Position numbers and translations under genes: made by a program
The notes under the pieces: generated by a model
What the model saw: only the letters and a program-made list of their open reading frames with translations
Told to the model about the DNA's origin: nothing
The model's database searches: none
Part shown: one piece after another, positions 1 through 64,000 of the stretch
Numbering within the stretch: position 1 is the first letter of the stretch
How the letters are laid out: each line of letters starts with the position of its first letter
Source of the DNA: a virus
Lineage: Duplodnaviria > Heunggongvirae > Uroviricota > Caudoviricetes
Length of the DNA: 64,000 bases
Virus record (IMG/VR): IMGVR_UViG_3300034279_001376
Coordinates: 44,776-108,775 of that record
Strand: one strand, 5' to 3'

Positions 1-467
1 ATGAAAAATAGTGTCTAAGTTAATTATTTCATTTAAAACCAATTGAAGCCGTTCCTGAAATATTTTTCCAGAATAGTTATTTTCTAACATAGAGTCTTCA
101 CTAACTTTTGCTCCTATGTGTTTGTCTGAAAGATACACCAAAAGAACGTTTGAGTTCTCTTTAGGATTTACTTGGAGAATAGAAGGCTCAAATTGAACTT
201 CTTTTATTTCTTCCTCATTGAACCGGACTTGTAAAGAAACTTTTCCTTTGTTGTTTACCCAAGCCCTTTCTATGGTTGAATTTTCAGGCAAATTGGTAAG
301 CATATCTGGAAGGCTTTTTTCTACTAAACCTTCTTTGTATTGCTTTTTTGCTTCTCTGATTTCATCTTCTGTGGCTTTATAAGTGGCTTTCAATTGGTTA
401 AAAGAATACGTAATTCTGATTGGGTTTTCAGTAAATGCAAGTACTATTTCTTTAATTTTTTCTAGCA
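1..467 (-). CDS. hypothetical protein, truncated by window edge (start codon at 465-467 on minus strand)
   Basis: Complement of 465-467 is ATG, and the minus-strand frame stays open to position 1 (MLEKIKEIVLAFTENPIRITYSFNQLKATYKATEDEIREAKKQY...). It is co-directional with the structural module. Confidence 0.4.
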
Positions 468-640
468 TGGTTGCAAAGTTACAAACTTTTCCATTGTTAT
501 AAAGGTTTTTATATTTCTGGAACTAATAAATAAAATTATTAAGGGTAGCATATAAATAAAAAGGCAAACATTACTGCTTGCCCTCCAAACCTATTAATAT
601 ATGAAAAAAAAAAAATTTAAAAGCCGTTCTTTATTTTATC

Positions 641-1165
641 TTAAAGTACCACCCATCCGTAGGAAGCCGCATTTGTTTTAATGTATGCTACTCTTAACAC
701 TCGACTTGGAAGTGCTCCTACGATAATATTATAGGAAGGACTTGTCAATACTGGATTATAACCATAAGGCAAAGGAATGTTAAAACTCCAAGCACCCGAC
801 GCAGTAGGAGTTGTGTTTATAAAAGTATAAATTTTATCTGCGTATGCAAGATTTCCCACAGGAAGAGTTACAGTAGCATTTACGTTGGTTACAGATTCAA
901 GGTCTTGTAAAAAGATTACACTGGAATTGGCTCCAAGAGTAAAGTTACCATCCCCTATTGTGTGAAATTCTGACACCAATGGTGCAGGATTTCCTGTTAT
1001 ACTTTGAAGGATATTGGTCAAAGACCTAGAAGAATTGGGTACAACATTTTCTCCCAATAAAGGTTCTTTGTTAAATATAACACAATCAGTGTTGATTGTT
1101 GTTCCACAACCCAAGCAAGGTTGTATAGGAGTACAAGTAGTACAAGGTTGAGCGCAGTTACACAT
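641..1165 (-). CDS. structural protein with Cys-rich N-terminus (possible tail fiber / receptor-binding component)
   Basis: 174 aa ORF. N-terminus MCNCAQPCTTCTPIQPCLGCGTT contains 8 Cys in 25 aa. Lies in the minus-strand late module with an ATGA overlap to the upstream gene. Confidence 0.55.
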   Translation of the reverse strand: MCNCAQPCTTCTPIQPCLGCGTTINTDCVIFNKEPLLGENVVPNSSRSLTNILQSITGNPAPLVSEFHTIGDGNFTLGANSSVIFLQDLESVTNVNATVTLPVGNLAYADKIYTFINTTPTASGAWSFNIPLPYGYNPVLTSPSYNIIVGALPSRVLRVAYIKTNAASYGWVVL

Positions 1166-1782
1166 TATTTTTTATATTGTATTCCGTCCAAAAATATAGA
1201 ACCAATTAAACTTGTAACAGGAGTTATACCTGTCCAAACCATAGTTGCTACACCAGAGGTGGATATTTGAAGAAATGGTTGCTCGTTTGCTACATTGGGC
1301 AAAGAGTAACTGTGAGAAAATGTTAATCTTTTAGTGTTGGTAGGAATTAAGTCCGCAGGTACATTAAATATGGGAACAAGAGTAGAACCAGCATTAATAG
1401 TGCCTGAAAGTTTTACCCAACCGTCTTGAATGTATCCAGTTGCGGGGTTATTAGATTCCACATTGGCCCACCTTTCTAAAAGGACAAGAGGATAATTTAG
1501 CAATGGGGAAGGCCCACATCCTGAGCCACACCCACAACCAGAATCTTGCTCTAAAGTGCATACCTTGGCTATGAGTGCTTCTATGATTGACTTGAGGTTT
1601 TTATCACAACCAAGAGTAAGGCAAGCAGTATCTACTGCTTTCCAGTTGATTTCTCCTTGCTTATCAACCAGCCATTTAAGCCAGTCATTCAGAGTATTCC
1701 CACAAAAATTAGCATGGTCAGGCTTCATAAGGCTGACTTCTGCTACTTGATTTGTTGAAATTGGATTAATAATGTTGCTCAT
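1165..1782 (-). CDS. structural protein with GCGCGSGCG Cys/Gly cluster
   Basis: 205 aa ORF with ATG start and internal motif SGCGCGSGCGPSP. Co-oriented with and overlapping neighbouring structural genes. Confidence 0.55.
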   Translation of the reverse strand: MSNIINPISTNQVAEVSLMKPDHANFCGNTLNDWLKWLVDKQGEINWKAVDTACLTLGCDKNLKSIIEALIAKVCTLEQDSGCGCGSGCGPSPLLNYPLVLLERWANVESNNPATGYIQDGWVKLSGTINAGSTLVPIFNVPADLIPTNTKRLTFSHSYSLPNVANEQPFLQISTSGVATMVWTGITPVTSLIGSIFLDGIQYKK

Positions 1783-1869
1783 ATATAGTTATTAACTCTT
1801 CACAAGTTAATTTTTTTTGTTTACCTATTCCTAGATATTTGTTAAGAATAAAAGCATAAACTTTTGTGT

Positions 1870-2088
1870 TCATAATATGTAATTATTAAACATGTTACAA
1901 TCTTTAGAGTAAAGGTTTAAAGCACTTTTTATAAAGGAAACTTGACTAAAATTTTCGTTTGCTATTGCCTGCTCCAATTTTGTCAACAACTCTTCTTGAG
2001 TGTAAACACAATCTTGAGGTATTGCAACTACTTCTTTGTTTGCTTTGTTCATTAAGGCTGCTTTTGCAGCACAACTAGTACATGCCAT
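1870..2088 (-). CDS. small hypothetical protein
   Basis: 72 aa ORF with ATG start and a 14-nt overlap with the upstream gene. Contains a CxxC pair. Confidence 0.4.
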   Translation of the reverse strand: MACTSCAAKAALMNKANKEVVAIPQDCVYTQEELLTKLEQAIANENFSQVSFIKSALNLYSKDCNMFNNYIL

Positions 2089-2530
2089 ATTTTGCGTTGA
2101 TTTGATTAAAGATTATAATTCCTTTTGAGCATTCTTCACTAGTACCATTAACAAGACTTTTTGCAACTTCTAAGTAAAGTAAATCCTCCAAACCTTCGCA
2201 CTTGTTGGCAAAGATAAGTATCTTTTTCCTTAGATTCCAAAAACGAAGATAATTTATTTTTATAAAAACCTCTTCATTAGGACAAACAGAAAATATTAAC
2301 TTGTAAACACCATCTCCTAGAGTAGTATCCCCCCAACCTAATTCTTGTGTTCCTAGCATTAGTCTGTGCTCAGGAACAAAAAAAGTGTTGAATGGTTGGG
2401 TAAAATTGGGTGGCGTTACACTCAATAAAGAGTTAGTAATTGGCACGTCAGGATTATACCTAGAACAGTCCCAGATCACAAATTCTTTTTCTGTGTCTTT
2501 AATTTCAAAATTTAATACTGTCTTGTTCAT
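2075..2530 (-). CDS. hypothetical structural/late protein
   Basis: 151 aa ORF with ATG start, tightly coupled to its neighbours in the late operon. Confidence 0.5.
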   Translation of the reverse strand: MNKTVLNFEIKDTEKEFVIWDCSRYNPDVPITNSLLSVTPPNFTQPFNTFFVPEHRLMLGTQELGWGDTTLGDGVYKLIFSVCPNEEVFIKINYLRFWNLRKKILIFANKCEGLEDLLYLEVAKSLVNGTSEECSKGIIIFNQINAKYGMY

Positions 2531-3174
2531 TAAGTTGTTGCTTTTTGTCCAGATGTCTGGTATCTAAATGAGTCTCCATTGTCAGAAGCCAATTGATTGA
2601 CTGCCATTGTTAGAATTTCAATAAGAGAAGATTCCTGAAATTCAGGGTTTATGTTTACATTAAGGTTTCCAAATTCATCTGAGTAGCCATCCTCCATATT
2701 GACTAAAGTAGGTACTCTGTAATAAAGCAGTTCTATTTTGTTTATGTTGAAATCGCCATAAACTTTTAACTTTTTGCCACTTATAGTTACAATGGATTCT
2801 GCCCATTCTAAGGAAGGTTTCCAATTGTCATCACTTAGAAGTCTGTTTATTTCTTCTTCTTTTTTAGGGTAAAGAAACAACTGACAAGGTGTAAATCCTA
2901 ATGCTCTTCTAAAGTGGTAGTAATCCCCGGGGAGTAGACCTTCCCAGTAGCCTTCCTTTTTGACTGGTTCAAATTCATACGTAGTAGATAAGATGTCTAT
3001 TTCATCAGTCCTAATTATGTTAGAACTTGAAATTTTACACCTTTCTTCCACCCAAGTAGTTTGAGCAGCATTAAAAGTCCTTACAAAAATGTGTTTTGGT
3101 ACATTATTACCGTAATTGGTAGATAAAGCATTTAACCTGTCTTGGATGTATAAATAGCAATCTGTTATTGTCAT
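2530..3174 (-). CDS. hypothetical structural/late protein
   Basis: 214 aa ORF with ATG start at complement 3172-3174. Confidence 0.55.
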   Translation of the reverse strand: MTITDCYLYIQDRLNALSTNYGNNVPKHIFVRTFNAAQTTWVEERCKISSSNIIRTDEIDILSTTYEFEPVKKEGYWEGLLPGDYYHFRRALGFTPCQLFLYPKKEEEINRLLSDDNWKPSLEWAESIVTISGKKLKVYGDFNINKIELLYYRVPTLVNMEDGYSDEFGNLNVNINPEFQESSLIEILTMAVNQLASDNGDSFRYQTSGQKATT

Positions 3175-3183
3175 AATAAAGGA

Positions 3184-3206
3184 GCAGGGGCTTTTACACC
3201 CCTGCC
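3184..3206. terminator. GC-rich hairpin (gcagggg-N9-cccctgc) between late genes; possible intrinsic terminator or attenuator
   Basis: 7-bp perfect GC stem, flanked by A/T-rich runs on both sides (aataaagg upstream, gtatttttaat downstream). Lies between the 663-aa and 214-aa minus-strand genes. Confidence 0.35.
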
Positions 3207-3219
3207 GTATTTTTAATTA

Positions 3220-5211
3220 TTACACTTGTTCTACTTTTGCAAGTGGGAAACCACTGCTAAGTTGACCTTTCAAGTTTTCAAACAACACTATGTCATTTTC
3301 GTGAATGTAAAGAGTAATTACCTCTTTTTTACCAGCCATAGGATGGTTTTCAAAACGAGAAATGTGATTGGTAATGTTGATAGCGTAGTAAAAGTCATTT
3401 ACTTTCACACCAAATTCTGTACCTTGACGAGCCAAAAGCAAAAGAGAATCTTTGTCTGTAAGGTTCATAAAACGCTCTTGACGGTCATTCCTAGTGATAA
3501 GAATTTCCTTGATAACGTCATATCCTTTCAAAATTTGATACTCAGCACTCTTAGTTTTACGGAATGTAGGGCTTTTTGAGCCACATACATAAGGTTCACC
3601 ATCAGGCTTGTAAATAGTCACCGAAAGATTTACAGGATCCTTTTCTTGGTAGAAATTAAGATCATAAATACCTTCTGGAAGACCCGGTTCAGGCATGGTC
3701 AAAGTGGTAAACTTAATACCACACTTACAACATTTGTCAGCAGGAGCAGGAGGAACAGGACAACCTGAACCATTTACAGTCCAACCTTCACATGGAATTA
3801 CTTCCCATTTGAAACCTTTCCAAGATGGAAGACTGTTAAATTTAGCCCCATCATGTCCAAATACGTCACAACCATCTACAAGAAGATTGTCACAGTATTG
3901 GGTTACATCGAATCGGATAATACAAGCGGTACTACCAGCATCAACCAAAAGAGTACCGGGTACAATTTCAGGGTTACCAGCGTAATAAGCCTGAATTTCA
4001 GCCAACTCTTCTGGATTTGATTGACAGTCAGCATTTTGCTTGGTCAAAGTCAAAGCACGAGTAATTTTGAAACTAGTACCAGCAGAAACCCACGCAGTAG
4101 TAATAGGAGCAGTTTGAGTACATTTTGCAGTAGTCAAGTCTAAGTCTTTTACAATACGTGCATCACCCGTAGGAGCAGTTAGTTTAGCAGAACTCACCAC
4201 ATAGTAAGTACTTGTTCCAAAACTGAAATTTTCTTTCTTAGCATAAGTAGCAGTTGCAAAAACAGTTTGCACTGCTGTCAACTGTGCTCCCAAAGTTACA
4301 TCAGCATTGGTGTTGTCAATCTCAACCACATAAGCAAACCCAGCAGCCACTGATGTAAAACCAGCAGGACAACTTGTACAGTCACGCACAGTAGTCAAAG
4401 ACTGGCTGTATGCAGCAGGTGCAGCAGTAGCAGCCAATTGAGTAAACTCATACGTAGTAAAAGGTGCTTTACGTTCTCTCACTTTAATAGTGGGAGTGTA
4501 CTGTGCTTGAACCTTTGCCATGTCCACTGCGTCTCCGTTGTCACACACAGTAAGTGTGTAAGTAGTGAAGTTAGTTTTTGCAGGAACACTCAAAGCAGGG
4601 GAACAAGAAATAAGTTTTTCTACTTTGTAAAAACGTTTTACCCAGAAAAGATCCGAGTCAAAACGTGCCATAAGGTCATCAATTACATAACTGCAATCAA
4701 TTTTACCATCCACGCAACCGCATGAAGCATCACAACATGGAGTATCTACTGATACTATTTCATTACGCTCATACGCACCAAAAACATTCTGTACATTTTG
4801 GCCTTGTACATTGATTTGAAACTTGTAGTTTTTACCACATTCAAAATTCAAACTTTCACAGTCATCCAAGCCATTCCAGCCGAGGTAGTAAACTTGTTCG
4901 AGGTTTTGTTTTTGTGGTTTTACAAATTTCAACTTTGCGATATTGCCCAAATCCGTAGATTTGAAAGAAATATCAGAGTTTAGAGAGTTGTACAATTTGT
5001 TAACTCGTTGCCCATCAGTTGCTTGTGGTGCATTGGGAGAACCTACTGCAAAGTAAGCATCACCAGTTAGTGCACTCACATTGATTGTTTTGTGGGTTTC
5101 CTTGTCCACCAAACCAAACTGAAAGGGTTTCAAATCAACAGTTTTAACCCCCGCAGGAGCAATTGATTGAACCACCCAATTTAACTCATTTCTGTCAGAG
5201 AAATTAGCCAT
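3220..5211 (-). CDS. large Cys-rich structural protein (tail/baseplate or receptor-binding candidate)
   Basis: 663 aa ORF with ATG start. Several Cys clusters (CCDASCGCVDGKIDC, CCKCGIKF) and repeated beta-rich Thr/Ser/Ala segments. Followed by the hairpin at 3184-3206. Confidence 0.65.
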   Translation of the reverse strand: MANFSDRNELNWVVQSIAPAGVKTVDLKPFQFGLVDKETHKTINVSALTGDAYFAVGSPNAPQATDGQRVNKLYNSLNSDISFKSTDLGNIAKLKFVKPQKQNLEQVYYLGWNGLDDCESLNFECGKNYKFQINVQGQNVQNVFGAYERNEIVSVDTPCCDASCGCVDGKIDCSYVIDDLMARFDSDLFWVKRFYKVEKLISCSPALSVPAKTNFTTYTLTVCDNGDAVDMAKVQAQYTPTIKVRERKAPFTTYEFTQLAATAAPAAYSQSLTTVRDCTSCPAGFTSVAAGFAYVVEIDNTNADVTLGAQLTAVQTVFATATYAKKENFSFGTSTYYVVSSAKLTAPTGDARIVKDLDLTTAKCTQTAPITTAWVSAGTSFKITRALTLTKQNADCQSNPEELAEIQAYYAGNPEIVPGTLLVDAGSTACIIRFDVTQYCDNLLVDGCDVFGHDGAKFNSLPSWKGFKWEVIPCEGWTVNGSGCPVPPAPADKCCKCGIKFTTLTMPEPGLPEGIYDLNFYQEKDPVNLSVTIYKPDGEPYVCGSKSPTFRKTKSAEYQILKGYDVIKEILITRNDRQERFMNLTDKDSLLLLARQGTEFGVKVNDFYYAINITNHISRFENHPMAGKKEVITLYIHENDIVLFENLKGQLSSGFPLAKVEQV

Positions 5212-5248
5212 TCTTTGTTTATTTAATAATTAATTAATAGGACCTAAC

Positions 5249-6082
5249 TTAGATCCTGTTTGAATTTCGTAACTGTGCCTTTATAGTGTATGCTTCATCA
5301 TTTGCAGCACCTGTACCAAGTTCGTCTTGGTTAGCAGGGTTTGAAAAGAAAGCAACCACCTCTTCTATTGTTCTACCGTATCCAGTATTGGTAACAGGGT
5401 TTTGATATTTTCCATTTACGGAACGAATCACTGCTACTGCTACTGCTTGTTTAATGGTCACCACTAGGTCTATATGTTCTACGTCTTCTTTTAAAGCACG
5501 TAAAAACCTACTTGCGTTTGCTTCCTGAGTAATATAATCAGTCAGTTTATCATACGCTATAATCTCGTTAGTAATACCACTGTTAATTTCTAATAAATAT
5601 TGGGCAAACAAAGTAATTTGAGTACGTTTGTTGTTCCAAAGTTCTTGAAGTGCAGCAATCGCTTCATTCAAGAGTTGTTTTTTGTTGACTCTTTTTTCTG
5701 TGTTTTTCTCTTCGTCAAAAAACTCAAAAATAGTAGTATCTACTGGACCTGTAATTTCTCCAGTTTTTACCAGACCAAAACCATTGTTTGATGTAAGCAA
5801 ATGTTTTTTGAACTGGTCTATTGGAGTATCTCCTATGATACAGTCTGTGTGGTCAATCTCAATACTGAAACTGTCCAAAAATTTAATACCTTCTGGTGAG
5901 TCAAACTTTACTCCTAGACTATTCTCAAAATACTCTTGTTTTTCTGGAGTCAGATTCAAGACGTATTTTCCACCCACAAAAGGGATTGCTAAACTACTAG
6001 AGCAGTCTGGGTGTACAGTAAACCCTAGATTTTCAAATCCTACCCTTGGGTTATCTTGTGCTTTTTGTTTTATAAGTGTCAT
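5249..6082 (-). CDS. hypothetical head/structural protein
   Basis: The table ORF 5249-6109 begins with GTG. The first ATG (MTLIKQ...) is at complement 6080-6082. The gene sits immediately downstream of the putative capsid gene. Confidence 0.5.
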   Translation of the reverse strand: MTLIKQKAQDNPRVGFENLGFTVHPDCSSSLAIPFVGGKYVLNLTPEKQEYFENSLGVKFDSPEGIKFLDSFSIEIDHTDCIIGDTPIDQFKKHLLTSNNGFGLVKTGEITGPVDTTIFEFFDEEKNTEKRVNKKQLLNEAIAALQELWNNKRTQITLFAQYLLEINSGITNEIIAYDKLTDYITQEANASRFLRALKEDVEHIDLVVTIKQAVAVAVIRSVNGKYQNPVTNTGYGRTIEEVVAFFSNPANQDELGTGAANDEAYTIKAQLRNSNRI

Positions 6083-6132
6083 AATATAATATGTGGGAGG
6101 ATATTTCACCTCCCACTAGTTTTTTTAAGTTA

Positions 6133-7809
6133 TTAATAAACAGGTTCAAAAATCATTTTACCTGTGAATGGATTGATTGGTTTAATAATCAAAGATTTTG
6201 TAGGATCTACCAAACGGTAAGCCTTCAATTTCTTTTCTACATAAACTTCAAAACCCGGAATGTCTTTATTACCGTGATGTGGCCTTCCACCCATATCTTC
6301 GTATGCTAATTTACCATTGGTATAGAAGTGGTTGAAATCCCAGTCAGCACCATAAACCAATTCTTCTACGTTACCACCTTCACCAGAAAGATCATCAATG
6401 ACCATCATATAAGAACTTAAACGGTGTCCATCATACATAGGGTTGTTGTACTCATTAGAAACGATTGGGTCAAATGCTGGTACGTGTGTAAAGTTTAAAA
6501 TACCATATTCCCAACGATAAGACATAAAGTTTTGAGTGTCAAGATACAACTTCTGATTGTCAGCACCTTTGATGTAATCTTTGGCTTGTGTAATCATGTT
6601 TGCTTGTAAGAACCTGTTACGAATTTGGGTACGGATTAACTTGAGTGCACCAGCACCACAACCAATGGTCATTTCCTGAACTCCATAAGGGTCTATTTTG
6701 TCTTTCAAACGAGACAACAAAAGTGCTTCAAGACGCTCAAGAGTGAATTTAGGAATGTTGAAACTTGCGTAAGAGCCCAAGTTAAACTGATGGAACAAAC
6801 CGATTGGCAGATTAACCTCAGTTTTACCATCCACCTTCATTGTGCCACCAGAACCCCAGATTGCGTAATAGTCCACATCACGCTCTACTTCCATCATAGC
6901 AATTGCTTCTACGAGAGGAATGTATGCTTTTTTTACAATGTCTTTTTTAACAAGACCCATTGCTGCTGCTTTGTCAGTCTTGAAGTGGTTCATGTACACA
7001 TCAATAGGACTAGTACCACGCATGTAAGCATCACTTGCTGGTGAACCGGGTGCAAATTGATACATTTCACACACTTGACGGTACTCTTGAAGAGACTTAG
7101 TAATATGGCCTGATACTTGAGAATAAGCAGCATCACGTGTTACACTGAAAGATTTGTGTGCATGACCCTCACCTACGTGCAAGTAATACTCTTTAAATCC
7201 ACTGGTGATAGGCGCAAGACTGTCATAAGTGCTGGAAAACTCCGAACCAATAGAACCAGTCCTAAAATAAATAGTACCTGCTTGCAACATCTCCTTGGGG
7301 AAGTACTTGTACTTTCCGTTAGTAGAATTCATGCGTACAGTGTACACAAAACCTGTTGCTGGATTGCCCGTAATTTCATCAGGTGTAACTACAAGTTCCA
7401 ATGCTAGATGCTTATCTGGGGTGATGATTGCACCATTACCAAAAGAACGCTTGTTAGAAAGGATCTTAAAGGTGGTTCCATCAATACCCGGAGTTTCTGT
7501 GTTGGAAATGTCTTTCAACAACTTGGTAGGCTGAGAAGCAATAGGGTATTGAAAGCGAGCAATATGCCCATCAATCATGGTACGCTTAACACCTTGTTTG
7601 GTATTAATCATGTCCCAAATACCGTTACGCTCCATAAAGCCAGTTGTAATCCAAGGTATAATCATACCCAAATCTGTACTGTCCGAAAAACGGTCAGTTT
7701 GGGAGTTCATGCGCAACAAGTGACCAGTGTCCAAGTTGTGCATTTCGGCATTAAATTCTTTGGTTTGTAAAAAGATGCCATTGTACAAACCCGTCTGTGG
7801 TAAATTCAT
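6133..7809 (-). CDS. putative major capsid protein
   Basis: 558 aa ORF with ATG start, in the canonical position after portal and scaffold. The size is compatible with T4 gp23-like or large HK97-fold capsid proteins. No direct motif proof. Confidence 0.5.
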   Translation of the reverse strand: MNLPQTGLYNGIFLQTKEFNAEMHNLDTGHLLRMNSQTDRFSDSTDLGMIIPWITTGFMERNGIWDMINTKQGVKRTMIDGHIARFQYPIASQPTKLLKDISNTETPGIDGTTFKILSNKRSFGNGAIITPDKHLALELVVTPDEITGNPATGFVYTVRMNSTNGKYKYFPKEMLQAGTIYFRTGSIGSEFSSTYDSLAPITSGFKEYYLHVGEGHAHKSFSVTRDAAYSQVSGHITKSLQEYRQVCEMYQFAPGSPASDAYMRGTSPIDVYMNHFKTDKAAAMGLVKKDIVKKAYIPLVEAIAMMEVERDVDYYAIWGSGGTMKVDGKTEVNLPIGLFHQFNLGSYASFNIPKFTLERLEALLLSRLKDKIDPYGVQEMTIGCGAGALKLIRTQIRNRFLQANMITQAKDYIKGADNQKLYLDTQNFMSYRWEYGILNFTHVPAFDPIVSNEYNNPMYDGHRLSSYMMVIDDLSGEGGNVEELVYGADWDFNHFYTNGKLAYEDMGGRPHHGNKDIPGFEVYVEKKLKAYRLVDPTKSLIIKPINPFTGKMIFEPVY

Positions 7810-7851
7810 ATTGTATATATGTTTTTAATTCTTTTTATTCTCTACTTTGCT

Positions 7852-9036
7852 TTATCGTGGTTGATTTACTTTTAAATTCCACCTTGAAACCTGTTTAGTT
7901 GGTTGTTCTTTAGGAGTGGTTTTTAATTGGCCACTTTTTGAACTTGTGTCATACTTGTGGTCTTTCACAAATTCATTCGTAACTTTATTTTCTACCACTC
8001 TTCTGTATTTTTCATCAAAAGCCTTCCTGTCTGAAAGAAGTAAGGCTGCTAATGCTAAAGTCTCTACGTCTCCTTTTTCCGAGAATCTGTTGTAAGCAAT
8101 CAAGGCTTCAAGGTAAGGCATTTCTGTTTTACTACCGTTTGGGAGGCTAACCGAAATAGGATTAGAATCCATAATTGCTGTTAACCTTTTGGTTTCTTCG
8201 GTTGTAAGTGCTACTTCACCTATTTTTTGAGTCTTTAAAGTGTTTTGTACTTTGCTCAAAAAGTTTTGTCTGCGTTGTTGTTCCATAGCCTTCATCTCTC
8301 TTACTCCTTCTTCTTTTTTTCTTGCAACTTCTTCCGTCTTTTGGTCCAGTTTAGGTTTAATCCGAGTAGCCTCTTTAGAAAGCAAACCTGCTGTTTTTAA
8401 GTCTGCTACCTTTTCATCTACTTCTTCACTGGTCCAATTTTCATTCTGAAACCAAGTACGAACTATTTTTTCTTGGTCAAACTCATTGTCTAAAGAAAGA
8501 GTTTTGATATTACTCTCTTCGACTAAAACCCGCATAAAACTTAAAATTTCAGCAGGGTCTTTTGATTCCAAATCAAAGTCAATAATTCTTTGAGTGACTG
8601 GTGAAATGTCATTCGTGTAAAAATCTTGAATGGCTTCATCTTTTGCAAGGTCAACATTGTGCGCAATTAATTTACTAATTACTTCCAAGGTTGGTTCTGT
8701 TGTGTCATCAAATCCTTCATACGGTTTTAAGTTACCTCCGAAAATATTGTCTGCAAGAGAATTGGCTATGGTTACATATTCATTCTCTATTTCTGCGTTT
8801 GCGTCAGCATCTTTAGGTTCTCCAAGATCAAAACTTAAATCGTCTTTATTTACTGTACTATCTAATGTCAAAGAAAAATCCTCTTTAGTAGGATCTGGTT
8901 TTACTGGTTCTGGTGTTTTTTCTCCTTCTACTGTAACCACTTTATCTATTGGTGCAGTGTCTGAAAAGTCTAGTTCTGTTGCTTTTACCAAAGGATCTGA
9001 GAACCCCAAATCTATTGATTGTGTTGATTTAAACAT
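7852..9036 (-). CDS. putative scaffolding protein (highly acidic, helical)
   Basis: 394 aa, strongly acidic, with D/E-rich repeats and predicted coiled-coil stretches (KKEEGVREMKAMEQQRRQNF). Located between the portal and capsid genes. Confidence 0.45.
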   Translation of the reverse strand: MFKSTQSIDLGFSDPLVKATELDFSDTAPIDKVVTVEGEKTPEPVKPDPTKEDFSLTLDSTVNKDDLSFDLGEPKDADANAEIENEYVTIANSLADNIFGGNLKPYEGFDDTTEPTLEVISKLIAHNVDLAKDEAIQDFYTNDISPVTQRIIDFDLESKDPAEILSFMRVLVEESNIKTLSLDNEFDQEKIVRTWFQNENWTSEEVDEKVADLKTAGLLSKEATRIKPKLDQKTEEVARKKEEGVREMKAMEQQRRQNFLSKVQNTLKTQKIGEVALTTEETKRLTAIMDSNPISVSLPNGSKTEMPYLEALIAYNRFSEKGDVETLALAALLLSDRKAFDEKYRRVVENKVTNEFVKDHKYDTSSKSGQLKTTPKEQPTKQVSRWNLKVNQPR

Positions 9037-9150
9037 AAATGTACGTCGTTTAATCTAGTGATTTTAAATTTTTTAGTTATTAAATATAGTTATTTTAAAT
9101 TTGATTGCAAAGCAAACTCTAATTAATTTGGTTAATTAATTACTTGTTTA

Positions 9151-11832
9151 CTATTTGTTTACTACTGCTACTTTCAAATTATCTTTAGAAATTTTAAGTT
9201 TTGCAGCAATTTCTTCACGTTTTACTTGTAATTCCTCCCTTCTTAGAGATTCATTGGTGTCATTAGTAAGTCTGTCTGCTTTTAGTTTTTCCCTCATAGC
9301 ACCTCTTTGAGACTCAGCCTCTTTTGCTTGGTTTAAGACAGACATATAGTAATCTTTTTCTGCAAGATCTGCCTTTTTTAAGTTAAGTAATTCCTCAACT
9401 CCTGTACCTTGCCCAAATGAAGACTGGCCTACTACACGCATTTCTTGAATGTATTCATCTGATTCTATCTTGAGAAGTAGTTTTTCTTTTTCCCACGCTA
9501 ATTCAGAAGCCTTAATTCTCTCATCTGCTTCAATTTTTGCTTGTAATTGTCTTTGTTCGTTTTCTTGTTGCTTCTGGACTTCCGCTTGTTTTTTTACAGT
9601 CAAATCTTTAAGAGCAGAATATATGTCTGAAAGAGAATGAGTACTTAACATTTTAATCTTGTCTTCTAAATCAGCACCCATAGTATTGTCCCTACGTACC
9701 ATTTCTTTCATCTCTGCAATTAATAGTGCATCATCAAAACTTGAGGATGTGTAAACTCCTAACATGTAAAGAGGAAAATCCTCAGTAGTAGTCTGAAATA
9801 TTTGTCTTTCCCCCTCAGAGTTAAGATAAGAATCAGCAGTACTTCCTTCTTTGATTTTTAGATACTTGGTAATCTCTAGGAAAGTTTGCCAACCCTTTTC
9901 CATCATGGAATAATGGTCATCATACACCTCTTTGACTGCGTTTACAGTTCTTTGCACTCCTTGTGCTATTCCTGCTTCTGTTTCCTGAGGACTTATTTCT
10001 GAAAGGAATTGAGAAGTAATTCCTAAGACCGAATAGCACTCTTCTTTAATAGACATGGCCAATTGTACTTTTTGGGCAATTTCATCCATTCTACTCAAAT
10101 CCACTTTCTGACCAAACCCACCAGTGAGTTGACTTCCTCCTTGCATGTTAGAAGGAGAAGTGTCCACAGCACCAATACCTAAGTCACGGGCTGTCATTGC
10201 AAACTTTACAAGATTATTTTTGCCCCAAGAACCATCCATAGATTCAGAAGGAATAGCATTTTGGTTCATCACAAAGAATGGACCTATTTCAGTCTTTAGA
10301 ATTTGCATGATGCGATTCCACACAAAATTAAAAGCAATTTCCCATACTTCTGTTTTGTCCACAATCTGACTAGACTCTGAATACTTATTGGTAGTGGCTC
10401 CACCGTGTACAGGAATGTAAGATCCAAACCTTCCTATTTTTGGATCTGAGAGTTGAACTTTATATTTTTCGATGCTTAACCAAACATCATCACTGAGGTC
10501 AGGATTTGCATTCCGTGAGAAATTTAATTTCTGGACTCTGTGGAGTTCGTTAATATAAAATACTTCCACATGTTCACCTTCGAGAAGATATTCTGCTGTT
10601 TTTGGTTTACCCTTTAAATAAGTGGGCTTAAAGACTGGAAGGTATGTTTCATCCACTATCTTAGTAACTTCCTCTTCACCTACTCGGAAAGTGACTTTTT
10701 TCATAATACGTGGAATTTGCACGTACATATTCAATATCTCAACCAACCTTTCTCTGTATTCTTCTCCCCTGTGTCTGTGAGTAGTGTCTTCTTCTGTTCT
10801 AAACGCGAGATAATTTTGGATGTCTGCTTCTACTGGTTTCTTAGTCTCAAACTCAAAATTAGCAGCAGTCGTTGCTGTGAAGTTAGTACTGCCAAATCTC
10901 AAGTGTAATTTCTGAATGGTTTCTTCATTTAATTTATCTCCGAACCTTTGAATAATAGTTTCAGGAGCCTCATACTCGTACCACATAAACATGTAAGAAT
11001 GACTTACATCATCGTTGTGAGGACTTTTTAAATAGGCAGCATTTTCTGGTCTGATTACTTCTGGTCTTACTTCATCTTCTTTAAGATTAAGATGTAGGAA
11101 AGGTCTGTCATTAATAATCCGGTTTCTAAAGAGTTGTTTTTCTATGTCTGGCATATTAAACTTTCTTTTGGCGTTTTCCATGACATGATTGGCCCACTGT
11201 TCAATAGTTAATCTAAATTCTGTGTTGTAATACTTCTGAATTTTTGGGAGTTGTTGGAATATTTTAATTTGTTCCTCATAGACATCTGGTTGACTTTCAG
11301 GTGTAATCCCTTGGGCTTCTAGGTCTTGGTTAAAAAACTGCATAGCACTAGAAACTAGAAGGTTTCTAATGTCTCCATTCTTGCGGTCAAGTATGTCATT
11401 CTGGGCCTCTCTGTTTACAGCGAGTACTGAGTAACCTACTTTAGTCTTAGAGAGAAAAGAAGTTAACACATTGACTATTTTAGAGGTTAAAGGGAAAAAC
11501 TCTATTTCTTCCAATTCATCCTCTACGTTGTCCACTAAAGACAACTCCTCTTTTAAAGAAGTGTCCTTTAAATAATCTTTAAGGTCAAGAGTACCATTGG
11601 CTCTTTGTTGATTTTTTATAATTTTGTTACGATTTGCAGCAATGGTTCTTCTTCCTTTCTGCTCGTATATTAATACGTTCTGTTTTAATAACCTAAAATC
11701 ATTTTCTGTTTTATCTTTCTCAGTCAGAACCAACTTGTTTTCGTTGAACCTGTGTAATACGTGAGAAAAATCAGAACCTTTTTTGTTAGGTATTTTTATT
11801 TTTGGCCCTGTCTTTGACCCTAATTTGTCCAT
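9151..11832 (-). CDS. putative portal protein
   Basis: 893 aa ORF with ATG start, immediately downstream of the large terminase on the same strand. The long charged coiled-coil C-terminus is typical of large portals. Call rests on position and size. Confidence 0.55.
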   Translation of the reverse strand: MDKLGSKTGPKIKIPNKKGSDFSHVLHRFNENKLVLTEKDKTENDFRLLKQNVLIYEQKGRRTIAANRNKIIKNQQRANGTLDLKDYLKDTSLKEELSLVDNVEDELEEIEFFPLTSKIVNVLTSFLSKTKVGYSVLAVNREAQNDILDRKNGDIRNLLVSSAMQFFNQDLEAQGITPESQPDVYEEQIKIFQQLPKIQKYYNTEFRLTIEQWANHVMENAKRKFNMPDIEKQLFRNRIINDRPFLHLNLKEDEVRPEVIRPENAAYLKSPHNDDVSHSYMFMWYEYEAPETIIQRFGDKLNEETIQKLHLRFGSTNFTATTAANFEFETKKPVEADIQNYLAFRTEEDTTHRHRGEEYRERLVEILNMYVQIPRIMKKVTFRVGEEEVTKIVDETYLPVFKPTYLKGKPKTAEYLLEGEHVEVFYINELHRVQKLNFSRNANPDLSDDVWLSIEKYKVQLSDPKIGRFGSYIPVHGGATTNKYSESSQIVDKTEVWEIAFNFVWNRIMQILKTEIGPFFVMNQNAIPSESMDGSWGKNNLVKFAMTARDLGIGAVDTSPSNMQGGSQLTGGFGQKVDLSRMDEIAQKVQLAMSIKEECYSVLGITSQFLSEISPQETEAGIAQGVQRTVNAVKEVYDDHYSMMEKGWQTFLEITKYLKIKEGSTADSYLNSEGERQIFQTTTEDFPLYMLGVYTSSSFDDALLIAEMKEMVRRDNTMGADLEDKIKMLSTHSLSDIYSALKDLTVKKQAEVQKQQENEQRQLQAKIEADERIKASELAWEKEKLLLKIESDEYIQEMRVVGQSSFGQGTGVEELLNLKKADLAEKDYYMSVLNQAKEAESQRGAMREKLKADRLTNDTNESLRREELQVKREEIAAKLKISKDNLKVAVVNK

Positions 11833-11924
11833 AATCTATATTTTGTGCGCAAATTTAGTATATTTCTATTAAGCAAGGTAGTAAAGCAAATAAATTTTAT
11901 TATTATTTACTAACCTTGGGCTTA

Positions 11925-14900
11925 TTATTTTCTTTTCTTAAAAGGAGAACCCATTTTCATTACTACTTTTTGCTCTCTTTTTACTCCGTTTTCTCTTACT
12001 TGTCTTTGCTCTTTTACTACTAGATTTCGATTGGTGTTTGATCTGGCTGCAATTAAGGCAAATGTAAATGCAACTAATCGGTCTGTGTTTAACTTAGGGG
12101 TGTATTTGAGCATCTCCTCTAGGAGCATAACATCTCTTAGTCTTGTAACTCCATACACGGGAGTTTTTTCCCCGTCTTTCATTATGTTAAGGATAACTTC
12201 ATCAACATAAGCAACTGCAAAATCTAAAGCCTTTTTTTTAAATTCTCCCTCCATCCTAATTCCTATTTCGTTTACTATGGTAGAATTGGGCATCCATTCG
12301 TTTAGAAGGTATATTTCTTTTCTTTTCATAAACATGTGCCCTAAGTCTTTTCCTATGGCCCATTCGTGAAAACCTGTTACGTTTGATTCTACTGCTATTC
12401 GAGCATTGTAATATTTGCAAAGGTTCATGCACGTTTCGTAAGTTTCTTCCCAAGTTGGATACCTACCTGTGTATCTGGCCACTGGAAAATCACTTACCAT
12501 TTGCCCATTAGCATTTACGTGAGCAGCCTTAAATATAACCACTGACATCAAAGACTTAGAAGTAGTGGTGTTGGTTTGTCTGATAGGGTCAATTCCTGCG
12601 TAATATAAACCCCAAGGTGGATTATCTATTGGTAGTTCATCTACTTCTACTACTCCTCTATTATCCTTAGTGGGGTCAACCTTTAGAGTTGAGATAGGTT
12701 TGTTGTACGAGATTTTGTGGGTGATTTTACTGTCAGTAACTTCCAGTTCTACTGTAAGAGGTTTATAGGTTTGACGAAGTAAAGTCTGGTGTTCTTTTAT
12801 GATTCGAGTGGGGAAAATATTATCCTCCCGGATAGCAAAAGCATCTTGAAGATTAAAAGGATGCTGAGATTTCCAAAGAATGTAATTGTCTTTTTCTCTC
12901 CTTTTTTCGTCTTCTAAGTTAAGATAGTACTTGGCTAATTCTATGTCTGAATTTCCATCCTTATCGTAACACTTAATCTGTTTACCATCAACACTTGCTA
13001 TATAATTCCAAAAGTCTGGGAAAAAGAAACAAATCTCTTCATCTGATTCTACCTCTGAGAATATATCTTTGATCCCTAAGAACCCATAACCAGAAGGATT
13101 GAAAGCAATGTTTTCTAATGGCCCACAATCTTTTAATTCACCCACGGCTCCTGATACTGTAATGTGCCCAGTTTTAACACCTCCCATTTTTGTGGCTGCT
13201 TCTGCAAACTCCAACACTTTGTCTAGGTTTGGAGCAATGCCTGCTTCTTCGTGAAAAAGATCAGTTATGTGACCACCTACTGCTTTTGCAGGGTTCTTTT
13301 TAGTGGTGGCTGCCACTAAACGAGATTTTAATCCTACCCATTTTTTCTTTGTGTTAACTGTACCTTCAATTACACTTCTTTTCTGTTCCCATTCTAGTCC
13401 TGCATCTGGTTCAAATGATCTGTACCAAGGAGTATGCTCATTTAGAAAGTTACGGTAGTTAACAGCAAATTTCCAAGAACCATTAGTGTTTACAAAATCT
13501 TCTTCATATCCTATGACTTTACAAACACTCTGCTTAACAAACCATAGTTTTCTCATTAACTTTGACATTAGTTTCAGTGTGTTATGAGTAAGTACATAGT
13601 CTTTAGTAATGTAAGTATGGCTAGGATGGTCAACTTCAATACAAGTGGACTCTTCTTTTCCAAGTTTTACTACATTAATAATACTGTTTTTTGTACGTCT
13701 TTCTCTGTCTAGTATTTGTCTGTATTTCTTACGCCTTAATCTAAACAACCTTATTTTATTTCCAATACGTACCCTCCAAAATATGTGGTCAGTTTCTTTT
13801 GCTGGTGGAAATTCACAACTATGAACTGGAATCCCCAAAGACCTGCATAATTCTACCACATCTGCTTGAAGTCTTTCGGATGTAGTCGTAAGTTGAATAT
13901 CATAACCTTGTTCAGAAATATACCCGTCTGTATCCATAAGCCCCTGTAATAAGGCTATCCGGTTTTCTACACTAGATTTTAAATAAACCTCTGGAATGAA
14001 TTTGTTGTAGCAAGTCGTACCTGTTAAACCTAACTCCTTTAGTTCTCTTAACAAAGGATTTACACCATATTGAGCGTTTACATATTTAGAATCTAAAGAT
14101 GTAAATCTTTTTGCATACATAATAGTGGCCCGGTAATGATTTTCTGCTTGTTCTCTTTCACCTGTATGGTAATCTTCTCCAAGGTCTTCAAGGACTAAAT
14201 CAAATACTTCTTGGTCTGCTGAGGTCAGCCTACATTGAGATTTGGTGAAAGAACCATCACCTAGTAAAGCACCCAAAGCATACGCAGGGATTGGCACAGT
14301 ATTCTCAGGATAAATAATGGGATCAATTTCCTCCACTCCATACCTATAACCTTTATACTCTTTTTTCTCCCCACTTTTTAAAGTTGCTGTTGCTTTATAA
14401 GTTATGCCTTTTTCTAACATTTGCTTCAAAGACAAAACTTTTAAAGTATTCCTTTCTCGCACCTCCCAGAGATGATTAATACCACATCTTACTTTTCTTT
14501 TGTCCAAAAATTCTATTTCGTAAACATCTTTTACTCCTTGTGGATAAACACCTATTACATTGGTTAACTTGCCATCTTTAGAATAAACTTTGTCTCCTAC
14601 TTTTAAATCTCCAATAGGTCTAAAACCATGTTCTGTGAGTACAGGTTCTGAATTAGGTTGTTCAAAGCCTTTCTGGCGGGCTTTGCAGACAGCAGAGTTT
14701 AGATCAGATAATCTAGCAATTTCGTCATACAAATAAAAATGGTAATCTCCATCCCATAATTCTGCAAAATCCTCCCTACCTTTTAATTTATCTACAATAG
14801 GAGTGTAGTTAAGATACCAATAAAAATCTCCGGGTAAATAAAACTCGTTAATGATTACACCTTGACCTATTTTTTTCTTCTCAAAAGCAAAATGTTCTTT

Positions 14901-15113
14901 GTATTGTTCTGAGTCTTCCGAGAAGTCACAATACCTTCCTGTCGTTTGGAATTTAGTGGCAGGTTCAACCCATAGATAAGTGTCATACAAACCATATTTA
15001 CCCGGTTCTTTGAACTGAGATTTTACGTATGCAAGAAACTCCTTGTCATTTTCGTAAATAGTGTATGACCAAACTCCATTTTTAAGAGTAGGTATTCGCT
15101 TTGTTGTAAACAT
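11925..15113 (-). CDS. terL: terminase large subunit (T4 gp17-like) interrupted by an intein
   Basis: 1062 aa. N-terminal ATPase region with ...CKARQKG P-loop remnant. C-terminal nuclease domain with a YAGIDPIRQ RNaseH-like acidic motif. The internal ~360 aa has hallmarks of a homing-endonuclease intein (see intein feature). Confidence 0.8.
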   Translation of the reverse strand: MFTTKRIPTLKNGVWSYTIYENDKEFLAYVKSQFKEPGKYGLYDTYLWVEPATKFQTTGRYCDFSEDSEQYKEHFAFEKKKIGQGVIINEFYLPGDFYWYLNYTPIVDKLKGREDFAELWDGDYHFYLYDEIARLSDLNSAVCKARQKGFEQPNSEPVLTEHGFRPIGDLKVGDKVYSKDGKLTNVIGVYPQGVKDVYEIEFLDKRKVRCGINHLWEVRERNTLKVLSLKQMLEKGITYKATATLKSGEKKEYKGYRYGVEEIDPIIYPENTVPIPAYALGALLGDGSFTKSQCRLTSADQEVFDLVLEDLGEDYHTGEREQAENHYRATIMYAKRFTSLDSKYVNAQYGVNPLLRELKELGLTGTTCYNKFIPEVYLKSSVENRIALLQGLMDTDGYISEQGYDIQLTTTSERLQADVVELCRSLGIPVHSCEFPPAKETDHIFWRVRIGNKIRLFRLRRKKYRQILDRERRTKNSIINVVKLGKEESTCIEVDHPSHTYITKDYVLTHNTLKLMSKLMRKLWFVKQSVCKVIGYEEDFVNTNGSWKFAVNYRNFLNEHTPWYRSFEPDAGLEWEQKRSVIEGTVNTKKKWVGLKSRLVAATTKKNPAKAVGGHITDLFHEEAGIAPNLDKVLEFAEAATKMGGVKTGHITVSGAVGELKDCGPLENIAFNPSGYGFLGIKDIFSEVESDEEICFFFPDFWNYIASVDGKQIKCYDKDGNSDIELAKYYLNLEDEKRREKDNYILWKSQHPFNLQDAFAIREDNIFPTRIIKEHQTLLRQTYKPLTVELEVTDSKITHKISYNKPISTLKVDPTKDNRGVVEVDELPIDNPPWGLYYAGIDPIRQTNTTTSKSLMSVVIFKAAHVNANGQMVSDFPVARYTGRYPTWEETYETCMNLCKYYNARIAVESNVTGFHEWAIGKDLGHMFMKRKEIYLLNEWMPNSTIVNEIGIRMEGEFKKKALDFAVAYVDEVILNIMKDGEKTPVYGVTRLRDVMLLEEMLKYTPKLNTDRLVAFTFALIAARSNTNRNLVVKEQRQVRENGVKREQKVVMKMGSPFKKRK
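13581..14651 (-). mobile_element. intein with LAGLIDADG homing endonuclease inside the terminase ATPase domain (approximate boundaries)
   Basis: Hint-like N-block (EPVLTEHGFRPIGDLKVGDKVYSKDG). Two LAGLIDADG motifs (LGALLGDGSF and LQGLMDTDGYI). C-terminal block ...YVLTHN followed by Thr (+1 extein residue). The N-terminal boundary is uncertain; Ser155 is a candidate first residue. Confidence 0.6.
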
Positions 15114-15661
15114 TAAAAATCAGAGTTTGTATCATCCTCATCAATTGCTATTTTGGATGCACCTTTTCGTTTAATAACTTCTTGCCTGAATGCAGCATCT
15201 ACTGCATTAAAGTTGTTGATAGTGGTAGAGGCGTTGTTTTGAATTTGCTGGATATTTGCCAAGTTTCCATCTTTTCCTCCCACTACTTGAGCAGTTCTCA
15301 GATAATCACCCACATTATCCATTGCTATTTTTAAGGATTGAAGGTATCTTTGCGTGGGTGTTTCACACAATTCCTTCATTTTTTCTGCTGCTTCTATGAG
15401 AGGAATATCAAAAGAAGGGTTGTAATCACCCGGACAGTCTTTCATAACTCTTTCCTTCCTAAAATCTTCGTGAAGCAAAAGATGGGGGCTTTCCGGGTCA
15501 TACATAAAATGAAGATAAGTAAATGCTGATATGGCATTGTTCATACCGTTTACCTCGTCCTTATTTACATAGTAATCGTATGCCTTTCTGAAAGCAGGAA
15601 CTACTAATATAACCTCGTTTACTATGACTCTATTTTCTTTTATTGTTAGTACTTTTTGCAT
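15113..15661 (-). CDS. putative terminase small subunit (positional call) or hypothetical protein
   Basis: 182 aa ORF with ATG start. It ends in an ATGA overlap with the terL start, the classic terS position. No diagnostic motif. Confidence 0.35.
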   Translation of the reverse strand: MQKVLTIKENRVIVNEVILVVPAFRKAYDYYVNKDEVNGMNNAISAFTYLHFMYDPESPHLLLHEDFRKERVMKDCPGDYNPSFDIPLIEAAEKMKELCETPTQRYLQSLKIAMDNVGDYLRTAQVVGGKDGNLANIQQIQNNASTTINNFNAVDAAFRQEVIKRKGASKIAIDEDDTNSDF

Positions 15662-16391
15662 TTTTAAAATGATTTAGTAATGCTATGACTTCTTTCTTTA
15701 GATAATTAACTGGATATGGAACTGACTCAAATGCTTTATTTTCTGAGAATAAAATATGATGAATGGTTAGTCCGTTTGGTTTTAACTTATACCCTGCTTG
15801 TTCTAAAATGTAAGCGTATATGCTTAATTGGAGAGTGTAATGAGTCCCGTTACAATCACCTAAATGTGAAATAGGTGGATACATTTTTTTCTCACTTCGA
15901 GTTTTAGAGTCGGGGTTAAAAACCATAAACCCGCTAAACTTCAATTCTTTATTAGTCTTGAAATCCTCAAGTATAAATGTTTTGTCCTCAAATATCTCTA
16001 CGTAATCTGCTGTACCAGTTAGATCGAACTCAGGCAAGTAAACCATAAGTTCTGGATACACACCCGGTTTTAGATTGGTAATATCGAATGCTTCTTTTAA
16101 GCCATTCCTTTCTTCGTGTTTGAATACTTTTCTTTTTTTGTCCTTGTAGTATTCTTCTTCTCGAAAAGCATGATACGCTTTCCCCCTAACTATTGACTTA
16201 TCATTTTCCTCTTTCCATTCTTTGAGAATTAACTCAGGGGTGGTTTTTCTTTTCTCAGCCACTTTAACAGACATTTTTTCTGCGTCAAAGTGCTCGTGGT
16301 ATTGAGCAAGGAGCCTTGAGACAGAAGTCAATTCTTTCTCAGGGGCATCTCTCCAAAAGTATCTGTGTTCTTCTTCGTTAAATAATAACAT
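15630..16391 (-). CDS. PD-(D/E)xK RecB/Cas4-like nuclease
   Basis: 253 aa. Motif GTADYVEIF...ILEDFKTN fits D...(D/E)xK, and a downstream TLQLSIYAY matches the RecB-family QxxxY motif. Confidence 0.5.
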   Translation of the reverse strand: MLLFNEEEHRYFWRDAPEKELTSVSRLLAQYHEHFDAEKMSVKVAEKRKTTPELILKEWKEENDKSIVRGKAYHAFREEEYYKDKKRKVFKHEERNGLKEAFDITNLKPGVYPELMVYLPEFDLTGTADYVEIFEDKTFILEDFKTNKELKFSGFMVFNPDSKTRSEKKMYPPISHLGDCNGTHYTLQLSIYAYILEQAGYKLKPNGLTIHHILFSENKAFESVPYPVNYLKKEVIALLNHFKNAKSTNNKRK

Positions 16392-16681
16392 TATATAATC
16401 TTGCCTTTAATGATAAAATTGTGTGTAATTCCCCCTACTTTAATCCAAGCAGATTCATCCACCACACCAAATTGATTTGTTTTATCTATGGTAACTATTA
16501 CGTTAAAAGCCTCATCTTTTTCTACTATCCTAGGAAATGAAACAGTGGTGCAACTGCAACTAACCCCTGAATCTTCTATGGTTAAAATGTCTCCGAAGTT
16601 CCTTCCTGCAAAGAAGAATGTACTCGGTGATGTGCTGCTTATAATCTGATTGTGAAGTGTGTTTGTGTTAAATCTTAGCAT
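16391..16681 (-). CDS. hypothetical protein
   Basis: 96 aa ORF with ATG start, in the minus-strand accessory block. Confidence 0.45.
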   Translation of the reverse strand: MLRFNTNTLHNQIISSTSPSTFFFAGRNFGDILTIEDSGVSCSCTTVSFPRIVEKDEAFNVIVTIDKTNQFGVVDESAWIKVGGITHNFIIKGKII

Positions 16682-17061
16682 GGTGGGTTGTCTTTAAATA
16701 GGTTAGTAAACAAATCAGTGTCTGTCAAAGAAACCCCCCATGTCAATCTTGGGGAATTTTTTAGAACATTAAATCCCATAGGATCAGTAGCATAAAGCCA
16801 ATCATTTGCTGAAAGGTTTTCTGCGGAAACAGATTCAATAAAGTTTTTGTGGATTTCTACTTTATTTTCACCAGCGTCATTTAAGTAAAACTCGTACAAT
16901 TTACCATTAATAAGTCCTATGGTTAGTTTTTCTGCCCCATCTCGCCATATTCTTCTAAAAGCAAAATAACCATTTTTTAGCCTTTGGTAATTAAAAGTAG
17001 TTTCTATTGGTTCTTGTATGTTCATAAGTGGGTTTTGATGAACTGGATATTGGTGATACAT
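16675..17061 (-). CDS. DUF2829 / Tad2-like protein, copy 1
   Basis: Motif QRLKNGYFAFRRIW...LSANDWLYATDP matches the remembered DUF2829 signature (A..LK.GK...R..W ... llAdDWe). Start taken at the ATG at 17059-17061 (M28 of the table ORF) to avoid overlapping copy 2. Confidence 0.5.
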   Translation of the reverse strand: MYHQYPVHQNPLMNIQEPIETTFNYQRLKNGYFAFRRIWRDGAEKLTIGLINGKLYEFYLNDAGENKVEIHKNFIESVSAENLSANDWLYATDPMGFNVLKNSPRLTWGVSLTDTDLFTNLFKDNPPC

Positions 17062-17062
17062 A

Positions 17063-17431
17063 TTATTTTGTGTAAGGTTTAAAAAACATTGGTTGAATAG
17101 GCGGGTTTTGTTTACCACTATAATAATGAGAACTAGTAGCACAAATAACTGGTGGTAGATTTTCTTTTACTTTTGTATAACCATAAGGGTCTAAAAAATA
17201 CTCCCAGTCATCCGCTAATAAATCTTCTGTTAATGGGTTCCACACTCTACTAGTAGAAGTTGTAGCAGTATTTTCTGTTTCTAATTCGTGCAATAAAAAA
17301 GTAGAATTTCTTATCCCCAAGAAAAATGGATCCCAAGATTTTCTCTTTGCAAATTGCCCGTTTTTTAATCTTTGAATATCTAATAACATATTATTTGTTT
17401 TTAAGTTTGAATTTTTTCCATTCACTCTCAT
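17063..17431 (-). CDS. DUF2829 / Tad2-like protein, copy 2 (tandem paralog)
   Basis: Motif IQRLKNGQFAKRKSW...LLADDWEYFLDP is clearly paralogous to copy 1. The start may instead be the internal ATG at 17387-17389 (MLLDIQ...). Confidence 0.5.
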   Translation of the reverse strand: MRVNGKNSNLKTNNMLLDIQRLKNGQFAKRKSWDPFFLGIRNSTFLLHELETENTATTSTSRVWNPLTEDLLADDWEYFLDPYGYTKVKENLPPVICATSSHYYSGKQNPPIQPMFFKPYTK

Positions 17432-17669
17432 TTAACATTTCAGGATAACAATTTCCTTCACATGCTTTGCTTGAGTAAAAAAGTTCTGGTGTTTTGCATT
17501 TGCAAATTTTGCAGTGTCCATTGAGGCATTCTGGGGATATTTCTTTGACTAGGATTTCTCTGAGTACAACTTGTTCTCGAATGTAACCCGGAAGTCCTTT
17601 AAATCTGTATCTAAAGTGCCCTTGAAAAAATGCGTAAATATTTTTAAGTGTTATTTGATTTAGTTTCAT
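17391..17669 (-). CDS. small Cys-rich zinc-ribbon-like protein
   Basis: 92 aa with ATG start. CLNGHCKICKCKTPELFYSSKACEGNC gives at least 6 Cys in CxxC-like spacing. Confidence 0.5.
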   Translation of the reverse strand: MKLNQITLKNIYAFFQGHFRYRFKGLPGYIREQVVLREILVKEISPECLNGHCKICKCKTPELFYSSKACEGNCYPEMLNESEWKKFKLKNK

Positions 17670-18052
17670 TATTTTTTCCTTGTTTTAAATGTCCTTCCTC
17701 TGGTAAGAAGGGTGTTTGAGTATTCTAAGTATTTTTCTTGCTCTTCTAGGTTCCTTTCCACGTTTTTATTTAAGACCTTAATCTTGGGAGACAAATCATT
17801 AAATCCTTTTATTTTTCTTCTATTTGAGTTGACCACTTCTTTTAACTTTTTATTAGAGGTAGCCACTGTCCCTAAGTTTAAGAATCTGTATTCAAGTTTG
17901 TCTGTGGTTTCTACTCTTGACTTAAAGTGCTTAAAGTATCCTTTGACAAAACTCCACAATTCATCCTGATCTAGTTCTGGATGTAACTCCTTAATAAGAT
18001 CAAGATATTTAGTTTTTAAAGTTTCTATGGTTAACGTGGTCTTGCTCTTCAT
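17669..18052 (-). CDS. basic hypothetical protein
   Basis: The table ORF starts with TTG at 18055. An ATG follows one codon later (18050-18052). The protein is Lys/Arg-rich. Confidence 0.5.
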   Translation of the reverse strand: MKSKTTLTIETLKTKYLDLIKELHPELDQDELWSFVKGYFKHFKSRVETTDKLEYRFLNLGTVATSNKKLKEVVNSNRRKIKGFNDLSPKIKVLNKNVERNLEEQEKYLEYSNTLLTRGRTFKTRKK

Positions 18053-18422
18053 CAAATGAGTACTGACTAATTAAAACATAAGGAGTGTGTACTAAGTTTA
18101 TGTCAGGGTTTAAAATCGCATCAGGCCAATGCCCATGTATTAGGTTTTCCCTGCGGAGCGCACTTTCATAATTGTTCATAGAATCTGGAGAAGTACTGAT
18201 TCGAGACTCTAAGACTTTCTCCTTATAATCTTTGCCATAGACTATAAAGTAAGCCAAAATGTATTTTTTAGTCTCTGTGGTTCCTTTTTCTTGGAGAATA
18301 ATGTCTAGTTGACGTTTATAAAATTCAACCTTAGACAGTTTTTCTTCCATAAAGTTAACCGAGACTCCCTGATCTATGACTACTTCTACTCCTAGTTTAT
18401 CTTTTAATGGTGTTATTTGCAT
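18009..18422 (-). CDS. hypothetical protein
   Basis: 137 aa ORF with ATG start. Confidence 0.5.
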   Translation of the reverse strand: MQITPLKDKLGVEVVIDQGVSVNFMEEKLSKVEFYKRQLDIILQEKGTTETKKYILAYFIVYGKDYKEKVLESRISTSPDSMNNYESALRRENLIHGHWPDAILNPDINLVHTPYVLISQYSFDEEQDHVNHRNFKN

Positions 18423-18511
18423 TTAATAATTTTTGATTTAAATTAACTGATAAAAGTGGAAACCACAATTTGTAAATAACTTTGTAGTATGTAACTATAC
18501 TTATTTTTGCC

Positions 18512-18862
18512 CTAGTGTTTAACCGTATATGTGACATATCTATTTATGATTTTTTTGAAAATAAAGTTGTTCAAATAAGCAAATGCTTCATCATTCTCTT
18601 GAGAAATAGGTACTCCCACTGCGTGAAGAATGTAAGAAGTAGCATGAATACATTCGTGGTTTAAGTTTGAGAGAAAATTTAAATCAGGAACCAACATGTA
18701 AACAGTATGATTATCCTCATCGTAGTATGTGACTGCACAAGCATTTTTATAGTCTATTGATTTTTTTGTGACTTTTTTAAATACTTCCGCACATTTCTCA
18801 ATAGTGTCTTCCGTGATGAAGACTATTGCAGCATTGTATATTTCTACTTTAAATCTTAGCAT
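18512..18862 (-). CDS. small HExxH zinc-metallopeptidase-like protein
   Basis: 116 aa. NHECIHATSYILH contains HExxH, with a downstream acidic ENDEAFAY segment as a candidate third ligand (SprT/ImmA-like mini-gluzincin architecture). Confidence 0.45.
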   Translation of the reverse strand: MLRFKVEIYNAAIVFITEDTIEKCAEVFKKVTKKSIDYKNACAVTYYDEDNHTVYMLVPDLNFLSNLNHECIHATSYILHAVGVPISQENDEAFAYLNNFIFKKIINRYVTYTVKH

Positions 18863-19358
18863 TTAGGATAATTTTTACACATTCATGCACTTTTTTTGCT
18901 GTACTTTCCGCAAATCCGAATTTGTGAATATTACTTTGTACCCAAGTTTCAAAAGGATTTCCGTATGATTTTCCTGCTCCTATCCAATCAGCCAGCATTT
19001 CGATGATGTAAATGTCGGGCATTTCTAAAGGGCTTGTTATTCCTGATTTATCTACCATGAACCAGTGTTCAGGATGATGAGGATTATTCATGTAATGGTG
19101 ATGCCACGCTAGATCAAAAGCATTAATTACTTCTGGGGTTCTAGGTACTCCTTCTTCTCCAAAGAAATAATCAGCATAACCCTTAAATTCTGCCTTAGAG
19201 TATTTAGACTTGTCATGCTTGTCTAAATTGGACATGAATTTAATTGTGGAGTATTCTAAAGGTAAGTCCAGTTCCATTAAAACCTGACCTGCTTCCTGAA
19301 CAAATCTTATATGACTGTTCACTGTGTTTAAGTAAAGTTCTTCTTTTAAATTTTTCAT
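18849..19358 (-). CDS. His-rich putative metal-dependent hydrolase (HD-like)
   Basis: The table ORF starts with TTG. The first ATG (MKNLKEEL...) is at complement 19356-19358. Motifs LDKHDKSKY and AWHHHYMNNPHHPEHW suggest a metal-binding hydrolase. Confidence 0.45.
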   Translation of the reverse strand: MKNLKEELYLNTVNSHIRFVQEAGQVLMELDLPLEYSTIKFMSNLDKHDKSKYSKAEFKGYADYFFGEEGVPRTPEVINAFDLAWHHHYMNNPHHPEHWFMVDKSGITSPLEMPDIYIIEMLADWIGAGKSYGNPFETWVQSNIHKFGFAESTAKKVHECVKIILNAKI

Positions 19359-19545
19359 GGAGCAAAGGTAAATAAAAAAGTTATTTAGTAGTTTCTTTTT
19401 TATAAGTAATTTTACTGAAAATTGTATTATGGCACAAACGAGCAATAAGGACAACGAAATAATAATTATTAGTACCCAAGGTACTGTAAGTGAAGAAGAT
19501 ACTAAAGCACTTGAAAAAGCATTACAAGAGGCTTTAAAGAAAGAC

Positions 19546-19767
19546 TCAGAGAAGAAGTGATACTACTCTGTGTTTTTTGAGGTATTTCTTTAAAGCCCTT
19601 TTCTTTTTAGGGATTCTGGTTTTGGGTGAGAATGAAAATTCTGCACTACTAATTTTATGTACGTAAGATTCAAGCATTTCTGAGGGTAGCCATAAGGAGT
19701 TGGTGAAATGCTCTCTTGAAACTTTAATGGTAAATGAAGTACCTTGTGTGCCGGGTGTATTTGTCAT
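19546..19767 (-). CDS. hypothetical protein (first gene of minus-strand unit)
   Basis: 73 aa ORF with ATG start, adjacent to the divergent intergenic region. Confidence 0.35.
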   Translation of the reverse strand: MTNTPGTQGTSFTIKVSREHFTNSLWLPSEMLESYVHKISSAEFSFSPKTRIPKKKRALKKYLKKHRVVSLLL

Positions 19768-20301
19768 ATATTTATATTTTTTGCAAAGATAAGGATAATT
19801 CTGAATCTAAAGTGTGTGTTTAAATTTTTTATATAGTTTTTTTGAAAGTTTATATTTGTGTGGGATTAGAGGGTATAAGAAAACCCCTCCCCTGCGTAGA
19901 AAATGAGAAAAAGAATTAGTCTTGTGTGAATTTCAAATAGTCTTCAAAAATTGAGTGGTAGAATGTTAGGGTAGTTGGTACTATCAATGCCGCCCCCCTC
20001 TTAAACTTCAGGAGAGACCCCCTAGTCTTTCAATTCCGAGAGATTAGTTTTGGGGTAAATCAAGGTAGAAAGTAGTAACCTAGAAATAGGAAACGTGGAG
20101 ACAACCACATTTAAAACCTACTTTGATCTCTTCCTCCCTTGCAATTGGGTTATTGCTGTATCGTTACATTAACGAGCATTTTTCTAGTTGAGTGGATCAA
20201 CTGGCGTTATAGAATCCTAATGGATTTGTATATAAGGGCTACTACGTTAAAGTAGCCCAATTTTTCACACTTCACTTTAAATTTTAAAACTATAAGTTAT
20301 T
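19768..20301. promoter_or_regulatory. divergent intergenic control region between the minus late/accessory unit and the plus early unit
   Basis: 534 bp without ORFs, AT-rich with TAnnTTTG-like elements (for example tatatttg near 19846). Contains unusual C-tracts (aaacccctcccctgcg at 19883-19896 and ccgcccccctc...gagaccccct at 19990-20023) and a hairpin at 20236-20258. Confidence 0.4.
20236..20265 (+). terminator. hairpin gggctact-acgttaa-agtagccc followed by TTTTT (plus-strand intrinsic-terminator-like)
   Basis: 8-bp perfect stem with a T5 run, 40 nt upstream of the 20302 start codon. It could end a short leader or sRNA, or act as an attenuator. Confidence 0.4.
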
Positions 20302-20793
20302 ATGGACGAGCAACAAATTGCAGAAGCAGCCGCAGATAAGGCAGCCAAGAAAGGTACACCAGCCTTTGTAGCACCAAAAGAATCCAGTACAACTGGAGAA
20401 CTTTTGAGTGTTGCACCAGTAGAGGAGAAAGGTATTGTGCTTGTGTATGTGCAAGATGAAGATGACACAGTGGTGGTATGTTCCACAAGCATCGCTTATT
20501 GGAAGAAAGTTGGAGCATTCTTTGCTCCGGGTTCTATCCTCAAAGTTGGTTATGAGAAAAGAATTGAGGGAGTCACAAGTTACAAGGATCAGGCTGGTGT
20601 TGTTAAGACACACACTTCAAGTGGTCTAAGTGTCCTCAATGTTACTCCGTACTCGGTCAGTGCTTGGAATCAAGCCAAGGCAAACCGTAAACAGGCTAGT
20701 GATATGGTGCAAATAGTAAACCAAGCACCAGAAACTGTTAATGCTGTATCAAGTTACCTTGCAGCCACTTTTACAACCTCATTAAAGGGTTAA
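20302..20793 (+). CDS. hypothetical protein with anomalously high GC content
   Basis: 163 aa with ATG start. Local GC is visibly higher than the flanks, and three antisense ORFs in the table are artefacts of this. Ala/Val/Ser-rich with no recognised motif. Confidence 0.6.
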   Translation: MDEQQIAEAAADKAAKKGTPAFVAPKESSTTGELLSVAPVEEKGIVLVYVQDEDDTVVVCSTSIAYWKKVGAFFAPGSILKVGYEKRIEGVTSYKDQAGVVKTHTSSGLSVLNVTPYSVSAWNQAKANRKQASDMVQIVNQAPETVNAVSSYLAATFTTSLKG

Positions 20794-20815
20794 GATTAAG
20801 TGCTACCGCATTAAA

Positions 20816-20858
20816 CAAGACCCATTCTACTATGTAGGGTGGGTCTTGTATCTTTTCA
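20816..20858 (+). terminator. rho-independent terminator (caagaccca-N15-tgggtcttg + T-rich tail)
   Basis: 9-bp perfect stem followed by tatcttttcac, 22 nt after the stop of the 20302-20793 gene. Confidence 0.55.
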
Positions 20859-21093
20859 CACACAACACCGTTTTTTTATGACTTGGAAATCAAGAGTCTT
20901 TCATGTTCGCAGAATGTGCGAAGGACTCACAAAGGAGCAAGCAATTGCTACTATTTGTGGTCCATGTTCCCCAAAACATTGGGAGGTAATAATCAATTAC
21001 ATTTACAAGTAACCGTTTTCTATGCGTATTTTCATTCAATTCCCTGATGGAAGTATTGGAACCAATTTAGATTGGGATTTTCAATAAATCCAT

Positions 21094-21125
21094 GCACCTG
21101 TAATCTCTAATGGGGTTACAGGTGC
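21094..21125 (+). ncRNA. perfect 10-bp hairpin (gcacctgtaa-N12-ttacaggtgc) in an ORF-free stretch; possible sRNA 3' end or terminator
   Basis: Lies in the 20860-21320 region, which has no ORF of 60 aa or more on either strand. Followed by ttctttgg. A second hairpin, ttcgca-gaatg-tgcgaa, lies at 20896-20912. Confidence 0.3.
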
Positions 21126-21323
21126 TTCTTTGGTCAGAGGTGCACCACTTTTCTAGGTTATGAAAAATCTAGCGTTTTTAAGTTTCTACCAATGCTATGG
21201 CGTGGTTGTAAGTGAAACTTATTCTTTCAGGTGAAAGTAGCATTTGCTATGAGTAGCCTTTTTATTTTAAGTTGAAAATGAGAGGATAGTCCTGCACAGA
21301 TGAAAATCAGTGTGGGACAAATT

Positions 21324-21740
21324 TTATTTCTTTCTTATTTTATGAGTTGATACAGTTACTTCAAATGTGTATTTCAGCCCAAGAACATCTGTGTGTAACG
21401 AAACCCAACTTTGGTCACGTGAAATTTGATAGGTATTGTTTTCTTTAAAAATTATTAATTTTTTGTCTAACAATTGCTCTATTCCTTTTTTCAAATCCTC
21501 CAAAGAAAGGCTTTTTTGTTCTCCAATGCCTGTTAGCAATCCATCCGTAAAAGTAACACAACCCATTTCAGTGGCATAAGTCTGTGTGAAATGCTTTAAT
21601 ATAGCAATAGCAGGTTTTTCTAATCTTTCATACATTCCTACTATTCTAGCGTAGAACTCCGCAAAATCTTCTAATGAGTCTGCTTTTAAAGAAACTTGCT
21701 TTTGAGTTAGTATGCCTTTAATTTCTGTTTGTTTGTTCAT
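21324..21740 (-). CDS. hypothetical protein (minus-strand gene inside the plus-strand early region)
   Basis: 138 aa ORF with ATG start. Confidence 0.55.
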   Translation of the reverse strand: MNKQTEIKGILTQKQVSLKADSLEDFAEFYARIVGMYERLEKPAIAILKHFTQTYATEMGCVTFTDGLLTGIGEQKSLSLEDLKKGIEQLLDKKLIIFKENNTYQISRDQSWVSLHTDVLGLKYTFEVTVSTHKIRKK

Positions 21741-21807
21741 AATTTTTTATTTAACAAATTTTATAAATAGTTGGTTATCAACCCTTTACTATTTTCAGTG
21801 AGAATTA

Positions 21808-21848
21808 CACTTCGGTTTAAGCGAAGAAACACTTCGGTTTAAGCGAAG
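21808..21848. repeat. tandem direct repeat 2 x 19 bp (cacttcggtttaagcgaag), each unit a small hairpin (cttcg/cgaag)
   Basis: Exact copies at 21808-21826 and 21830-21848, separated by aaa. Located upstream of 21324-21740 and downstream of 21915-22457. Confidence 0.6.
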
Positions 21849-21914
21849 CCATATCTTTGTAAATAGTTGGTTTTCAGCACTTTAGATTTTTGACCCTCTT
21901 ATATCTTTTAGAGA

Positions 21915-22457
21915 CTATAATTTAGATTTTTGTGCTCTTCTGTAATATTCATTTGTAAGGGCCGTTCCTTCAAACAATTTTGCTATGTCTGTGTCAATAA
22001 GTTTTCCACCAAAAGAGAGATAAGGATTTAAAACCCAATACTTTGTGTAGGCAAAGTTTTCTTTAACTACATCAAACTTTCCAAACACGCCTAATTGGTG
22101 GAGTTTGGTAAAAAGTTTTTTGCTGTTCCTATGGTCAATCTTAAAGTAAGCAGAAATTTCCACTTGTGTAATTTCGTCAGACAGAGGTTCTAAAGAATTT
22201 GTGTTAAGTTTTGCCATTCTCGCCAGTTTCAAAACAACTCTTAATTCTAAATCAGTAAGTACTTCCTCAAGAAAATCCCAAGAGTAATCAAAAGATTTCC
22301 TCCAGCCTTTTTCTTCTATACCCCAAGTTGATTTACCTTCTGGTATGTTGTTTGGTTTTACGGATATTTCAGTTGTCAAACCTGTCTCTTTGTTAATCAT
22401 TGCTGGGCTACAATTGTGGGGTAAATTAAATTCTTGTTTATATGTGTCTTTTCGCAT
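21915..22457 (-). CDS. putative winged-helix DNA-binding protein
   Basis: 180 aa. Segment LELRVVLKLARMAKLNTNSLEPLSDEITQVEISAYFKIDHRNSKKLFTKLHQLGVFGKFDVV resembles a wHTH. Opposite orientation to the surrounding early genes. Confidence 0.45.
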   Translation of the reverse strand: MRKDTYKQEFNLPHNCSPAMINKETGLTTEISVKPNNIPEGKSTWGIEEKGWRKSFDYSWDFLEEVLTDLELRVVLKLARMAKLNTNSLEPLSDEITQVEISAYFKIDHRNSKKLFTKLHQLGVFGKFDVVKENFAYTKYWVLNPYLSFGGKLIDTDIAKLFEGTALTNEYYRRAQKSKL

Positions 22458-22575
22458 AAAAATGTTTTAAAATTTAATGCAAAGGTACTTAAAAATGTAC
22501 TAATTCTTTAATCAAACTTATAGTATTTTTCTTAAAACCTCATTCTTACTTCACAAGGGTAAGCATACATTATGT

Positions 22576-22980
22576 ATGAAGGTTGAGTGGGTTAAATTTC
22601 ATTCTCACACTCATTATCTTAGTCATCTAACCCAATGGGGAAGGGGTGGCCAAGATAGTGGCTTAAACTTTAATTTTATGCCTTATTTTTCGTATCCATT
22701 CAAGACTTCTATGACTGGCCTTTGGGACAATGATACAGAAGGTTTATTTGATTTTACTTTAACCACAACGGATGCTACTGGAAAAGTAGTATGTGTAGGT
22801 GGTGGAGTTGGAGTGTCCCAAGACATTATTGACCAACACAAGGAAGACGAAATGGTGTTGGAAGAAACAGTAGAATGGGCAGCAATTACTCAATTAGATG
22901 AGGAAAACTATGCTGCGTATCTTGAGTCTCTTGATGAGCATTGCTGGGAAGATGCAATGGGATTGCATGATCCAGAATAA
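22576..22980 (+). CDS. acidic hypothetical protein
   Basis: 134 aa with ATG start and a Gly-rich centre (CVGGGVGVSQD). Confidence 0.5.
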   Translation: MKVEWVKFHSHTHYLSHLTQWGRGGQDSGLNFNFMPYFSYPFKTSMTGLWDNDTEGLFDFTLTTTDATGKVVCVGGGVGVSQDIIDQHKEDEMVLEETVEWAAITQLDEENYAAYLESLDEHCWEDAMGLHDPE

Positions 22981-23006
22981 AATTCTGTCTTTGTTAGTAT
23001 AATCCT

Positions 23007-23414
23007 TTAGTCAGGGAGTGAGAATAATTTAATAGTTATTTTCACTCCTTTCTCTAAATTATCTTTGTATGGAATGAAACGAAGATTTCTTAAATCACTG
23101 CATATTTCTGCTGGTATACCTAACTTGAAACATTTGCAAATAGGAAATACATGATCCAAATGGTAATTTTTCCAACCTCTTTTTTCATAATTAGGTAAAG
23201 ATTTCAAGTCTTGCAATTCCGTAAGTTTCCAAACCAATTCTTTATATTGTTTTTTAGTAAACCTAATACCTTTTTTATTTGAGTTTGTTTTAACAAATGC
23301 TTTTATCTCTTTGAAACCCAGAACCCCATAAATGTTTATCAAATGCTTTTTAGCAGACTTTAACATTTCTGGATTTTTTGAGTAAAATTGTTTTTCTAAT
23401 TCTAAATTCGTCAT
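23007..23414 (-). CDS. HNH homing endonuclease
   Basis: 135 aa. YHLDHVFPICKCF...NLRFIPYKDNLEKG is a canonical HNH motif (H-x-D-H ... N ... N/K). Free-standing on the opposite strand to its neighbours. Confidence 0.75.
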   Translation of the reverse strand: MTNLELEKQFYSKNPEMLKSAKKHLINIYGVLGFKEIKAFVKTNSNKKGIRFTKKQYKELVWKLTELQDLKSLPNYEKRGWKNYHLDHVFPICKCFKLGIPAEICSDLRNLRFIPYKDNLEKGVKITIKLFSLPD

Positions 23415-23615
23415 ATTCTTTAAACCATTTAAATTAGAAAAGGTTTAATTATTTATAAAGAGTTCAGAATAAAATTTGTTTCAATCATCTAGCATTTTGT
23501 CATTTGCCTCAAAAAAAGAGTAATAAAACAAAATAAAATATTGGGTTTATTAGCAAAGACAGAATTTATTTGCTTTAGATTATGCAGTCTCAAAGACAAA
23601 TCGTATTTTTGCATT

Positions 23616-24104
23616 ATGAAAATTCAAGATAGAATCAAACTGCAAGGGCTTCAAAACCCTTTTATGACCAATACAACCATTCAATGTAAAACCTATAAGG
23701 TGATTAACAAAATGGGGAATTTGGCAGACATAACCGAAGGTATTTTTGTGGGGGATGTGTCCGAGATTAAGCAAAGTGTGATCGTGGATTCAGAAGAACA
23801 CTCAAAAATATTCACAAAAGCAGGTTATAGGCTTCATGTAAGTGCCTTATCACCTCAAGGAAGGCTCTTATTTTTATGGCTGTTGTACGAAATTGATTAT
23901 GCGGAAGATTTCCTAGAACTGAATAAAAGACGGTTTATAGCGGAATGCACGTCGAATTACAAGCATTTATCAGCAGGGATCAAATCTCTTATGGATGCTT
24001 CTATAATTATACCTACAACAGTTGAGAACGTGTATTGGATAAACCCTATTTTCTTCTTTAAAGGAGATAGAGTTAAGAAATACCCAAACAATATTACGAC
24101 ATAG
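23616..24104 (+). CDS. hypothetical protein (possible regulator)
   Basis: The table ORF 23541-24104 initiates at TTG. The first ATG (MKIQDRIKLQGL...) is at 23616. Confidence 0.5.
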   Translation: MKIQDRIKLQGLQNPFMTNTTIQCKTYKVINKMGNLADITEGIFVGDVSEIKQSVIVDSEEHSKIFTKAGYRLHVSALSPQGRLLFLWLLYEIDYAEDFLELNKRRFIAECTSNYKHLSAGIKSLMDASIIIPTTVENVYWINPIFFFKGDRVKKYPNNITT

Positions 24105-24118
24105 ATTTATGAATAGTG

Positions 24119-24205
24119 TTGATAATCAATGAGTTATGAGATGAAACAAAGGTATTAAACTATACCAACGTATTATCTTGTAATTTGTTGATTATCAATG
24201 AGTTA
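24119..24205. repeat. pair of 18-bp direct repeats with palindromic cores (ttgataatcaatgagtta / ttgattatcaatgagtta) in an AT-rich intergenic region
   Basis: Copies at 24119-24136 and 24188-24205. The 9-mer cores tgataatca and tgattatca are reverse complements of each other. Downstream runs of tttgaaattt-like repeats and the element pair ccctttYcWGAAA (24292-24304 and 24331-24343) suggest an operator, iteron or origin. Confidence 0.5.
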
Positions 24206-24386
24206 GTAAAACCTATGTCTTTAATTGATTTTGAGAAATTTTTGAATTTTTTTGAAATTTGAGGGAAAGAGTAAGGTGAGTTACTCATTTAACCCTTTTC
24301 TGAAAGAGATCAATAAAATTTTATTTATAACTCTTTATACCCTTTCAGAAAACATTTAATTACGCTTATTTAACCTTATTTACTTT

Positions 24387-24689
24387 ATGAAACTAGGCAC
24401 TAAATTCTGGATACAAGTAGAAAAGGACTACTTAAAATCCAATAGGAATTACCTTTGTGATGGTTCTAACTTGTTTAAATATACGTGGAGCCATACACCT
24501 ACATGGAAAGTGATTAAACAACTAGAACTTGTTTTCATTACAGAAGTGTTAAACTTACCAGATTATTACTTTGATCCAGAAGGTAAGACATTGTTCAGAA
24601 ATACACTGGTAGGATCGAGAGAAGTAAGACAAGCATTTCTTAGGTGGGTAATCCATACTAAGATGAAAGTTGTTATTACTTTAGAGTAA
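24387..24689 (+). CDS. small protein, 'KxFW' family member 1
   Basis: 100 aa with ATG start. MKLGTKFWIQVEKDYL...LCDGSNLF... shares an N-terminal K.FW..V...Y and L(C)..gS..F pattern with four paralogs. Confidence 0.55.
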   Translation: MKLGTKFWIQVEKDYLKSNRNYLCDGSNLFKYTWSHTPTWKVIKQLELVFITEVLNLPDYYFDPEGKTLFRNTLVGSREVRQAFLRWVIHTKMKVVITLE

Positions 24690-24739
24690 TAGGCCAGTAA
24701 ATTAATTCACCCGCGATTCTCACATCAAAATCCAAAAAC

Positions 24740-24943
24740 ATGGAAAATTTTATAATCATTCACATAAAAAATAGCACATACTGGATAGTAGAATATCTAG
24801 GAAGTGATTTTACTCATAGCAGGGTTTCAGAAGAATTTGCTCTTACAACAAGCATCAAGCATGTTGATTGTGAAAGCATTGACAAATTCTATTCTACTGC
24901 AATGGACAATAATCCTTTACAAAATTCAAATAGAACTCGATAA
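24740..24943 (+). CDS. small hypothetical protein
   Basis: 67 aa ORF with ATG start. Confidence 0.4.
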   Translation: MENFIIIHIKNSTYWIVEYLGSDFTHSRVSEEFALTTSIKHVDCESIDKFYSTAMDNNPLQNSNRTR

Positions 24944-25010
24944 GTTTTTAAAAGCAATAAAGTAAAAAAATGTAGTTGTGTGATATAATTGCACAACTAC
25001 ACTCATAAAT

Positions 25011-25268
25011 ATGATAGTTAAAGCAAAAGTCAAGCAAAGACTTGACGTATGGTTTACACGGAAGTTTGATTCTTCTATGTGGGAAGTAGTGCCTGATTCC
25101 ATAGTCCATTTAACGGACTATGCAGATGTTCAGGCAGCAGTAGAAGTAGAAGGCCAAGGGCTTTTTAGAATCTCTGCTGGAGATTGTGACTTATTGAAAA
25201 CTCAAGACACATTTAATGTGCGGATTTTCAATGACAGCACAGCCGCTACTTTATTTCAAATTTCTTAA
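25011..25268 (+). CDS. small hypothetical protein
   Basis: 85 aa ORF with ATG start. Confidence 0.45.
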   Translation: MIVKAKVKQRLDVWFTRKFDSSMWEVVPDSIVHLTDYADVQAAVEVEGQGLFRISAGDCDLLKTQDTFNVRIFNDSTAATLFQIS

Positions 25269-25541
25269 CCGAACAATAGTAGGTTAAGTTGTTAATCTCG
25301 TTACAGGGAGTTAACGTAAAATTACAAAGAAATCCTATCAAGGATGAGCAGTCTGTAATATATAATGCCTTTAGCAAGCATTATGAAATCTTAGTAATAA
25401 GAATAGATTACTTAGTACATGACAGTAACTAAGAAGGATCGCTAACTGTTTTCACTTTAAATTCAACCTCAAAATACCTTTGAGAATGTGTTTCAATAGC
25501 GCATTTTCACGAAGAAGTAATAAACAATTAAATATAAAAAC

Positions 25542-25787
25542 ATGAAAAAAATACAAGTTAACTCAGAATTTGCTTTTGCATTCCAATATAATCATTGGGT
25601 AATATTTTGCTCTCAAAATAGTGTTTACTTGGAAGTAAATCTTCTTGGTAATTGGAGAGTAAGAAATCAAAAAAATACTTTAGAAGAATTCTTTGATGCT
25701 TTAGCGTTTAACAATGCTTCAAAGTTTTATATAGAAAGTCTTTTAAAGACAATACCTGAACATAAAATAGCAGTTGAATTTGTTTGA
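25542..25787 (+). CDS. small hypothetical protein
   Basis: 81 aa ORF with ATG start. Confidence 0.45.
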   Translation: MKKIQVNSEFAFAFQYNHWVIFCSQNSVYLEVNLLGNWRVRNQKNTLEEFFDALAFNNASKFYIESLLKTIPEHKIAVEFV

Positions 25788-25860
25788 CTAAAACTTATGG
25801 AGTTAATCTTCAAACTGTTCAAATAAAACAAGAAGGGGTAATACCCAAAACATTGTGGGA

Positions 25861-26055
25861 ATGAAAAAATATGTGATAAAAGAATTAGTGTCTGGAAATT
25901 ATCTTATAGGTCATCAAATTAGACTTGTTACAAAAGTTATCTGGAATGCTAAGGCTTATAGCAGCAAAAAAGCAGCAAAAGCAACAATTCTGCAAATGCT
26001 TGCTCAATCCGAAACAAAACTGTGGCTAGAAATAGTCACTGTATATACGAACTAA
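25861..26055 (+). CDS. small hypothetical protein
   Basis: The table ORF starts with GTG at 25855. An ATG follows at 25861 (MKKYVIKEL...). Confidence 0.4.
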   Translation: MKKYVIKELVSGNYLIGHQIRLVTKVIWNAKAYSSKKAAKATILQMLAQSETKLWLEIVTVYTN

Positions 26056-26157
26056 CATCATTTTGATGTTCTGCCATTTTAATTTCCGGGTCTGATGAAA
26101 ATCAGGCTCGGTTAACTTTTATTAAAAGCATCCCTGCTCTGCTAACAGGAGAAAAAT

Positions 26158-26442
26158 ATGAAAATAGAGTTTTATCAACTTGGACAGCACAAAATAATTG
26201 TTCATATCCCAGAACAACTGGAGGAATTTCAAGTAATGGATAATAAATGCCATATTGTAATTGGAGACAAATGTCAACCAGTATTGTATGGAGATTATTA
26301 TCCTGAATGGGAAGAAGACAGGTTAACTATCATTAGATGGGCATTGTCTGTTTTATTTCGTAAAGACAAAACACAGCCACAAAAAATAAGACGCTCTAGC
26401 AATATATTTGGACGTAAAATTCGTACTGGTAATCGAAGATAA
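26158..26442 (+). CDS. small hypothetical protein
   Basis: 94 aa with ATG start and a basic C-terminus. Confidence 0.5.
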   Translation: MKIEFYQLGQHKIIVHIPEQLEEFQVMDNKCHIVIGDKCQPVLYGDYYPEWEEDRLTIIRWALSVLFRKDKTQPQKIRRSSNIFGRKIRTGNRR

Positions 26443-26500
26443 TTCAATAATCAAGTGGTAGTAGAGTTTAAGGCTTTACTACTACTTTAAAATTTATAGT

Positions 26501-26875
26501 ATGAAATTAATATTAACTACCTATGATTGTTTTGCAATCTGGGACACAGGTTACATACATAATCCTTGTGCAACAGAGTTTGCCAAGGAACTGATCAACC
26601 AAGCAAAAAAATTTGCCAAGGAATGCAAAGTTCCTTTGCAAACAGTGCATTGGTTGCACGTTACAGAAGAGTCAGATGAAATAAATGAGCACCTTTTGAT
26701 CTATGCTAAAGTACCTCAAAATTGGGAACCAACCTCTAATACAAGAATCCTTGACGACAAAATAAACCCTATGTACCCTGAAAGTGTTTTTACTTTTAGA
26801 AGTTGGGTTAAAAATCACGGAAGTATTGGAGTAGGAACAAACAAAAATAACCATAAACTTTTTAAAAGCGTATGA
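26501..26875 (+). CDS. hypothetical protein
   Basis: 124 aa ORF with ATG start. Confidence 0.5.
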   Translation: MKLILTTYDCFAIWDTGYIHNPCATEFAKELINQAKKFAKECKVPLQTVHWLHVTEESDEINEHLLIYAKVPQNWEPTSNTRILDDKINPMYPESVFTFRSWVKNHGSIGVGTNKNNHKLFKSV

Positions 26876-27108
26876 ACTTTACGACATTAATTATAAAACT
26901 CTTTCTAGGAGTTCTTGTACTTTTTTTGCCTATGCTTATTTTTGCAGTAATAGTAGGCTTTTATTACATACAATTTTCATTTTTAGATTCTATAAAATGG
27001 ATAATGGGTAAAAACAATCCATTTGTTTTTCCTTTTTCCCTGTTTTATTATTTTTGGACTATTTTTACTTGTGTCTTCACAATCAAAAGAATAAAAAGCA
27101 ATGAATAA
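26872..27108 (+). CDS. small integral membrane protein
   Basis: 78 aa with 2-3 hydrophobic helices (LFLGVLVLFLPMLIFAVIVGFYYI). ATGA overlap with the upstream gene. Confidence 0.5.
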   Translation: MNFTTLIIKLFLGVLVLFLPMLIFAVIVGFYYIQFSFLDSIKWIMGKNNPFVFPFSLFYYFWTIFTCVFTIKRIKSNE

Positions 27109-27433
27109 AATTACAGTAAAGCAAATCCAAAAGATAATTGAGGAAATACAACCTCAAAAACTTACAGAAATATTTAGTCAATCAGAAGGAGCCACAACCA
27201 TTGTCTTTTGGGCAGGTGGTGTATTTCCTGACAGATATGTAGCAGATTGGAGAAACACAAAACCTCGACAAAGGTTTTGTTACAAGGAAAGTAATCTGAT
27301 TCGTGCAGTACACCAATACAATTTAATGGTGGAAATGCACAATGAGGACACAGAAAAAGAAGAATTAAGCGGTAGTTGTAATGATGCCCAACCGGGAAGT
27401 AATTTTCTGGTTGGGCTACTGCTTTCACAATAA
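27101..27433 (+). CDS. hypothetical protein
   Basis: 110 aa ORF with ATG start. Confidence 0.5.
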   Translation: MNKITVKQIQKIIEEIQPQKLTEIFSQSEGATTIVFWAGGVFPDRYVADWRNTKPRQRFCYKESNLIRAVHQYNLMVEMHNEDTEKEELSGSCNDAQPGSNFLVGLLLSQ

Positions 27434-27445
27434 AAAACTAAAATC

Positions 27446-27808
27446 ATGCAAAAAAGCGTAATGATGACCGCAACAGTTGGTCTTGTAGCAGGTTACAATA
27501 ATAATGTAAATCCAGATTGGACACATGTTAATTTTCTACTTTGGAAAATGAGCCAAGAACATGTTCCCTTTTGTTACCAATTTTCCAGAGTTGTTTATCC
27601 TTCTAAATGGGGCTGCCCTGCTGGTGGTGAGCATGTAGTTGTTATAACAGCAATGGCAAATCCTGAATTTGAAAAAGATATAGAAGCATGGAAAGAAAAA
27701 TATGTTCAAGCAATCGAATGGCTTTCAATTGCACTAAAACAAGAAACGTCTCAAATATTTTTTCAAGAAGGAGAATTTAAATACTTAAAGCCATCCGGTA
27801 AGGCGTAA
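27446..27808 (+). CDS. hypothetical protein
   Basis: 120 aa ORF with ATG start. Confidence 0.5.
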   Translation: MQKSVMMTATVGLVAGYNNNVNPDWTHVNFLLWKMSQEHVPFCYQFSRVVYPSKWGCPAGGEHVVVITAMANPEFEKDIEAWKEKYVQAIEWLSIALKQETSQIFFQEGEFKYLKPSGKA

Positions 27809-27829
27809 ACCTGAAAATTTAGAAACAAC

Positions 27830-28712
27830 TTTAAGCAATATCTTTACTAAGCCCTCATTATTCCAGAGCCTCTGGTTAACAGTAATGAAACATGGCAATG
27901 CCAGTAAAGTAAAACCTTAAAGTATATCAAAAGTAATACAAAACTCATAGGATAGTTGCGAGATGTAGATGCTGCTTCTCAGGGAGTAGTTGAGTCAACC
28001 TTGGAATAGCAACAGTGAAGTATTATTTGTTTATAGATAGGCTTGATAACCTATTTTTAAAATTCAAACTAAAATTAAAAATAAGCATGTGGGGCAACAA
28101 GACACTATAAATTGGTTATCGGAAAAAGATGTGATACACATTCCCGCCAATGAATATTATTCTCCTAGTAGTAAAGGTTTAGCCTTTATGAAGCCAGAGT
28201 AGTTTAGTGTTTTTATTGTGCAGACTTGAACAGCGATGGTTAACCCATCTAATCTACATGTGGTAGTGTAGTAGTTCCTGTATTAAGTACCTATGTTAAA
28301 CAACCGTTATTACTTGCGCAGGAACTTGAAACAAACTAACAAGGCGGAGTAATTGTAATAGGTTTGGGCTTTTATTGAATGAAATTACTGACCTGCAAAT
28401 GTAGGTAAGAGTAAGGTAAAGCCTTTAGGGAAGAGATTAATACAGAAAAATCATGCAGTGGTACGGCCTTAATCCGTGCAAATCCAAATCTGTACAGAAC
28501 GGATTCATAACCAAATAGTGAATAGGTTATCCCGGCTGTGGGTAAAACAGTAGTCCTTAAAATGGGGGAAGATAACAAGTCATACTTACAAGCCTAGGTA
28601 ATTGTATTTATGGCTAATACGTGGTAGTATGTATGTTATAAACTAAATTAAATAGAGTACAAAATTAGTACTTAAATAGATTTAGTACAGGTTCGATTCC
28701 TGCTTCCTCCGC
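27830..28712 (+). ncRNA. long ORF-free, GC-richer region; candidate large structured ncRNA and/or degenerate tRNA cluster
   Basis: About 900 bp with no plausible ORF; the only table ORF, 28372-28578 (-), looks spurious. Many local inverted repeats (for example gttcctg...caggaac at 28274-28325). Ends in a tRNA-like T-arm GGTTCGATTCC (28690-28700) plus an acceptor-like 3' strand. Confidence 0.3.
28687..28711 (+). other. tRNA-like 3' element: T-stem/loop (acagg-TTCGATT-cctgc) plus 7-nt acceptor-like strand
   Basis: Canonical T-loop TTCGATT with a 4-5 bp stem. No convincing full cloverleaf could be assembled by eye. A distal complement gcggag at 28345-28350 could pair with ctccgc at 28706-28711. 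Confidence 0.3.
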
Positions 28713-28726
28713 TAAACTTTAAAAAC

Positions 28727-29143
28727 ATGAAAAACATGAAATACAGTTTTACAATAAGAATTCACCAAGGTAAACGAACTTGCTTATCTGATTTACAAAG
28801 CCTTGTAATTTCTGAAATAACTATTGTGTCTAAATCTTCTAAATTTGGGGGCTTATGTACACATTTAAGCAATCAAAAGAAATTTGGTTACTCTTTGTCT
28901 TTAAGTAAAAAGTTTTTAAATGTTGGTGGAAGTAATAATTCACCTCGTTTAACATTTAAAGGAGAATACTTAGATATTCAAATCAAAGACTTTCCAAGAT
29001 ACCCTGCATTTTGTCAAGACAAGTATGCGGCTCTTGGTTGCTTAAAAGGGTATGGGTACACAAATCACATCAATAAAGGATTTCCTATTGAATTTCTTTA
29101 TAGAAAAATTGAAATCTTAAACCTTAAACAAAACAAATTATGA
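28727..29143 (+). CDS. hypothetical protein
   Basis: 138 aa with ATG start 15 nt after the tRNA-like element. Confidence 0.45.
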   Translation: MKNMKYSFTIRIHQGKRTCLSDLQSLVISEITIVSKSSKFGGLCTHLSNQKKFGYSLSLSKKFLNVGGSNNSPRLTFKGEYLDIQIKDFPRYPAFCQDKYAALGCLKGYGYTNHINKGFPIEFLYRKIEILNLKQNKL

Positions 29144-29238
29144 TAAAGTTAACAGATCTTGCCTAGGATGACAAAACCCATAATTATGAAATATTCATAG
29201 GAGAAGTTACTAAATACAATGTAGCAGAATCTCTTAGA

Positions 29239-29556
29239 TTGAGTTTTGAAAGGCTTGGTGGAAAGTACCTTTTAGAATATTTAGAGGCACAAGGAGAACA
29301 AGTAACTTCTTTTAGTTTTCCTTTGCATGTTAACAAGGAAATACTTCAAACCATTCTCAAAAACACTTGTTTTGAATGTGGAGGGTTAATGAAAGATGGA
29401 ACTGTAATCAAGAACCAAAAGTTTCGAGTATTAACTGACAATGGTTATATTCCCTATCCAGAAGGACCAGCAACTTTACAGCAATGCCGCAAATGCACCA
29501 GTTGTGGACATTCTCACATTGGAAATCAATTATTACCAATAAATCCTCATGTATAA
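29239..29556 (+). CDS. putative zinc-ribbon protein (TTG start as given)
   Basis: 105 aa. CFECGG...CRKCTSCGH gives two CxxC pairs. There is no in-frame ATG before the first CxxC, so a TTG or other non-ATG start is implied. Confidence 0.35.
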   Translation: MSFERLGGKYLLEYLEAQGEQVTSFSFPLHVNKEILQTILKNTCFECGGLMKDGTVIKNQKFRVLTDNGYIPYPEGPATLQQCRKCTSCGHSHIGNQLLPINPHV

Positions 29557-29648
29557 TTATGAAATTAATCAAATTTTTAATTAACTTTTTCAAATCAAAA
29601 CCTTCTAATTCTGTTGAAGAATGGGAAGGTAGATTTTAAACTAAATAA

Positions 29649-30437
29649 ATGGTAAAAGAAATCAAAAAGATAGTTACCCATGATGGGGTGTTTCACGCAG
29701 ATGAAGTAGTAGCAGTAGCACTACTTAGATTACAAGGCTGGGATTGTCCAGTTATCAGGACTAGAGACAAGCAAATTGTTTCTGAGGCTTTGCTTGACCC
29801 AGAAATCATGGTGCTAGATCAAGGAGGGGAATATAATATCTCTATGTTAAACCTTGACCACCATCAAGACATGAACTTACAAAGTGCAGCAGGTTTAGTT
29901 TGGAGTAATTTTAACGCTTATATTCTTTCTGATTTAGCCAAAGGCTTTTTTCAGGAGTTTATAAACGGTATTGATAAATGGGACACAAATCGGGATGGTT
30001 GCCACGGTGAGTGGAAACAGGAGTTCAGAAATTTCTCACATCTTATAGCGGGATTTAATAGGGATCCTTTCGATAGTGTTCGTCAAGATACACAATTTGA
30101 AAGGGCAGTTCAATTTGCTATGGCTGTTATTAGGAACGAAAAAGAATCTGCTCTTGAAAAAGCCAAAGCAGAAAAAGAGTATTCCGAACACACAGTAATA
30201 AATGGAATAGCATTGTTTCCTAAGTTCTCCCCTATTTGGAAAGAAAAAGGGGAATATGAATTTGCAGTCATGCCTCATCCTAGCGGATGGCAAGTAGTGG
30301 CTGCAAAAATTGTAAACAAAGTAGTACCGGAAACTGCAAAAGATTTTGAAGGGTTTATTTTCCGACATAATACTGGGTTTATGGCTACCTTTGACACCTT
30401 AGATTCTATTATGGAGTTTGTTAAAACATTTAAATAA
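29649..30437 (+). CDS. MYG1 / UPF0160-family metal-dependent hydrolase-like protein
   Basis: 262 aa. N-terminal THDGVFHADEVVAVALL matches the UPF0160 (MYG1 exonuclease family) signature T-H-x-G-x-F-H-x-D-E. Downstream His/Asp-rich LDHHQD. Confidence 0.6.
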   Translation: MVKEIKKIVTHDGVFHADEVVAVALLRLQGWDCPVIRTRDKQIVSEALLDPEIMVLDQGGEYNISMLNLDHHQDMNLQSAAGLVWSNFNAYILSDLAKGFFQEFINGIDKWDTNRDGCHGEWKQEFRNFSHLIAGFNRDPFDSVRQDTQFERAVQFAMAVIRNEKESALEKAKAEKEYSEHTVINGIALFPKFSPIWKEKGEYEFAVMPHPSGWQVVAAKIVNKVVPETAKDFEGFIFRHNTGFMATFDTLDSIMEFVKTFK

Positions 30438-30718
30438 TGAAATACCTTTTTATTTTTCTCCTCTTGCCTTTTATGGCAACAGCACAAGACACCCTTCCTT
30501 TAACCAACCATGTTTATTGTTTGGTAGGAAATGAACTAGTTAAACCATCAGAGGATTCTGTGGCTTATGCACAATATAATGGGTTATTACCTACTATATG
30601 GACTTATAAAGGGCGTACTGTTTATCATTACATAGACAAGTCTGTGGATGGAAAATGGGTCACTCGACTATGTATCATTTACAAAAAACGAAACAGATGG
30701 AAAACACGGATTCTGTAA
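30437..30718 (+). CDS. secreted small protein (signal peptide)
   Basis: 93 aa. MKYLFIFLLLPFMATAQ is a classic cleavable signal peptide. ATGA/TAATG overlap with the upstream gene. Confidence 0.5.
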   Translation: MKYLFIFLLLPFMATAQDTLPLTNHVYCLVGNELVKPSEDSVAYAQYNGLLPTIWTYKGRTVYHYIDKSVDGKWVTRLCIIYKKRNRWKTRIL

Positions 30719-30951
30719 CTAAAAAGCAAATCATTCTTTTAACTCTTCTTGAACAAGAGGAGTTGTGGGGGGAGCATTTACGCATTTACACAGAAGGTGC
30801 AAAATGTTTTGTTAAAAATTCAGAAAGGGCATTAATAGTATCTGTTTATAATGTACAAGGCGTAGGGCATAAATTAGTGACTAAGTTACAATTGCTTGGG
30901 TTCCAATTTTCAAATAGTGAAGTAGGACACCACAAGTTTAGATTTGATTAA
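30697..30951 (+). CDS. small hypothetical protein
   Basis: The table ORF 30655-30951 overlaps the previous gene by 64 nt. The internal ATG at 30697 (MENTDSV...) is a more likely start. Confidence 0.4.
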   Translation: MENTDSVTKKQIILLTLLEQEELWGEHLRIYTEGAKCFVKNSERALIVSVYNVQGVGHKLVTKLQLLGFQFSNSEVGHHKFRFD

Positions 30952-31146
30952 AACAGAGACGAAGTTTGTCTTATACTTCGGGTATAAGCAAACACCAGTG
31001 AGGTGCAAACACCCGTTTATCAGTTTCTACCCAATAGGTTGTAAGTGAAACTGTACTAGCCCCGTTCATATAGCAGACAATATGCTCCTCTTCTAAGGGA
31101 GTCACAGGGGTGCAAATCCTCTACGGGGTACTAAATTATTAAAATT

Positions 31147-31455
31147 ATGCAAGAAATATTCAGTAAAACATATTTGAACGCCAGAGAGATTTCTACTATT
31201 GTAGATTCAGATTGGCCACAAGACAGGAAAGAAAGATTTTTATGTTCAAATTTACAAGAATATCTTGTGAGTTTGAAAGTAGGACTAGAGCATGTACATG
31301 GGTTGGCTATGCACATTGTAAGCAGGGACCCGAAATCAATTTTGTTCTATAAAGACAGAAAACCAGAAGATTGGATCAGGATAGCCTCTGAGGGATTCAC
31401 AGCAATAAAAGATATTAGTATTCCTGTACTCGGTGCAGAATACTTTAAGAAGTAG
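31147..31455 (+). CDS. hypothetical protein
   Basis: 102 aa ORF with ATG start. Confidence 0.5.
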   Translation: MQEIFSKTYLNAREISTIVDSDWPQDRKERFLCSNLQEYLVSLKVGLEHVHGLAMHIVSRDPKSILFYKDRKPEDWIRIASEGFTAIKDISIPVLGAEYFKK

Positions 31456-31555
31456 ATTTTTTTCATGTTTTGATTTATCTGACCTGTTGGAAAATAGAGT
31501 CAGTTTTAGTAGTCACCAACCATTTATTATATAGATAAATTTAAAAACGTTTTCA

Positions 31556-32470
31556 TTGATTTTTGTATTATTGCTGATTGTTTTTGGGTTGCAGAAACTT
31601 GCAACTTATGCTAAAGGCCCAGTAGTGTTTTTGCCTTATGTGTTATTCTTTATTGTAGTCGCTGTTATTGCAGTTAACTGGCGTAAATTGGCCAATTTCT
31701 TTATTTTTATTCCGTTGTTGTTTACAGCATGTAATTTTATTGCATCAGACAAAATTGGGGTAAGAGTAGAAAATTTTGGGCATGAACCAGCCGACTATGC
31801 CTTAGTCTATGGTAAATTCCCATCAGATTGGTCCGCAAGTTCTTGGAATCTTGAATTTCCGGGACAGTCTTTTGGAGTGCCAGTTGATCCTTTTCAAGTA
31901 TCTACAAAAGATGGCGTTTCATTTACTTGTGACCCATCCGTACTTGTTGCTTTAATTAGGACTAACGAGGCTTGTCAAAAGTTTGCGTTTAAATTTAGTG
32001 CTTATAAGAGCGAAGAAGATTTTCAAAAGGCAATTGCACAGATTATTTTGAAAGAATCTGTGGATGCTATCAGGTACACTGTTGGGTCATTTTCATCAGA
32101 TACTATTCTATTTAATAGAACTGGCTTTGAGACTATGATTCAAACAAAATTAGCAACACGTTTAGACAAGGAGTATGGTATCAGTCTAAGTCAATTTAGT
32201 TTGACATTGGATCCTCCTGCTTCTTTACAACAGGCTATTAATGACAGGTTACTAGCACAAGAGCAAACTAAAAAAACTTTAGCAGCAGTTGAAAACGCAA
32301 AAGCAGAAGTAATTCTAGCACAAATCCAAAAAAAGAAAATGTTGGTTCAAACAGCAGGTTACACTGAGGCTTATCTTAGGAACAAAGCCTTAGATGTTTA
32401 TTGGAGTTTGAGTGCATCACCTAACAAAGTATTTGTTTTGGGAGATCCAAAAAGTTTAATTATTCAATAA
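31556..32470 (+). CDS. SPFH / band-7 (stomatin/prohibitin/HflC-like) domain membrane protein
   Basis: 304 aa with N-terminal TM helices. The core ...IGVRVENFG...PSVLVALIRT...IAQIILKESVDAIRYTVGSFSSDTILFNRTGFETMIQTKLATRLDKEYGISLSQFSLTLDPPASLQQAINDRLLAQEQTKK... is typical of the SPFH fold. The ORF initiates at TTG with no in-frame ATG near the 5' end. Confidence 0.55.
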   Translation: MIFVLLLIVFGLQKLATYAKGPVVFLPYVLFFIVVAVIAVNWRKLANFFIFIPLLFTACNFIASDKIGVRVENFGHEPADYALVYGKFPSDWSASSWNLEFPGQSFGVPVDPFQVSTKDGVSFTCDPSVLVALIRTNEACQKFAFKFSAYKSEEDFQKAIAQIILKESVDAIRYTVGSFSSDTILFNRTGFETMIQTKLATRLDKEYGISLSQFSLTLDPPASLQQAINDRLLAQEQTKKTLAAVENAKAEVILAQIQKKKMLVQTAGYTEAYLRNKALDVYWSLSASPNKVFVLGDPKSLIIQ

Positions 32471-32603
32471 ACAAAAGTTTATTGAATGGAATCAGGTGGT
32501 GGAAAGTTAAACACTAATCAAAAGACTTTGAACTAGAAATAGTTGTAACGCGAGGGCATTGAGCGAGGTAAGGTCTGATGGTAGCAATTTTATGCAGTTG
32601 CTT

Positions 32604-32637
32604 GAGAGTTCGAGACTCTCCCTGATTACGAAATATT
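32604..32637 (+). repeat. module copy 1: T-arm-like hairpin (gagag-TTCGAGA-ctctc) immediately followed by the conserved 15-mer cctgattacgaaata
   Basis: 5-bp stem with a TTCRANY-type loop, then a 15-nt block shared exactly with copy 2. Confidence 0.5.
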
Positions 32638-32719
32638 AGAAAAGATCGGGTAGCAGAATGTAAATGCAGTGGTATGCAAGGTTTACCACGTTAGGTAAAA
32701 GGCAGGAATGCACCAATGT

Positions 32720-32752
32720 CTCTAACACTAAAGGTTCAAGTCCTTTCCTGAT
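32720..32752 (+). repeat. module copy 2: T-arm-like hairpin (aaagg-TTCAAGT-ccttt) followed by cctgattacgaaata
   Basis: Same architecture as copy 1 with a different stem sequence (compensatory) and an identical 3' 15-mer. Confidence 0.5.
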
Positions 32753-32784
32753 TACGAAATAATTGGAAAAACTTGTTAGATTTA

Positions 32785-32814
32785 GACTGTCTTGTTGTAA
32801 AGCAAGGCAGTCTT
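32785..32814 (+). other. 11-bp hairpin agactgtcttg-ttgtaaag-caaggcagtct
   Basis: Stem of 10 Watson-Crick pairs plus one U-G wobble, inside the ORF-free region. Confidence 0.4.
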
Positions 32815-32877
32815 ATACCTAAATAGATTCTATTGAGGTAAAAAGTTTGCTATAAATCAGCAAACTATAAAAGTATG

Positions 32878-32947
32878 AGGGAGTTAGCCTTAAAGTAAAG
32901 GCCAGTATTTGCTATACGGTATGCTGGTTCAAATCCAGTACTCTCTC
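32878..32947 (+). tRNA. tRNA-like element (possible degenerate tRNA, anticodon-loop reading UGC)
   Basis: Acceptor agggagt/actctct (7 bp including one G-U). U8. D-stem gcct/aggc. T-arm gctgg-TTCAAAT-ccagt. The anticodon stem has an A-G mismatch, the variable loop is only 3 nt and position 37 is a pyrimidine, so it is non-canonical. Confidence 0.25.
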
Positions 32948-33017
32948 CCGAAACGGGTTGGTAACCTAGGACTGCTGTAAAGTGGGACTAGGATTTTTAA
33001 CATTTAACATTTAAAAA

Positions 33018-33317
33018 ATGGAAAAACTATCAAAAGATTTTTGGCTTACAGTCCGAAAAGAATACTCTGAATCCAAAGGGCAAGTATTTCTTTGTCATGG
33101 TTCTGAAACTTTTGAAAAAATGTGGGATAATAAAGAGTCCAGATTAAAAGTAAAAGAACTTGAAGAAAAGTTTATGGAGGACAATTCATTCAATTTTAAT
33201 TATAGTACTCTTGAGCACCTTTTATTTTCCAGACATGAAGGAAATGATTATCAACTAAAAACACAATTTATTAATTGGATTATAAAAAACGAATTATATG
33301 AGTTGCAAAAAATGTAA
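33018..33317 (+). CDS. small protein, 'KxFW' family member 2
   Basis: 99 aa with ATG start. MEKLSKDFWLTVRKEYSESKGQVFLCHGSETFEKMW. Confidence 0.55.
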   Translation: MEKLSKDFWLTVRKEYSESKGQVFLCHGSETFEKMWDNKESRLKVKELEEKFMEDNSFNFNYSTLEHLLFSRHEGNDYQLKTQFINWIIKNELYELQKM

Positions 33318-33681
33318 CGGCACGGGTTGGATAGGAAATTTCCTATGCGTGTGTCAAACACTATTGACGAAATTAATGCTTATTTTTCTTTTGTTTTTCT
33401 TTGTTCAATGCGCAGACAAAGGACTTGAAAGTGCTTATGCAAAACAAGACCTTATCTTATTGATGAGAAAAAACCAAGAAAAATTTACTGTATCAGAGGC
33501 ACATTTGTTGCTGTCTGGTCATGTAAAAGCAGAGGAAATAGAAATAATTTTAAGTACTTTCACAGGTAAATGGAGTACCTCAAAATGCCCTTCATTTAAC
33601 AAATCAGTTCTGTATTCTCGTTTAGAAAACGACAGAAACACAGAATTGATACAAAAAATACAAAGTTATGGAAATCAATAA
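33298..33681 (+). CDS. small Cys-rich / lipoprotein-like protein
   Basis: 127 aa with ATG start and a 20-nt overlap with the upstream gene. MSCKKCNGTGW...CVCQ is followed by a hydrophobic segment FFFVQCADKG. An alternative start MLIFLL... lies at 33376. Confidence 0.45.
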   Translation: MSCKKCNGTGWIGNFLCVCQTLLTKLMLIFLLFFFVQCADKGLESAYAKQDLILLMRKNQEKFTVSEAHLLLSGHVKAEEIEIILSTFTGKWSTSKCPSFNKSVLYSRLENDRNTELIQKIQSYGNQ

Positions 33682-33985
33682 ACAGTTTTGGCAACAAGTA
33701 AAAGCCGAATATGAAGCAGACAATTTTTATTGTTCATATTTGTGTCATGCCTCTCCCACATTTAAAAAAGTTTGGTGGCAACCAGATGAAAAAAATCCAG
33801 ATGAGTTTGTCCCAAATAAGGAAATAATGAGTCTCGGAAAAGTATTTCTTGCACAGAATCCTGAACTTGTTAAACGATACTCTTTAACCATTGAAAAAAC
33901 TGTTCTTTTTGCCAGTCTTTTAGAAAATACTCAATTTGTTAAACAATCCCGTATTCCATTTTTGGAATGGGTTATAAAACAATAA
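33668..33985 (+). CDS. small protein, 'KxFW' family member 3
   Basis: 105 aa with ATG start. MEINKQFWQQVKAEYEADNFYCSYLCHASPTFKKVWW. Confidence 0.55.
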   Translation: MEINKQFWQQVKAEYEADNFYCSYLCHASPTFKKVWWQPDEKNPDEFVPNKEIMSLGKVFLAQNPELVKRYSLTIEKTVLFASLLENTQFVKQSRIPFLEWVIKQ

Positions 33986-33987
33986 TT

Positions 33988-34743
33988 ATGTGCATATTTA
34001 ATAAAGAAACGCAAGCAGGAGCCACAAAAATACTAGTAGCCCACAGAGGGTTACGTAGGTGGATGGCTTATCAGATGAAAGTAACATCCCCAGAAAAATC
34101 CATGTTGCTTTTACCACAACCTACTGATGCAATAAAATTTCACGATACTACTGCTTATGCAGAGTTTCTTGATCTTTTGGCAATCCAAGTTGGTGAGAAA
34201 GAAGTAGAAAATACTAGGAGCACTAAAAGCAAAAGTTTTACTCAAGTAGGAGCATATCAAATGGCGGATGTTGAGCCTGAAAATCTTATTGAGTTTTTGC
34301 TTCACCATGAGCAAACAGTGCCTTCATGGTTGCCTAAAATGATTCGATTATACAAAGATTTCAGTTGGTTGTGTGTTGAGATTCCTGCGGGGTTTGATAT
34401 GAAATCTCAGCCTATTCTTATTGAGTACGAACAGAATCAACTCACAGACAAACTCTTTCTCAATATGATGGAAATACACGGTGAGGAAAAAATTGAGGAA
34501 ACAGCAGATAGAGACCATGTAGTAATCTTTGCCAACGAGTTAATTACTGAGAAATCAGGAGGGTTTAGAACTGAAATTCCTAATTTTCCTTGGGATTGGG
34601 GTTACATTGGTACTACAATTAAATCTGTTCCTAATAAACGTTTCAAAAACGGAGATTTATGGGTTGATATTCGAGAAGACAAAAATTACCCAGAGGAGCC
34701 GGGGTACACAATGAATTTTAAAAACTGGATGTTGCCAGTTTAG
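33988..34743 (+). CDS. hypothetical protein
   Basis: The table ORF starts at 33967, overlapping the upstream gene by 19 nt. The ATG at 33988 (MCIFNKE...) follows the upstream stop directly. Confidence 0.5.
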   Translation: MCIFNKETQAGATKILVAHRGLRRWMAYQMKVTSPEKSMLLLPQPTDAIKFHDTTAYAEFLDLLAIQVGEKEVENTRSTKSKSFTQVGAYQMADVEPENLIEFLLHHEQTVPSWLPKMIRLYKDFSWLCVEIPAGFDMKSQPILIEYEQNQLTDKLFLNMMEIHGEEKIEETADRDHVVIFANELITEKSGGFRTEIPNFPWDWGYIGTTIKSVPNKRFKNGDLWVDIREDKNYPEEPGYTMNFKNWMLPV

Positions 34744-34797
34744 TTAAAAAAGATAGAGTATCTAACAAATACTCTATCTTTGCAAAAAATATACGTT

Positions 34798-35160
34798 ATG
34801 AAATATTTATTATTGTTGAGTTTAGTCTTTTGCTCATGTCAAAAAGACACGCTGAAAGTTGAAACGGAACTAATGAAAACTGAATGGAACACAGAGTTCC
34901 GTTTAAGAATGGCAACTACAATGCCAGTGGCTTTTCCGCAGTCCTTAATCTATGAAGTTAATCATTTTCAATTCCGTGAAGATGGTATGTTTGACACTCA
35001 AGGTAACTTTTATTTTGGGAGTTTTAACAAGGATACATTCAACCTCACGGAAAGATTAATTCGGTATTATCCATCTGGAGATACTTTAGTCAGAGAGACT
35101 TTCAGTACTGAAAATCTTGATAGTTGGGGATTGTTAAAATTTACAACTAAATATTATTAA
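34798..35160 (+). CDS. putative lipoprotein
   Basis: MKYLLLLSLVFCSCQKD is a signal peptide with a lipobox-like LVFCSC Cys. The table ORF starts 6 codons upstream at 34780. Confidence 0.55.
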   Translation: MKYLLLLSLVFCSCQKDTLKVETELMKTEWNTEFRLRMATTMPVAFPQSLIYEVNHFQFREDGMFDTQGNFYFGSFNKDTFNLTERLIRYYPSGDTLVRETFSTENLDSWGLLKFTTKYY

Positions 35161-35161
35161 T

Positions 35162-35404
35162 ATGTTTTTGAAAAAATTAAAAGCAGTTATTTATTTTATT
35201 TATTGGTGTTGGCTGTTTCAATGGATTTTTCTTGGAACTGATTTACGTAATGCTTTAGGTTTAAGTCACGATGCTTATGTAAATACAGGATGGGGAAGTA
35301 CTTCAAATATTTACATAGGTGATAAAATTTGGTTTAAAGCATCCTCATTATTAATGTTCAATCTAGGAATCATTATTGATTTCTTAATCATTTTTGCACT
35401 ATGA
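35162..35404 (+). CDS. small membrane protein
   Basis: 80 aa with two hydrophobic helices. Confidence 0.45.
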   Translation: MFLKKLKAVIYFIYWCWLFQWIFLGTDLRNALGLSHDAYVNTGWGSTSNIYIGDKIWFKASSLLMFNLGIIIDFLIIFAL

Positions 35405-35553
35405 TAACACATAAGGAAAAAGAAATTTTAGAGGATATGCGCAAACAACACACCAGAAGGTGCTGTCAATCGTATTGAGTATTTCTTAAAACATGGAGTA
35501 CCCACTGATTTTAAGTATAATGATCCTAGTACTTACAAACCTTTTTATGAAGT

Positions 35554-35808
35554 ATGAAAGAACAATTATGGCTACTCGAAGTAGGAACTGTTTTCTTTTA
35601 TAAAGGCTATGAATGCCTTTTAGAAGGCACAATAGCCAACCTAGAAGATGTAGAAAGATGGATAGTAAAAAGTGATTACAACAGGCTTGAAAATCCTGCT
35701 CCAAAAAAAGGAGCAAAAATGTTAAAATTCCACAAGAAACTCGGTGGTAAATTCCAGACTAAAATTAGTTACTGGATAGACAGAGACACAGAAGTTGAAA
35801 TAAAATAA
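35554..35808 (+). CDS. small hypothetical protein
   Basis: 84 aa ORF with ATG start. Confidence 0.45.
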   Translation: MKEQLWLLEVGTVFFYKGYECLLEGTIANLEDVERWIVKSDYNRLENPAPKKGAKMLKFHKKLGGKFQTKISYWIDRDTEVEIK

Positions 35809-35819
35809 TGTAATAAGAG

Positions 35820-36405
35820 TATGAGTGGAATTGAAACCAACGAATTATACTCAGAATACTACACCGTCCATCAGGCATTAAGATTCTGGAAGATGTAGTT
35901 TTACAAAGATTGAAGTTTTACTATTTACACGGCAAAACATTGAGCCGGATACTTAATGTGGGGCTTAGTCACGCACCAACACAAAAGGAGTTGGAACTGT
36001 ATCAAAATATTAACCTTGAATTGACAAGGTGTTCATACCTAATTATCCGACTTGTTGTTGGGTTCTAATAGGTGGGTAAGTTGAACGGAGTAATCCTAGA
36101 CACACTTTTCCCTTGAGAAAGGAAACCATGTCTTGAAAGAGTAAGCATGTACTCTTAAAGTGTGAATGAGCCAATATCCGTGAGGACTTGGGTACGAAAG
36201 TATTTCTCAGCAAGTAGTAACAAACACTAAAATTGAAGTTATGACCTCTTAATTAAAGTCGTTACAGTGAAAATTATTATTACGTGACCCTAACTTACAG
36301 CAATGCAATGGTAGCATTGTATAATACACTAATCCGCATTTGTATTTATATTTATACAAGGAAACGAAAAAGGGTGTAAGAGGGTGCTAAAACAAACAAA
36401 AATTA
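35820..36405. ncRNA. ORF-free, GC-richer ~590-bp region; candidate structured ncRNA
   Basis: No ORF of 60 aa or more on either strand. Shares an atggtagca(t)t-like motif with region 32571-32590 (a tggtag D-loop-like motif). Directly precedes a KxFW-family gene. Confidence 0.25.
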
Positions 36406-36408
36406 ATT

Positions 36409-36702
36409 ATGAAACTAAACAAGGAATTTTGGGAGCAGGTTTTAAGTGACTATGAGCATTACACAAATGACAGAAATTCACTAATAACCACTATTTGCGG
36501 AGCCTCTAAACTTTTTGAGGAGGCTTGGGAAAAACAAAGAGAAGAAATCCGAGCATTAGCAAAAGAATTTCTTGATTATTATTGCATAACTAATGTAGAA
36601 TTAGGAGTAAATTTATTGTTTGTAAATAACCCTTATTCTTATGAAGTTGCAATAAAAACAAGAAAAGACTTTTTAAATTATGCAATTCAAAATGCACAAT
36701 AA
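36409..36702 (+). CDS. small protein, 'KxFW' family member 4
   Basis: 97 aa with ATG start. MKLNKEFWEQVLSDYEH...ICGASKLFEEAWEK. Confidence 0.55.
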   Translation: MKLNKEFWEQVLSDYEHYTNDRNSLITTICGASKLFEEAWEKQREEIRALAKEFLDYYCITNVELGVNLLFVNNPYSYEVAIKTRKDFLNYAIQNAQ

Positions 36703-37009
36703 GGAATTTTGGCTAAAAGTTCAGAAAGAGTACTTGGAGTGGTTAGAACTTGAAAGTACTATTAAAGACCAGTATGCAATTCATATTTGTTCAGGTTCTA
36801 AAACATTTGACGAATATTATAGTCAAAGTTCTATTACAGAACAAGAGCCTTTAAGAGAAGCAGCAAGAAAGTTTCTCAATCAATCTAAGTACAAGAAAAC
36901 GAAAATAGGGTATGTTTCCTTGTTTTCAATAGTAGGCAAAACAAAAGAAAATAACATTGAAATCCGAAAAGATTTTTTAAACTTTATGATAAATTATGCT
37001 AACGATTAA
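36680..37009 (+). CDS. small protein, 'KxFW' family member 5
   Basis: 109 aa with ATG start. MQFKMHNKEFWLKVQKEYLEW...ICSGSKTFDEYY. Tandem with member 4. Confidence 0.55.
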   Translation: MQFKMHNKEFWLKVQKEYLEWLELESTIKDQYAIHICSGSKTFDEYYSQSSITEQEPLREAARKFLNQSKYKKTKIGYVSLFSIVGKTKENNIEIRKDFLNFMINYAND

Positions 37010-37256
37010 AAAACTGTTGAGAGAAGCCTTTGAAATGGGCAAATTGGGTGCTACGGATGAACAATTCCAAGAATGGTATGAACTTCAAGGTGACACTAAC
37101 AAAATCATTGAAGCATCTACTAATTATGTAGAAACCCGGCTGAATATTACAATTTCAAGTCAAACAAAAACCACTCATCAAAAAAATGTAATTATAGGTG
37201 GTACAATTACGGCCCCAAATGGTTTTCATTTAGGGGACACAATAATAAACAAATAA
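36996..37256 (+). CDS. small hypothetical protein
   Basis: 86 aa ORF with ATG start. Confidence 0.45.
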   Translation: MLTIKKLLREAFEMGKLGATDEQFQEWYELQGDTNKIIEASTNYVETRLNITISSQTKTTHQKNVIIGGTITAPNGFHLGDTIINK

Positions 37257-37260
37257 AACT

Positions 37261-37554
37261 ATGAAAAAATTACTCTTAGGCTTATGCTTGTGCCTAACAA
37301 GCCTGCTTTATTCCCAGACAGGTAGTAATGAATACTCAGAAGCCTGTTTTAAATCAGGTCATCTATTTATTGAAACTCCATATTCAAGTGTAATGCTTGA
37401 ATGTGAGGCACGTGAGAGGTATGAAATGAAAAAGTGTTATCTTAATTACACTTTTTTTCGCCATGGTATTCCAGTGGCTCAAATTGCTGATGGAGAGTTG
37501 ATACTGTATAACACCCATCTTTATTGGGGACAACCTACACAATCATCAAAATGA
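37261..37554 (+). CDS. secreted small protein (signal peptide)
   Basis: MKKLLLGLCLCLTSLLYSQ signal peptide. 97 aa. Confidence 0.5.
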   Translation: MKKLLLGLCLCLTSLLYSQTGSNEYSEACFKSGHLFIETPYSSVMLECEARERYEMKKCYLNYTFFRHGIPVAQIADGELILYNTHLYWGQPTQSSK

Positions 37555-38681
37555 ACCTAACAAATCATCAAGAAGAGGTTGTGCAGTCCGTGAGAAACCA
37601 TCTTACGGACTGCTGTCTTATAGGCCGCAGTGGAGTTGGAAAATCCACCTGTTTAAAAGCAGTTATTGAAGGAATACCAGATATAATTCTTGCAGCACCT
37701 ACTCATACAGCAGCAGCAAAGGTGTGGGAAACCACCGGGAAGTATTGTGTAACAAATGCTTCTCTTCTTGGTAAGAAACAAGAGAGGGATTTTACCACAG
37801 GAGAAGTTTTCTTTAATCCTGCTGATTTCGTAGAGACTAAAAGATATTACATAGTCATTGATGAGGCAGGAATGCTTACGCAGAAAGATTACTTGAAGTT
37901 AAAATCCAATTACCCTAATGCAAGATTTCTCTTCGTGGGGGATAAAGGTCAACTGCCTCCAATTGGAGATGAGAATTTTTGTATTTTTGACCACTTGCCT
38001 TGTTATGAATTATTGGTGAACATGAGATGTGGTCAAGGTAATGCACTATTTGACTTGATCGAATTGGTGTATGAAACTCCAGCAGATGAAATTTCTGAAA
38101 TTAAGTTTGATTTTAAAGACAACGTAATTGAAATCAATCAAAGCATGCTGACTACGGATGATTTGGTTTTGACTTACACACGAAACACACGGAAAACTTA
38201 CAACACACTAATTAGAGGAAATTCCCCAATTAGCACAGAGACTAAATTTGTTGCAGACGAGAATATTTGCTACGACAAGCAGATAGGGAAATTTTTATTG
38301 AAGAATGGTAAGACTTTTTTTCCGCTTAAAGTGGAAGAAAAAAAGATCAAAATCCAAGGAAAAAATGTTTTGAACCGAGTTTTGACTCTAAAAAGTTTTA
38401 AGGAGTTTAAAGTCAACTACTTGGAAGACAGAACAGTTTTAGATGCTTACATGAAAAAACTGGCAGACCAGAAATTATGGAGGGAGTATTTCAAAATGAA
38501 AGATTTATACCCGGAGGTTGATTTAGCGTATGCTATGACTACCCATAAGTCACAAGGGCAGACTTTTCAATCACCAACAGTAGATCTTTTGGACATTCTT
38601 AAAATAGGTGATCCTTTACTCAGGAAGAAGTGTTTATATGTAGCCCTTAGTAGAGCCTCAGAATCTTTAAAAATTATATGA
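37551..38681 (+). CDS. SF1 Dda/RecD-like DNA helicase
   Basis: Walker A GRSGVGKST; Walker B YIVIDEAGM; C-terminal ...THKSQGQTF... and ...ALSRASESLKII, typical of Dda/RecD/Pif1-like helicases. The table start 37524 is TTG; the ATG at 37551 forms an ATGA overlap with the upstream gene. Confidence 0.7.
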   Translation: MNLTNHQEEVVQSVRNHLTDCCLIGRSGVGKSTCLKAVIEGIPDIILAAPTHTAAAKVWETTGKYCVTNASLLGKKQERDFTTGEVFFNPADFVETKRYYIVIDEAGMLTQKDYLKLKSNYPNARFLFVGDKGQLPPIGDENFCIFDHLPCYELLVNMRCGQGNALFDLIELVYETPADEISEIKFDFKDNVIEINQSMLTTDDLVLTYTRNTRKTYNTLIRGNSPISTETKFVADENICYDKQIGKFLLKNGKTFFPLKVEEKKIKIQGKNVLNRVLTLKSFKEFKVNYLEDRTVLDAYMKKLADQKLWREYFKMKDLYPEVDLAYAMTTHKSQGQTFQSPTVDLLDILKIGDPLLRKKCLYVALSRASESLKII

Positions 38682-38944
38682 ACTTTGTAATTAACCAACA
38701 AGCGTATTTAGTTTGTGACATTTTATGGCTTGTACTAAGTGTTTCGATACTTTTTATGTACCTTATTTCTAAAGTAAAAAAGAAGCCATTTCACAAATCT
38801 GTCAGTGTTCACTCAGTGGATGATTTTACAGCAATGTTAATTCTTTACGGGACTGGGTTTTTTCTTTTTCATTTTATTCAGGGGATTTGGTATGCTCTTT
38901 TATTACTTTTAAAAATATTTGGATGTTTCTTATATTTTCAATAA
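38678..38944 (+). CDS. small membrane protein (paralog pair, copy 1)
   Basis: 88 aa with TM helices and a KKKPFHKS motif. Confidence 0.5.
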   Translation: MNFVINQQAYLVCDILWLVLSVSILFMYLISKVKKKPFHKSVSVHSVDDFTAMLILYGTGFFLFHFIQGIWYALLLLLKIFGCFLYFQ

Positions 38945-39132
38945 TAGTCTTATGTGTTTACATAATGGCTAAACTTAGCAATACACCATTTAAGGACATT
39001 TTAGACTACCCATCTCTAATTCCAGATTATTTAAACCCTGCGTTTATATTGTATGGGGTAATGACAGTGGTTTATCACGTTGTTTATTGTGGTTCAATTA
39101 TTATTTTTCAAATTATAAATTTTCTAATTTAA
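38923..39132 (+). CDS. small membrane protein (paralog pair, copy 2)
   Basis: The table start 38887 is TTG. The ATG at 38923 gives MFLIFSIIVLCVYIMAKLSNTPFKD...ILYG..., paralogous to copy 1. Confidence 0.4.
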   Translation: MFLIFSIIVLCVYIMAKLSNTPFKDILDYPSLIPDYLNPAFILYGVMTVVYHVVYCGSIIIFQIINFLI

Positions 39133-39824
39133 TGAATCAATATCAAAAATTAATTGCAGCAGGTAAAATCCAAGAGTGTATTGACGCATTCCTTGAAATG
39201 GATGGCGATGTATATGAACAAACTATTCTTTTATCTGCTCGCTGGGTAAGGAATGAAGAATCAAATTTAAGGGGGTTACTTGATCCTAGGGATTATACTG
39301 TTGCAAGAAACCAAATTGTTAGGGCTTTAACTCATATAGCATTTGGTATAAAAGGTTTTAGTGTTGTGAGCACTACAAGTGCAAAGTCTGAAATTAGTAG
39401 TCAATATACTCGTGAAAATATTATAGTTTTAATCCAGCATTTTTCTCGAAGAAACCCAGAAGCATCTGAACAGTTTGAACAATGTCTCGCAGAGTTTGAC
39501 TCTTATCAAAAGGCTAAAACTCAATTTGCAGGGTATGATGCTACTGGCAGGCAAAGAGTAAAAATGCAGACTGATTTTGAAATTCTCTACAACAATGCAG
39601 TAAATGCTAAAGCAGATAACTTCGAGGAAGAGATCACTCAGATTCAAAAATTAATTTCTGCAAGGGTTCCAACTGTTCAAGATCTAACTACTGCTTACGC
39701 AATAGCATCAGGTTTGGGATATAGGAATTCAGAGTTAGAACGACTGCTTGAGTTACCAGTGCACACAAATGAAACTCGTATTAAAATCACCGAGGCTTTA
39801 GAAGCCTACTTAAAATCACTTTAA
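39132..39824 (+). CDS. hypothetical protein
   Basis: The table start 39087 is TTG. The ATG at 39132 (MNQYQKLIAAG...) forms a TAATG junction with the upstream gene. Confidence 0.5.
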   Translation: MNQYQKLIAAGKIQECIDAFLEMDGDVYEQTILLSARWVRNEESNLRGLLDPRDYTVARNQIVRALTHIAFGIKGFSVVSTTSAKSEISSQYTRENIIVLIQHFSRRNPEASEQFEQCLAEFDSYQKAKTQFAGYDATGRQRVKMQTDFEILYNNAVNAKADNFEEEITQIQKLISARVPTVQDLTTAYAIASGLGYRNSELERLLELPVHTNETRIKITEALEAYLKSL

Positions 39825-40168
39825 TGTATAAACTACTAATTTTAATTTTGTTGGTTAGTTGCCAGCAAACACCCAAGGTTACAGAAATTCCTACGGTAGT
39901 AAACACAGATACTTTTACAGTTCATTCAGCAGTGCATGGGGCTTTGTATTTTGGATTAAAAGTACAATCAATAGTAAGAATTTCTTCAACTGGTGCTTCT
40001 GCACACATTTTAGTCAAGCAAGGAGACAGAACTATTGTAGACGACTATTTTATCAGGGGTACAAATGATTGCTGGCCTGTTGATGAAGACTCAAAAATAG
40101 AACGCATTTGGTTTGAGCCTTTTACCATAATCTATAAGGATGGGGCTGAGCATCAATTCACTTATTAA
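39824..40168 (+). CDS. putative lipoprotein
   Basis: MYKLLILILLVSCQQT is a signal peptide with a lipobox Cys. 114 aa. Confidence 0.55.
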   Translation: MYKLLILILLVSCQQTPKVTEIPTVVNTDTFTVHSAVHGALYFGLKVQSIVRISSTGASAHILVKQGDRTIVDDYFIRGTNDCWPVDEDSKIERIWFEPFTIIYKDGAEHQFTY

Positions 40169-40180
40169 ACATTTTTAAAT

Positions 40181-40489
40181 ATGAAAAATTTAATTTTAGC
40201 AGTATTATGTCTATTTTCAGTCTCTGTATTTTCTCAAAAAGTGGAAATAACCGGACAGAGAGATGGATTACCTCTCTATAAAGTGGTAAAAGATCTTTAT
40301 AAAGACTCTAAACTCGTAGGAACTTTGCAAAGCAACACAATTCCCTCTGTGGAATACAAAGTGTATCAAAAAACAAAACCTAACAAAAAGGGAATTAGAA
40401 CCTGTTTTTATCTCGCTATCAGAGAGGAAAGCACTAAAACTCAAGCAATAGGTGAACCATACAGAAAAACTTGTTTATGCCCAAACTAA
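40181..40489 (+). CDS. secreted small protein (signal peptide)
   Basis: MKNLILAVLCLFSVSVFSQ signal peptide. 102 aa. Confidence 0.5.
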   Translation: MKNLILAVLCLFSVSVFSQKVEITGQRDGLPLYKVVKDLYKDSKLVGTLQSNTIPSVEYKVYQKTKPNKKGIRTCFYLAIREESTKTQAIGEPYRKTCLCPN

Positions 40490-40738
40490 ACAGAACGTTA
40501 CTATTAGAACTGTTTTTGACGGTTCTGATTGTGATTTATTTGGGTGTGAAATGGGAGCAAGCAGGCACGGTAGGAACTAATTTCTTATCGTTGCTTGCTT
40601 GTGAACTCATGTTAGTAATGTATCTGGACACAAAAAAACAACAAAACTGAATTTCTATGATAACACATGAAAGGAAGGTTCGAGGATTTTCCTCAAGGTG
40701 TAATCATAGAAGTGAAAGTGACCGTTAAATGATTCCCC

Positions 40739-40767
40739 GCACTTGGGTTAAGGTGCATTTATTTTTT
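40739..40767 (+). terminator. short hairpin (gcac-N10-gtgc) followed by a long T-run (atttatttttt)
   Basis: Weak 4-bp stem but a strong U-tract. Lies at the end of the ~300-bp ORF-free stretch (40490-40793) that also has the hairpin cagaac...gttctg at 40491-40527. Confidence 0.35.
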
Positions 40768-40793
40768 ATCTTTAATTTTTAAATTTTAAACGC

Positions 40794-41108
40794 ATGACAG
40801 ATATAATTTTTTATTTTATGATAGTCCTAATTGGATTTATCCTTGGTTTTCTTGCTAACAAGAAAAAACAAACTGTACAAGAAACTATTCTTGAAACTGT
40901 TAATGTCACAGCAAATGCTCAAATAAAGACCTCACTTGAGGCTGTATTTCAGCATTTTACTGCCCTAATCATTAAAAGTGAACCAGAAGAGGCTGAAAGG
41001 TACACAGACATTTTAGCCCAGAAAATAAAACATTTCACAAAAGTGCAATCTGGGCTTGAGCGCATAGATAAAACTTTTAACAACATCAATGATTATGGCC
41101 AACAATAG
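40794..41108 (+). CDS. small membrane protein (holin-like candidate by position)
   Basis: 104 aa with an N-terminal TM helix (IIFYFMIVLIGFILGFLA), immediately upstream of the glucosaminidase gene. Confidence 0.4.
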   Translation: MTDIIFYFMIVLIGFILGFLANKKKQTVQETILETVNVTANAQIKTSLEAVFQHFTALIIKSEPEEAERYTDILAQKIKHFTKVQSGLERIDKTFNNINDYGQQ

Positions 41109-41787
41109 TCTTATCCCGTATAATCCACCTCAGAAAAATTGGAAAGAAATCTTGAAATCAAAACTGAATTTCAAGATAAATTACAATTATGTGTCTGTAT
41201 GTTCATTTATTGGAGTACTTTTGCTTGCTGCTACTGGTAGATTTTGGCATGATACATCAGTAAACCCAACAATTCCAGTTACAAAAACAGCAACTTTAAT
41301 AACTGCTGATGATGTTAAGCCTTACGTACCAGATACTGATGATTTTAATGTTTTAGCAAAGGCTTACATAAAAAATTACAGTGGGCTGGCTCAAGAGCAA
41401 CAAGCAAAATATAAAATCCCAGCAAGCATAACTCTTGCTCAAGGATTAATAGAAGGAAAAGCAGGAACTAGTAAATTGGCTAAAGGCAACAATAACCATT
41501 TTGGGATGAAATGTTTTTCTCGAAATTGTCGAAAAGGGCATTGCACAAATCACAAAGATGACAGCCATAAAGATTTTTTCAGAAAATACAAAAATGTTAG
41601 AGAAAGTTTTGAGGCTCACTCTCAGTTATTAAGCAAAAAAGGTTACGCAAAACTTAAAAAATACGGTAATGATTACCGTAAATATGCTTATGGTTTAAAA
41701 TCTTGTGGTTATGCAACGGATAAAACATACGCTGAAAAACTCATTGGTGTCATTGAAAAATATGATCTCCACCGATTTGATAAATGA
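41089..41787 (+). CDS. peptidoglycan hydrolase, glucosaminidase (FlgJ/LytD-like) family, with N-terminal TM/signal-anchor
   Basis: ITLAQGLIEGKAGTSKLAKGNNNHFGMK matches the Glucosaminidase-domain motif (aQa..ESgwG.S.LA...NN.FGiK). N-terminal hydrophobic VSVCSFIGVLLLAATG. Candidate SAR-type endolysin. Confidence 0.6.
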   Translation: MIMANNSLIPYNPPQKNWKEILKSKLNFKINYNYVSVCSFIGVLLLAATGRFWHDTSVNPTIPVTKTATLITADDVKPYVPDTDDFNVLAKAYIKNYSGLAQEQQAKYKIPASITLAQGLIEGKAGTSKLAKGNNNHFGMKCFSRNCRKGHCTNHKDDSHKDFFRKYKNVRESFEAHSQLLSKKGYAKLKKYGNDYRKYAYGLKSCGYATDKTYAEKLIGVIEKYDLHRFDK

Positions 41788-41856
41788 AAACTGGGAGTTG
41801 CTAGTATTAGTGGCTCCCTTTATTTTCATGCTCATAGCGGGCTTAATTCAATTATT

Positions 41857-42330
41857 ATGCTAAAACATCTTATTTTTCTAATCTTTTTAAGTGGCAAAAT
41901 TCAGGAAGAAATCATTCCTGAATACGCCTTAAATGAAATAGATATAGTCTATTATAAACCTGAAAAAAACATTTTTCATGCTGATTCCGTAAAGGCTTTA
42001 GCCATGTTAATCAACAGAGAATGCCCAGAATGTACTTTTGATGAAAAAGTACACGTGGCTTCTTGTGTGGTTACTGGCTCTAAATCCTTGGGAGTTACTT
42101 GGAAAGTGTATCTGTTTGAAAAGAAACAGTTTTGGGGTTTTAAACACCCAAAAATAGAATACAGGGATACTCCTGAACACAAGCAAAATCTTATGGCCTC
42201 TATTGAGGCTTGGAAAAACCCTTATAGGGTTAGATTTTATGCTTCAAATCAGGACACAAAAACGCACTTTAATAAAGTGCAAAGAAAAGGTTACAAGAAG
42301 AAAGGGTTTTATCATCATTTCACATATTAA
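41857..42330 (+). CDS. hypothetical protein
   Basis: 157 aa ORF with ATG start. Confidence 0.5.
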   Translation: MLKHLIFLIFLSGKIQEEIIPEYALNEIDIVYYKPEKNIFHADSVKALAMLINRECPECTFDEKVHVASCVVTGSKSLGVTWKVYLFEKKQFWGFKHPKIEYRDTPEHKQNLMASIEAWKNPYRVRFYASNQDTKTHFNKVQRKGYKKKGFYHHFTY

Positions 42331-42353
42331 TTTTAATTTTTAAACTATTTTTT

Positions 42354-42821
42354 ATGAAAGTTCAAATTTCAATCACAGAAGTTTCCGTGTACCCATTGAC
42401 CAGTAAAGTAACTGGTAACGTGCAAAACCGTGTTAGAATTGCAGGAGTAGATGCTAAAGGTAATGAAGTCATTGCAAACGTAAGCCAACGACAGTTTGCA
42501 AACAACAATGAAGGAAACCCAAAAGATTATCAAGGAGGCACTGCAACAGTACAATTCTATGAAAAAGGAGATGAGATGGTAGGAGGACAAATCTGTTCAC
42601 AGTCTGGAAAGATTGTAGTAAATCTTAGTTGCGTAAAATCTATGGAAACTCGTGTTATTGAGCAAATGAGCAATCAAATGGCGCAATTGATGCTTACTAA
42701 AATGGGTCTTGGTAGCAATTTAATCACTATTCAAGGTACACCAGTTTCTCAAGCACCAGTAAAAGAAGAAGTAGAAGAAGAAAGTGACCTAGTACCAGAG
42801 GACTTCCAAGAAAAGATGTAA
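42354..42821 (+). CDS. hypothetical protein with acidic C-terminal tail
   Basis: 155 aa with ATG start. C-terminus ...EEVEEESDLVPEDFQEKM. Confidence 0.5.
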   Translation: MKVQISITEVSVYPLTSKVTGNVQNRVRIAGVDAKGNEVIANVSQRQFANNNEGNPKDYQGGTATVQFYEKGDEMVGGQICSQSGKIVVNLSCVKSMETRVIEQMSNQMAQLMLTKMGLGSNLITIQGTPVSQAPVKEEVEEESDLVPEDFQEKM

Positions 42822-42878
42822 TTAAAATTTCTTAATAAAATCTAGACATTAATTTGTCTAGCCTAAAAATCTAAACTT

Positions 42879-43370
42879 ATGCACAGCACAACACACATTT
42901 TATTGTTGCTCCTTCAAAATGGAGGAGAACAAGTAGAATATAATAATGGCACGTTTACTTTCAAGCCAAGCACTCAAGATATTAAAAATCTTGAAAACTT
43001 AGGTCTTCTCCAGCAAGGAAGTAGGAAATTGACTGCCTATGGCAGGACTTACCGCCCTGTTACAGATCCTAACAAACTTTCAAATTCTGGATTAAACCTT
43101 GCAATCCGTGGAGGACTTGAGGTTGCCACTAAAAAAATGGGCTATGGTAAATTTACTGCACAAGATGCCACCTTAGAAGCAATTGCAAACTTTGTAGATG
43201 TTTCTAATAATGCTCTAGTAAGTAATGAAGCATATCTCAACAACTTTGATGGAGTGCCAGAAGAAATTGGAGAAGGTGTACAAGCAGCAGCAGTTGAAAT
43301 ACTTGAGGATGTGAAGAAAACAGAAGAAGTAAAACCAAAAAGAGGAAGAAAGAAAAAAACAGAAGTATAA
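42879..43370 (+). CDS. hypothetical protein with basic C-terminal tail
   Basis: 163 aa with ATG start. C-terminus KPKRGRKKKTEV. Confidence 0.5.
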   Translation: MHSTTHILLLLLQNGGEQVEYNNGTFTFKPSTQDIKNLENLGLLQQGSRKLTAYGRTYRPVTDPNKLSNSGLNLAIRGGLEVATKKMGYGKFTAQDATLEAIANFVDVSNNALVSNEAYLNNFDGVPEEIGEGVQAAAVEILEDVKKTEEVKPKRGRKKKTEV

Positions 43371-43383
43371 GAGTAATCATATG

Positions 43384-43415
43384 TCTAGCAGTATTGGGAA
43401 ACCAGTATTGCTAGA
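43384..43415 (+). promoter_or_regulatory. 14-bp stem hairpin capped by a GAAA tetraloop, upstream of the DNA polymerase gene
   Basis: tctagcagtattgg-gaaa-ccagtattgctaga has 12 Watson-Crick pairs plus 2 G-U. Lies 33 nt before the polA ATG and is followed by an A-run rather than a T-run. Confidence 0.5.
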
Positions 43416-43447
43416 CTAAGATAAAAAAATTTCTGGACGGACTAAAT

Positions 43448-45673
43448 ATGATAAAATACATAGGTAAAACAGAAGAAAACTTTGAGCACGCAAGTCCACA
43501 GGAATGTCTGGATTGGTGCTTAAAACAGCAAGTGTTAGTCTTAGACACAGAGACTACAAGAAAGTACCCTAAAGGTACTTATGATGAATCAGTGTACAGG
43601 TCTGGATTGGATCCTAAATTGAGCAATATTATTATGTTGCAAATAGGAAACCAAGAAAGGAAATACATTATTGACGCACGAATAATAGATGTGAGGTTTT
43701 TAAAACCAGTGTTAGAAGGGCCTATACTAAAGATTCTTCATAATGCAAAATTTGATGCCAAGCATCTTTTAGAATTAGATCTTACGCTCTATAATGTATG
43801 GGACACCATGATTATAGAACGGGTCTTACACAACGGATGGAATTATTCTTACTCCTTGGAGGCAACAGCAAAAAGATACGGTTTAATTCAATCTAATATC
43901 TTGCCTGAATTGTTTGATATAGAAGAAGAGGAAGAAGAGGAATTAGATTTTTTAGACGGTAAAGAAGAAAAGGTTTTTGTTGACAAGTCAATAAGAACTC
44001 AATTTGTAGAGTGGGGTGATAAGCCTTTCACAGAGAAGCAGATTTTGTATGGTGCATCTGATTTGGATTTACCACTTAAAATCTACAATCGACAGAAACA
44101 AGGAACAACAGTAAATGGTGAATTGTATCTTCCTCTAAAGGGATTTGCAGTGGAAAACGAAACTGTTTTAGCCTTGGCTCAAGTGGAAAGGGAAGGAATT
44201 AAAGTTGACATAGAAGGATGGTTGGCACTTGAAAAAATAAACCTTGAGAAATATAGGGAGAAAAAGAAAATACTTGACAAGTACATTATCAGTTATTTTC
44301 CGAATTATACGTCAGGAGTTGATCTCTTCTCTAACGAGGAAACATGCGGGATAGATTGGCAGTCTCCGAATCAAGTTATTAAACTATTCAGAGGGCTGGA
44401 TATTTGCCCCAAAGAGAAGTCTAAGCAAACTGGGAAGATGGATTGGACTGTGGGAGCCAAAGCACTGTTTAAACTCCTTACAAACGAGAATAAGGAGAAA
44501 TTCCAAAACTCTGAAACTATTGAGTTTAAGGATAAGAATGATACTCAGGCTTTAATTCTTAATTTCCTAGTCTTCAAGAAGTACCAGATGTTAACTACTA
44601 CATTTGGCTCCAAATATCTTAGGTGGGTTCACCCTATCACTGGAAAAATTCACACTAATTTCCGTCAGTATATGAATACTGGCAGAATGAGCAGTAGTTC
44701 GCCCAATTTACAGAACGTGCCAGCAGGAAAAGAATGGAGAAAACTTTTCATCAGTGAAGAAAATGAAGACATGGTTGCAGTGGACTTTGAGAGTCAGGAA
44801 ATAAGATACCTTTCTGTTTTGGCCAATCTTCAAAACATGAAAGACTTTTTTATTAAAGGTAATGAAATCTTTGGTGCGGATTTCCATGCGTTCAGTGCCA
44901 CAAATATGATGAGAGTTGTAAAGAATGATCCTACTCTTTTAATCACTAAGAAAACTCACCCCAAAGAAAGGACCATAAGCAAAACTTTGACTTTTGGTAT
45001 TAACTATGGAAAAGGTTCTTTTTCAGTGTCTCAGGAACTAGGAATCGAAGAATCAGAAGCCATAAAATTTATAGACGGATTTTTGGATGGTTTTCCCGGC
45101 TTGAGGGAAAACTTTGCCAAGAGAAAAAAAGCAGCAACAGATAACGGATGGATAGAAATAAGCCCTTACACTAAAAAAAGATATTTCTTTCCTGAATTTA
45201 AAGAGATGAAAGACAGTGAGACTTTAGCAAGGTCTTATTATACGGAGGAACACAATGAGAAATCCAAGAAGATTAATGTTGCTCTCAAAGGTAATTTAAC
45301 CAAAGAACAAAAAGCAGATTTATTGGAGCAAAAACAGGCTTTAAAGGATGAATTGTACGCAAAACACCCAGAGTTAGGCCCTTTGTGGAAACGAGTAATG
45401 ACTTTAAAAGGCAAACTAGAGAGAAGGGCATTAAACTTTGGAATACAAGGAGGTTGTTCAGAAATGACCAAAATTGCTTTGTGTCTTATGGTTAGAGCCA
45501 AAATTAGAGTTATATTGATTATTCACGACGAATTTCTTGCAGTATGTAAGGAACCAGAGAGTGAATATGTAGGAACAAAAATCAAAGAATTAATGGTCAG
45601 TGCAGGTGCTCGATACAGTAATGATGTAAAATTTACTGGTGATGCTGCTACTGGTAAATACTGGATACACTAA
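43448..45673 (+). CDS. polA: family A DNA polymerase (Pol I-like) with 3'-5' exonuclease domain
   Basis: Exo I VLVLDTETT, Exo II LHNAKFDAKHL, Exo III YGASDLD. Pol motif A VAVDFESQEIRYL, motif B RTISKTLTFGINYG, motif C IIHDEFL. Confidence 0.9.
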   Translation: MIKYIGKTEENFEHASPQECLDWCLKQQVLVLDTETTRKYPKGTYDESVYRSGLDPKLSNIIMLQIGNQERKYIIDARIIDVRFLKPVLEGPILKILHNAKFDAKHLLELDLTLYNVWDTMIIERVLHNGWNYSYSLEATAKRYGLIQSNILPELFDIEEEEEEELDFLDGKEEKVFVDKSIRTQFVEWGDKPFTEKQILYGASDLDLPLKIYNRQKQGTTVNGELYLPLKGFAVENETVLALAQVEREGIKVDIEGWLALEKINLEKYREKKKILDKYIISYFPNYTSGVDLFSNEETCGIDWQSPNQVIKLFRGLDICPKEKSKQTGKMDWTVGAKALFKLLTNENKEKFQNSETIEFKDKNDTQALILNFLVFKKYQMLTTTFGSKYLRWVHPITGKIHTNFRQYMNTGRMSSSSPNLQNVPAGKEWRKLFISEENEDMVAVDFESQEIRYLSVLANLQNMKDFFIKGNEIFGADFHAFSATNMMRVVKNDPTLLITKKTHPKERTISKTLTFGINYGKGSFSVSQELGIEESEAIKFIDGFLDGFPGLRENFAKRKKAATDNGWIEISPYTKKRYFFPEFKEMKDSETLARSYYTEEHNEKSKKINVALKGNLTKEQKADLLEQKQALKDELYAKHPELGPLWKRVMTLKGKLERRALNFGIQGGCSEMTKIALCLMVRAKIRVILIIHDEFLAVCKEPESEYVGTKIKELMVSAGARYSNDVKFTGDAATGKYWIH

Positions 45674-45996
45674 TGGAAAATAAAATAAAATTAGGGCAAG
45701 AGTTAATTGTAACTACAAAAACTCAATACAGAGGTGGGGTAAGAATATGCACTAAAGCAAAAGTAGTAGAGATAGGAGATATTTATTTCAAGTTGGAAGG
45801 GTTTACATTTAAAAATTTAGAATTTAACATAGAAACTCTTGAAAACCAAAAATTCAAATGCTATTCAAATAGTCAAGTTTTACAAGATGAAATAGACAAA
45901 AAACATGTATTAAAACATCTTCAATACCTTTTACCCGGCTTGTCTCTCAAGGAACTAAAATCCATTCACTCAAAAATTTTACAAAGTGCATTATGA
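45673..45996 (+). CDS. hypothetical protein
   Basis: 107 aa ORF with ATG start. Confidence 0.5.
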   Translation: MENKIKLGQELIVTTKTQYRGGVRICTKAKVVEIGDIYFKLEGFTFKNLEFNIETLENQKFKCYSNSQVLQDEIDKKHVLKHLQYLLPGLSLKELKSIHSKILQSAL

Positions 45997-46370
45997 CATA
46001 CCAAGAACTAAAAGCAGAACAAACCAAAAGAGTTTCAGAAATCTTAGAAAGAAACAAAGTGTTTTTTGCTTTTTCTCAGAAACAATATTTAGAAAATCAA
46101 ACACCTGCTGAAAATGGAGTAGTAGCCATAGGGAGTGGAGGGTACTTACCTAGTGAGAACAAACAAACGTACTTACTAGACATGATAGAACTGGATTTCT
46201 GGTTCAAAAAAGAAGTATTAGAATGCAAAGAAGAAGCAATAGACTACGAACTAGGGAACTATGAGTGTTATTACACACACGATTTAGAACCTGTTTACGA
46301 TTTATTTTTTGATGTATTTTCCGAGGATGATATTATGAACATTTACAAACAAAATTTATGCAAACAATAA
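45993..46370 (+). CDS. hypothetical protein
   Basis: 125 aa ORF with ATGA overlap. Confidence 0.5.
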   Translation: MTYQELKAEQTKRVSEILERNKVFFAFSQKQYLENQTPAENGVVAIGSGGYLPSENKQTYLLDMIELDFWFKKEVLECKEEAIDYELGNYECYYTHDLEPVYDLFFDVFSEDDIMNIYKQNLCKQ

Positions 46371-46585
46371 AACAATGGTTTGAAGGATGTAATGAAGAAT
46401 GGGCAAAAGAGGCTTTAAAAATAACTAAGTACCCTAATAAAGAAGTTTCATTGCTTAGTCAGGCTTTATTACATGCTTTTAATTGGAATGCATCTAATAG
46501 AAAAAAGAAAGAGAGTTGGTTAACTATTTATAGCATAATAAAACAAAAAGAAATAGATGAGCAAAACAATAAAGGAATGGTTTGA
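46358..46585 (+). CDS. small protein, tandem paralog pair A1
   Basis: MQTIKQWFEGCNEEWAKEALKITKYPNKEVSLLSQALLHAF... is similar to the next ORF. Confidence 0.5.
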   Translation: MQTIKQWFEGCNEEWAKEALKITKYPNKEVSLLSQALLHAFNWNASNRKKKESWLTIYSIIKQKEIDEQNNKGMV

Positions 46586-46787
46586 ATGGGCTAAAGAACA
46601 AGTCCATAAAGACGGAAGTAGGTTATACCCTTGGGCAGAAGAGGCTTTACAATTATGTAAATGGCCACATGAGGAACATGACAGTTTAAATAATGCTCTT
46701 TTAGGAGCATTTCTTTTCTCAGATGACTTAGACCGGAATTGGTACGGAATTTATAACAGTCTAGAATATGAAACATATGAGATTTAA
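46557..46787 (+). CDS. small protein, tandem paralog pair A2
   Basis: MSKTIKEWFEWAKEQ...WAEEALQLCKWPHEEHDSLNNALLGAF... shares TIK.WFE...EEAL...P..E...L..ALL.AF with A1. Confidence 0.5.
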   Translation: MSKTIKEWFEWAKEQVHKDGSRLYPWAEEALQLCKWPHEEHDSLNNALLGAFLFSDDLDRNWYGIYNSLEYETYEI

Positions 46788-47355
46788 AATATATCATTAC
46801 CCGCAGGTTCCTTGTAAACCTTTTAAAGTGGAAGTAGATTCCATAGAAAAAGCAATGCTACTTGAAAAAGTACTTGCTGAGCAGCATTTGTTTCTTTTGA
46901 AAGAAAATATAATTCCTGATTACTGCAATGTAATTACGGTACAAATGTGGAATGAAGAAGAACAAGATTGGTGTGATTATGACACAGACGGAAATGACTG
47001 GGAAACAATCCAAGAACTTTATTGGGAGAAGCAACCAAAGTTTAAAGATTTGAAGTTTGAAACAGAAGATGAATTCGAGGAATGGTTGTATAAAACACAT
47101 TTAGTAAGGATTGAACTCTTTGGAGATCAAGACTTAACTACATTGTTTGTAGCCGAGTCTGGAGAAATTCTTTTGTCCAATCTTCAAGGAGATATTTGGC
47201 ATGGAAAATTTGTAGATTTTGAAATGCCAAAAGTTTTAGATTTTGAAACCTTAAATCAAAAAGAAAAAACGTATCTTAAAATTTTTAACAACGATTTAAT
47301 GAAGTGGGAAACCACTAATTTAGAAATCGAACAAATAATTCCAAACACAAAATGA
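46768..47355 (+). CDS. hypothetical protein
   Basis: 195 aa ORF with ATG start. Confidence 0.5.
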   Translation: MKHMRFKIYHYPQVPCKPFKVEVDSIEKAMLLEKVLAEQHLFLLKENIIPDYCNVITVQMWNEEEQDWCDYDTDGNDWETIQELYWEKQPKFKDLKFETEDEFEEWLYKTHLVRIELFGDQDLTTLFVAESGEILLSNLQGDIWHGKFVDFEMPKVLDFETLNQKEKTYLKIFNNDLMKWETTNLEIEQIIPNTK

Positions 47356-47708
47356 CAGTATCATTAAAATTAGAAAATGATGAGGAATTAAGGGCTTATG
47401 TAAAAGACCTTATTAAAGGACAAATGATGAGTGTGATCCGAGAGGAGACACTCAATTTAGTTCAAGCAGAGTTGACTAGAAAAGTTAAGGGTATGGATAT
47501 TCCATATTTTGAAAGACTGGTTAAAGAGGCTTTAAACAAACACACCAAAGATTATTTAGATTCAGCATCAAGAAACTTAGGAGCCTTACTCCAACCAGCA
47601 GTTTTTGCTCGTGTGGATGAAATGTTCACAAATGAGGCACTAACAGAATCTTTGGTTAACAGTTTAGTACAGAAAAAATTTCAAGAATTAATAAAAACAG
47701 TACAATGA
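47352..47708 (+). CDS. hypothetical protein
   Basis: 118 aa ORF with ATGA overlap. Confidence 0.5.
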   Translation: MTVSLKLENDEELRAYVKDLIKGQMMSVIREETLNLVQAELTRKVKGMDIPYFERLVKEALNKHTKDYLDSASRNLGALLQPAVFARVDEMFTNEALTESLVNSLVQKKFQELIKTVQ

Positions 47709-48367
47709 TTCAACCAGAATACACAGTAATCATAGACGGAAGAAAAAGAGGAGTTTATTTGTTAAATCAAACCCACGAAATAGAAGGTGAAGAATCTGAT
47801 AAATGGGTGAGTTTAATGAATATGCCTTTTGGGGAAGATGAAATAGAAGAAGGCATAAAGGCTGGTTTATTAGTTCCTTATCATTCTTTTATTGAACGGT
47901 TCTGTTGGGACATCAAGATTTATCAGAAAAACTTTACTAAAGAGAAGTGGGATAAAACTATTTTTAGAAGCCAAACAGTTTGTGAAATGAGATGCAATGG
48001 AACTTTAGTGTATTCTTTCACAACCACTGGTAGTTCGGATGGAATGTCATTTGCATTTGCCAAGGCTCAATACCTTCAAACAATTCTGGTAGAGCACCCT
48101 TTTAATTTTTTAGAACCTGAAAAAGAGCAAGGTAGAGAAATTTTATTTTATGGATTACCTGCCCAAGTAGAAATTAGACAGGGGTATGAGAAATGGAAAA
48201 TAAATATATGCCCATTATACACAGAGCACACTAAAGAGAAATGGTGGAAACTTCTTATTGAAAGATCCTCAGCCTCTGATGAAGAAAGAGAGGATTGGGA
48301 AGAGTATAAAGAATCAGATTACATTAACTGGGGGGATGCACTCTCCGATCAACACATTAAATGGTAA
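47705..48367 (+). CDS. hypothetical protein
   Basis: 220 aa ORF with ATGA overlap. Confidence 0.5.
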   Translation: MIQPEYTVIIDGRKRGVYLLNQTHEIEGEESDKWVSLMNMPFGEDEIEEGIKAGLLVPYHSFIERFCWDIKIYQKNFTKEKWDKTIFRSQTVCEMRCNGTLVYSFTTTGSSDGMSFAFAKAQYLQTILVEHPFNFLEPEKEQGREILFYGLPAQVEIRQGYEKWKINICPLYTEHTKEKWWKLLIERSSASDEEREDWEEYKESDYINWGDALSDQHIKW

Positions 48368-48370
48368 ATT

Positions 48371-50320
48371 ATGTTTAAAGATTTAAAAGCACAAGTTCAA
48401 GAAAATTTTAAAACTTTTGGTCAACTTTATGTAGTTGATTTAAAGTTAGACAGTCTATGGGATGCCTATTTGGATGGGTTTCCAGATGAAACAGAAAGGC
48501 AACACCACAATTGTAATTGTTGTAGGTCGTTTATTAAACACTATGGTAACATAGTTGAAATTAAAGGAGGAAAAATCAGAAGCATTTGGGATATACCAGT
48601 TTTTGGTATTTATGAAACGCCTTTAAAAAACATGAAGAAATTGGTAGAGTGTGCAAGCATTAAAAACCTATTCGTGACCTCAGAAAACAAAATAGGAACC
48701 GATTTCAACCACCAAGTTACTGAAAGTGGTACTATTCGCAGAGACCATTTTCACTTGGACTTAAAACATTCTTTTAAAGTTTCTCCCGTTTCTGGAAGCA
48801 TAGAAGCCAAAGAAGGAAATTTCACTGCAACTTTTCAAGTTTTTAAGCGTGGGTTAACTGAAATCCCAGTACATGTTTTACAGACTACACTTGACCTTAT
48901 AAACCAAGGCTCACTAGAAAGAGGTAATGAGTTTAAAACCAGCATAGAAAAATTCTTGGCTCTTAAAATTCAATACGACAAAAACCCAAATGATATTTTT
49001 ATTTGGCAAAACATTTTAGGACCAGAATCAGTGCTCAGAATCAGGAATATTTCAATAGGTACTTTCTTGCAAGACTTGAGTGAAAACAAAGATTTGGATT
49101 TTGCAGTGGAAAAGTTTGGAAGATTAATGTCACCAACAAGTTATAAAAGGCCAACAAGTCTTTACACACCTGCTATGGTGAAAGCAGCCCAAGAAAAACT
49201 TTCTGAACTAGGATACTTAGAGTGTCTTAATCGAAGACTAGCAGTAGCCAGTGATTTGGAACTCAAAAACCTATTGTGGCAGAACCCTGAGAAGGTTCAA
49301 ACAGATGTATTTGCTCAAATGATTAAAGAGGCTCCTAAGAACTTGAGTAAAGTGGAGGAAATGTCATGGGAGGATTTTCAGAAGAAAGTGTTACCAACAG
49401 CCACTTCATTGGAGGCTTACGTGGAAAATACTCATTTGCCCAATTTTATGACTTTGACCACCTCTGACAACCCTAAGACTATGTTCAAATGGGATAACCA
49501 AACAGCATGGTATTACACAAATGATGTGGCTGATTCTCTCAAAGAAAGAGTCAAAGAGGCTAAAGGTAAAGTAGATGGGTTTATGCGTATTTCACTAGGA
49601 TGGACCAATTCTGATGATTTGGATTTACATGTGATAGAGCCAAAAGTAGGAGGGCATAATGTAGAGATTTATTACGCAAGTAAAATATCAAACAGAACCG
49701 GAGGTCAATTAGATGTGGATATGAACGCAAGTTCAATCAGTAAAAATCCAGTAGAAAATATATTTTACCCTTCTAAAGAGCGTCTGAGTGCAGGTACTTA
49801 CAAAGTAGAAATTCATAATTACAGGTGCAGAGCAGACAATAACCAAGGTTATAAAGTCGAAATAGAAGTTAATGGTGAAATCTATAACTTTGAGTCAACT
49901 ACCAATCCTTCTGTTGGAAGACCCGTACTTGCTTTTGAATTTACCGTGGATGAAGAACACAACGTTAAAGTTAAAGGTAACAAAACAGGTTCTGCAAGCA
50001 AATGGGGGGTTAAGTTAAACACTTTCGAGAAGGTAAATTTCGTGATGAAATCTCCAAATTATTGGGGAACTAATCAAGGAAATGAGCATGTGTTCTTTAT
50101 TTTAGAAAACGCAAAATCAGACGAAGAAACACGTGGGTTCTTTAATGAGTACCTTTCACAGGAACTCACAGAACAAAGGAAAGTATTTGAGACTCTAGGA
50201 AGTAAAACCAAAATCCCAATAGGAGATGAACAACTTTCAGGGTTGGGTTTTACCAAAGGGAAATCTTTAACAGTTCAAGTTAAAGGTACTTTTAATCGTA
50301 CTTTAAAAATTAATTTCTAA
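48371..50320 (+). CDS. large hypothetical protein with N-terminal Cys cluster
   Basis: 649 aa with ATG start. HHNCNCCRSF near the N-terminus suggests a zinc site. No recognised catalytic motif. It sits in the replication module. Confidence 0.55.
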   Translation: MFKDLKAQVQENFKTFGQLYVVDLKLDSLWDAYLDGFPDETERQHHNCNCCRSFIKHYGNIVEIKGGKIRSIWDIPVFGIYETPLKNMKKLVECASIKNLFVTSENKIGTDFNHQVTESGTIRRDHFHLDLKHSFKVSPVSGSIEAKEGNFTATFQVFKRGLTEIPVHVLQTTLDLINQGSLERGNEFKTSIEKFLALKIQYDKNPNDIFIWQNILGPESVLRIRNISIGTFLQDLSENKDLDFAVEKFGRLMSPTSYKRPTSLYTPAMVKAAQEKLSELGYLECLNRRLAVASDLELKNLLWQNPEKVQTDVFAQMIKEAPKNLSKVEEMSWEDFQKKVLPTATSLEAYVENTHLPNFMTLTTSDNPKTMFKWDNQTAWYYTNDVADSLKERVKEAKGKVDGFMRISLGWTNSDDLDLHVIEPKVGGHNVEIYYASKISNRTGGQLDVDMNASSISKNPVENIFYPSKERLSAGTYKVEIHNYRCRADNNQGYKVEIEVNGEIYNFESTTNPSVGRPVLAFEFTVDEEHNVKVKGNKTGSASKWGVKLNTFEKVNFVMKSPNYWGTNQGNEHVFFILENAKSDEETRGFFNEYLSQELTEQRKVFETLGSKTKIPIGDEQLSGLGFTKGKSLTVQVKGTFNRTLKINF

Positions 50321-50871
50321 TGGTCACAAAAGAAGAGATTTTTGCAGAAAAACTTGGGGTTCTTAAACAATTTCAACGTAATTACCCGGAATCAGTTTTA
50401 GGAGGGAGCATTGCACTCTTTTTGTATGGGGTGGATTTAAAGAGAGATTTAACTATGTCTGATTTGGACTTCTGTATGCCAGACTGTACTAAATTGATAG
50501 AAAATAGATTAAATAAAGAACCAGTTAAAAATTCGCAAGAAATTTCTGGTTCTGATTTTAGGTACAAAGTCAATTTAAACCACAAAACAGAAGGTTATTT
50601 TACAAAAGTAGAAGTAAGTGAGAGAGATTGTGATTTTGTTTACAAAACTTACGAAGGATCTATTTATAAACTTCAAACTTTGTCTGATATTATTTTGTGG
50701 AAAGCACATTACGCTTTTAAAGGAATTCCTAAACACAGAGAAGATTTACAAGAAATCATTCACAGCAGATTTCCTAGCACAAAACCTTACCCAAATGAAT
50801 TACAAAATTTTATTGAAAAATACAAATCATCAACCCCCACTGTCCTAGAAGACGATGGGTTACCATTTTAA
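50320..50871 (+). CDS. possible minimal nucleotidyltransferase-fold protein
   Basis: 183 aa. GGSIALFLYGVDLKRDLTMSDLDF fits the Pol-beta NTase pattern hG[GS]-x(9-16)-DhD. Weak evidence. Confidence 0.4.
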   Translation: MVTKEEIFAEKLGVLKQFQRNYPESVLGGSIALFLYGVDLKRDLTMSDLDFCMPDCTKLIENRLNKEPVKNSQEISGSDFRYKVNLNHKTEGYFTKVEVSERDCDFVYKTYEGSIYKLQTLSDIILWKAHYAFKGIPKHREDLQEIIHSRFPSTKPYPNELQNFIEKYKSSTPTVLEDDGLPF

Positions 50872-50877
50872 TAAATT

Positions 50878-51270
50878 ATGTCACAAACAATTAATTGGGA
50901 GAAGGCTCTCCGAATGAAACTCACTTTCTTGCACAAAGGAGTTACTTCTTTGCAAGATTTATGGTTCCTTGAAGTAGAGGAATTGGACACAATTGCGGTT
51001 AATTTAAATGCAAGTCTGGAAACTAAAAAGGCTAGTTTTCTTAGTCCCAACACTAAAGATGAATTGAACACTTTCAAACTTGAAATAGTTCTTTACATTA
51101 TGGGTGTTAAACAAGCGGAAGAAACTGCTAAATTAACTGCTCGTGCAGAAGAAAAAGCAAAAAGGGATCAAAAGAACCTTCTTGATGCTCTTATTGCAGA
51201 AGATGAAATGGAATCAGTCAGAAAGTTATCCTTGGAAGAAAAGAAAAAACTTCGAGACGCACTTTCTTAA
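50878..51270 (+). CDS. hypothetical coiled-coil protein
   Basis: 130 aa with ATG start and a charged helical C-terminal half. Confidence 0.5.
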   Translation: MSQTINWEKALRMKLTFLHKGVTSLQDLWFLEVEELDTIAVNLNASLETKKASFLSPNTKDELNTFKLEIVLYIMGVKQAEETAKLTARAEEKAKRDQKNLLDALIAEDEMESVRKLSLEEKKKLRDALS

Positions 51271-51282
51271 AACATTTTAAAA

Positions 51283-51308
51283 GCCCTCATGTGTAAAAGC
51301 ATGGGGGC
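51283..51308 (+). terminator. hairpin gccctcatg-tgtaaaag-catgggggc after the 50878-51270 gene
   Basis: 9-bp stem with one U-G pair. No clear T-run, so it may be a processing or stability element rather than a terminator. Confidence 0.3.
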
Positions 51309-51329
51309 AAACACTATTATGGAAAGACA

Positions 51330-51542
51330 ATGACTAGAATCGAAGAATTACTCGCAAAAAGAAAGGAACTAACTGCTACTCTTGAAGAAGAGATAGAACT
51401 TTTAGAACTTGTTAAAACTGTTCCACAGGAAGAATTTGACAAAATAGATGAAAGCCTTTTAAAAATTTCAAGTGAAGGCAGGCTTGGTAAAATGATAAGT
51501 TTAATTGATAAAATGATAGAAAAAATAAATGAGACACAATAG
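51330..51542 (+). CDS. small coiled-coil protein
   Basis: 70 aa with ATG start. Preferred over the antisense table ORF 51317-51592 because of strand consistency and helical periodicity. Confidence 0.45.
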   Translation: MTRIEELLAKRKELTATLEEEIELLELVKTVPQEEFDKIDESLLKISSEGRLGKMISLIDKMIEKINETQ

Positions 51543-51951
51543 AGAACCAATTGGTAATACATGTGGTCAAATTGACAAGTACATAAAGTCAATTAACGCA
51601 GCCACCTATGACGTAAACTATTTAAAAAAAGACCTTAATAGGGAAGATTTGGTGGAGTTTGCAATAGAAATGAGCGAGGAATTGACTAGATGTGAAGACT
51701 ATTTAGAGGATTTACGCAGTTCTAATTCCACACTTAGGGACTGGGGTTGCAATGAAGCGAGAAGAGTAGATGAATTAAAACAAACTGTTGACGTTTTAGA
51801 ACAAACTAAAACAGATTTGGAAAACCTTGAGGCAAAATACTCAGAGTTGGAACAAAAATACAGTGATATACTAATGGAATTACAAGACGTTAAGTATGAA
51901 TTAAAGGGTTGTAGAAAAGATTTAGAATGGTATGAAGATAAGCATAAATAA
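51529..51951 (+). CDS. hypothetical coiled-coil protein
   Basis: 140 aa ORF with ATG start. Confidence 0.5.
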   Translation: MRHNREPIGNTCGQIDKYIKSINAATYDVNYLKKDLNREDLVEFAIEMSEELTRCEDYLEDLRSSNSTLRDWGCNEARRVDELKQTVDVLEQTKTDLENLEAKYSELEQKYSDILMELQDVKYELKGCRKDLEWYEDKHK

Positions 51952-53204
51952 TGACTAGAGACCAATTACAAGCAAAATGCCTTGAGTACCCAAAGGATGC
52001 TAACATAGCATTAATCTGGGCCCCAAGAGTAGGAAAGACAAGAGGAGCCATTAACTGTTTAGGAGGTGAATCAGTATTGGTAGTGTCTAATTCAGAACTT
52101 ATAAGGGATGACTGGAAAATCAGCCTCAAGGATTACACAGGAAATTGGAATTCCATTTGTTACCAGTCTTTAAAAAGTGTTCAAGGAAATTGGGATACTG
52201 CAATCTGTGACGAGGCTGATTTAATTACGGAAAATTATTATACGTCTTTGTCTGAACTTGGAATTAAGAGATTTATTTTCTTAACAGGAACTCCTACTTT
52301 TAGAAGCAATCAGTTTATGGCAAAATTGGCTCCTAAAGTCACTAAAAGTTTGGTGACAATGGATATGGCAATTTCTTACGGGATCTTACCAGTGCCAAAA
52401 ATTACGTGTTTAGGACTAAGTTTGAGGAGTGACAAACAAGAATGTTTGTTTCAAATAGGTAAAAATCAAAAGTTTCCAGTTAAATACGCTAAGTACGGGG
52501 AGCATTTCCAGCATCTGAAAACAAAAGGAATCAGGCTTCATGTACAATGTACAGAAGTAGAATGGTATTCACTTGTAAACGCTGAAATTGAGTATTGGAA
52601 TGCAATTGTCCAGAATTATCGAAAATTGGACAACCTTGAGCAGTTGAGAGATTACGGAGAAGAATACAAAGAATTAAAAAAGATAGTAAGCAATTACAGG
52701 GTTCCTAAAGAAATGGCTCTTAATGTCCTCAAGCAGTCAGGGCTTAAAAGAAAAAATTTCTTAGCAGATAAGAAAAACAGGTACATTGAACGTTTGTTTA
52801 AGTTTTTCAAGGTAGAAAACGAAAGGGTGATTGTGTTTGCTAATTCTATTCCTCAAGCAGAGTTTATTAATCCCGACTGTGTGATCCACTCCAAGTTAAA
52901 ACTGAAAAAAGGAGAAAAAAATCCTTTGGACAAATTTAATTCTAAAGAGATAGATGTGCTGATTTCCGTAGGAATGCTTTCAAGAGGAGTTGCTGTACGT
53001 GACGTACACACATCTTTCATTCTGCAAATACCCGGAAGTGATGCAGATGCTATGCAAAAAGCATCTCGTAATTTATTGGATGATACTCCAAGGTTAGTTT
53101 TAGCGTATTTTAGAGGAACCAAGGATGAAGACAATGTAAAAAAATTTGTTAACAAGTTTAACCCAGACTATATAGAATGGGTTAACGTAGCCAACACTAA
53201 ATAA
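51951..53204 (+). CDS. SF2 DEAD/DEAH-box family helicase
   Basis: Motif I APRVGKTRGAI; motif II ICDEADL; motif III FLTGTP; C-terminal SVGMLSRGVAVRD resembles motif VI. ATGA overlap with the upstream gene. Confidence 0.65.
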   Translation: MTRDQLQAKCLEYPKDANIALIWAPRVGKTRGAINCLGGESVLVVSNSELIRDDWKISLKDYTGNWNSICYQSLKSVQGNWDTAICDEADLITENYYTSLSELGIKRFIFLTGTPTFRSNQFMAKLAPKVTKSLVTMDMAISYGILPVPKITCLGLSLRSDKQECLFQIGKNQKFPVKYAKYGEHFQHLKTKGIRLHVQCTEVEWYSLVNAEIEYWNAIVQNYRKLDNLEQLRDYGEEYKELKKIVSNYRVPKEMALNVLKQSGLKRKNFLADKKNRYIERLFKFFKVENERVIVFANSIPQAEFINPDCVIHSKLKLKKGEKNPLDKFNSKEIDVLISVGMLSRGVAVRDVHTSFILQIPGSDADAMQKASRNLLDDTPRLVLAYFRGTKDEDNVKKFVNKFNPDYIEWVNVANTK

Positions 53205-53575
53205 TGGACAGATTAGGAATGCTTCCATACTCGGAAGATTTGATTCAAGAAATACAATCAAAAAAAGACAAACTAATAAGAAAGTTATTTCTTTCAATAG
53301 CATTAGATTGTCTGAATAACACCAAGCCAATCAATTACAATCCAGATACATACTTTAATGATGCTGGAACAACTTGGGATGTAATAGGAGGAGTTTATTT
53401 AAGGTATGCAAAACCTGCTAATTTGGAAATTTCTAAATGTTCTTCTCATTTTTATGAATGGAAAAATGAAGTTTTTTCATACTTTAGCAATGAAGAACTT
53501 GAAACAATGTTTGTTAATAAACTTAGTTTAGATGACGCAAAACTAACAATTCAAAACAAACTCAACAATGAATAG
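53204..53575 (+). CDS. hypothetical protein
   Basis: 123 aa ORF with ATG start. Confidence 0.5.
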   Translation: MDRLGMLPYSEDLIQEIQSKKDKLIRKLFLSIALDCLNNTKPINYNPDTYFNDAGTTWDVIGGVYLRYAKPANLEISKCSSHFYEWKNEVFSYFSNEELETMFVNKLSLDDAKLTIQNKLNNE

Positions 53576-53795
53576 ACACATTTGGGAAGGTTGGACTGTT
53601 AATGATTTCATTAATGAATTGGAACCTATGTTTGACATGATTATGAAAGGAAACTCTCATGTAAACCCATTCAAATCAAGGGGAGAAGTTCAAGCATGGT
53701 GCATGAATAACCAACCGTATTACAAAAAACACATACCAGAAGTAGTGAATTATTTTGAGCAAAAAAGATTAGAACTAAATGGCATTAAACAGTAA
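53568..53795 (+). CDS. small hypothetical protein
   Basis: 75 aa ORF with ATG start. Confidence 0.45.
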   Translation: MNRHIWEGWTVNDFINELEPMFDMIMKGNSHVNPFKSRGEVQAWCMNNQPYYKKHIPEVVNYFEQKRLELNGIKQ

Positions 53796-54261
53796 ATTAA
53801 AAGACCTATTCAAAGAAATAGGTCTTTCACAGGATGAAGGGTTTGCTTTTTGTATCCTGTTTCATTACAGGCTTTCTGACTATTTAATCAACACAGGTTT
53901 AGCAGATGCAGAAAAATGTATGTTGCTTCTTAACGTGACTGAAAATGGTTATGAATTAAAACACGCTCTTTTTGAAAAAAAGGAGTACAAAAACTTTACA
54001 AAGTTTATAGGACTTCTTTCCGCTAATGCTCAAATAGACTCTATGGGCCATGTAAACAACCCTCAGGAGTACAGCGTGATTAATAGTGGGGAAGAAACCG
54101 CCTTAGAATTTGAAAAAGCATCAGAATTGATTCCTGATTTTGACATAGAAAAAGCAGTAAATGTAGTGATTAATTATTACAAAGGCGTGAAGAAAGGGTT
54201 CAAATTATCTAATTATCTCAAAAATAACTTTGTACTAGATTATGCAAAGTTCGATAATTAA
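53779..54261 (+). CDS. hypothetical protein
   Basis: 160 aa ORF with ATG start. Confidence 0.5.
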   Translation: MALNSKLKDLFKEIGLSQDEGFAFCILFHYRLSDYLINTGLADAEKCMLLLNVTENGYELKHALFEKKEYKNFTKFIGLLSANAQIDSMGHVNNPQEYSVINSGEETALEFEKASELIPDFDIEKAVNVVINYYKGVKKGFKLSNYLKNNFVLDYAKFDN

Positions 54262-55351
54262 ATATGAGTATGATGGGCTAACGGGTATAATAGGGAAGAA
54301 TCACCATAATTATGTCAACGGGATACTAAATTATGTACCTTTTCCTGACTTGGGAGAGTTTACAGAGTATTTTCCGGGCCAAATGAGAGGTGATGTCACT
54401 TGTTTTACAGGAACTCCTTCTGTTTCTAAATCTGCTTTGACAAGGGCTGTTCTTGAGAATCACGCTATTCCTTGGGCAATCAATAACAAGAAAAACCTAA
54501 AGATAATCAGGTTTGGATTGGAAGAATCTACACGCCAATACCAATACTCTTTACTTTCTAATCGAATTTATAAAGATCATGGTATTGAGTATAATATTCG
54601 AGATTTTGAGTGTGTGGGTAGGACTATTGATGAAAAACATTTGCCTTTAATTAAGGCTTCTGAGGACAAGGTAAAAAGAATGTTAAAGTACGTAGATTAC
54701 GTAGATAATGTTTATAATTCCTTTGGATTTTGGAAGTATGTTCGTACCTTCGCAGCCCAAAGAGGTAAGTTTTATAAGAACGGAAAAGAAGTATCACCAG
54801 AGAATGATGGTTGGGATACTTATAAACCTAATGACCCTGATGAATTTGTTGTAGTCATAGTCGATAACTTGTCTTACATCAATAAACAGGAGAAAGAAAT
54901 TGACCAAAGAGAAGGTATTTGGAACACAGTAGAAAATCTTCGGAAATATGCTGCTATCAAACTTAACTACATAGTTAACTTTGTACAGCACCAAGATGCT
55001 ACTAGTGAAAACCAAGAATCTAGGAAAGATAAAACCATTCTCCCAACAGAACAAGGGCTTGCTATCAACAAAGCCGTAAGTAGAGCCTATCTTAATCTTA
55101 TAGGTATTGCTAATCCTAACAAAGCCAATACGGCTGGTGTGGATTACAATATTAGAAATTGGGATGGGCATGATCTGAAACACTGGGGAAATTATCTTAG
55201 GACCCTTAATATTTTAAAATCTCGTTGGGGCATGACAAACGTACATGCTAACGTGTTTAATGCGGGTAGATCAGGTTATTTTTCTAAGATACCTAAAACT
55301 GGCACACCGGAATACACTCAATTTATGCAAAATTTAAAAAATTTTCAATGA
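54242..55351 (+). CDS. DnaB-like / RecA-fold replicative helicase-domain protein with deviant Walker A
   Basis: GDVTCFTGTPSVSKSALTRAVL resembles the DnaB/gp4 P-loop but reads GxxxxSKS. A Walker B-like VVVIVDNLSYIN follows. 369 aa. Confidence 0.45.
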   Translation: MQSSIIKYEYDGLTGIIGKNHHNYVNGILNYVPFPDLGEFTEYFPGQMRGDVTCFTGTPSVSKSALTRAVLENHAIPWAINNKKNLKIIRFGLEESTRQYQYSLLSNRIYKDHGIEYNIRDFECVGRTIDEKHLPLIKASEDKVKRMLKYVDYVDNVYNSFGFWKYVRTFAAQRGKFYKNGKEVSPENDGWDTYKPNDPDEFVVVIVDNLSYINKQEKEIDQREGIWNTVENLRKYAAIKLNYIVNFVQHQDATSENQESRKDKTILPTEQGLAINKAVSRAYLNLIGIANPNKANTAGVDYNIRNWDGHDLKHWGNYLRTLNILKSRWGMTNVHANVFNAGRSGYFSKIPKTGTPEYTQFMQNLKNFQ

Positions 55352-55716
55352 CAAAAACAGAATTTTTGGAAGATACTATTCAGTATTTTTCCGCACCAAA
55401 CAAAAGATGTGTTTCAGATTTTGGCAGTTGTTTTTATTCCCCTCAAAATTCAGATCAAACTGGTTGTGCAATAGGGAGATTTATGACACCAGAAAATGCT
55501 CAATTAGCAGATGAAATAGGAGGAGTAGATGGATTAATTTATGAAAGAATGTACGCTGATTATCGAAGTTTAATTCCAGAGTTTATGTTAGAATGGGAAG
55601 TAGATTTCTTAAATAACGTACAAAGATTACATGATGATTCTAAATACTGGAAATCAGGTGGATTAAGCGAAGCAGGAAAAAAATACGTACAAGAAATAAA
55701 AGAAAATTTTTTATGA
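55348..55716 (+). CDS. hypothetical protein
   Basis: 122 aa ORF with ATGA overlap. Confidence 0.5.
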   Translation: MTKTEFLEDTIQYFSAPNKRCVSDFGSCFYSPQNSDQTGCAIGRFMTPENAQLADEIGGVDGLIYERMYADYRSLIPEFMLEWEVDFLNNVQRLHDDSKYWKSGGLSEAGKKYVQEIKENFL

Positions 55717-56192
55717 CAAAAACAGATCTGTATTATTTTCTCAAGGAAAACGAAGTTAAACAAGAGTGGGATGATGAAAAGTTAGTGGCTTGGGTACCTT
55801 TGAAAGTATTTGAAGGCTTCTATACTCTGGTGGAGAAAAAAGTTATGCCAGTAGTCGTTGTAGATGGGTTAGTCTGGGTAAACTTGACAGTAATATGTGA
55901 GGAAAATTTTATAAGCCCGGAGTACTTGTTTTCGAGACCTATTAATGAAAAACCTTTTATCAACGTAAACAAGACTATCAGTAAACACACAAGCAAAGAT
56001 CTTATTGCATTCTTGAAAGAACTGGATAAAATTGGAGCATCACCTGCACCTAAAAAAGTTGAATGCAGTGCCAGTTTAAGATGGCTTATAACATGGTCAG
56101 GGTTTGAAACTTTTTTAGAGAATTATAGTCATGTTAAGCAACTTATAGAAGTTGAATTAATAGAAAGATTAAAAAACAATACACATAAATAA
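55713..56192 (+). CDS. hypothetical protein
   Basis: 159 aa ORF with ATGA overlap. Confidence 0.5.
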   Translation: MTKTDLYYFLKENEVKQEWDDEKLVAWVPLKVFEGFYTLVEKKVMPVVVVDGLVWVNLTVICEENFISPEYLFSRPINEKPFINVNKTISKHTSKDLIAFLKELDKIGASPAPKKVECSASLRWLITWSGFETFLENYSHVKQLIEVELIERLKNNTHK

Positions 56193-56202
56193 ATTATACA
56201 CA

Positions 56203-57054
56203 ATGCTACCAACAACACCATCAAAACCTGTTATTACATACCCATCAAGTATGTTGTTGAGCGGGTTTTCAGGAGCAGGTAAATCTACCTTGATTCAAGA
56301 ACTAAACATGAATGGTTACAAATGCCTTCATATAGACTTACAAGGAGGAACAGAACACATTGGAGGGTACAGAGTTGACCTCCAAGAAGAAGCACTTAAA
56401 CTCAAAACAAACCTTTATGGGGCTTTCATCTCTCTCATAAAAGATTTGGATGAAGCAAAACTCAAGGGAGTTCAGTACGATTTTGTAGTATGGGACACTT
56501 TGAGCGATTTTAAAGAACTCATAGTACAAATTTCCGCTGCTATTTACAACAGTACTACTATTGGAAAGGCAGCAGCAAAAAAACTTGCAGATGCTAAATT
56601 TGGACCAAATCACACTCCGGCTCAATTAGCAACTTGCTTGTCAAAAGATCCTGTTACTGACCTAGGACAAAATGGTTGGAATTTCCACAATCAGGCTTTT
56701 GATTTTATTCAAAAACGATTGTTTAAACACGCTAAATATTGTACTATAATTCTTGCCCACGCAAAATTAAAAGCACAAAGGAAAGCAGAAGACAGCCCAG
56801 AGTTCAACATTAAAGAGATTGATTTTTGGCCAACTTACACTGCTAATTTAGTCAGGCTAGTTTCAGAAAGTGGTCAAGTAATTCGTAAAGACAATGAAGT
56901 GTATCTAAACTTTATTTTCATGGAGGGACAAGCACACTTTAAATCAAGGTACTTGGATGGGCAGTCTATTTTAATGTCTGAAATGGATGAAAACAAAGTA
57001 ATCACTGCACACTGGGAAAAAATATTTCCATTTTTAACCACACCAGCAAAATAA
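56203..57054 (+). CDS. P-loop NTPase (AAA_24/Sak4-like candidate)
   Basis: Walker A LLSGFSGAGKSTLIQEL. Walker B-like FVVWDTLSD. 283 aa, a size typical of phage RecA-like recombination ATPases. Confidence 0.55.
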   Translation: MLPTTPSKPVITYPSSMLLSGFSGAGKSTLIQELNMNGYKCLHIDLQGGTEHIGGYRVDLQEEALKLKTNLYGAFISLIKDLDEAKLKGVQYDFVVWDTLSDFKELIVQISAAIYNSTTIGKAAAKKLADAKFGPNHTPAQLATCLSKDPVTDLGQNGWNFHNQAFDFIQKRLFKHAKYCTIILAHAKLKAQRKAEDSPEFNIKEIDFWPTYTANLVRLVSESGQVIRKDNEVYLNFIFMEGQAHFKSRYLDGQSILMSEMDENKVITAHWEKIFPFLTTPAK

Positions 57055-57183
57055 TGCAGTATCAAGAAATTTTATGGGAGGAAATAACCACACAGTTGGA
57101 TTATTTTCATTTTATTCAGGATGGATTAATGAATTTACCCACTTATTCTGAGTGGTTAAGTGAACAAAATAATTATAATTAAA

Positions 57184-57858
57184 ATGCAAGAAGAAATGCA
57201 AGAGCAAACAACCACCGCGCAGAGCGCACCAGCACAAGAAGTGCCAGAAACAGTGTCAAAAACTGTAAAAATCTCCATGACTAAAGAACAAGCAGTGTCT
57301 TGGTTGTCAGGAGTATTCAACACACCAACAACTGTTATACCAACAGAACAATTTCCAGAATTAATCAAAACCAATTTAGGTCTTGATGTACCAGAAAAAT
57401 TCTTGGGAGCCTTTGTCATGCAAATGCTGAATAAACCTCTTACAAGCAGACCTCGCAAAGAAAAACCTATTGAGGAGCCAAAACCAAAACGTGAAAAAGC
57501 AATTAAAGAATTATTCTTTCAGTTTGAAGACACAGATGTAGAAGTAGTGAGCATTAAAAAAGAAAAACCTGTTGATGTAGTAGAAACAGAAATTGTTGAA
57601 ACACAAGAAGAAACAGTAGGTACAACACAAAATAGAAACTGGCAAACTGCAAGAGAAAACACTGAAATAGGTGTAGAACCAGAAAACGAAATTTACAAAG
57701 TAGGTTTAAATCCCATTTCTGATTTAGAAAAATCTCTTTCAGAAAATCCTGAGTTTTACACAGGTTCTTTAGGAATACTGGATGAAGAAACAGAAATCTC
57801 AGAAGAAACAAATTCTACCTCATCTTTAAACACAACAGAAGAAGATGTCAATTGGTAA
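57184..57858 (+). CDS. highly acidic protein
   Basis: The table ORF begins with GTG at 57160. The first ATG is at 57184 (MQEEMQEQ...). Glu/Thr-rich and low complexity. Confidence 0.5.
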   Translation: MQEEMQEQTTTAQSAPAQEVPETVSKTVKISMTKEQAVSWLSGVFNTPTTVIPTEQFPELIKTNLGLDVPEKFLGAFVMQMLNKPLTSRPRKEKPIEEPKPKREKAIKELFFQFEDTDVEVVSIKKEKPVDVVETEIVETQEETVGTTQNRNWQTARENTEIGVEPENEIYKVGLNPISDLEKSLSENPEFYTGSLGILDEETEISEETNSTSSLNTTEEDVNW

Positions 57859-59104
57859 AAAGAAAGTATTAAAAGTAGCACTTGATACAAGTGGTTCAAT
57901 GAGCGGGGTTAAGTACGATAATGCTGTTCTAGGAGTTCAACAAATTTGGAAATCAGATTTTACTGAAAAGTTTTTTAAGGAAATCAGCACTTCTGCAAGA
58001 GATGAGTTTCGAGAAGGTATTTACAGAATTGCAAGTGCAACAGGTGCAACACCACTTTATAAAAGTTTGATAAGCATTTTAGAGGGCTTAAATCAAGAAG
58101 AAAGTAAAAATAAACTGGCTCCAACAGTGATTTGTATTTTTACAGATGGAGATGACACAGAAGGTTATACTTTAGGTTGGGATAGAAAATTATTGGTAGA
58201 AAGAATCAATTATTACACTAGTAAAAATGTGACTTTCACATTTATTTGTACGACAAATGATGCTCGTAATATTGCAAATATAGGCATTCCAGAGGGTAAC
58301 ATTATTACTCACAACAACACAGGTGCTGGTGTAGCACAGGTAATGGATGAATATGTGTTGAATTTAAATGCTTATTCTAAAGAAATGGACCTTGGAATCA
58401 ATGATACTCGTAGGTTTTTTAAGAAAAACCTAGTAGGCGGTTACACACCAACAAGCCCAGAGTATTTCAGTGAAACTTCTTACTTCAAGTTGTTGGGGTC
58501 AAAGGGGGAAAATGCAGTAATGCTCAACCTTAATACCAACGAGGAGGTAGAAATTAGCAACCAGTATGTTCAAGCATCTTTAACTTCTGCTAGTCAATTT
58601 ACAAGTACTGTGAAGGTGGGCAAAGAAGACAAGTATTGGACACAAAAACAAATTGAAGATCAACAGAAAAAAGATCATACCTTTGTGGCTGTTGTTGGAG
58701 ATTTGAAGTTGAAGGGTATGAAAACCATTTGGGATGATATTTCTTCTCAAGTTTTCACAGTGACTTATCGTAAAGTAGGAAAAGAGTTGAGTGCAAAGGC
58801 TTACGACAAGTTACTAGAGGATAAAGCAAATGAAGTATTAGCATTAATTGAAGAAGCCAAGAATAGCAAGAAAGGAGTGGCAAAAGCAGCATCTACTGTA
58901 ATTGTTGACCTTCTGAAAAACCCTATCACGAGAAATGTAGAAGGTGAACTCCGAGTGCTTACAGGACGTAAATTGCAGTTTACTTCACAAGACGGCTTTT
59001 TTAAAGTAGTAGATTTTGAAGTAACAGACGGGCAACCAAGGTCTGTAAATATCAATACAGTGGAAGAGATTATCGTGAATGGAGTAAAATACATTTTGGA
59101 TTAA
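57845..59104 (+). CDS. von Willebrand factor A (vWA) domain protein
   Basis: VLKVALDTSGSMSG carries the MIDAS motif DxSxS, with a downstream T (TGATPLY) and D (FTDGDDT) completing the MIDAS. 419 aa. Confidence 0.6.
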   Translation: MSIGKKKVLKVALDTSGSMSGVKYDNAVLGVQQIWKSDFTEKFFKEISTSARDEFREGIYRIASATGATPLYKSLISILEGLNQEESKNKLAPTVICIFTDGDDTEGYTLGWDRKLLVERINYYTSKNVTFTFICTTNDARNIANIGIPEGNIITHNNTGAGVAQVMDEYVLNLNAYSKEMDLGINDTRRFFKKNLVGGYTPTSPEYFSETSYFKLLGSKGENAVMLNLNTNEEVEISNQYVQASLTSASQFTSTVKVGKEDKYWTQKQIEDQQKKDHTFVAVVGDLKLKGMKTIWDDISSQVFTVTYRKVGKELSAKAYDKLLEDKANEVLALIEEAKNSKKGVAKAASTVIVDLLKNPITRNVEGELRVLTGRKLQFTSQDGFFKVVDFEVTDGQPRSVNINTVEEIIVNGVKYILD

Positions 59105-59168
59105 AAACTAAAGAAAACATCTTCCTATTTTAACATTTTTATCAAACAACAATTTATTTATCAATATT

Positions 59169-59813
59169 ATGGCACAAGTTAATATGGATGGGGTACAACC
59201 CATTGAAGGTGGTACATCACGTAATGCAGGTATCAATTATTTACCACTTGACAGTTGGTCAATAATTGACTCACAGTGGGGAAGGCAAGTAGAGTTTGTA
59301 TTCAAAGATGGAGAAAACGCAAAAAAGTGTTGGGTGCAACTCAAAAAAAGTTTTGAGAATGACGCTGCTGGTAAACAACGCGGATATTTCTTAGGAAAAA
59401 TCAAAGGGTATGTGAATATCCTTGCTGCTTACGTGGGAATAGAAGCCGCAGAAGCCCACTTCAAAACTTGTTTTGAAGAAATGAAATTAGTAGGTTTTGA
59501 CAATGAGTCTGATGACTCAGTGAGTGCTTACGAAGAAAAATTCTTGGTTAAGATTATGGCAGGAATACCTGCAAACTCTTCTCAAGAAATTCCAGTAATT
59601 CTTCACTACAACGACAAAGGGTATTTGAACATTCCTAACATGAAGGAAAATGGCTATAAATTACCATTCGGAGTAGAAGAAAAATTGGTGCTTGGAAAAG
59701 ACTTGGTTTTGGTAAAGCCAGAAGACGGTACGCAGGAATCTCCAGAGGCTCCAGTAGTCACAGAGACAGATTTACCATTAGTAGATGCTCAAGGAGCAGA
59801 TTTACCATTTTAA
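59169..59813 (+). CDS. putative ssDNA-binding (SSB-like) or annealing-associated protein with acidic C-terminal tail ending DLPF
   Basis: 214 aa. The C-terminus ...ETDLPLVDAQGADLPF mimics the SSB C-terminal tip (...DDDIPF). Flanked by its own strong terminator. Confidence 0.4.
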   Translation: MAQVNMDGVQPIEGGTSRNAGINYLPLDSWSIIDSQWGRQVEFVFKDGENAKKCWVQLKKSFENDAAGKQRGYFLGKIKGYVNILAAYVGIEAAEAHFKTCFEEMKLVGFDNESDDSVSAYEEKFLVKIMAGIPANSSQEIPVILHYNDKGYLNIPNMKENGYKLPFGVEEKLVLGKDLVLVKPEDGTQESPEAPVVTETDLPLVDAQGADLPF

Positions 59814-59826
59814 TTATTAATCATCT

Positions 59827-59860
59827 AGGGGTGGCTCACAAGGCTACCCCTATTTTTATC
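59827..59860 (+). terminator. rho-independent terminator aggggtggc-tcacaag-gctacccct + TTTTTA
   Basis: 9-bp stem (one G-U), 7-nt loop and a T-run, 14 nt after the stop of 59169-59813. Confidence 0.6.
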
Positions 59861-59861
59861 T

Positions 59862-60770
59862 ATGATACTAGGTCACATCAAGGTTGAGGAACTTAACAAC
59901 ATTTTATGTTGGGAATTTTTAATGCACGAAAGTGTGACATTTGGCAAATTGTACAGAAATCCTTTCAGGGTGGACAAAAAACCCGGTTGTAAGTTTTTTA
60001 GATCAGGAAATGTAATTTTATTTCACGACCATTCAAGAGGCAAGACTTATAACGTGATTACTGCTTGTTCTATACTTTATAATCTAAGTTACAGAGAAGC
60101 CTCAGAATTGCTTTTGAACCAGATTCAAAGCGGGGTGGTGATGAAAGTAAAGCCAGTAGAAACTCAAGTAACTTGTGGAATAGAAGTAGTAAGCAGGAAG
60201 TATAGTAAGGAGTTCGTAAATTACTGGGAAAATCTAGGAGTAACTATTTCCAATTTGGAAAGACTTGACACTAGAGTTTTACAGGTAGAATCTTATAAAA
60301 TAATTTCTGGGGTTACTAAAACTTATTATCCTTCTGATTTGGTATTTGCTTATCAAGGACAAAAAGGCCACAAATTATACTTTCCTGAACGAGAAAAACC
60401 TCGGTTTAAATCTTCACTAGATAAAGAGGATGTATGGGAAGTAATTAACAACCCTAAGAAATGGTTCATAACTAAGTCTCACAAAGACATGCTGGTTATC
60501 GAGTCTTTATTAGAAGATACTGATTTTTCATTTTCTCATGTACAAAATGAAGGTTCTTTTCCTAAACGAGACTATTGGGAAGATGCTTGGGAATTATATA
60601 TTTTAATGGACAATGACAAAGCAGGTCATTTAGCAGCAGAAAAAATGAAAGATTATTATTTAAACGCCAATATCATATTTTTATCCGCAAAAGACGCCTC
60701 TGATCTTGTAAAAGAAAAAGGAGTAGACTTTGCAAGAAACGAATTAATAAAATGTACACAACAACAATAA
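59862..60770 (+). CDS. DnaG-like DNA primase (zinc-binding N-terminus + Toprim)
   Basis: N-terminal C..F.MHESVTF...NPFRVDKKPGCKF resembles the CHC2 zinc finger (HxExTPSF). Toprim signature LYILMDNDKAGHLAAE (DxD...AG) and an acidic E in HKDMLVIESL. 302 aa. Confidence 0.6.
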   Translation: MILGHIKVEELNNILCWEFLMHESVTFGKLYRNPFRVDKKPGCKFFRSGNVILFHDHSRGKTYNVITACSILYNLSYREASELLLNQIQSGVVMKVKPVETQVTCGIEVVSRKYSKEFVNYWENLGVTISNLERLDTRVLQVESYKIISGVTKTYYPSDLVFAYQGQKGHKLYFPEREKPRFKSSLDKEDVWEVINNPKKWFITKSHKDMLVIESLLEDTDFSFSHVQNEGSFPKRDYWEDAWELYILMDNDKAGHLAAEKMKDYYLNANIIFLSAKDASDLVKEKGVDFARNELIKCTQQQ

Positions 60771-61306
60771 TAGGTAATATAACTTATAGTACAGACAGAA
60801 CCACTCTTGTTAATTCAGTACAACAAGTTCTTAGATGCAGTGGAATTCCCACAAATTTAAAAATCAGTTGTGGAGAAATGCAATGGGTAGTTTTGGGGTC
60901 TAATATAAAAGTAATATTTTCCATAGCAGCATTAAAAGACATCAAAGAACTTTACCCAAATCTGTTAAACCAAATACATGAAGATGGCTTATACATACAA
61001 GACGAAGTAGAAGGGTACAGAGAACTTTTGCTTGAAATAGACTTTGCACAAAACATTGAAGAGATACAAAACCAAATCTTAAAAGCAGAAATGAAAAGAG
61101 GTGATTTAAAGATGTTTTTAAATCAAGCAGAAAAGTATAATAAGAATATAGAAATTAAACATTGGGGTAAAGAAAAAATAGAAACACTTCATTCTGCTTT
61201 AGTTAAACATAAAATAGAGTATGATGATTATGTAAGCATTGAAACAATATCTGATTCTTGCATACACATTAGTTTAGTTGATATTATAAAAGCAAAATAC
61301 GTTTAA
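60752..61306 (+). CDS. hypothetical protein
   Basis: 184 aa ORF with ATG start. Confidence 0.5.
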   Translation: MYTTTIIGNITYSTDRTTLVNSVQQVLRCSGIPTNLKISCGEMQWVVLGSNIKVIFSIAALKDIKELYPNLLNQIHEDGLYIQDEVEGYRELLLEIDFAQNIEEIQNQILKAEMKRGDLKMFLNQAEKYNKNIEIKHWGKEKIETLHSALVKHKIEYDDYVSIETISDSCIHISLVDIIKAKYV

Positions 61307-61309
61307 TTT

Positions 61310-61501
61310 ATGGAGGCTAAATACGCAGAGTTACTAGGACTTGAGTTTTGGTTAGAAGACTGGTTTAAAGAGGACTTTTTGTCAATTACTGTTACATTAC
61401 CAGTAGGTATAAAATTCTCTACTGTGGAATTGGCAGTAACTAGTGTGGAAGGAAATAATGAATGGTTAATAATAAAAATTAGAAAAAGTGACAATATATA
61501 A
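61310..61501 (+). CDS. small hypothetical protein
   Basis: 63 aa with ATG start. Chosen over the antisense table ORF 61303-61494. Confidence 0.4.
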   Translation: MEAKYAELLGLEFWLEDWFKEDFLSITVTLPVGIKFSTVELAVTSVEGNNEWLIIKIRKSDNI

Positions 61502-62459
61502 CACCTTACAAGGAATCAAAAATTACCGAGACCACCCTGCTATAAATCAATCCTTATTGAAAGATGTATTTGAAGGCAGAAAACGAGATAAATGGGACTC
61601 AATAAGTATCTTATTGGGGTCTTATTTGGATGCTCTAGTAACACTGGACGGAAATGAACCAGAAGATACATTTATATTTTTTGAAGGAAAGAGGCCCTCA
61701 GAGGCTGTGACTGACATCTGCTACAAGTTAAAATCATTTGTGGATGAGTGGAAGCCTTTAAGTGAGATAGAGTCTCTAGGGGATTTTTTGGCTGATAAAA
61801 ACTTCTATCCAAATTTGGCCCCGGAAGGTCAAGTTAAAAACTTCATTACAAAAGCAAATGATTGGTGGGAGTTTCTTGAAAAAAGTGAAGACAAATTCAT
61901 TTTGACTCAAGCAGAGAAAGAACTCCAAGAATCTTTGGCTGTGAAGGCTAAGTGGTTCATTAACAACCTACTTCCCAATGTGGATTACACAATTTCTTAC
62001 CAAAAAGAACTGTATTGGTCTTACATGGGATTAGATTGTAAAGGTCTTGCAGATATTGTGATAGAGACAGAAGATGCTATTATGGAAATAGACCTAAAAT
62101 TTACCACAGCAAAAACTTTGAACAGTTGGGCTTATGTAGCAAGGGATTTAAACTATCCTTTTCAGAAAGCATTTTACCGTGAAGGTTTACGTAAGGGTAA
62201 ATCAATCATTCAATATTGGTTAGTAGTGGGGACTTATTTTATCCACCTCGTCCCTTTTACCCACAGAATGTATGATTTTGGCCTTAACGGATACTTAGAG
62301 CACACTAAGACTTTGACAGGAGCAAATAAAACAATGAAAATATCTAAAAGAAAATACGGAGTAATAGAGGCCATTGAGTTTTACAAGAACCCAGTAAGAG
62401 AAACCCCCCAAGTGTTAAACGGAGATCAAGCAGAGAATTTAATGTATGGTGAGCAATAA
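61488..62459 (+). CDS. PD-(D/E)xK RecB/lambda-Exo-like nuclease
   Basis: GLADIVIETEDAIMEIDLKF fits D...E.K. Downstream QKAFY gives the QxxxY motif. The ORF begins with GTG and there is no upstream in-frame ATG. Confidence 0.5.
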   Translation: MTIYNTLQGIKNYRDHPAINQSLLKDVFEGRKRDKWDSISILLGSYLDALVTLDGNEPEDTFIFFEGKRPSEAVTDICYKLKSFVDEWKPLSEIESLGDFLADKNFYPNLAPEGQVKNFITKANDWWEFLEKSEDKFILTQAEKELQESLAVKAKWFINNLLPNVDYTISYQKELYWSYMGLDCKGLADIVIETEDAIMEIDLKFTTAKTLNSWAYVARDLNYPFQKAFYREGLRKGKSIIQYWLVVGTYFIHLVPFTHRMYDFGLNGYLEHTKTLTGANKTMKISKRKYGVIEAIEFYKNPVRETPQVLNGDQAENLMYGEQ

Positions 62460-63063
62460 TCTGATTAAGAACAGAACGCAATTTTATCTGGGTAGGACAA
62501 CAAGTTTGTACCCTAAGTCTTTTATGACTTATTTTGAGACAATAAAACCTCAAGCAGTGGGTTTTTATTGTGACGATGTGTTGTGGAGAAAACACAACAA
62601 AGAAACTAAGCCTATTTTGTTTTTCGTGGTGAATGTAAAAAACTTAAATTCTGTGTTTATGGGGTTTTTGAAAAGCACTAGAAAGTCTTCTTGGTACGTA
62701 GATGATTACGTGTTAGAATTAGGAACTAAACATGTTTTTTGTTTTAAAGTCTTACCGCAGTTTTACAACGCATTTGAGAAGTTTATGCAAAGCAAGTATT
62801 CTCAGATGTACACGGACTCCCAATTAAAAGATTTAGGGATCAAAAAAATAGTAAATGGTAAAGAGAACCAACTTTATTCTATTTTGAAAAAAACACCTTT
62901 TGGTCTTACAGTCTTTGAAGGAACTCTCCAGAAAAGGTTTTATCCTGACCCCAAAGACAAGGTGCATTTACCAGAACAAATAGAAGAGTATGACTTACCA
63001 TTCGTAAAATCTAAAGAAATACTAAATTATGATAGTACAAAAAGAAGTTTCGGAAGTAATTAG
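62446..63063 (+). CDS. hypothetical protein
   Basis: 205 aa ORF with ATG start. Confidence 0.5.
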   Translation: MVSNNLIKNRTQFYLGRTTSLYPKSFMTYFETIKPQAVGFYCDDVLWRKHNKETKPILFFVVNVKNLNSVFMGFLKSTRKSSWYVDDYVLELGTKHVFCFKVLPQFYNAFEKFMQSKYSQMYTDSQLKDLGIKKIVNGKENQLYSILKKTPFGLTVFEGTLQKRFYPDPKDKVHLPEQIEEYDLPFVKSKEILNYDSTKRSFGSN

Positions 63064-64000
63064 GTTCGGGAAAGTGGAAGAGTCCGAGTTTTCCATTTCC
63101 CAAAACTCTATGTTTTTGATAGATGCTTTGATTAATCTTTATTCCAAGAAAGAGGAATCCATTCTTAGAGAAATAGTGTCGAATGCTTATGATGCTAGTC
63201 TGGAAACGGAGGAAAAAAGAGTTGTGATTATCATCAACGATGATAAATTAGTAATTCAAGATTTTGGGACCGGAATGTCACCAGAATTTATGAGAGACGG
63301 TTACACAAAAATAGGCGAAAGCACCAAAACAGAAAATGCTAATGCAATTGGCTATTACGGATTAGGAAGGGTTTCAGTGCTTTCTAACTCAAACTCTTAT
63401 AACGTAATTACTTGCTTTGAAGGAGTTGAGTATAACTGGTTGGTTTGGAGAGAAGAAAACATCCACATAGATTTGTTAAGTTCTGCTTGCTCTGATAATA
63501 GGGGTACAAGAGTAGAGTTTAACATTAAAAACCCAAAGAAATGGTTTGATACTGCCAAAAATACTTTAGAGTTCTTTGACGGTGTTATTATCCATTACGA
63601 GGTAAACGGAGAAAAAACTGAATATGTAACAAAACCAGTAGTAGTTGAAAAAGGAAACAAGTATGGTGTAAGAGATGAAAAAATTAATCAGACTAACAAG
63701 TTAGGAATTATACTCGGTAAAGTAAAATACCCCATAGATTTTGAAGCCCTTGAAATTCCAGTTATAAAATCAGAAGCAAGTATATTTCTCCCTTTGGACT
63801 CTGGATTAAAACCTGTTCCCTCAAGAGAAAGTATTATTTATTCTGAGAAGACTAAAGAATATCTTAGAGTAAAGATTAAAGAATTTCAGGACTATTGTGA
63901 GGCTGAAATCAATGAGAAATTAGAAGAGGCTAAGAAAAAAGGAATAGTAGAATATAAAAAAGCATTTGATAATGCTTTTATAGAATGGGAAGGAGTTCGA
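63029..64000 (+). CDS. GHKL / HSP90-like (Bergerat-fold) ATPase, truncated at the window edge
   Basis: ATG at 63029 follows an in-frame TAA. The frame is open to the window edge (324 codons, no stop). N-box EIVSNAYDAS, G1 box VIQDFGTGMS and G2 box IGYYGLGRVS closely match HSP90/MutL/MORC-type HATPase_c motifs. Not in the table because it has no stop in the window. Confidence 0.6.
   Translation, partial: MIVQKEVSEVIRFGKVEESEFSISQNSMFLIDALINLYSKKEESILREIVSNAYDASLETEEKRVVIIINDDKLVIQDFGTGMSPEFMRDGYTKIGESTKTENANAIGYYGLGRVSVLSNSNSYNVITCFEGVEYNWLVWREENIHIDLLSSACSDNRGTRVEFNIKNPKKWFDTAKNTLEFFDGVIIHYEVNGEKTEYVTKPVVVEKGNKYGVRDEKINQTNKLGIILGKVKYPIDFEALEIPVIKSEASIFLPLDSGLKPVPSRESIIYSEKTKEYLRVKIKEFQDYCEAEINEKLEEAKKKGIVEYKKAFDNAFIEWEGVR

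Follow-up and report, generated by a model that had tools for sequence, protein, structure and literature searches.

To our knowledge, no biological role has been assigned to hatchet ribozymes, which are known only from metagenomic DNA, largely that of crAss-like phages. The canonical hatchet (Rfam RF02678) was described by Weinberg et al. 2015 and Li et al. 2015 (PMC4604424), and a structure is available (PMC6561176). A P0 hairpin is present in about 90% of hatchets, and in vitro the apex of P4 can be dispensed with (PMC4604424). Altering the C20-G30 pair, which is important for activity, slows or kills cleavage; between C68 and G69 the ribozyme stays active in vitro when a UUCG hairpin is inserted or the strand is broken (PMC6561176). 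Theta (minimal HDV-like) ribozymes, which are likewise linked to phage tRNA genes, are thought to act in RNA processing (PMC10879173).

Canonical hatchets on crAss-sized IMG/VR contigs were found among RAGATH, twister and hammerhead RNAs. A same-strand tRNA-Leu(UAA) lay 269-952 nt downstream of 30 of 63 canonical hatchets, and the same tRNA was upstream of 2 of 64 (background, 0.07 tRNA per kb). The window analysed here, a 64,000-nt stretch of DNA from a crAss-like phage (Crass_capsid Pfam match), showed the same layout as gut crAss-like phages: a hatchet upstream of a tRNA-type gene. A small ORF sometimes separates hatchet and tRNA, as it does in L018, one of the relatives used below. The hatchet of the window is a conserved RNA of ~525 nt (about 28037-28561) that we read from its sequence as a diverged, insertion-bearing and multi-domain self-cleaving ribozyme of this class, with predicted activity and a probability of about 0.7.

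This RNA lies in a gap of 918 nt (27809-28726) that the earlier note had singled out. The note calls it ORF-free, and the gap indeed held no ORF of at least 80 aa on either strand and was the longest internal gap in the window without such ORFs. The general reading was also borne out: the gap is non-coding and contains a large structured RNA on the plus strand, with a tRNA-like unit of acceptor and T arm at the 3' end. Each frame of the gap carried 17-28 stops, with all three kinds in every frame, and no stop-codon reassignment therefore yields an ORF. A protein gene in an alternative genetic code is rejected on this ground, and the lineage-specific indels, 50-240 nt long, would not leave a reading frame intact. 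The sole ORF of at least 50 aa (68 aa, antisense, 28372-28578) overlapped conserved RNA helices and was broken by indels in relatives.

The size of ~900 nt, the phage origin and the proximity to tRNA genes would fit a GOLLD, ROOL or HEARO/OLE-type RNA, and a self-splicing intron was a further candidate. However, Rfam returned no match to GOLLD, ROOL, HEARO, group I-II intron, tmRNA or riboswitch models, whether the gathering score was applied or permissive filters admitted anything at E <= 10. The stops of all kinds in every frame and the 50-240-nt indels weigh against a protein gene in another code, and we give this whole group of readings practically no chance. The identities first proposed (GOLLD, ROOL, HEARO, tmRNA, intron) were wrong, and a hatchet had not been considered.

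The gap had also been described as GC-richer and dense in hairpins. Its GC content was 0.349, with a window mean of 0.347, at about the 48th percentile of 918-nt windows; the first description does not hold. The second held in part: the plus strand as a whole folded more stably than shuffles (z = -3.4; minus strand, z = -1.0), but much of the gap was near z = 0. Most of the signal lay in the tRNA-like element (z = -5.4 to -6.3), in a stable branched hairpin domain at 27809-27925 (z = -3.4) and in the P4 module (z = -2.9); elsewhere the support is covariation instead. The hairpin domain belongs to a plus-strand spacer or 3' UTR (27809-28035) that is present in the window and its relative L034 only, and the remainder of this segment (27926-28035) gave z = -0.9. 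The spacer is downstream of a gene for a 120-aa protein, for which no homolog was found outside its own cluster. Promoter and terminator scans stayed at chance level and identified none, and a search for repeats or iterons gave only short repeats at chance level. The gap is probably a cassette of non-coding RNA such as crAss-like phages carry, and it would be read from the plus strand along with the small early genes next to it.

Comparative evidence came from the window, L034, L023, L033 and L018: five sequences in only four lineages, two of them close, so that all covariation counts are small. The ~525-nt RNA was conserved in the four phage lineages, which are ~25% divergent outside the core. 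The window and L034 differed over the 918 nt by a single SNP, 28053 A>G. The otherwise SNP-free block runs into coding DNA (27522-28800), suggesting recent recombination, and for this reason the scarcity of SNPs cannot be read plainly as a mark of selection. Six assemblies of the phage, all identical, carried no covariation information. Searches for relatives in INPHARED phages (near and distant DNA comparison, MYG1 protein), in the IMG/VR viral collection through the flanking proteins and MYG1, and in IMG/VR and GTDB genomes through the invariant 3' tail found none; MYG1 homologs at <=50% identity were bacterial.

The Rfam Hatchet model RF02678 has a gathering score of 51 bits. The window scored 16.4 bits (E 6.3), below that threshold, whereas the ortholog in L018 (3600-3737) scored 56.5 bits and passed it; L033 scored 41.0 bits (E 7e-6). 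The shortfall in the window tracks insertions in P4 and in loop L2. An independent, sequence-only profile built from 50 IMG/VR hatchets gave 22.7 bits for L018 and 20.8 bits for L033, rising to 25.7 bits when the L2 domain was cut in silico. With this profile the de-inserted core of the window produced fragmentary matches of 3.7 and 4.6-6.2 bits, within the shuffle maximum of 6.7 bits (n=2000). The skeleton of the RNA comprises P0, a predicted P1, P2-P4 and 13 of the 14 highly conserved hatchet nucleotides. UGGG, GCAGAC and the A-run were kept in all five sequences, and compensatory changes back P2, P3, the L2 domain and the P4 module.

All parts of the RNA described here lie on the plus strand. 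A P0 hairpin (AUAGG/CCUAU, 28037-28054) stands just 5' of the predicted cleavage site, with an equivalent hairpin (AUAAGG/CCUUAU) in L023 and L018; the SNP that separates L034 from the window changes a U-A pair of P0 into U.G. The predicted scissile bond, 28053|28054, is at the 5' base of P1. The predicted P1 itself (UUUUUAA/UUAAAAA, 14-nt loop, 28054-28081) directly precedes a 3-nt linker, as in the family model. It has 6-7 bp, is AU-only and showed no covariation, and its loop is unlike the canonical UGAGAAU (canonical P1, 3 or 6 bp). The next segment, 28082-28096, was identical to L018 except at C20 and consists of the linker UAA (positions 20-22), the P2 5' strand GCAUG (28085-28089), the conserved core U28-G31, UGGG (28090-28093), and the P3 5' strand GCA (28094-28096).

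P2, the 5-bp helix that closes the core, pairs GCAUG with CAUGC (28452-28456). The pairing is ACAUG/CAUGU in L033, a compensatory change from G-C to A-U, and the two types are the two commonest among canonical hatchets. P3 pairs GCA with UGU (28217-28219) and includes the G31-C64 pair and the bulged G63. At its third pair the window, L034 and L023 have A-U, and L033 and L018 have C-G. The 3' strand of P3 belongs to a segment (28217-28227) that continues with G63-C68, GCAGAC (28220-28225, with G63-G66 as GCAG at 28220-28223), and UU. P4 follows P3 (28097-28105/28207-28216) and is formed from unrelated sequences in three lineage groups. In the window it carries at its apex a three-way-junction module, segA (28106-28206). 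The consensus fold of the P4 module (28097-28216) had compensatory changes in 5 of 37 pairs. The module was 98% identical in L023 and 92% in L033, and in L033 it is placed 5' of the cleavage site instead.

Canonical hatchets have a short contiguous L2 (ACNUUAAAAU). In the window ~220 nt separate C68 from the A-run, and this stretch has two parts. The first is an extra 52 nt with two small hairpins (28228-28279), present in the window and L034 only; L023 has GGA at this place, and the insert appears unstructured (z = -0.9). The second, which we call Domain X (28280-28443), is a closed, branched domain of 164 nt in the consensus fold of the window, L023 and L033, and is absent from L018. Seven of its 50 pairs showed compensatory double changes, including two in the closing helix, which is GUAUUAA/UUAAUAC in the window (28280-28286/28437-28443) and ACAUUAA/UUAAUGU in L033. 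The insertion lies at most 2 nt from the position of C68|G69, which makes it plausible, since that site tolerates a hairpin or a break. A scan of IMG/VR for hatchets with L2 inserts of 15-45 nt found no true one, only one canonical copy and one chance match. The 3' part of L2 (AG, then AAAAA at 28446-28450 including A73-A75, then U) and the P2 3' strand complete the core at 28444-28456.

A 3' module follows (28457-28561), which holds an inner helix, an invariant tail and, around a variable insert, a long-range helix. The long-range helix, UACGGCC/GGCUGUG (28462-28468/28534-28540), persists across the four lineages, and a single C>U change in it gives G.U; the inner helix is AAUCCGU/ACGGAUU (28471-28477/28499-28505). 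The tail UCCCGGCUGUGGGUAAAACAGUAGUCCUUAAA (28530-28561) was identical across the lineages apart from one substitution in L018. Canonical hatchets also possess a 3' hairpin and a hairpin plus GUCCUYA motif. Compared by blastn with 80 canonical hatchet loci, Domain X and the P4 and 3' modules matched nothing beyond the hatchet core. Possible duplex partners of the invariant tail were also sought, and no consistent site emerged.

The core departs from the family in the linker. Positions 20-22 are CAA in L033, L018 and 80/80 canonical copies, and UAA in the window, L034 and L023, so that the otherwise invariant C20 is U in the window lineage and the C20-G30 pair, which matters for cleavage, is altered. 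The core could on this account be a catalytically dead relic, with the RNA kept for a job of Domain X, the P4 module or the 3' tail, such as protein or RNA binding, and the helices serving only as scaffold. The atypical P1 and its loop, the 216 extra nt in L2 and the location of the best-conserved stretch, the 3' tail, outside the ribozyme are in keeping with that account. Against this, the other 13 nucleotides of the catalytic core were unchanged across lineages that are ~25% divergent elsewhere, P2 and P3 pairing survives through compensatory changes, and the insertions occupy the P4 tip and L2, the very sites shown to be dispensable. We consider loss of catalysis rather unlikely and favour a hatchet that is still a predicted ribozyme.

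The 3' end of the gap is occupied by a tRNA-shaped RNA of 148 nt (28564-28711, plus strand), which has four long arms and no anticodon loop. The T-loop motif reported earlier, GGTTCGATTCC at 28690-28700, was confirmed and occurs nowhere else in the window. It folds into a T arm (CAGG/CCUG, 28688-28702) with the loop UUCGAUU, of the GGUUCGAUUCC type. The acceptor-like strand CUUCCUCC pairs with GGGGGAAG at 28564-28571 to form an acceptor stem with a G3.U70 wobble (28564-28571/28703-28710), after which come G28711 and CUA. Between the 5' acceptor strand and the T arm lie arm I (28575-28605), arm II (28608-28641) and arm III (28642-28686). The element ends 15 nt before the next ATG (28727), as stated earlier. 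It was 87-89% identical in L018, where the cloverleaf topology is conserved: one pair shows a compensatory change, and five single changes leave the structure intact. Where an anticodon would be expected, the arm II loop reads GUGGUA in the window and GCGG in L018, and neither is a 7-nt loop. The suggestion of several divergent or degenerate tRNAs was not upheld: there is only this one tRNA-shaped element. It is absent next to the ribozyme in L023 and L033, and the two elements are therefore not always linked.

Several features recall a true tRNA that decodes and is interrupted by an intervening sequence, or a small charged tmRNA acting in translation or ribosome rescue. The T loop is canonical, the acceptor stem has 7-8 bp, and G3.U70 is an identity mark for alanine. 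Under relaxed settings ARAGORN called a "tRNA-Leu with intron" and a "permuted tmRNA" at the element, and its default threshold sufficed to call a nearby element (32490-32628) as tRNA-Leu with an intron of 46 nt. However, the relaxed calls were of low confidence and not conserved, and with default settings neither ARAGORN, including its tmRNA mode, nor the Rfam tRNA (RF00005) and tmRNA models made any call in the gap. Only the 11-nt T loop matched RF00023, at 7.1 bits. Decoding is opposed by the missing 7-nt anticodon loop at arm II. As to a tmRNA, L018 has G3-C70 in place of G3.U70, which rules out alanine identity through this pair; the tag frame GSMYVIN*, called by ARAGORN at the 70% threshold only, is broken by a 2-nt indel in L018; and 148 nt is too short for a form with pseudoknots. 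A role in translation seems very unlikely.

The 3' 22-mer of the element, GGTTCGATTCCTGCTTCCTCCG, is shared without a mismatch by the 3' end of metagenomic tRNA-Ser genes from bacteria and phages. Such identity could mean that the T-arm/acceptor motif is an attP core, copied from the 3' end of a host tRNA-Ser, and not an RNA gene. Yet the motif sits in a complete and very stable cloverleaf with its 5' strand paired (z about -6), and the partner strand and the arms are conserved and covary in L018. In addition, the matching tRNA-Ser genes were from high-GC organisms unlike the likely host, and no integrase was seen among the ORFs scanned, which were part of the total. An attachment site is a highly improbable explanation, and we retain the reading as a tRNA-shaped RNA.

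These parts suggest how the cassette may work. Once transcribed, the folded hatchet core would cut its own transcript between 28053 and 28054. The upstream mRNA would then have P0 as its last hairpin and a 2',3'-cyclic phosphate at its end, and the downstream RNA would begin at P1 with a 5'-OH. The acceptor/T-arm stack is the least that RNase P and CCA-adding enzymes need for recognition. By keeping this stack, the tRNA-shaped element could be recognised by RNase P, RNase Z and the CCA-adding enzyme, and it would most likely act as a second processing point that frees a ribozyme RNA of ~510 nt, the tRNA-shaped RNA and the downstream mRNA. A bolder and unlikely proposal, which we offer tentatively, is that the hatchet fold serves as the chassis of the ~510-nt RNA. 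The nested modules (the domain in L2, a three-way junction that can move, and at the 3' end the invariant hairpin and GUCCUUA tail) might gate cleavage by a ligand or protein or bear a separate activity. Together with the anticodon-less tRNA-shaped RNAs of the clade, they might then constitute an undescribed RNA-processing or tRNA-decoy system.

This clade shows the hatchet fold tolerating very large natural insertions at two sites that are dispensable at the bench. Insertions of this size at P4 and L2 lead standard models to miss such copies. The conserved modules of the cassette are Domain X, the three-way junction on P4, and the tail with a hairpin and GUCCUYA. The positional link between a hatchet and a class-II tRNA or tRNA-shaped RNA, seen across very distant crAss-like lineages, points to a role in processing or insulating transcripts that contain tRNAs. 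Several anticodon-less, arm-expanded cloverleaf RNAs are carried by the phage clade and are worth study.

Compared with tRNA-like structures (the tmRNA domain, viral 3' TLS, mascRNA-type signals), the element shares the coaxial acceptor/T-arm stack and the canonical T loop, but keeps a full cloverleaf with all four arms lengthened. It possesses no tag ORF, pseudoknots, anticodon or Rfam match, and G3.U70 is not conserved. Theta ribozymes resemble the RNA of the window in cleaving at their own 5' end and in their link to tRNA genes of gut phages, but they lie immediately 3' of tRNAs, trim trailers and have a different fold (PMC10879173). A hatchet about 100-950 nt 5' of a tRNA or tRNA-like gene cannot define the tRNA end directly.

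The gut crAss clusters, with RAGATH-6, -7, -9 and -14, twister, hammerhead, tandem hatchets and tRNA-Leu(UAA), are likewise non-coding islands among small genes. They too have a hatchet upstream of a same-strand class-II tRNA-type gene, and a 3' hairpin and a hairpin plus GUCCUYA after the hatchet. In the window, by contrast, the accessory modules are nested inside the hatchet instead of standing next to it. Models for RAGATH, twister and hammerhead gave no match there, an anticodon-less RNA takes the tRNA position, and blastn found no similarity outside the hatchet core. A further close system is the canonical hatchet itself. The two have in common P0, a predicted P1 hairpin, the 3-nt linker, a 5-bp P2, UGGG, P3 with bulged G63, GCAGAC, the A-run, P4 with a variable tip and an origin in crAss-like phage, and L018 passes the curated threshold. 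They differ in length (~525 nt in the window, about 80-130 in canonical copies) and in the predicted nature of cleavage, in the U at position 20 of the window lineage and in the P1 loop. The 164-nt L2 domain with its 52 nt, the P4 three-way junction (upstream in L033) and the conserved 3' module set the RNA of the window apart from canonical hatchets.

No gene was found at 27809-28726 (918 nt): each of the six frames holds 17-28 stops, all three stop types are present in every frame, and the sole ORF is a 68-aa antisense one. The earlier note had called this the longest non-coding stretch, and it is the longest internal gap in the window free of ORFs of at least 80 aa. It is flanked on the + strand by ORFs of 120 aa (27446-27808, 5') and 138 aa (28727-29143, 3'), and the flanking proteins are orphans. 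The supposed GC enrichment was not seen (0.349 in the gap, 0.347 in the window). The supposed density of hairpins was borne out in part, with better folding than dinucleotide shuffles on the + strand (z = -3.4) and not on the - strand (z = -1.0). Fold signal was concentrated in three pieces: the last 148 nt (z = -6.3), 27809-27925 (-3.4) and 28100-28212 (-2.9).

Rfam at gathering scores returned tRNAs only in the window, and ARAGORN called only tRNA-Arg(UCU) at 31059 and tRNA-Ala(UGC) at 32878, with no call in the gap. GOLLD, ROOL, HEARO, tmRNA and introns, previously offered as candidates, had no Rfam match in the gap at E <= 10; the only relevant line at that threshold was Hatchet ribozyme at 28063-28234 (16.4 bits, E = 6.3). 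The phage, with a genome of about 131 kb, is crAss-like by Pfam (Crass_capsid match on 6133-7809, - strand), with further matches to family-A DNA polymerase and in a large ORF with an intein; INPHARED held no DNA relative. A 1062-aa ORF (11925-15113, - strand) carries LAGLIDADG and Hint-type homing-endonuclease domains and therefore encodes an intein-bearing protein.

Six further assemblies of the same phage were uninformative because they were 100% identical over 4-6 kb. Four informative loci from related phages were reached through homologs of an MYG1-like protein (29649-30437) and a 110-aa protein (27101-27433). L034 holds the whole region, with 96% identity to the window over 27076-29143. 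L023 (86% over 28052-28484) and L033 (73.5% over 28106-28484) hold the core RNA without the tRNA-like element, and L018, whose MYG1 protein is 77% identical, has three short blocks (93-96%) and the tRNA-like element (87%). In a fifth lineage (L019/L027) the entire region is absent. Positions 27809-28035 are confined to the window and L034, and the tRNA-like element was found in the window, L034 and L018 only. This pattern places the conserved unit at about 28037-28561.

Of 2068 positions compared between the window and L034, 80 differ, and a single one of these lies within 27522-28800 (1.28 kb). This near-identical block takes in coding DNA on both sides and has the look of recent recombination, with the ncRNA cassette at the centre of the tract. 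Small ORFs of 61-65 aa, one predicted to be membrane-spanning, sit between RNA modules in some lineages (L018 3421-3606 and 3952-4137; L023 7045-7242) and none in the window; that at L018 3421-3606 splits the P0/P1 leader from the hatchet core. Between the two ncRNA/tRNA-like clusters sits the MYG1/UPF0160-family gene (Pfam E 1e-23). Some members of this family are 3'-5' RNA exonucleases, and the phage protein could possibly process the neighbouring RNAs. Its nearest cellular homologs, at 45-48% identity in the Cytophagales genera Runella and Dyadobacter, hint at the host.

With the Rfam Hatchet model (gathering score 51), L018 passed at 56.5 bits (E ~1e-10) and L033 reached 41.0 bits (E 7e-6). 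When five sequences were placed on the published hatchet numbering (PMC6561176), U28-G31 (UGGG), G63-C68 (GCAGAC) and the A-run with A73-A75 were kept in all five. P2 is GCAUG/CAUGC, with a compensatory ACAUG/CAUGU in L033 alone. For P3, the window, L034 and L023 share GCA/UGU, and L033 and L018 have GCC/GGU by compensatory change; P4 is made from unrelated sequences in each lineage. A P0 hairpin lies 5' of P1, and the lone SNP relative to L034 in 918 nt turns one P0 pair into U.G. The de-inserted window core gave only fragmentary, borderline matches to an independent sequence profile, and the window copy is assigned to the hatchet family because of orthology and the conserved-nucleotide and helix tests, not model score. 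On these sequence comparisons, we identify the core RNA as an insertion-bearing hatchet ribozyme.

In the window, L034, L023 and L033, the P2 3' strand and A-run lie 164-220 nt 3' of GCAGAC. Domain X (28280-28443), located in L2 at most 2 nt from the C68-G69 junction, is closed by a covarying 7-bp helix (GUAUUAA/UUAAUAC vs ACAUUAA/UUAAUGU), and its consensus fold shows compensatory change in 7/50 pairs. Against an independent profile built on 50 IMG/VR hatchets, L033 scored 20.8 bits as it stands and 25.7 bits once domain X was removed in silico. The window and L034 carry an extra 52 nt in L2 (28228-28279); L2 inserts of 15-45 nt were found in no true hatchet in IMG/VR. A three-way-junction module (28106-28206) is carried on the P4 tip, and its closing stem and one hairpin covary (5/37 pairs). 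In L033 this module lies instead 5' of the cleavage site, at the P0 position.

Under the main rival explanation, the core would be a scaffold that has lost catalytic activity and serves another function. The window linker is UAA, not the CAA of 80/80 canonical copies examined, and P1 is an AU-only hairpin of 6-7 bp with a 14-nt loop that differs from canonical UGAGAAU. The C20-G30 pair is important for hatchet activity (PMC6561176). On the other side, a UUCG hairpin insertion, triple substitution or two-piece split at C68-G69 leaves the ribozyme active (PMC6561176), and the hatchet P4 tip is dispensable (PMC4604424). We lean slightly towards a window copy that still self-cleaves.

In the 3' module, a long-range helix after P2 (UACGGCC, 28462-68, with GGCUGUG, 28534-40) is kept in 4/4 lineages and encloses an insert of 65 to ~240 nt. 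The 32-nt tail (28530-28561) is the same in all four lineages bar one L018 substitution; a search for its pairing partner found no consistent one. Canonical gut hatchets carry a hairpin directly 3' of P2 and, ~60-110 nt 3' of P2, a small hairpin with (A/C)GUCCU(C/U)A after it. Of 49 unique canonical hatchets, 16-18 have TAGTCC or AGTCCT in the first 300 nt downstream, and none has either at 300-600 nt. The window tail ends in AGUCCUUAAA, and given the motif 3' of canonical hatchets, the hairpin and GUCCUYA appendage appears to be part of the hatchet unit. The hairpin with (A/C)GUCCU(C/U)A recurs 3' of hatchets in very distant crAss-like lineages.

The T-loop and acceptor strand reported at the 3' end of the gap were confirmed: GGTTCGATTCC occurs once in the window, at 28690-28700. 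Beyond the T arm, CUUCCUCC base-pairs with GGGGGAAG (28564-28571), and the 148 nt spanned fold as a closed multi-arm structure (z ~-5.4). Folded jointly with the L018 ortholog (87-89% identity), it gives a cloverleaf consensus in which three long arms take the D, anticodon and variable positions between acceptor and T arm; the comparison shows one compensatory pair (U-A to G-C), and pairing survives at five single changes. A decoding tRNA was rejected because there is no anticodon: the loop in its place reads GUGGUA (window) or GCGG (L018). A tmRNA was also rejected: the window's G3.U70 corresponds to G3-C70 in L018, so alanine identity is not conserved, and ARAGORN yields a tag frame at the 70% threshold only, broken by a 2-nt indel in L018. 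Rather than the degenerate tRNA array of the earlier note, 28564-28711 is a single tRNA-shaped RNA, neither decoding tRNA, tmRNA nor array. Metagenome tRNA-Ser genes (5' strand GGAGGAA) end in exactly the 22-mer found at its 3' end, which suggests that it derives from a class-II tRNA. A 132-nt relative, in which a Leu/Ser-type D arm is combined with a long 'anticodon' helix, occurs in an unrelated IMG/VR phage (L001).

Other unusual tRNAs and tRNA-like elements were observed. Two IMG/VR phages that encode a suppressor tRNA with anticodon UUA, L008 (3690-3755) and L016, carry an acceptor/T-arm mini-element of about 55 nt, GGGGGUA...GGUUCGAUUCCUGCUUCCUCC, with G3.U70, no other arms and the window's 3' 22-mer. 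A second ORF-free stretch of the window (32471-33017) holds more arm-expanded tRNA-like genes: one called tRNA-Leu(AAG) with a 46-nt 'intron' (32490-32628; ARAGORN, introns allowed) and one scoring 36.6 bits with Rfam tRNA (32644-32754), whose anticodon-like loop has 9 nt and whose variable arm has 37 nt. Both terminate in CCTGATTACGAAAT. The same stretch includes tRNA-Ala(UGC) at 32878-32949. Its modules are gained or lost among L018, L019 and L023. L033 has a tRNA-Arg(UCU)-like gene (3507-3583; Rfam tRNA 31.4 bits) with an 18-nt variable-region insertion and a nearly missing D arm.

A pattern scan of IMG/VR found 85 canonical hatchets, mostly on 50-100 kb contigs. Ten hatchet loci searched with Rfam held dense clusters with RAGATH-6, -7, -9 and -14, twister and hammerhead, together with two to four hatchets, tRNAs and permuted tmRNA. 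A same-strand tRNA-Leu(UAA) lies 269-952 nt downstream of 30/63 hatchets whose 3' flank runs to 1 kb or more, and upstream of 2/64 only (background 0.07 tRNA per kb); these loci are partly non-independent, with ~49 unique hatchets, many from one sample. At some loci (e.g. L039) a small membrane-protein ORF lies between hatchet and tRNA, and the order in L018 is likewise hatchet, 61-aa ORF, tRNA-shaped RNA. From this recurrence we take the window arrangement to be a clade-specific form of hatchet-then-class-II-tRNA. The window modules had no blastn similarity to gut hatchet loci beyond the hatchet core. The gut crAss-like arrays (IMG/VR loci L035-L114; e.g. L057 102-5456, L036 9804-11548) also hold RAGATH-7-assoc, twister-P1, hammerhead type III and tRNA-Leu(UAA), and a conserved unannotated spacer of ~200-280 nt lies between hatchet and tRNA-Leu in gut crAss-like contigs.

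A third ORF-poor stretch of the window, 35809-36408, is a candidate further ncRNA. Identity is 96-98% to L023 and L019 in the 5' block (35924-36010) and 95% to L019 in the 3' block (36378-36414), with an unalignable interior. The stretch contains AAUGUGGGGC, resembling the hatchet 5' core, and GGGUGCUAAAACA; it has no GCAGAC and so fails the nucleotide test for hatchets.

The + strand RNA of ~525 nt thus comprises a hatchet skeleton with three conserved accessory modules and adjoins a tRNA-shaped RNA. We give a probability of roughly 70% to the overall identification: a hatchet-derived RNA plus a tRNA-shaped RNA, with a role in transcript processing. Hatchet cleavage falls at the 5' base of P1 and leaves a 2',3'-cyclic phosphate and a 5'-OH (PMC4604424), and knowledge of the family would therefore place the cut between 28053 and 28054. 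The P0 hairpin would then form the end of the upstream mRNA, with the folded ribozyme at the start of the downstream RNA. An acceptor/T-arm stack suffices for RNase P and 3' processing, so the tRNA-shaped element may be a release point; by general tRNA biology it would free the ~510-nt RNA, itself and the next gene's mRNA with a 15-nt leader.

In the literature and Rfam searched, three features are undescribed: a hatchet with large structured L2 and P4 domains and a conserved 3' module, a positional link of hatchets to tRNA-Leu or tRNA-shaped genes, and the anticodon-less cloverleaf RNAs of this phage clade. Hatchets in crAss-like phages and ribozyme/RAGATH clusters are already known, and hatchets are largely confined to Crassvirales (2026 preprint).

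Follow-up and report, generated by a model that had tools for sequence, protein, structure and literature searches.

The window, a stretch of 64,000 nucleotides, is a segment of a phage genome carrying a family A DNA polymerase, a large LAGLIDADG/intein-like ORF and numerous small ORFs. The gap from 32471 to 33017 lies 3′ of an SPFH/Band-7 gene, whose ORF ends at 32470, and as the first-pass annotation of this DNA had reported it is devoid of ORFs of at least 60 aa. The RNA features in and around this gap are the following.

31059-31131, + strand: tRNA-Arg(UCU), found by ARAGORN and Rfam (45.3 bits), an upstream member of the same loose cluster of RNA genes
32462-32487, + strand: perfect 11-bp AT-rich hairpin, an inverted repeat with 100% complementarity
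32490-32628, + strand: win1, an oversized tRNA-like gene of 139 nt, defined by sequence, folds and covariance model R2
32621-32635, + strand: first copy of a repeated 15-mer, exact match, composed of the acceptor 3′ strand CCUGAUU, A73, C74 and the tail GAAAUA
32644-32754, + strand: win2, an oversized tRNA-like gene of 111 nt, defined by Rfam tRNA, R2 and folds
32747-32761, + strand: second copy of the 15-mer, exact match, with the same breakdown as the first
32784-32813, + strand: strong 13-bp hairpin between win2 and tRNA-Ala, identified by comparing its fold with shuffles
32878-32949, + strand: tRNA-Ala(UGC) with a G3:U70 pair, found by ARAGORN and Rfam tRNA (34.4 bits, cut-off 29)

The last of these, formerly described as a degenerate and non-canonical cloverleaf, is an ordinary alanine tRNA. 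The AT-rich hairpin overlaps the stop codon of the SPFH gene and ends 2 nt 5′ of the start of win1. The hairpin at 32784-32813, one position away from where it had first been placed (32785-32814), is real, with a folding energy of −22 kcal/mol and a z of −4.86 that was equalled by none of 200 shuffles; no U-run follows it, the terminator scan gives no call there, and it is possibly a processing or stability element. Scanning for σ70 promoters and intrinsic terminators gave results at chance level, Bacteroidota-type promoters being outside the scope of the tool.

The exact 15-mer CCTGATTACGAAATA, already recognized as common to two elements, has no other occurrence in the window at up to two mismatches. 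Its chance expectation is 0.16 matches, and two matches were reached in 2 of 100 shuffles. It is made of a 7-nt acceptor 3′ strand, A73, C74 and a 6-nt A-rich tail, and the identity of this tail in win1 and win2 probably derives from paralogy or from a shared processing context. Each copy is directly preceded, in agreement with the earlier description, by a hairpin with a 5-bp stem and a loop fitting TTCRANN, gagag-TTCGAGA-ctctc at 32604-32620 and aaagg-TTCAAGT-ccttt at 32730-32746; the second hairpin exists as claimed, with its start at 32730 and not at 32720. The two T-stems differ at three of the five pairs while pairing perfectly in both elements, and the compensatory change suspected from the outset is genuine.

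Both 15-mer modules are the 3′ ends of complete tRNA-like genes arranged in tandem. The modules had been thought to have no 5′ acceptor partner, which is wrong: a strand with 7/7 pairing sits 103–131 nt upstream of each module, farther away than in a normal tRNA. In win1, AATCAGG (32490-32496) pairs at 7/7 positions with CCTGATT (AAUCAGG/CCUGAUU), and in win2 GATCGGG (32644-32650) does the same with two G-U pairs (GAUCGGG/CCUGAUU). The acceptor stems of both genes are closed in the unconstrained minimum-energy folds as well as in the folds constrained to the scaffold. Hence, of the two descriptions offered earlier, that of tRNA-like structures stands, as acceptor stem, D-arm and T-arm are present, and that of tRNA 3′ halves falls, as the 5′ acceptor strand and the D-arm are complete in either element.

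Besides its acceptor and T-arm, win1 contains U8, the D-arm GUGG-AAAGUUA-ACAC and A73, and its centre consists of a long branched arm at the position of the anticodon arm followed by the 7-bp hairpin AGCAAUU-UUAUGC-AGUUGCU. The corresponding parts of win2 are U8, the D-arm GCAG-AAUGUAA-AUGC, A73, a first arm GUGGUA-UGCAAGGUU-UACCAC with 6 bp and a 9-nt loop at 32669-32689, and a second arm of 37 nt, GUUAG...CUAAC. This first arm is the hairpin previously assigned to 32659-32679, correct as a hairpin and misplaced in its coordinates. Two arms are thus placed between D-arm and T-arm in each gene, in inserts of 60-90 nt whose stability relative to shuffles is modest (z = −1.1 for win1 and −1.7 for win2). 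The genes share the 7-bp acceptor stem, the D-arm and the T-arm with decoding tRNAs; the 5-bp/7-nt anticodon arm with U33 and R37 that should follow position 26 is missing, only 2/5 pairs forming in win1 and 3/5 in win2, and with 139 and 111 nt both exceed the length of decoding tRNAs (~70-95 nt).

Detection by standard tools is correspondingly uneven. ARAGORN calls neither gene; win1 matches no Rfam family at E <= 10, and win2 matches Rfam tRNA with 36.6 bits (cut-off 29), its anticodon stem being flagged as unpaired and a large insertion indicated. The possibility raised at first that standard tRNAs explain all elements applies to the third one, a standard tRNA with the boundaries listed above, and to win2 in so far as its Rfam tRNA-type match is complete; win1 has no ARAGORN or Rfam match.

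win1 and win2 are members of a large phage family of oversized, anticodon-less tRNA-Leu-type RNAs. Pattern scans brought up more than 130 distinct relatives, located on viral or MAG contigs. The family was collected via three independent sequence patterns, and the conservation estimates are therefore biased upward for the segments that the patterns fix. A pattern composed of the T-loop, any stem and CCTGATTACG matched unrelated viral contigs. In each of them an A[AG]TCAGG, continued by TGGC(A/G)GAA, lies upstream and is paired with the 3′ end, total lengths being 85-125 nt. A 5′ pattern, ARTCAGGTGGCAGAA, yielded about 25 further members. The consensus 3′ end was present on 18 MAG contigs. On 17 of them it belongs to a full tRNA-like gene whose 5′ half, not imposed by the pattern, reads AGTCAGG-TG-GCGGAATGGTAGACGC, the eighteenth (L240) being cut by the contig end; none of the 8 MAG-contig loci submitted to ARAGORN was called. 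A further pattern fixed only the D-arm and the T-loop across an oversized gap and left the acceptor free. It gave at least 120 matches, and those listed comprise 97 unique sequences. AGTCAGG opens 63 of these, and a single compensated change separates most of the rest from it; the acceptor forms 7/7 pairs in 90 of the 97, and A73 is present in 85.

The scaffold of the family comprises the acceptor AGUCAGG/CCUGACU or compensated variants of it, the D-arm GCGGAAUGGUAGACGC, a canonical T-arm, U8, A14, A15, U48 and A73. In an alignment of 52 members, 99.1% of the cells of the scaffold helices are paired and compensatory changes occur at 12 of the 15 pairs, a value reached by none of 500 shuffles, with slid registers giving ~35%. 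Both win1 and win2 have U8, A14, A15, U48, the canonical T-loop, A73 and C74, and both are missing the GG (G18G19) of the D-loop, in which they carry a single G. The acceptor of win1 is one compensated pair off the family consensus and identical to those of relatives L098, L117 and L379, and the D-arm of win2 is identical to that of L168.

The covariance model R2 was built from 41 full-length members with the window sequences excluded; an earlier model with trimmed centres, R1, did not bridge long inserts and returned fragments only, and R2 was used instead. R2 matches both genes over their full length and exactly at the ends inferred for them, win1 with 39.6 bits (E = 5e-8) and win2 with 50.3 bits (E = 8e-11). 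Genuine T4 tRNA-Ser and tRNA-Leu score 36-39 bits, so that an R2 score is proof of a class II tRNA scaffold but not of membership in the family; the tRNA-Ala of the window scores 20 bits. Family assignment is based on the acceptor sequence, the excess length and the absence of an anticodon arm. Near the members Rfam detects tRNAs alone, and the members themselves score as 'tRNA' with 35-43 bits.

The two-sided signature of the family has no match in 185,579 species genomes (one genome per species), both halves of the signature are found together in no cultured phage of INPHARED, and isolate genomes yielded no member. When the cultured phages were searched with one family member, the matches were confined to 3′ ends of ordinary tRNAs, and a match to an Enterococcus phage 'tRNA-Gln' was rejected as a member on proving canonical. 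At the locus itself, other contigs of the same phage are 100% identical over the region, blastn of the region against cultured phages gave no match, and the flanking SPFH and MYG1-like proteins have no relatives in IMG/VR. Homologues of the SPFH protein in the protein database, with 48-69% identity, lie on contigs with other tRNAs or tRNA-like genes after the SPFH gene and with no orthologue of win1 or win2; no diverged orthologue of either was found in these contigs, in those of the same phage or in the metagenome scan. That scan, carried out for the first 13 of the 15 bases of the 15-mer, recovered the identical copies of the phage and two other family members. Exact 15-mers in IMG/VR amount to 73 single matches, all of them in unrelated sequence and none preceded by a T-arm. 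The absence of the 15-mer from related genomes, which the first-pass annotation had named as an outcome that would speak against its proposal, is in a sense what was observed, since the IMG/VR matches outside the identical phage copies are chance matches.

These data bear on whether the elements could lack any function as RNA, being either tRNA pseudogenes in decay or tRNA fragments of attP type that an integration or a duplication left behind. Default tRNA finders miss both genes, the identical 15-mer could serve as a recombination core, and the tandem layout suggests a duplication. Decay, however, would strike all parts equally, and compensatory changes keep the scaffold helices in more than 100 divergent members, just as they do in the T-stems of win1 and win2. 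Moreover, the 5′ halves are intact, 17 of the 18 occurrences of the 3′ consensus belong to full genes and are confined to MAG contigs, and the genome scans disclose no host counterpart, leaving the attP-like origin first envisaged without support. We regard a pseudogene or attP nature as very improbable.

An anticodon arm at the canonical position is found in 2 of 135 members. A 5-bp/7-nt hairpin with U33 and R37 anywhere in the centre is found in 34 of the 135, the mean of the shuffles being 33.5, and the same code, applied to 36 real tRNA-Leu genes of these loci, recovers the hairpin in 32; remnants of Leu anticodons are not significantly enriched in the family. The centres span 25-100 nt, form one to three arms and are weakly structured (mean z = −0.7), and no k-mer is common to them above the level of shuffles. 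The first arm starts at most 2 nt from position 27 in 70 of 126 members and the last arm usually ends 0-2 nt before the T-stem. The inserts of win1 and win2 match the rest of the window in antisense no better than shuffles do.

An insert at this position could be an intron or another intervening sequence, removed to yield a decoding tRNA-Leu. In a relative, L085, the equivalent locus does hold a tRNA split by a group I intron of ~500 nt, the D-arm of the family is identical to that of bacterial tRNA-Leu, the loop of the first arm of win2 includes CAA, and ARAGORN proposes intron-containing tRNAs when introns are allowed. The isotypes so proposed are, however, mutually inconsistent (Tyr, SeC, Leu, Phe, Cys, Pro and others), the anticodon-arm hairpins and Leu-anticodon remnants stay at shuffle level as described above, and some centres, with 25-29 nt, are too short to accommodate an anticodon arm, a class II variable arm and an intron. 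The window has no group I or other ribozyme signature, Intron_gpI giving no match at E <= 10 in 30800-33300 nor at E <= 0.1 window-wide. An interrupted tRNA-Leu gene is accordingly an improbable interpretation.

Within the family the centres group into subfamilies (sizes 5, 5, 5, 4, 3 and so on), with 73 singletons among 130. The subfamilies carry compensatory pairs and invariant loops, less markedly in one subfamily analysis, and one class of related centres sits on two different acceptor stems; these features argue that the centre is selected and is not a filler. This argument counts against the idea that the RNAs are tRNA decoys or sponges whose acceptor, T-arm and elbow half would soak up a host factor, for instance LeuRS or a defence toxin that cleaves or modifies the acceptor stem or 3′ end of tRNAs, with the centre as mere filler. 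The decoy idea accommodates the restriction of conservation across the family to the acceptor, D and T parts, sequence, length and shape of the centre being free, and the presence of several copies in some phages (two in the window, three on L256, two each on L297 and L370); several contigs carry two or three members with different centres. It also agrees with the finding that no partner protein is co-located. Immunity directed at the acceptor end is on record, with Cas12a3, which cleaves tRNA tails, and the MenT toxins as examples. We know of no defence system that targets this particular tRNA-Leu-type chassis, which weighs against decoys, and we consider them unlikely, if less so than an intron or a pseudogene.

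The flanks of the family members are of tRNA type. A73 is followed by C in 96% of the members and in 96% of the genuine tRNAs from the same loci, and the trailer after C74 is A-rich (CAA, CTA, CCA, CGA) in the family and in genuine phage tRNAs alike. A canonical tRNA is present within 300 nt of 46 of the 135 members. No neighbouring protein recurs, the largest cluster, terminase-like, being found at 11 of 132 loci; this lack of a dedicated neighbour fits a reliance on the tRNA enzymes of the host.

We propose, giving this model about even chances, that win1 and win2 are tandem, complete, non-decoding stable RNAs processed as tRNAs, in which a variable payload is displayed on a tRNA-Leu chassis that may be leucylated. 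In the model, the chassis would be formed by the 7-bp acceptor, U8, the D-arm, the canonical T-arm, A15/U48 and A73, that is, by tRNA-Leu-type (class II) elements, and a lineage-specific insert of 60-90 nt would replace both the anticodon arm and the variable arm. From these features we infer the following course. The genes would be co-transcribed with the neighbouring tRNAs; RNase P would release the RNAs by cutting at their 5′ ends, their 3′ ends would be trimmed as in normal tRNAs, and the CCA-adding enzyme would turn C74 into CCA. The chassis presumably retains the features recognized by RNase P, the 3′-trimming machinery, the CCA-adding enzyme and EF-Tu. The resulting products would be stable L-shaped RNAs unable to read codons, the chassis providing processing, stability and possibly leucylation and the variable insert being the working part. 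Maturation of non-tRNA phage RNAs by RNase P has precedents, such as the C4 antisense RNA of P1/P7 (PMC11143913).

Charging deserves separate consideration. In E. coli tRNA-Leu, A73, A15-U48, G18G19 and the D/T contacts are identity elements and the anticodon and the long variable arm are not, and variants stripped of both arms can still be charged (PMC9976931). Leucylation of the family is conceivable, since the demands of bacterial LeuRS are limited to A73 and the corner formed by the D- and T-loops. The family conserves the LeuRS identity positions (A73, A14, A15-U48 and T-loop contacts) at 89-100%, and the G18G19 doublet is present in 78-100% depending on the subset. As G18G19 is an essential LeuRS element and is missing from win1 and win2, leucylation of these two copies is doubtful.

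The absence of G18G19 equally affects the proposal that the RNAs are aminoacylated carriers, which once charged with Leu would feed an aminoacyl-tRNA-dependent transferase or act as a miniature tmRNA, the centre directing the partner. In its favour, the family keeps the full LeuRS identity set and nothing that LeuRS can do without, and the unusual conservation of the acceptor sequence, identical in 63 of 97 among the matches listed, suggests a sequence-specific recognition of the acceptor end. No gene for a transferase or an SmpB-like protein recurs nearby, and the tmRNA search of ARAGORN was negative, the 3:70 pair being U-A in place of the G3:U70 of tmRNA. A carrier role seems to us about as improbable as an intron.

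Non-decoding RNAs that reuse the acceptor and T-arm half of tRNA are known, as exemplified by tmRNA, the bacterial Y RNA YrlA and the tRNA-like structures of plant viruses. None of them fits the two genes. win1 and win2 have no tag reading frame, which together with the ARAGORN result and the 3:70 pair discards tmRNA; they have no Ro-binding stem as in YrlA; and, unlike plant-virus tRNA-like structures, they are free-standing genes and not 3′ ends of mRNAs. The Rfam search of 30800-33300 gave no match to tmRNA or YrlA at E <= 10, and its sole match to a tRNA-like structure, Tymo_tRNA-like (15.9 bits, cut-off 40, E = 3.5), falls on the tRNA-Arg and not on win1 or win2.

Other likenesses are offered by tRNA-Leu itself. 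Bacterial and phage tRNA-Leu share with the family the consensus D-arm UGGCGGAAUGGUAGACGC, A73, A15-U48, the T-loop and the C74 trailer, and the D-arms of win1 and win2 are diverged versions of this tRNA-Leu-type D-arm. They differ in that tRNA-Leu has an anticodon arm, where the family has none and shows a centre of 25-100 nt with variable architecture, and in that the family acceptor AGUCAGG is unlike the GCC...-type acceptors of the canonical phage tRNA-Leu in the same loci. The engineered tRNA scaffold for recombinant RNA expression obeys the same design principle (PMC3753655), acceptor, D- and T-parts being kept to ensure processing and stability and a cargo placed at the position of the anticodon arm. 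That scaffold is man-made, whereas the arrangement of the family is natural, widespread and phage-borne, with a presumed function of the cargo.

The closest known analogue of the two genes is T4 species 1 RNA (rnaC, 139 nt), which is not a member of the family. It is adjacent to species 2 RNA (rnaD, 119 nt), both being stable RNAs that follow a tRNA-Arg in a tRNA cluster, a genomic position analogous to that of win1 and win2 beside tRNAs. The fold of rnaC (z = −4.6) consists of a terminal stem, a long arm, a second hairpin and the canonical T-arm CCGGG-UUCGAAU-CCCGG, the same plan at the same length (139 nt) as in win1. Unlike the family, rnaC has no recognizable D-arm, an imperfect acceptor stem and no acceptor/D-arm signature; R2 matches only its 3′ 92 nt, with 26 bits and without a D-arm, and inspection detects no sequence homology between rnaC and win1 or win2. 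In rnaD no T-arm was seen. The roles of rnaC and rnaD are still unknown (PMC9697503; PMC3014915).

The family is apparently undescribed so far; neither a description of it nor its sequence signature was found in Rfam or in the searchable literature, a limited body of text that leaves its novelty unproven. If the family proves to be what it seems, hundreds of phage stretches beside tRNA genes taken as 'intergenic' would encode an unannotated class of stable RNA, whose members the tRNA finders either miss or mislabel as intron-containing or undetermined-type tRNAs. With its many members, modular inserts and covariation, it would also provide a comparative handle on the function of the tRNA-like stable RNAs of the T-even phages, a question posed since the 1970s. 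Phages would then have invented the tRNA-scaffold trick of synthetic biology, and the LeuRS identity set kept by the chassis raises the possibility of aminoacylated RNAs that never enter the ribosome. A more far-reaching and, in our judgement, tentative extension, which we hold to be less probable than the model for win1 and win2, is that the leucine-tRNA chassis serves phages widely as a natural platform for display and expression. TRNA enzymes of the host would excise, stabilize and perhaps leucylate an L-shaped RNA, in which interchangeable, fast-evolving payloads such as aptamers, decoys or guides would take the place of the anticodon and variable arms and act on host or phage targets. Were the payload-platform reading true, it would define a new class of phage non-coding RNA and suggest a role for the species 1 RNA of T4, an orphan for 50 years.

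A further element accompanies part of the family. Absent at win1 and win2, a conserved and covarying hairpin of the form TGACRG-stem-GGAAAGAC-stem-CAAnAT lies just upstream of the gene in about 15 of 136 members.

Besides the two anticodon-less tRNA-like genes that follow the SPFH gene, win1 (32490-32628) and win2 (32644-32754), the window carries a third oversized element and two protein genes of interest:

28564-28712, plus strand: third oversized tRNA-like element, in the ORF-free gap 28579-28726
29649-30437, plus strand: homologue of the MYG1-family (DHH-type) exonuclease, with the RNA cluster lying 2 kb downstream
11925-15113, minus strand: 1062-aa ORF with LAGLIDADG / homing-endonuclease and Hint-like matches

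The third element is closed by an 8-bp terminal stem (GGGGGAAG/CUUCCUCC), contains two long arms and the T-arm CAGG-UUCGAUU-CCUG, and lacks a D-arm. Its fold energy is -46.4 kcal/mol (z = -5.8), a stability equalled by none of 200 shuffles. R2, the covariance model built from 41 full-length family members without the window sequences, matched only the T-arm (17.9 bits). The architecture is similar to that of rnaC, the species 1 RNA of phage T4.

The centre of win2 contains AGGCAGG (32700-32706), a near copy of the family 5′ acceptor consensus, and its pairing with CCUGAUU in 6 of 7 positions could give an alternative, D-arm-less mini-form; this alignment was the one chosen by R1, the earlier trimmed-centre model (19.9 bits). 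The nearby tRNA-Ala(UGC) (32878-32949) is itself unusual: its anticodon loop, UUUGCUA, has a U37, a single pair of the anticodon stem is mismatched, and the discriminator is C instead of A. A connection of the MYG1-family homologue with RNA end processing is possible; a DHH/DHHA1 protein is also found in the relative L082. The LAGLIDADG / homing-endonuclease and Hint-like matches of the 1062-aa ORF suggest a gene with an intein.

In relatives of the phage, L079 and L080 being the closest, the following features were located:

L079 3315-3496 and L080 4008-4189: oversized tRNA-Leu-like gene, 182 nt
L079 10004-10064 and L080 10011-10071: 61-nt tRNA-like gene (Rfam tRNA, 45.6 bits)
L080 244-306 and L079 4237-4303: self-cleaving ribozyme of the Pistol class (69.1 bits against a cut-off of 34.5) and Hatchet-like match (41.2 bits, under the cut-off of 51)
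L085 about 1885-2455: split tRNA with a Leu-type D-arm, immediately 3′ of the SPFH gene
L084 6995-7066: tRNA immediately 3′ of an SPFH homologue, to which ARAGORN assigns a 4-base anticodon (gcta) but no definite type

The 182-nt gene, for which ARAGORN gave no call, scores 25.7 bits with R2 and has the acceptor AAUCUUA/UAAGAUU, the D-arm GCCGGAAUUGGUAGUCGG and discriminator C. The 61-nt gene retains only a 3-bp stub of the anticodon arm and is an anticodon-less miniature counterpart to the oversized family. The SPFH protein of L085 is 62% identical to that of the window, and the insert of about 500 nt interrupting its tRNA gives a partial match to the Rfam group I intron, at 34.8 bits where the cut-off is 50.

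Among the family members, about 15 of 136 (L269, L386, L379, L089 and L264, for example) are preceded by a conserved element consisting of TGAC(R)G, a covarying stem of 4-5 bp, the loop GGAAAGAC and CAAnAT. The element stops 5-6 nt short of the tRNA-like gene, has no match in Rfam and is not present at win1 or win2. Three members lie together on one MAG contig:

L256 (DOMR01000029.1), minus strand: three family members, 3′ ends at 1411-1432, 2092-2113 and 2950-2971

These members, of 93, 103 and 149 nt, have unrelated centres, fall within about 1.6 kb and adjoin tRNA-Gln, tRNA-Arg and tRNA-Leu. The centres of the L117 and L248 members enclose a second T-arm-like hairpin, ACGG-UUCGAAU-CCGU, which is a nested tRNA-like module.

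Canonical tRNAs from the family loci (n=303) encode C74 in 96% of genes but rarely the full CCA, which implies that these phage tRNAs depend on 3′ repair or a CCA-adding enzyme; the trailers rank CAA > CTA > CCA in frequency.
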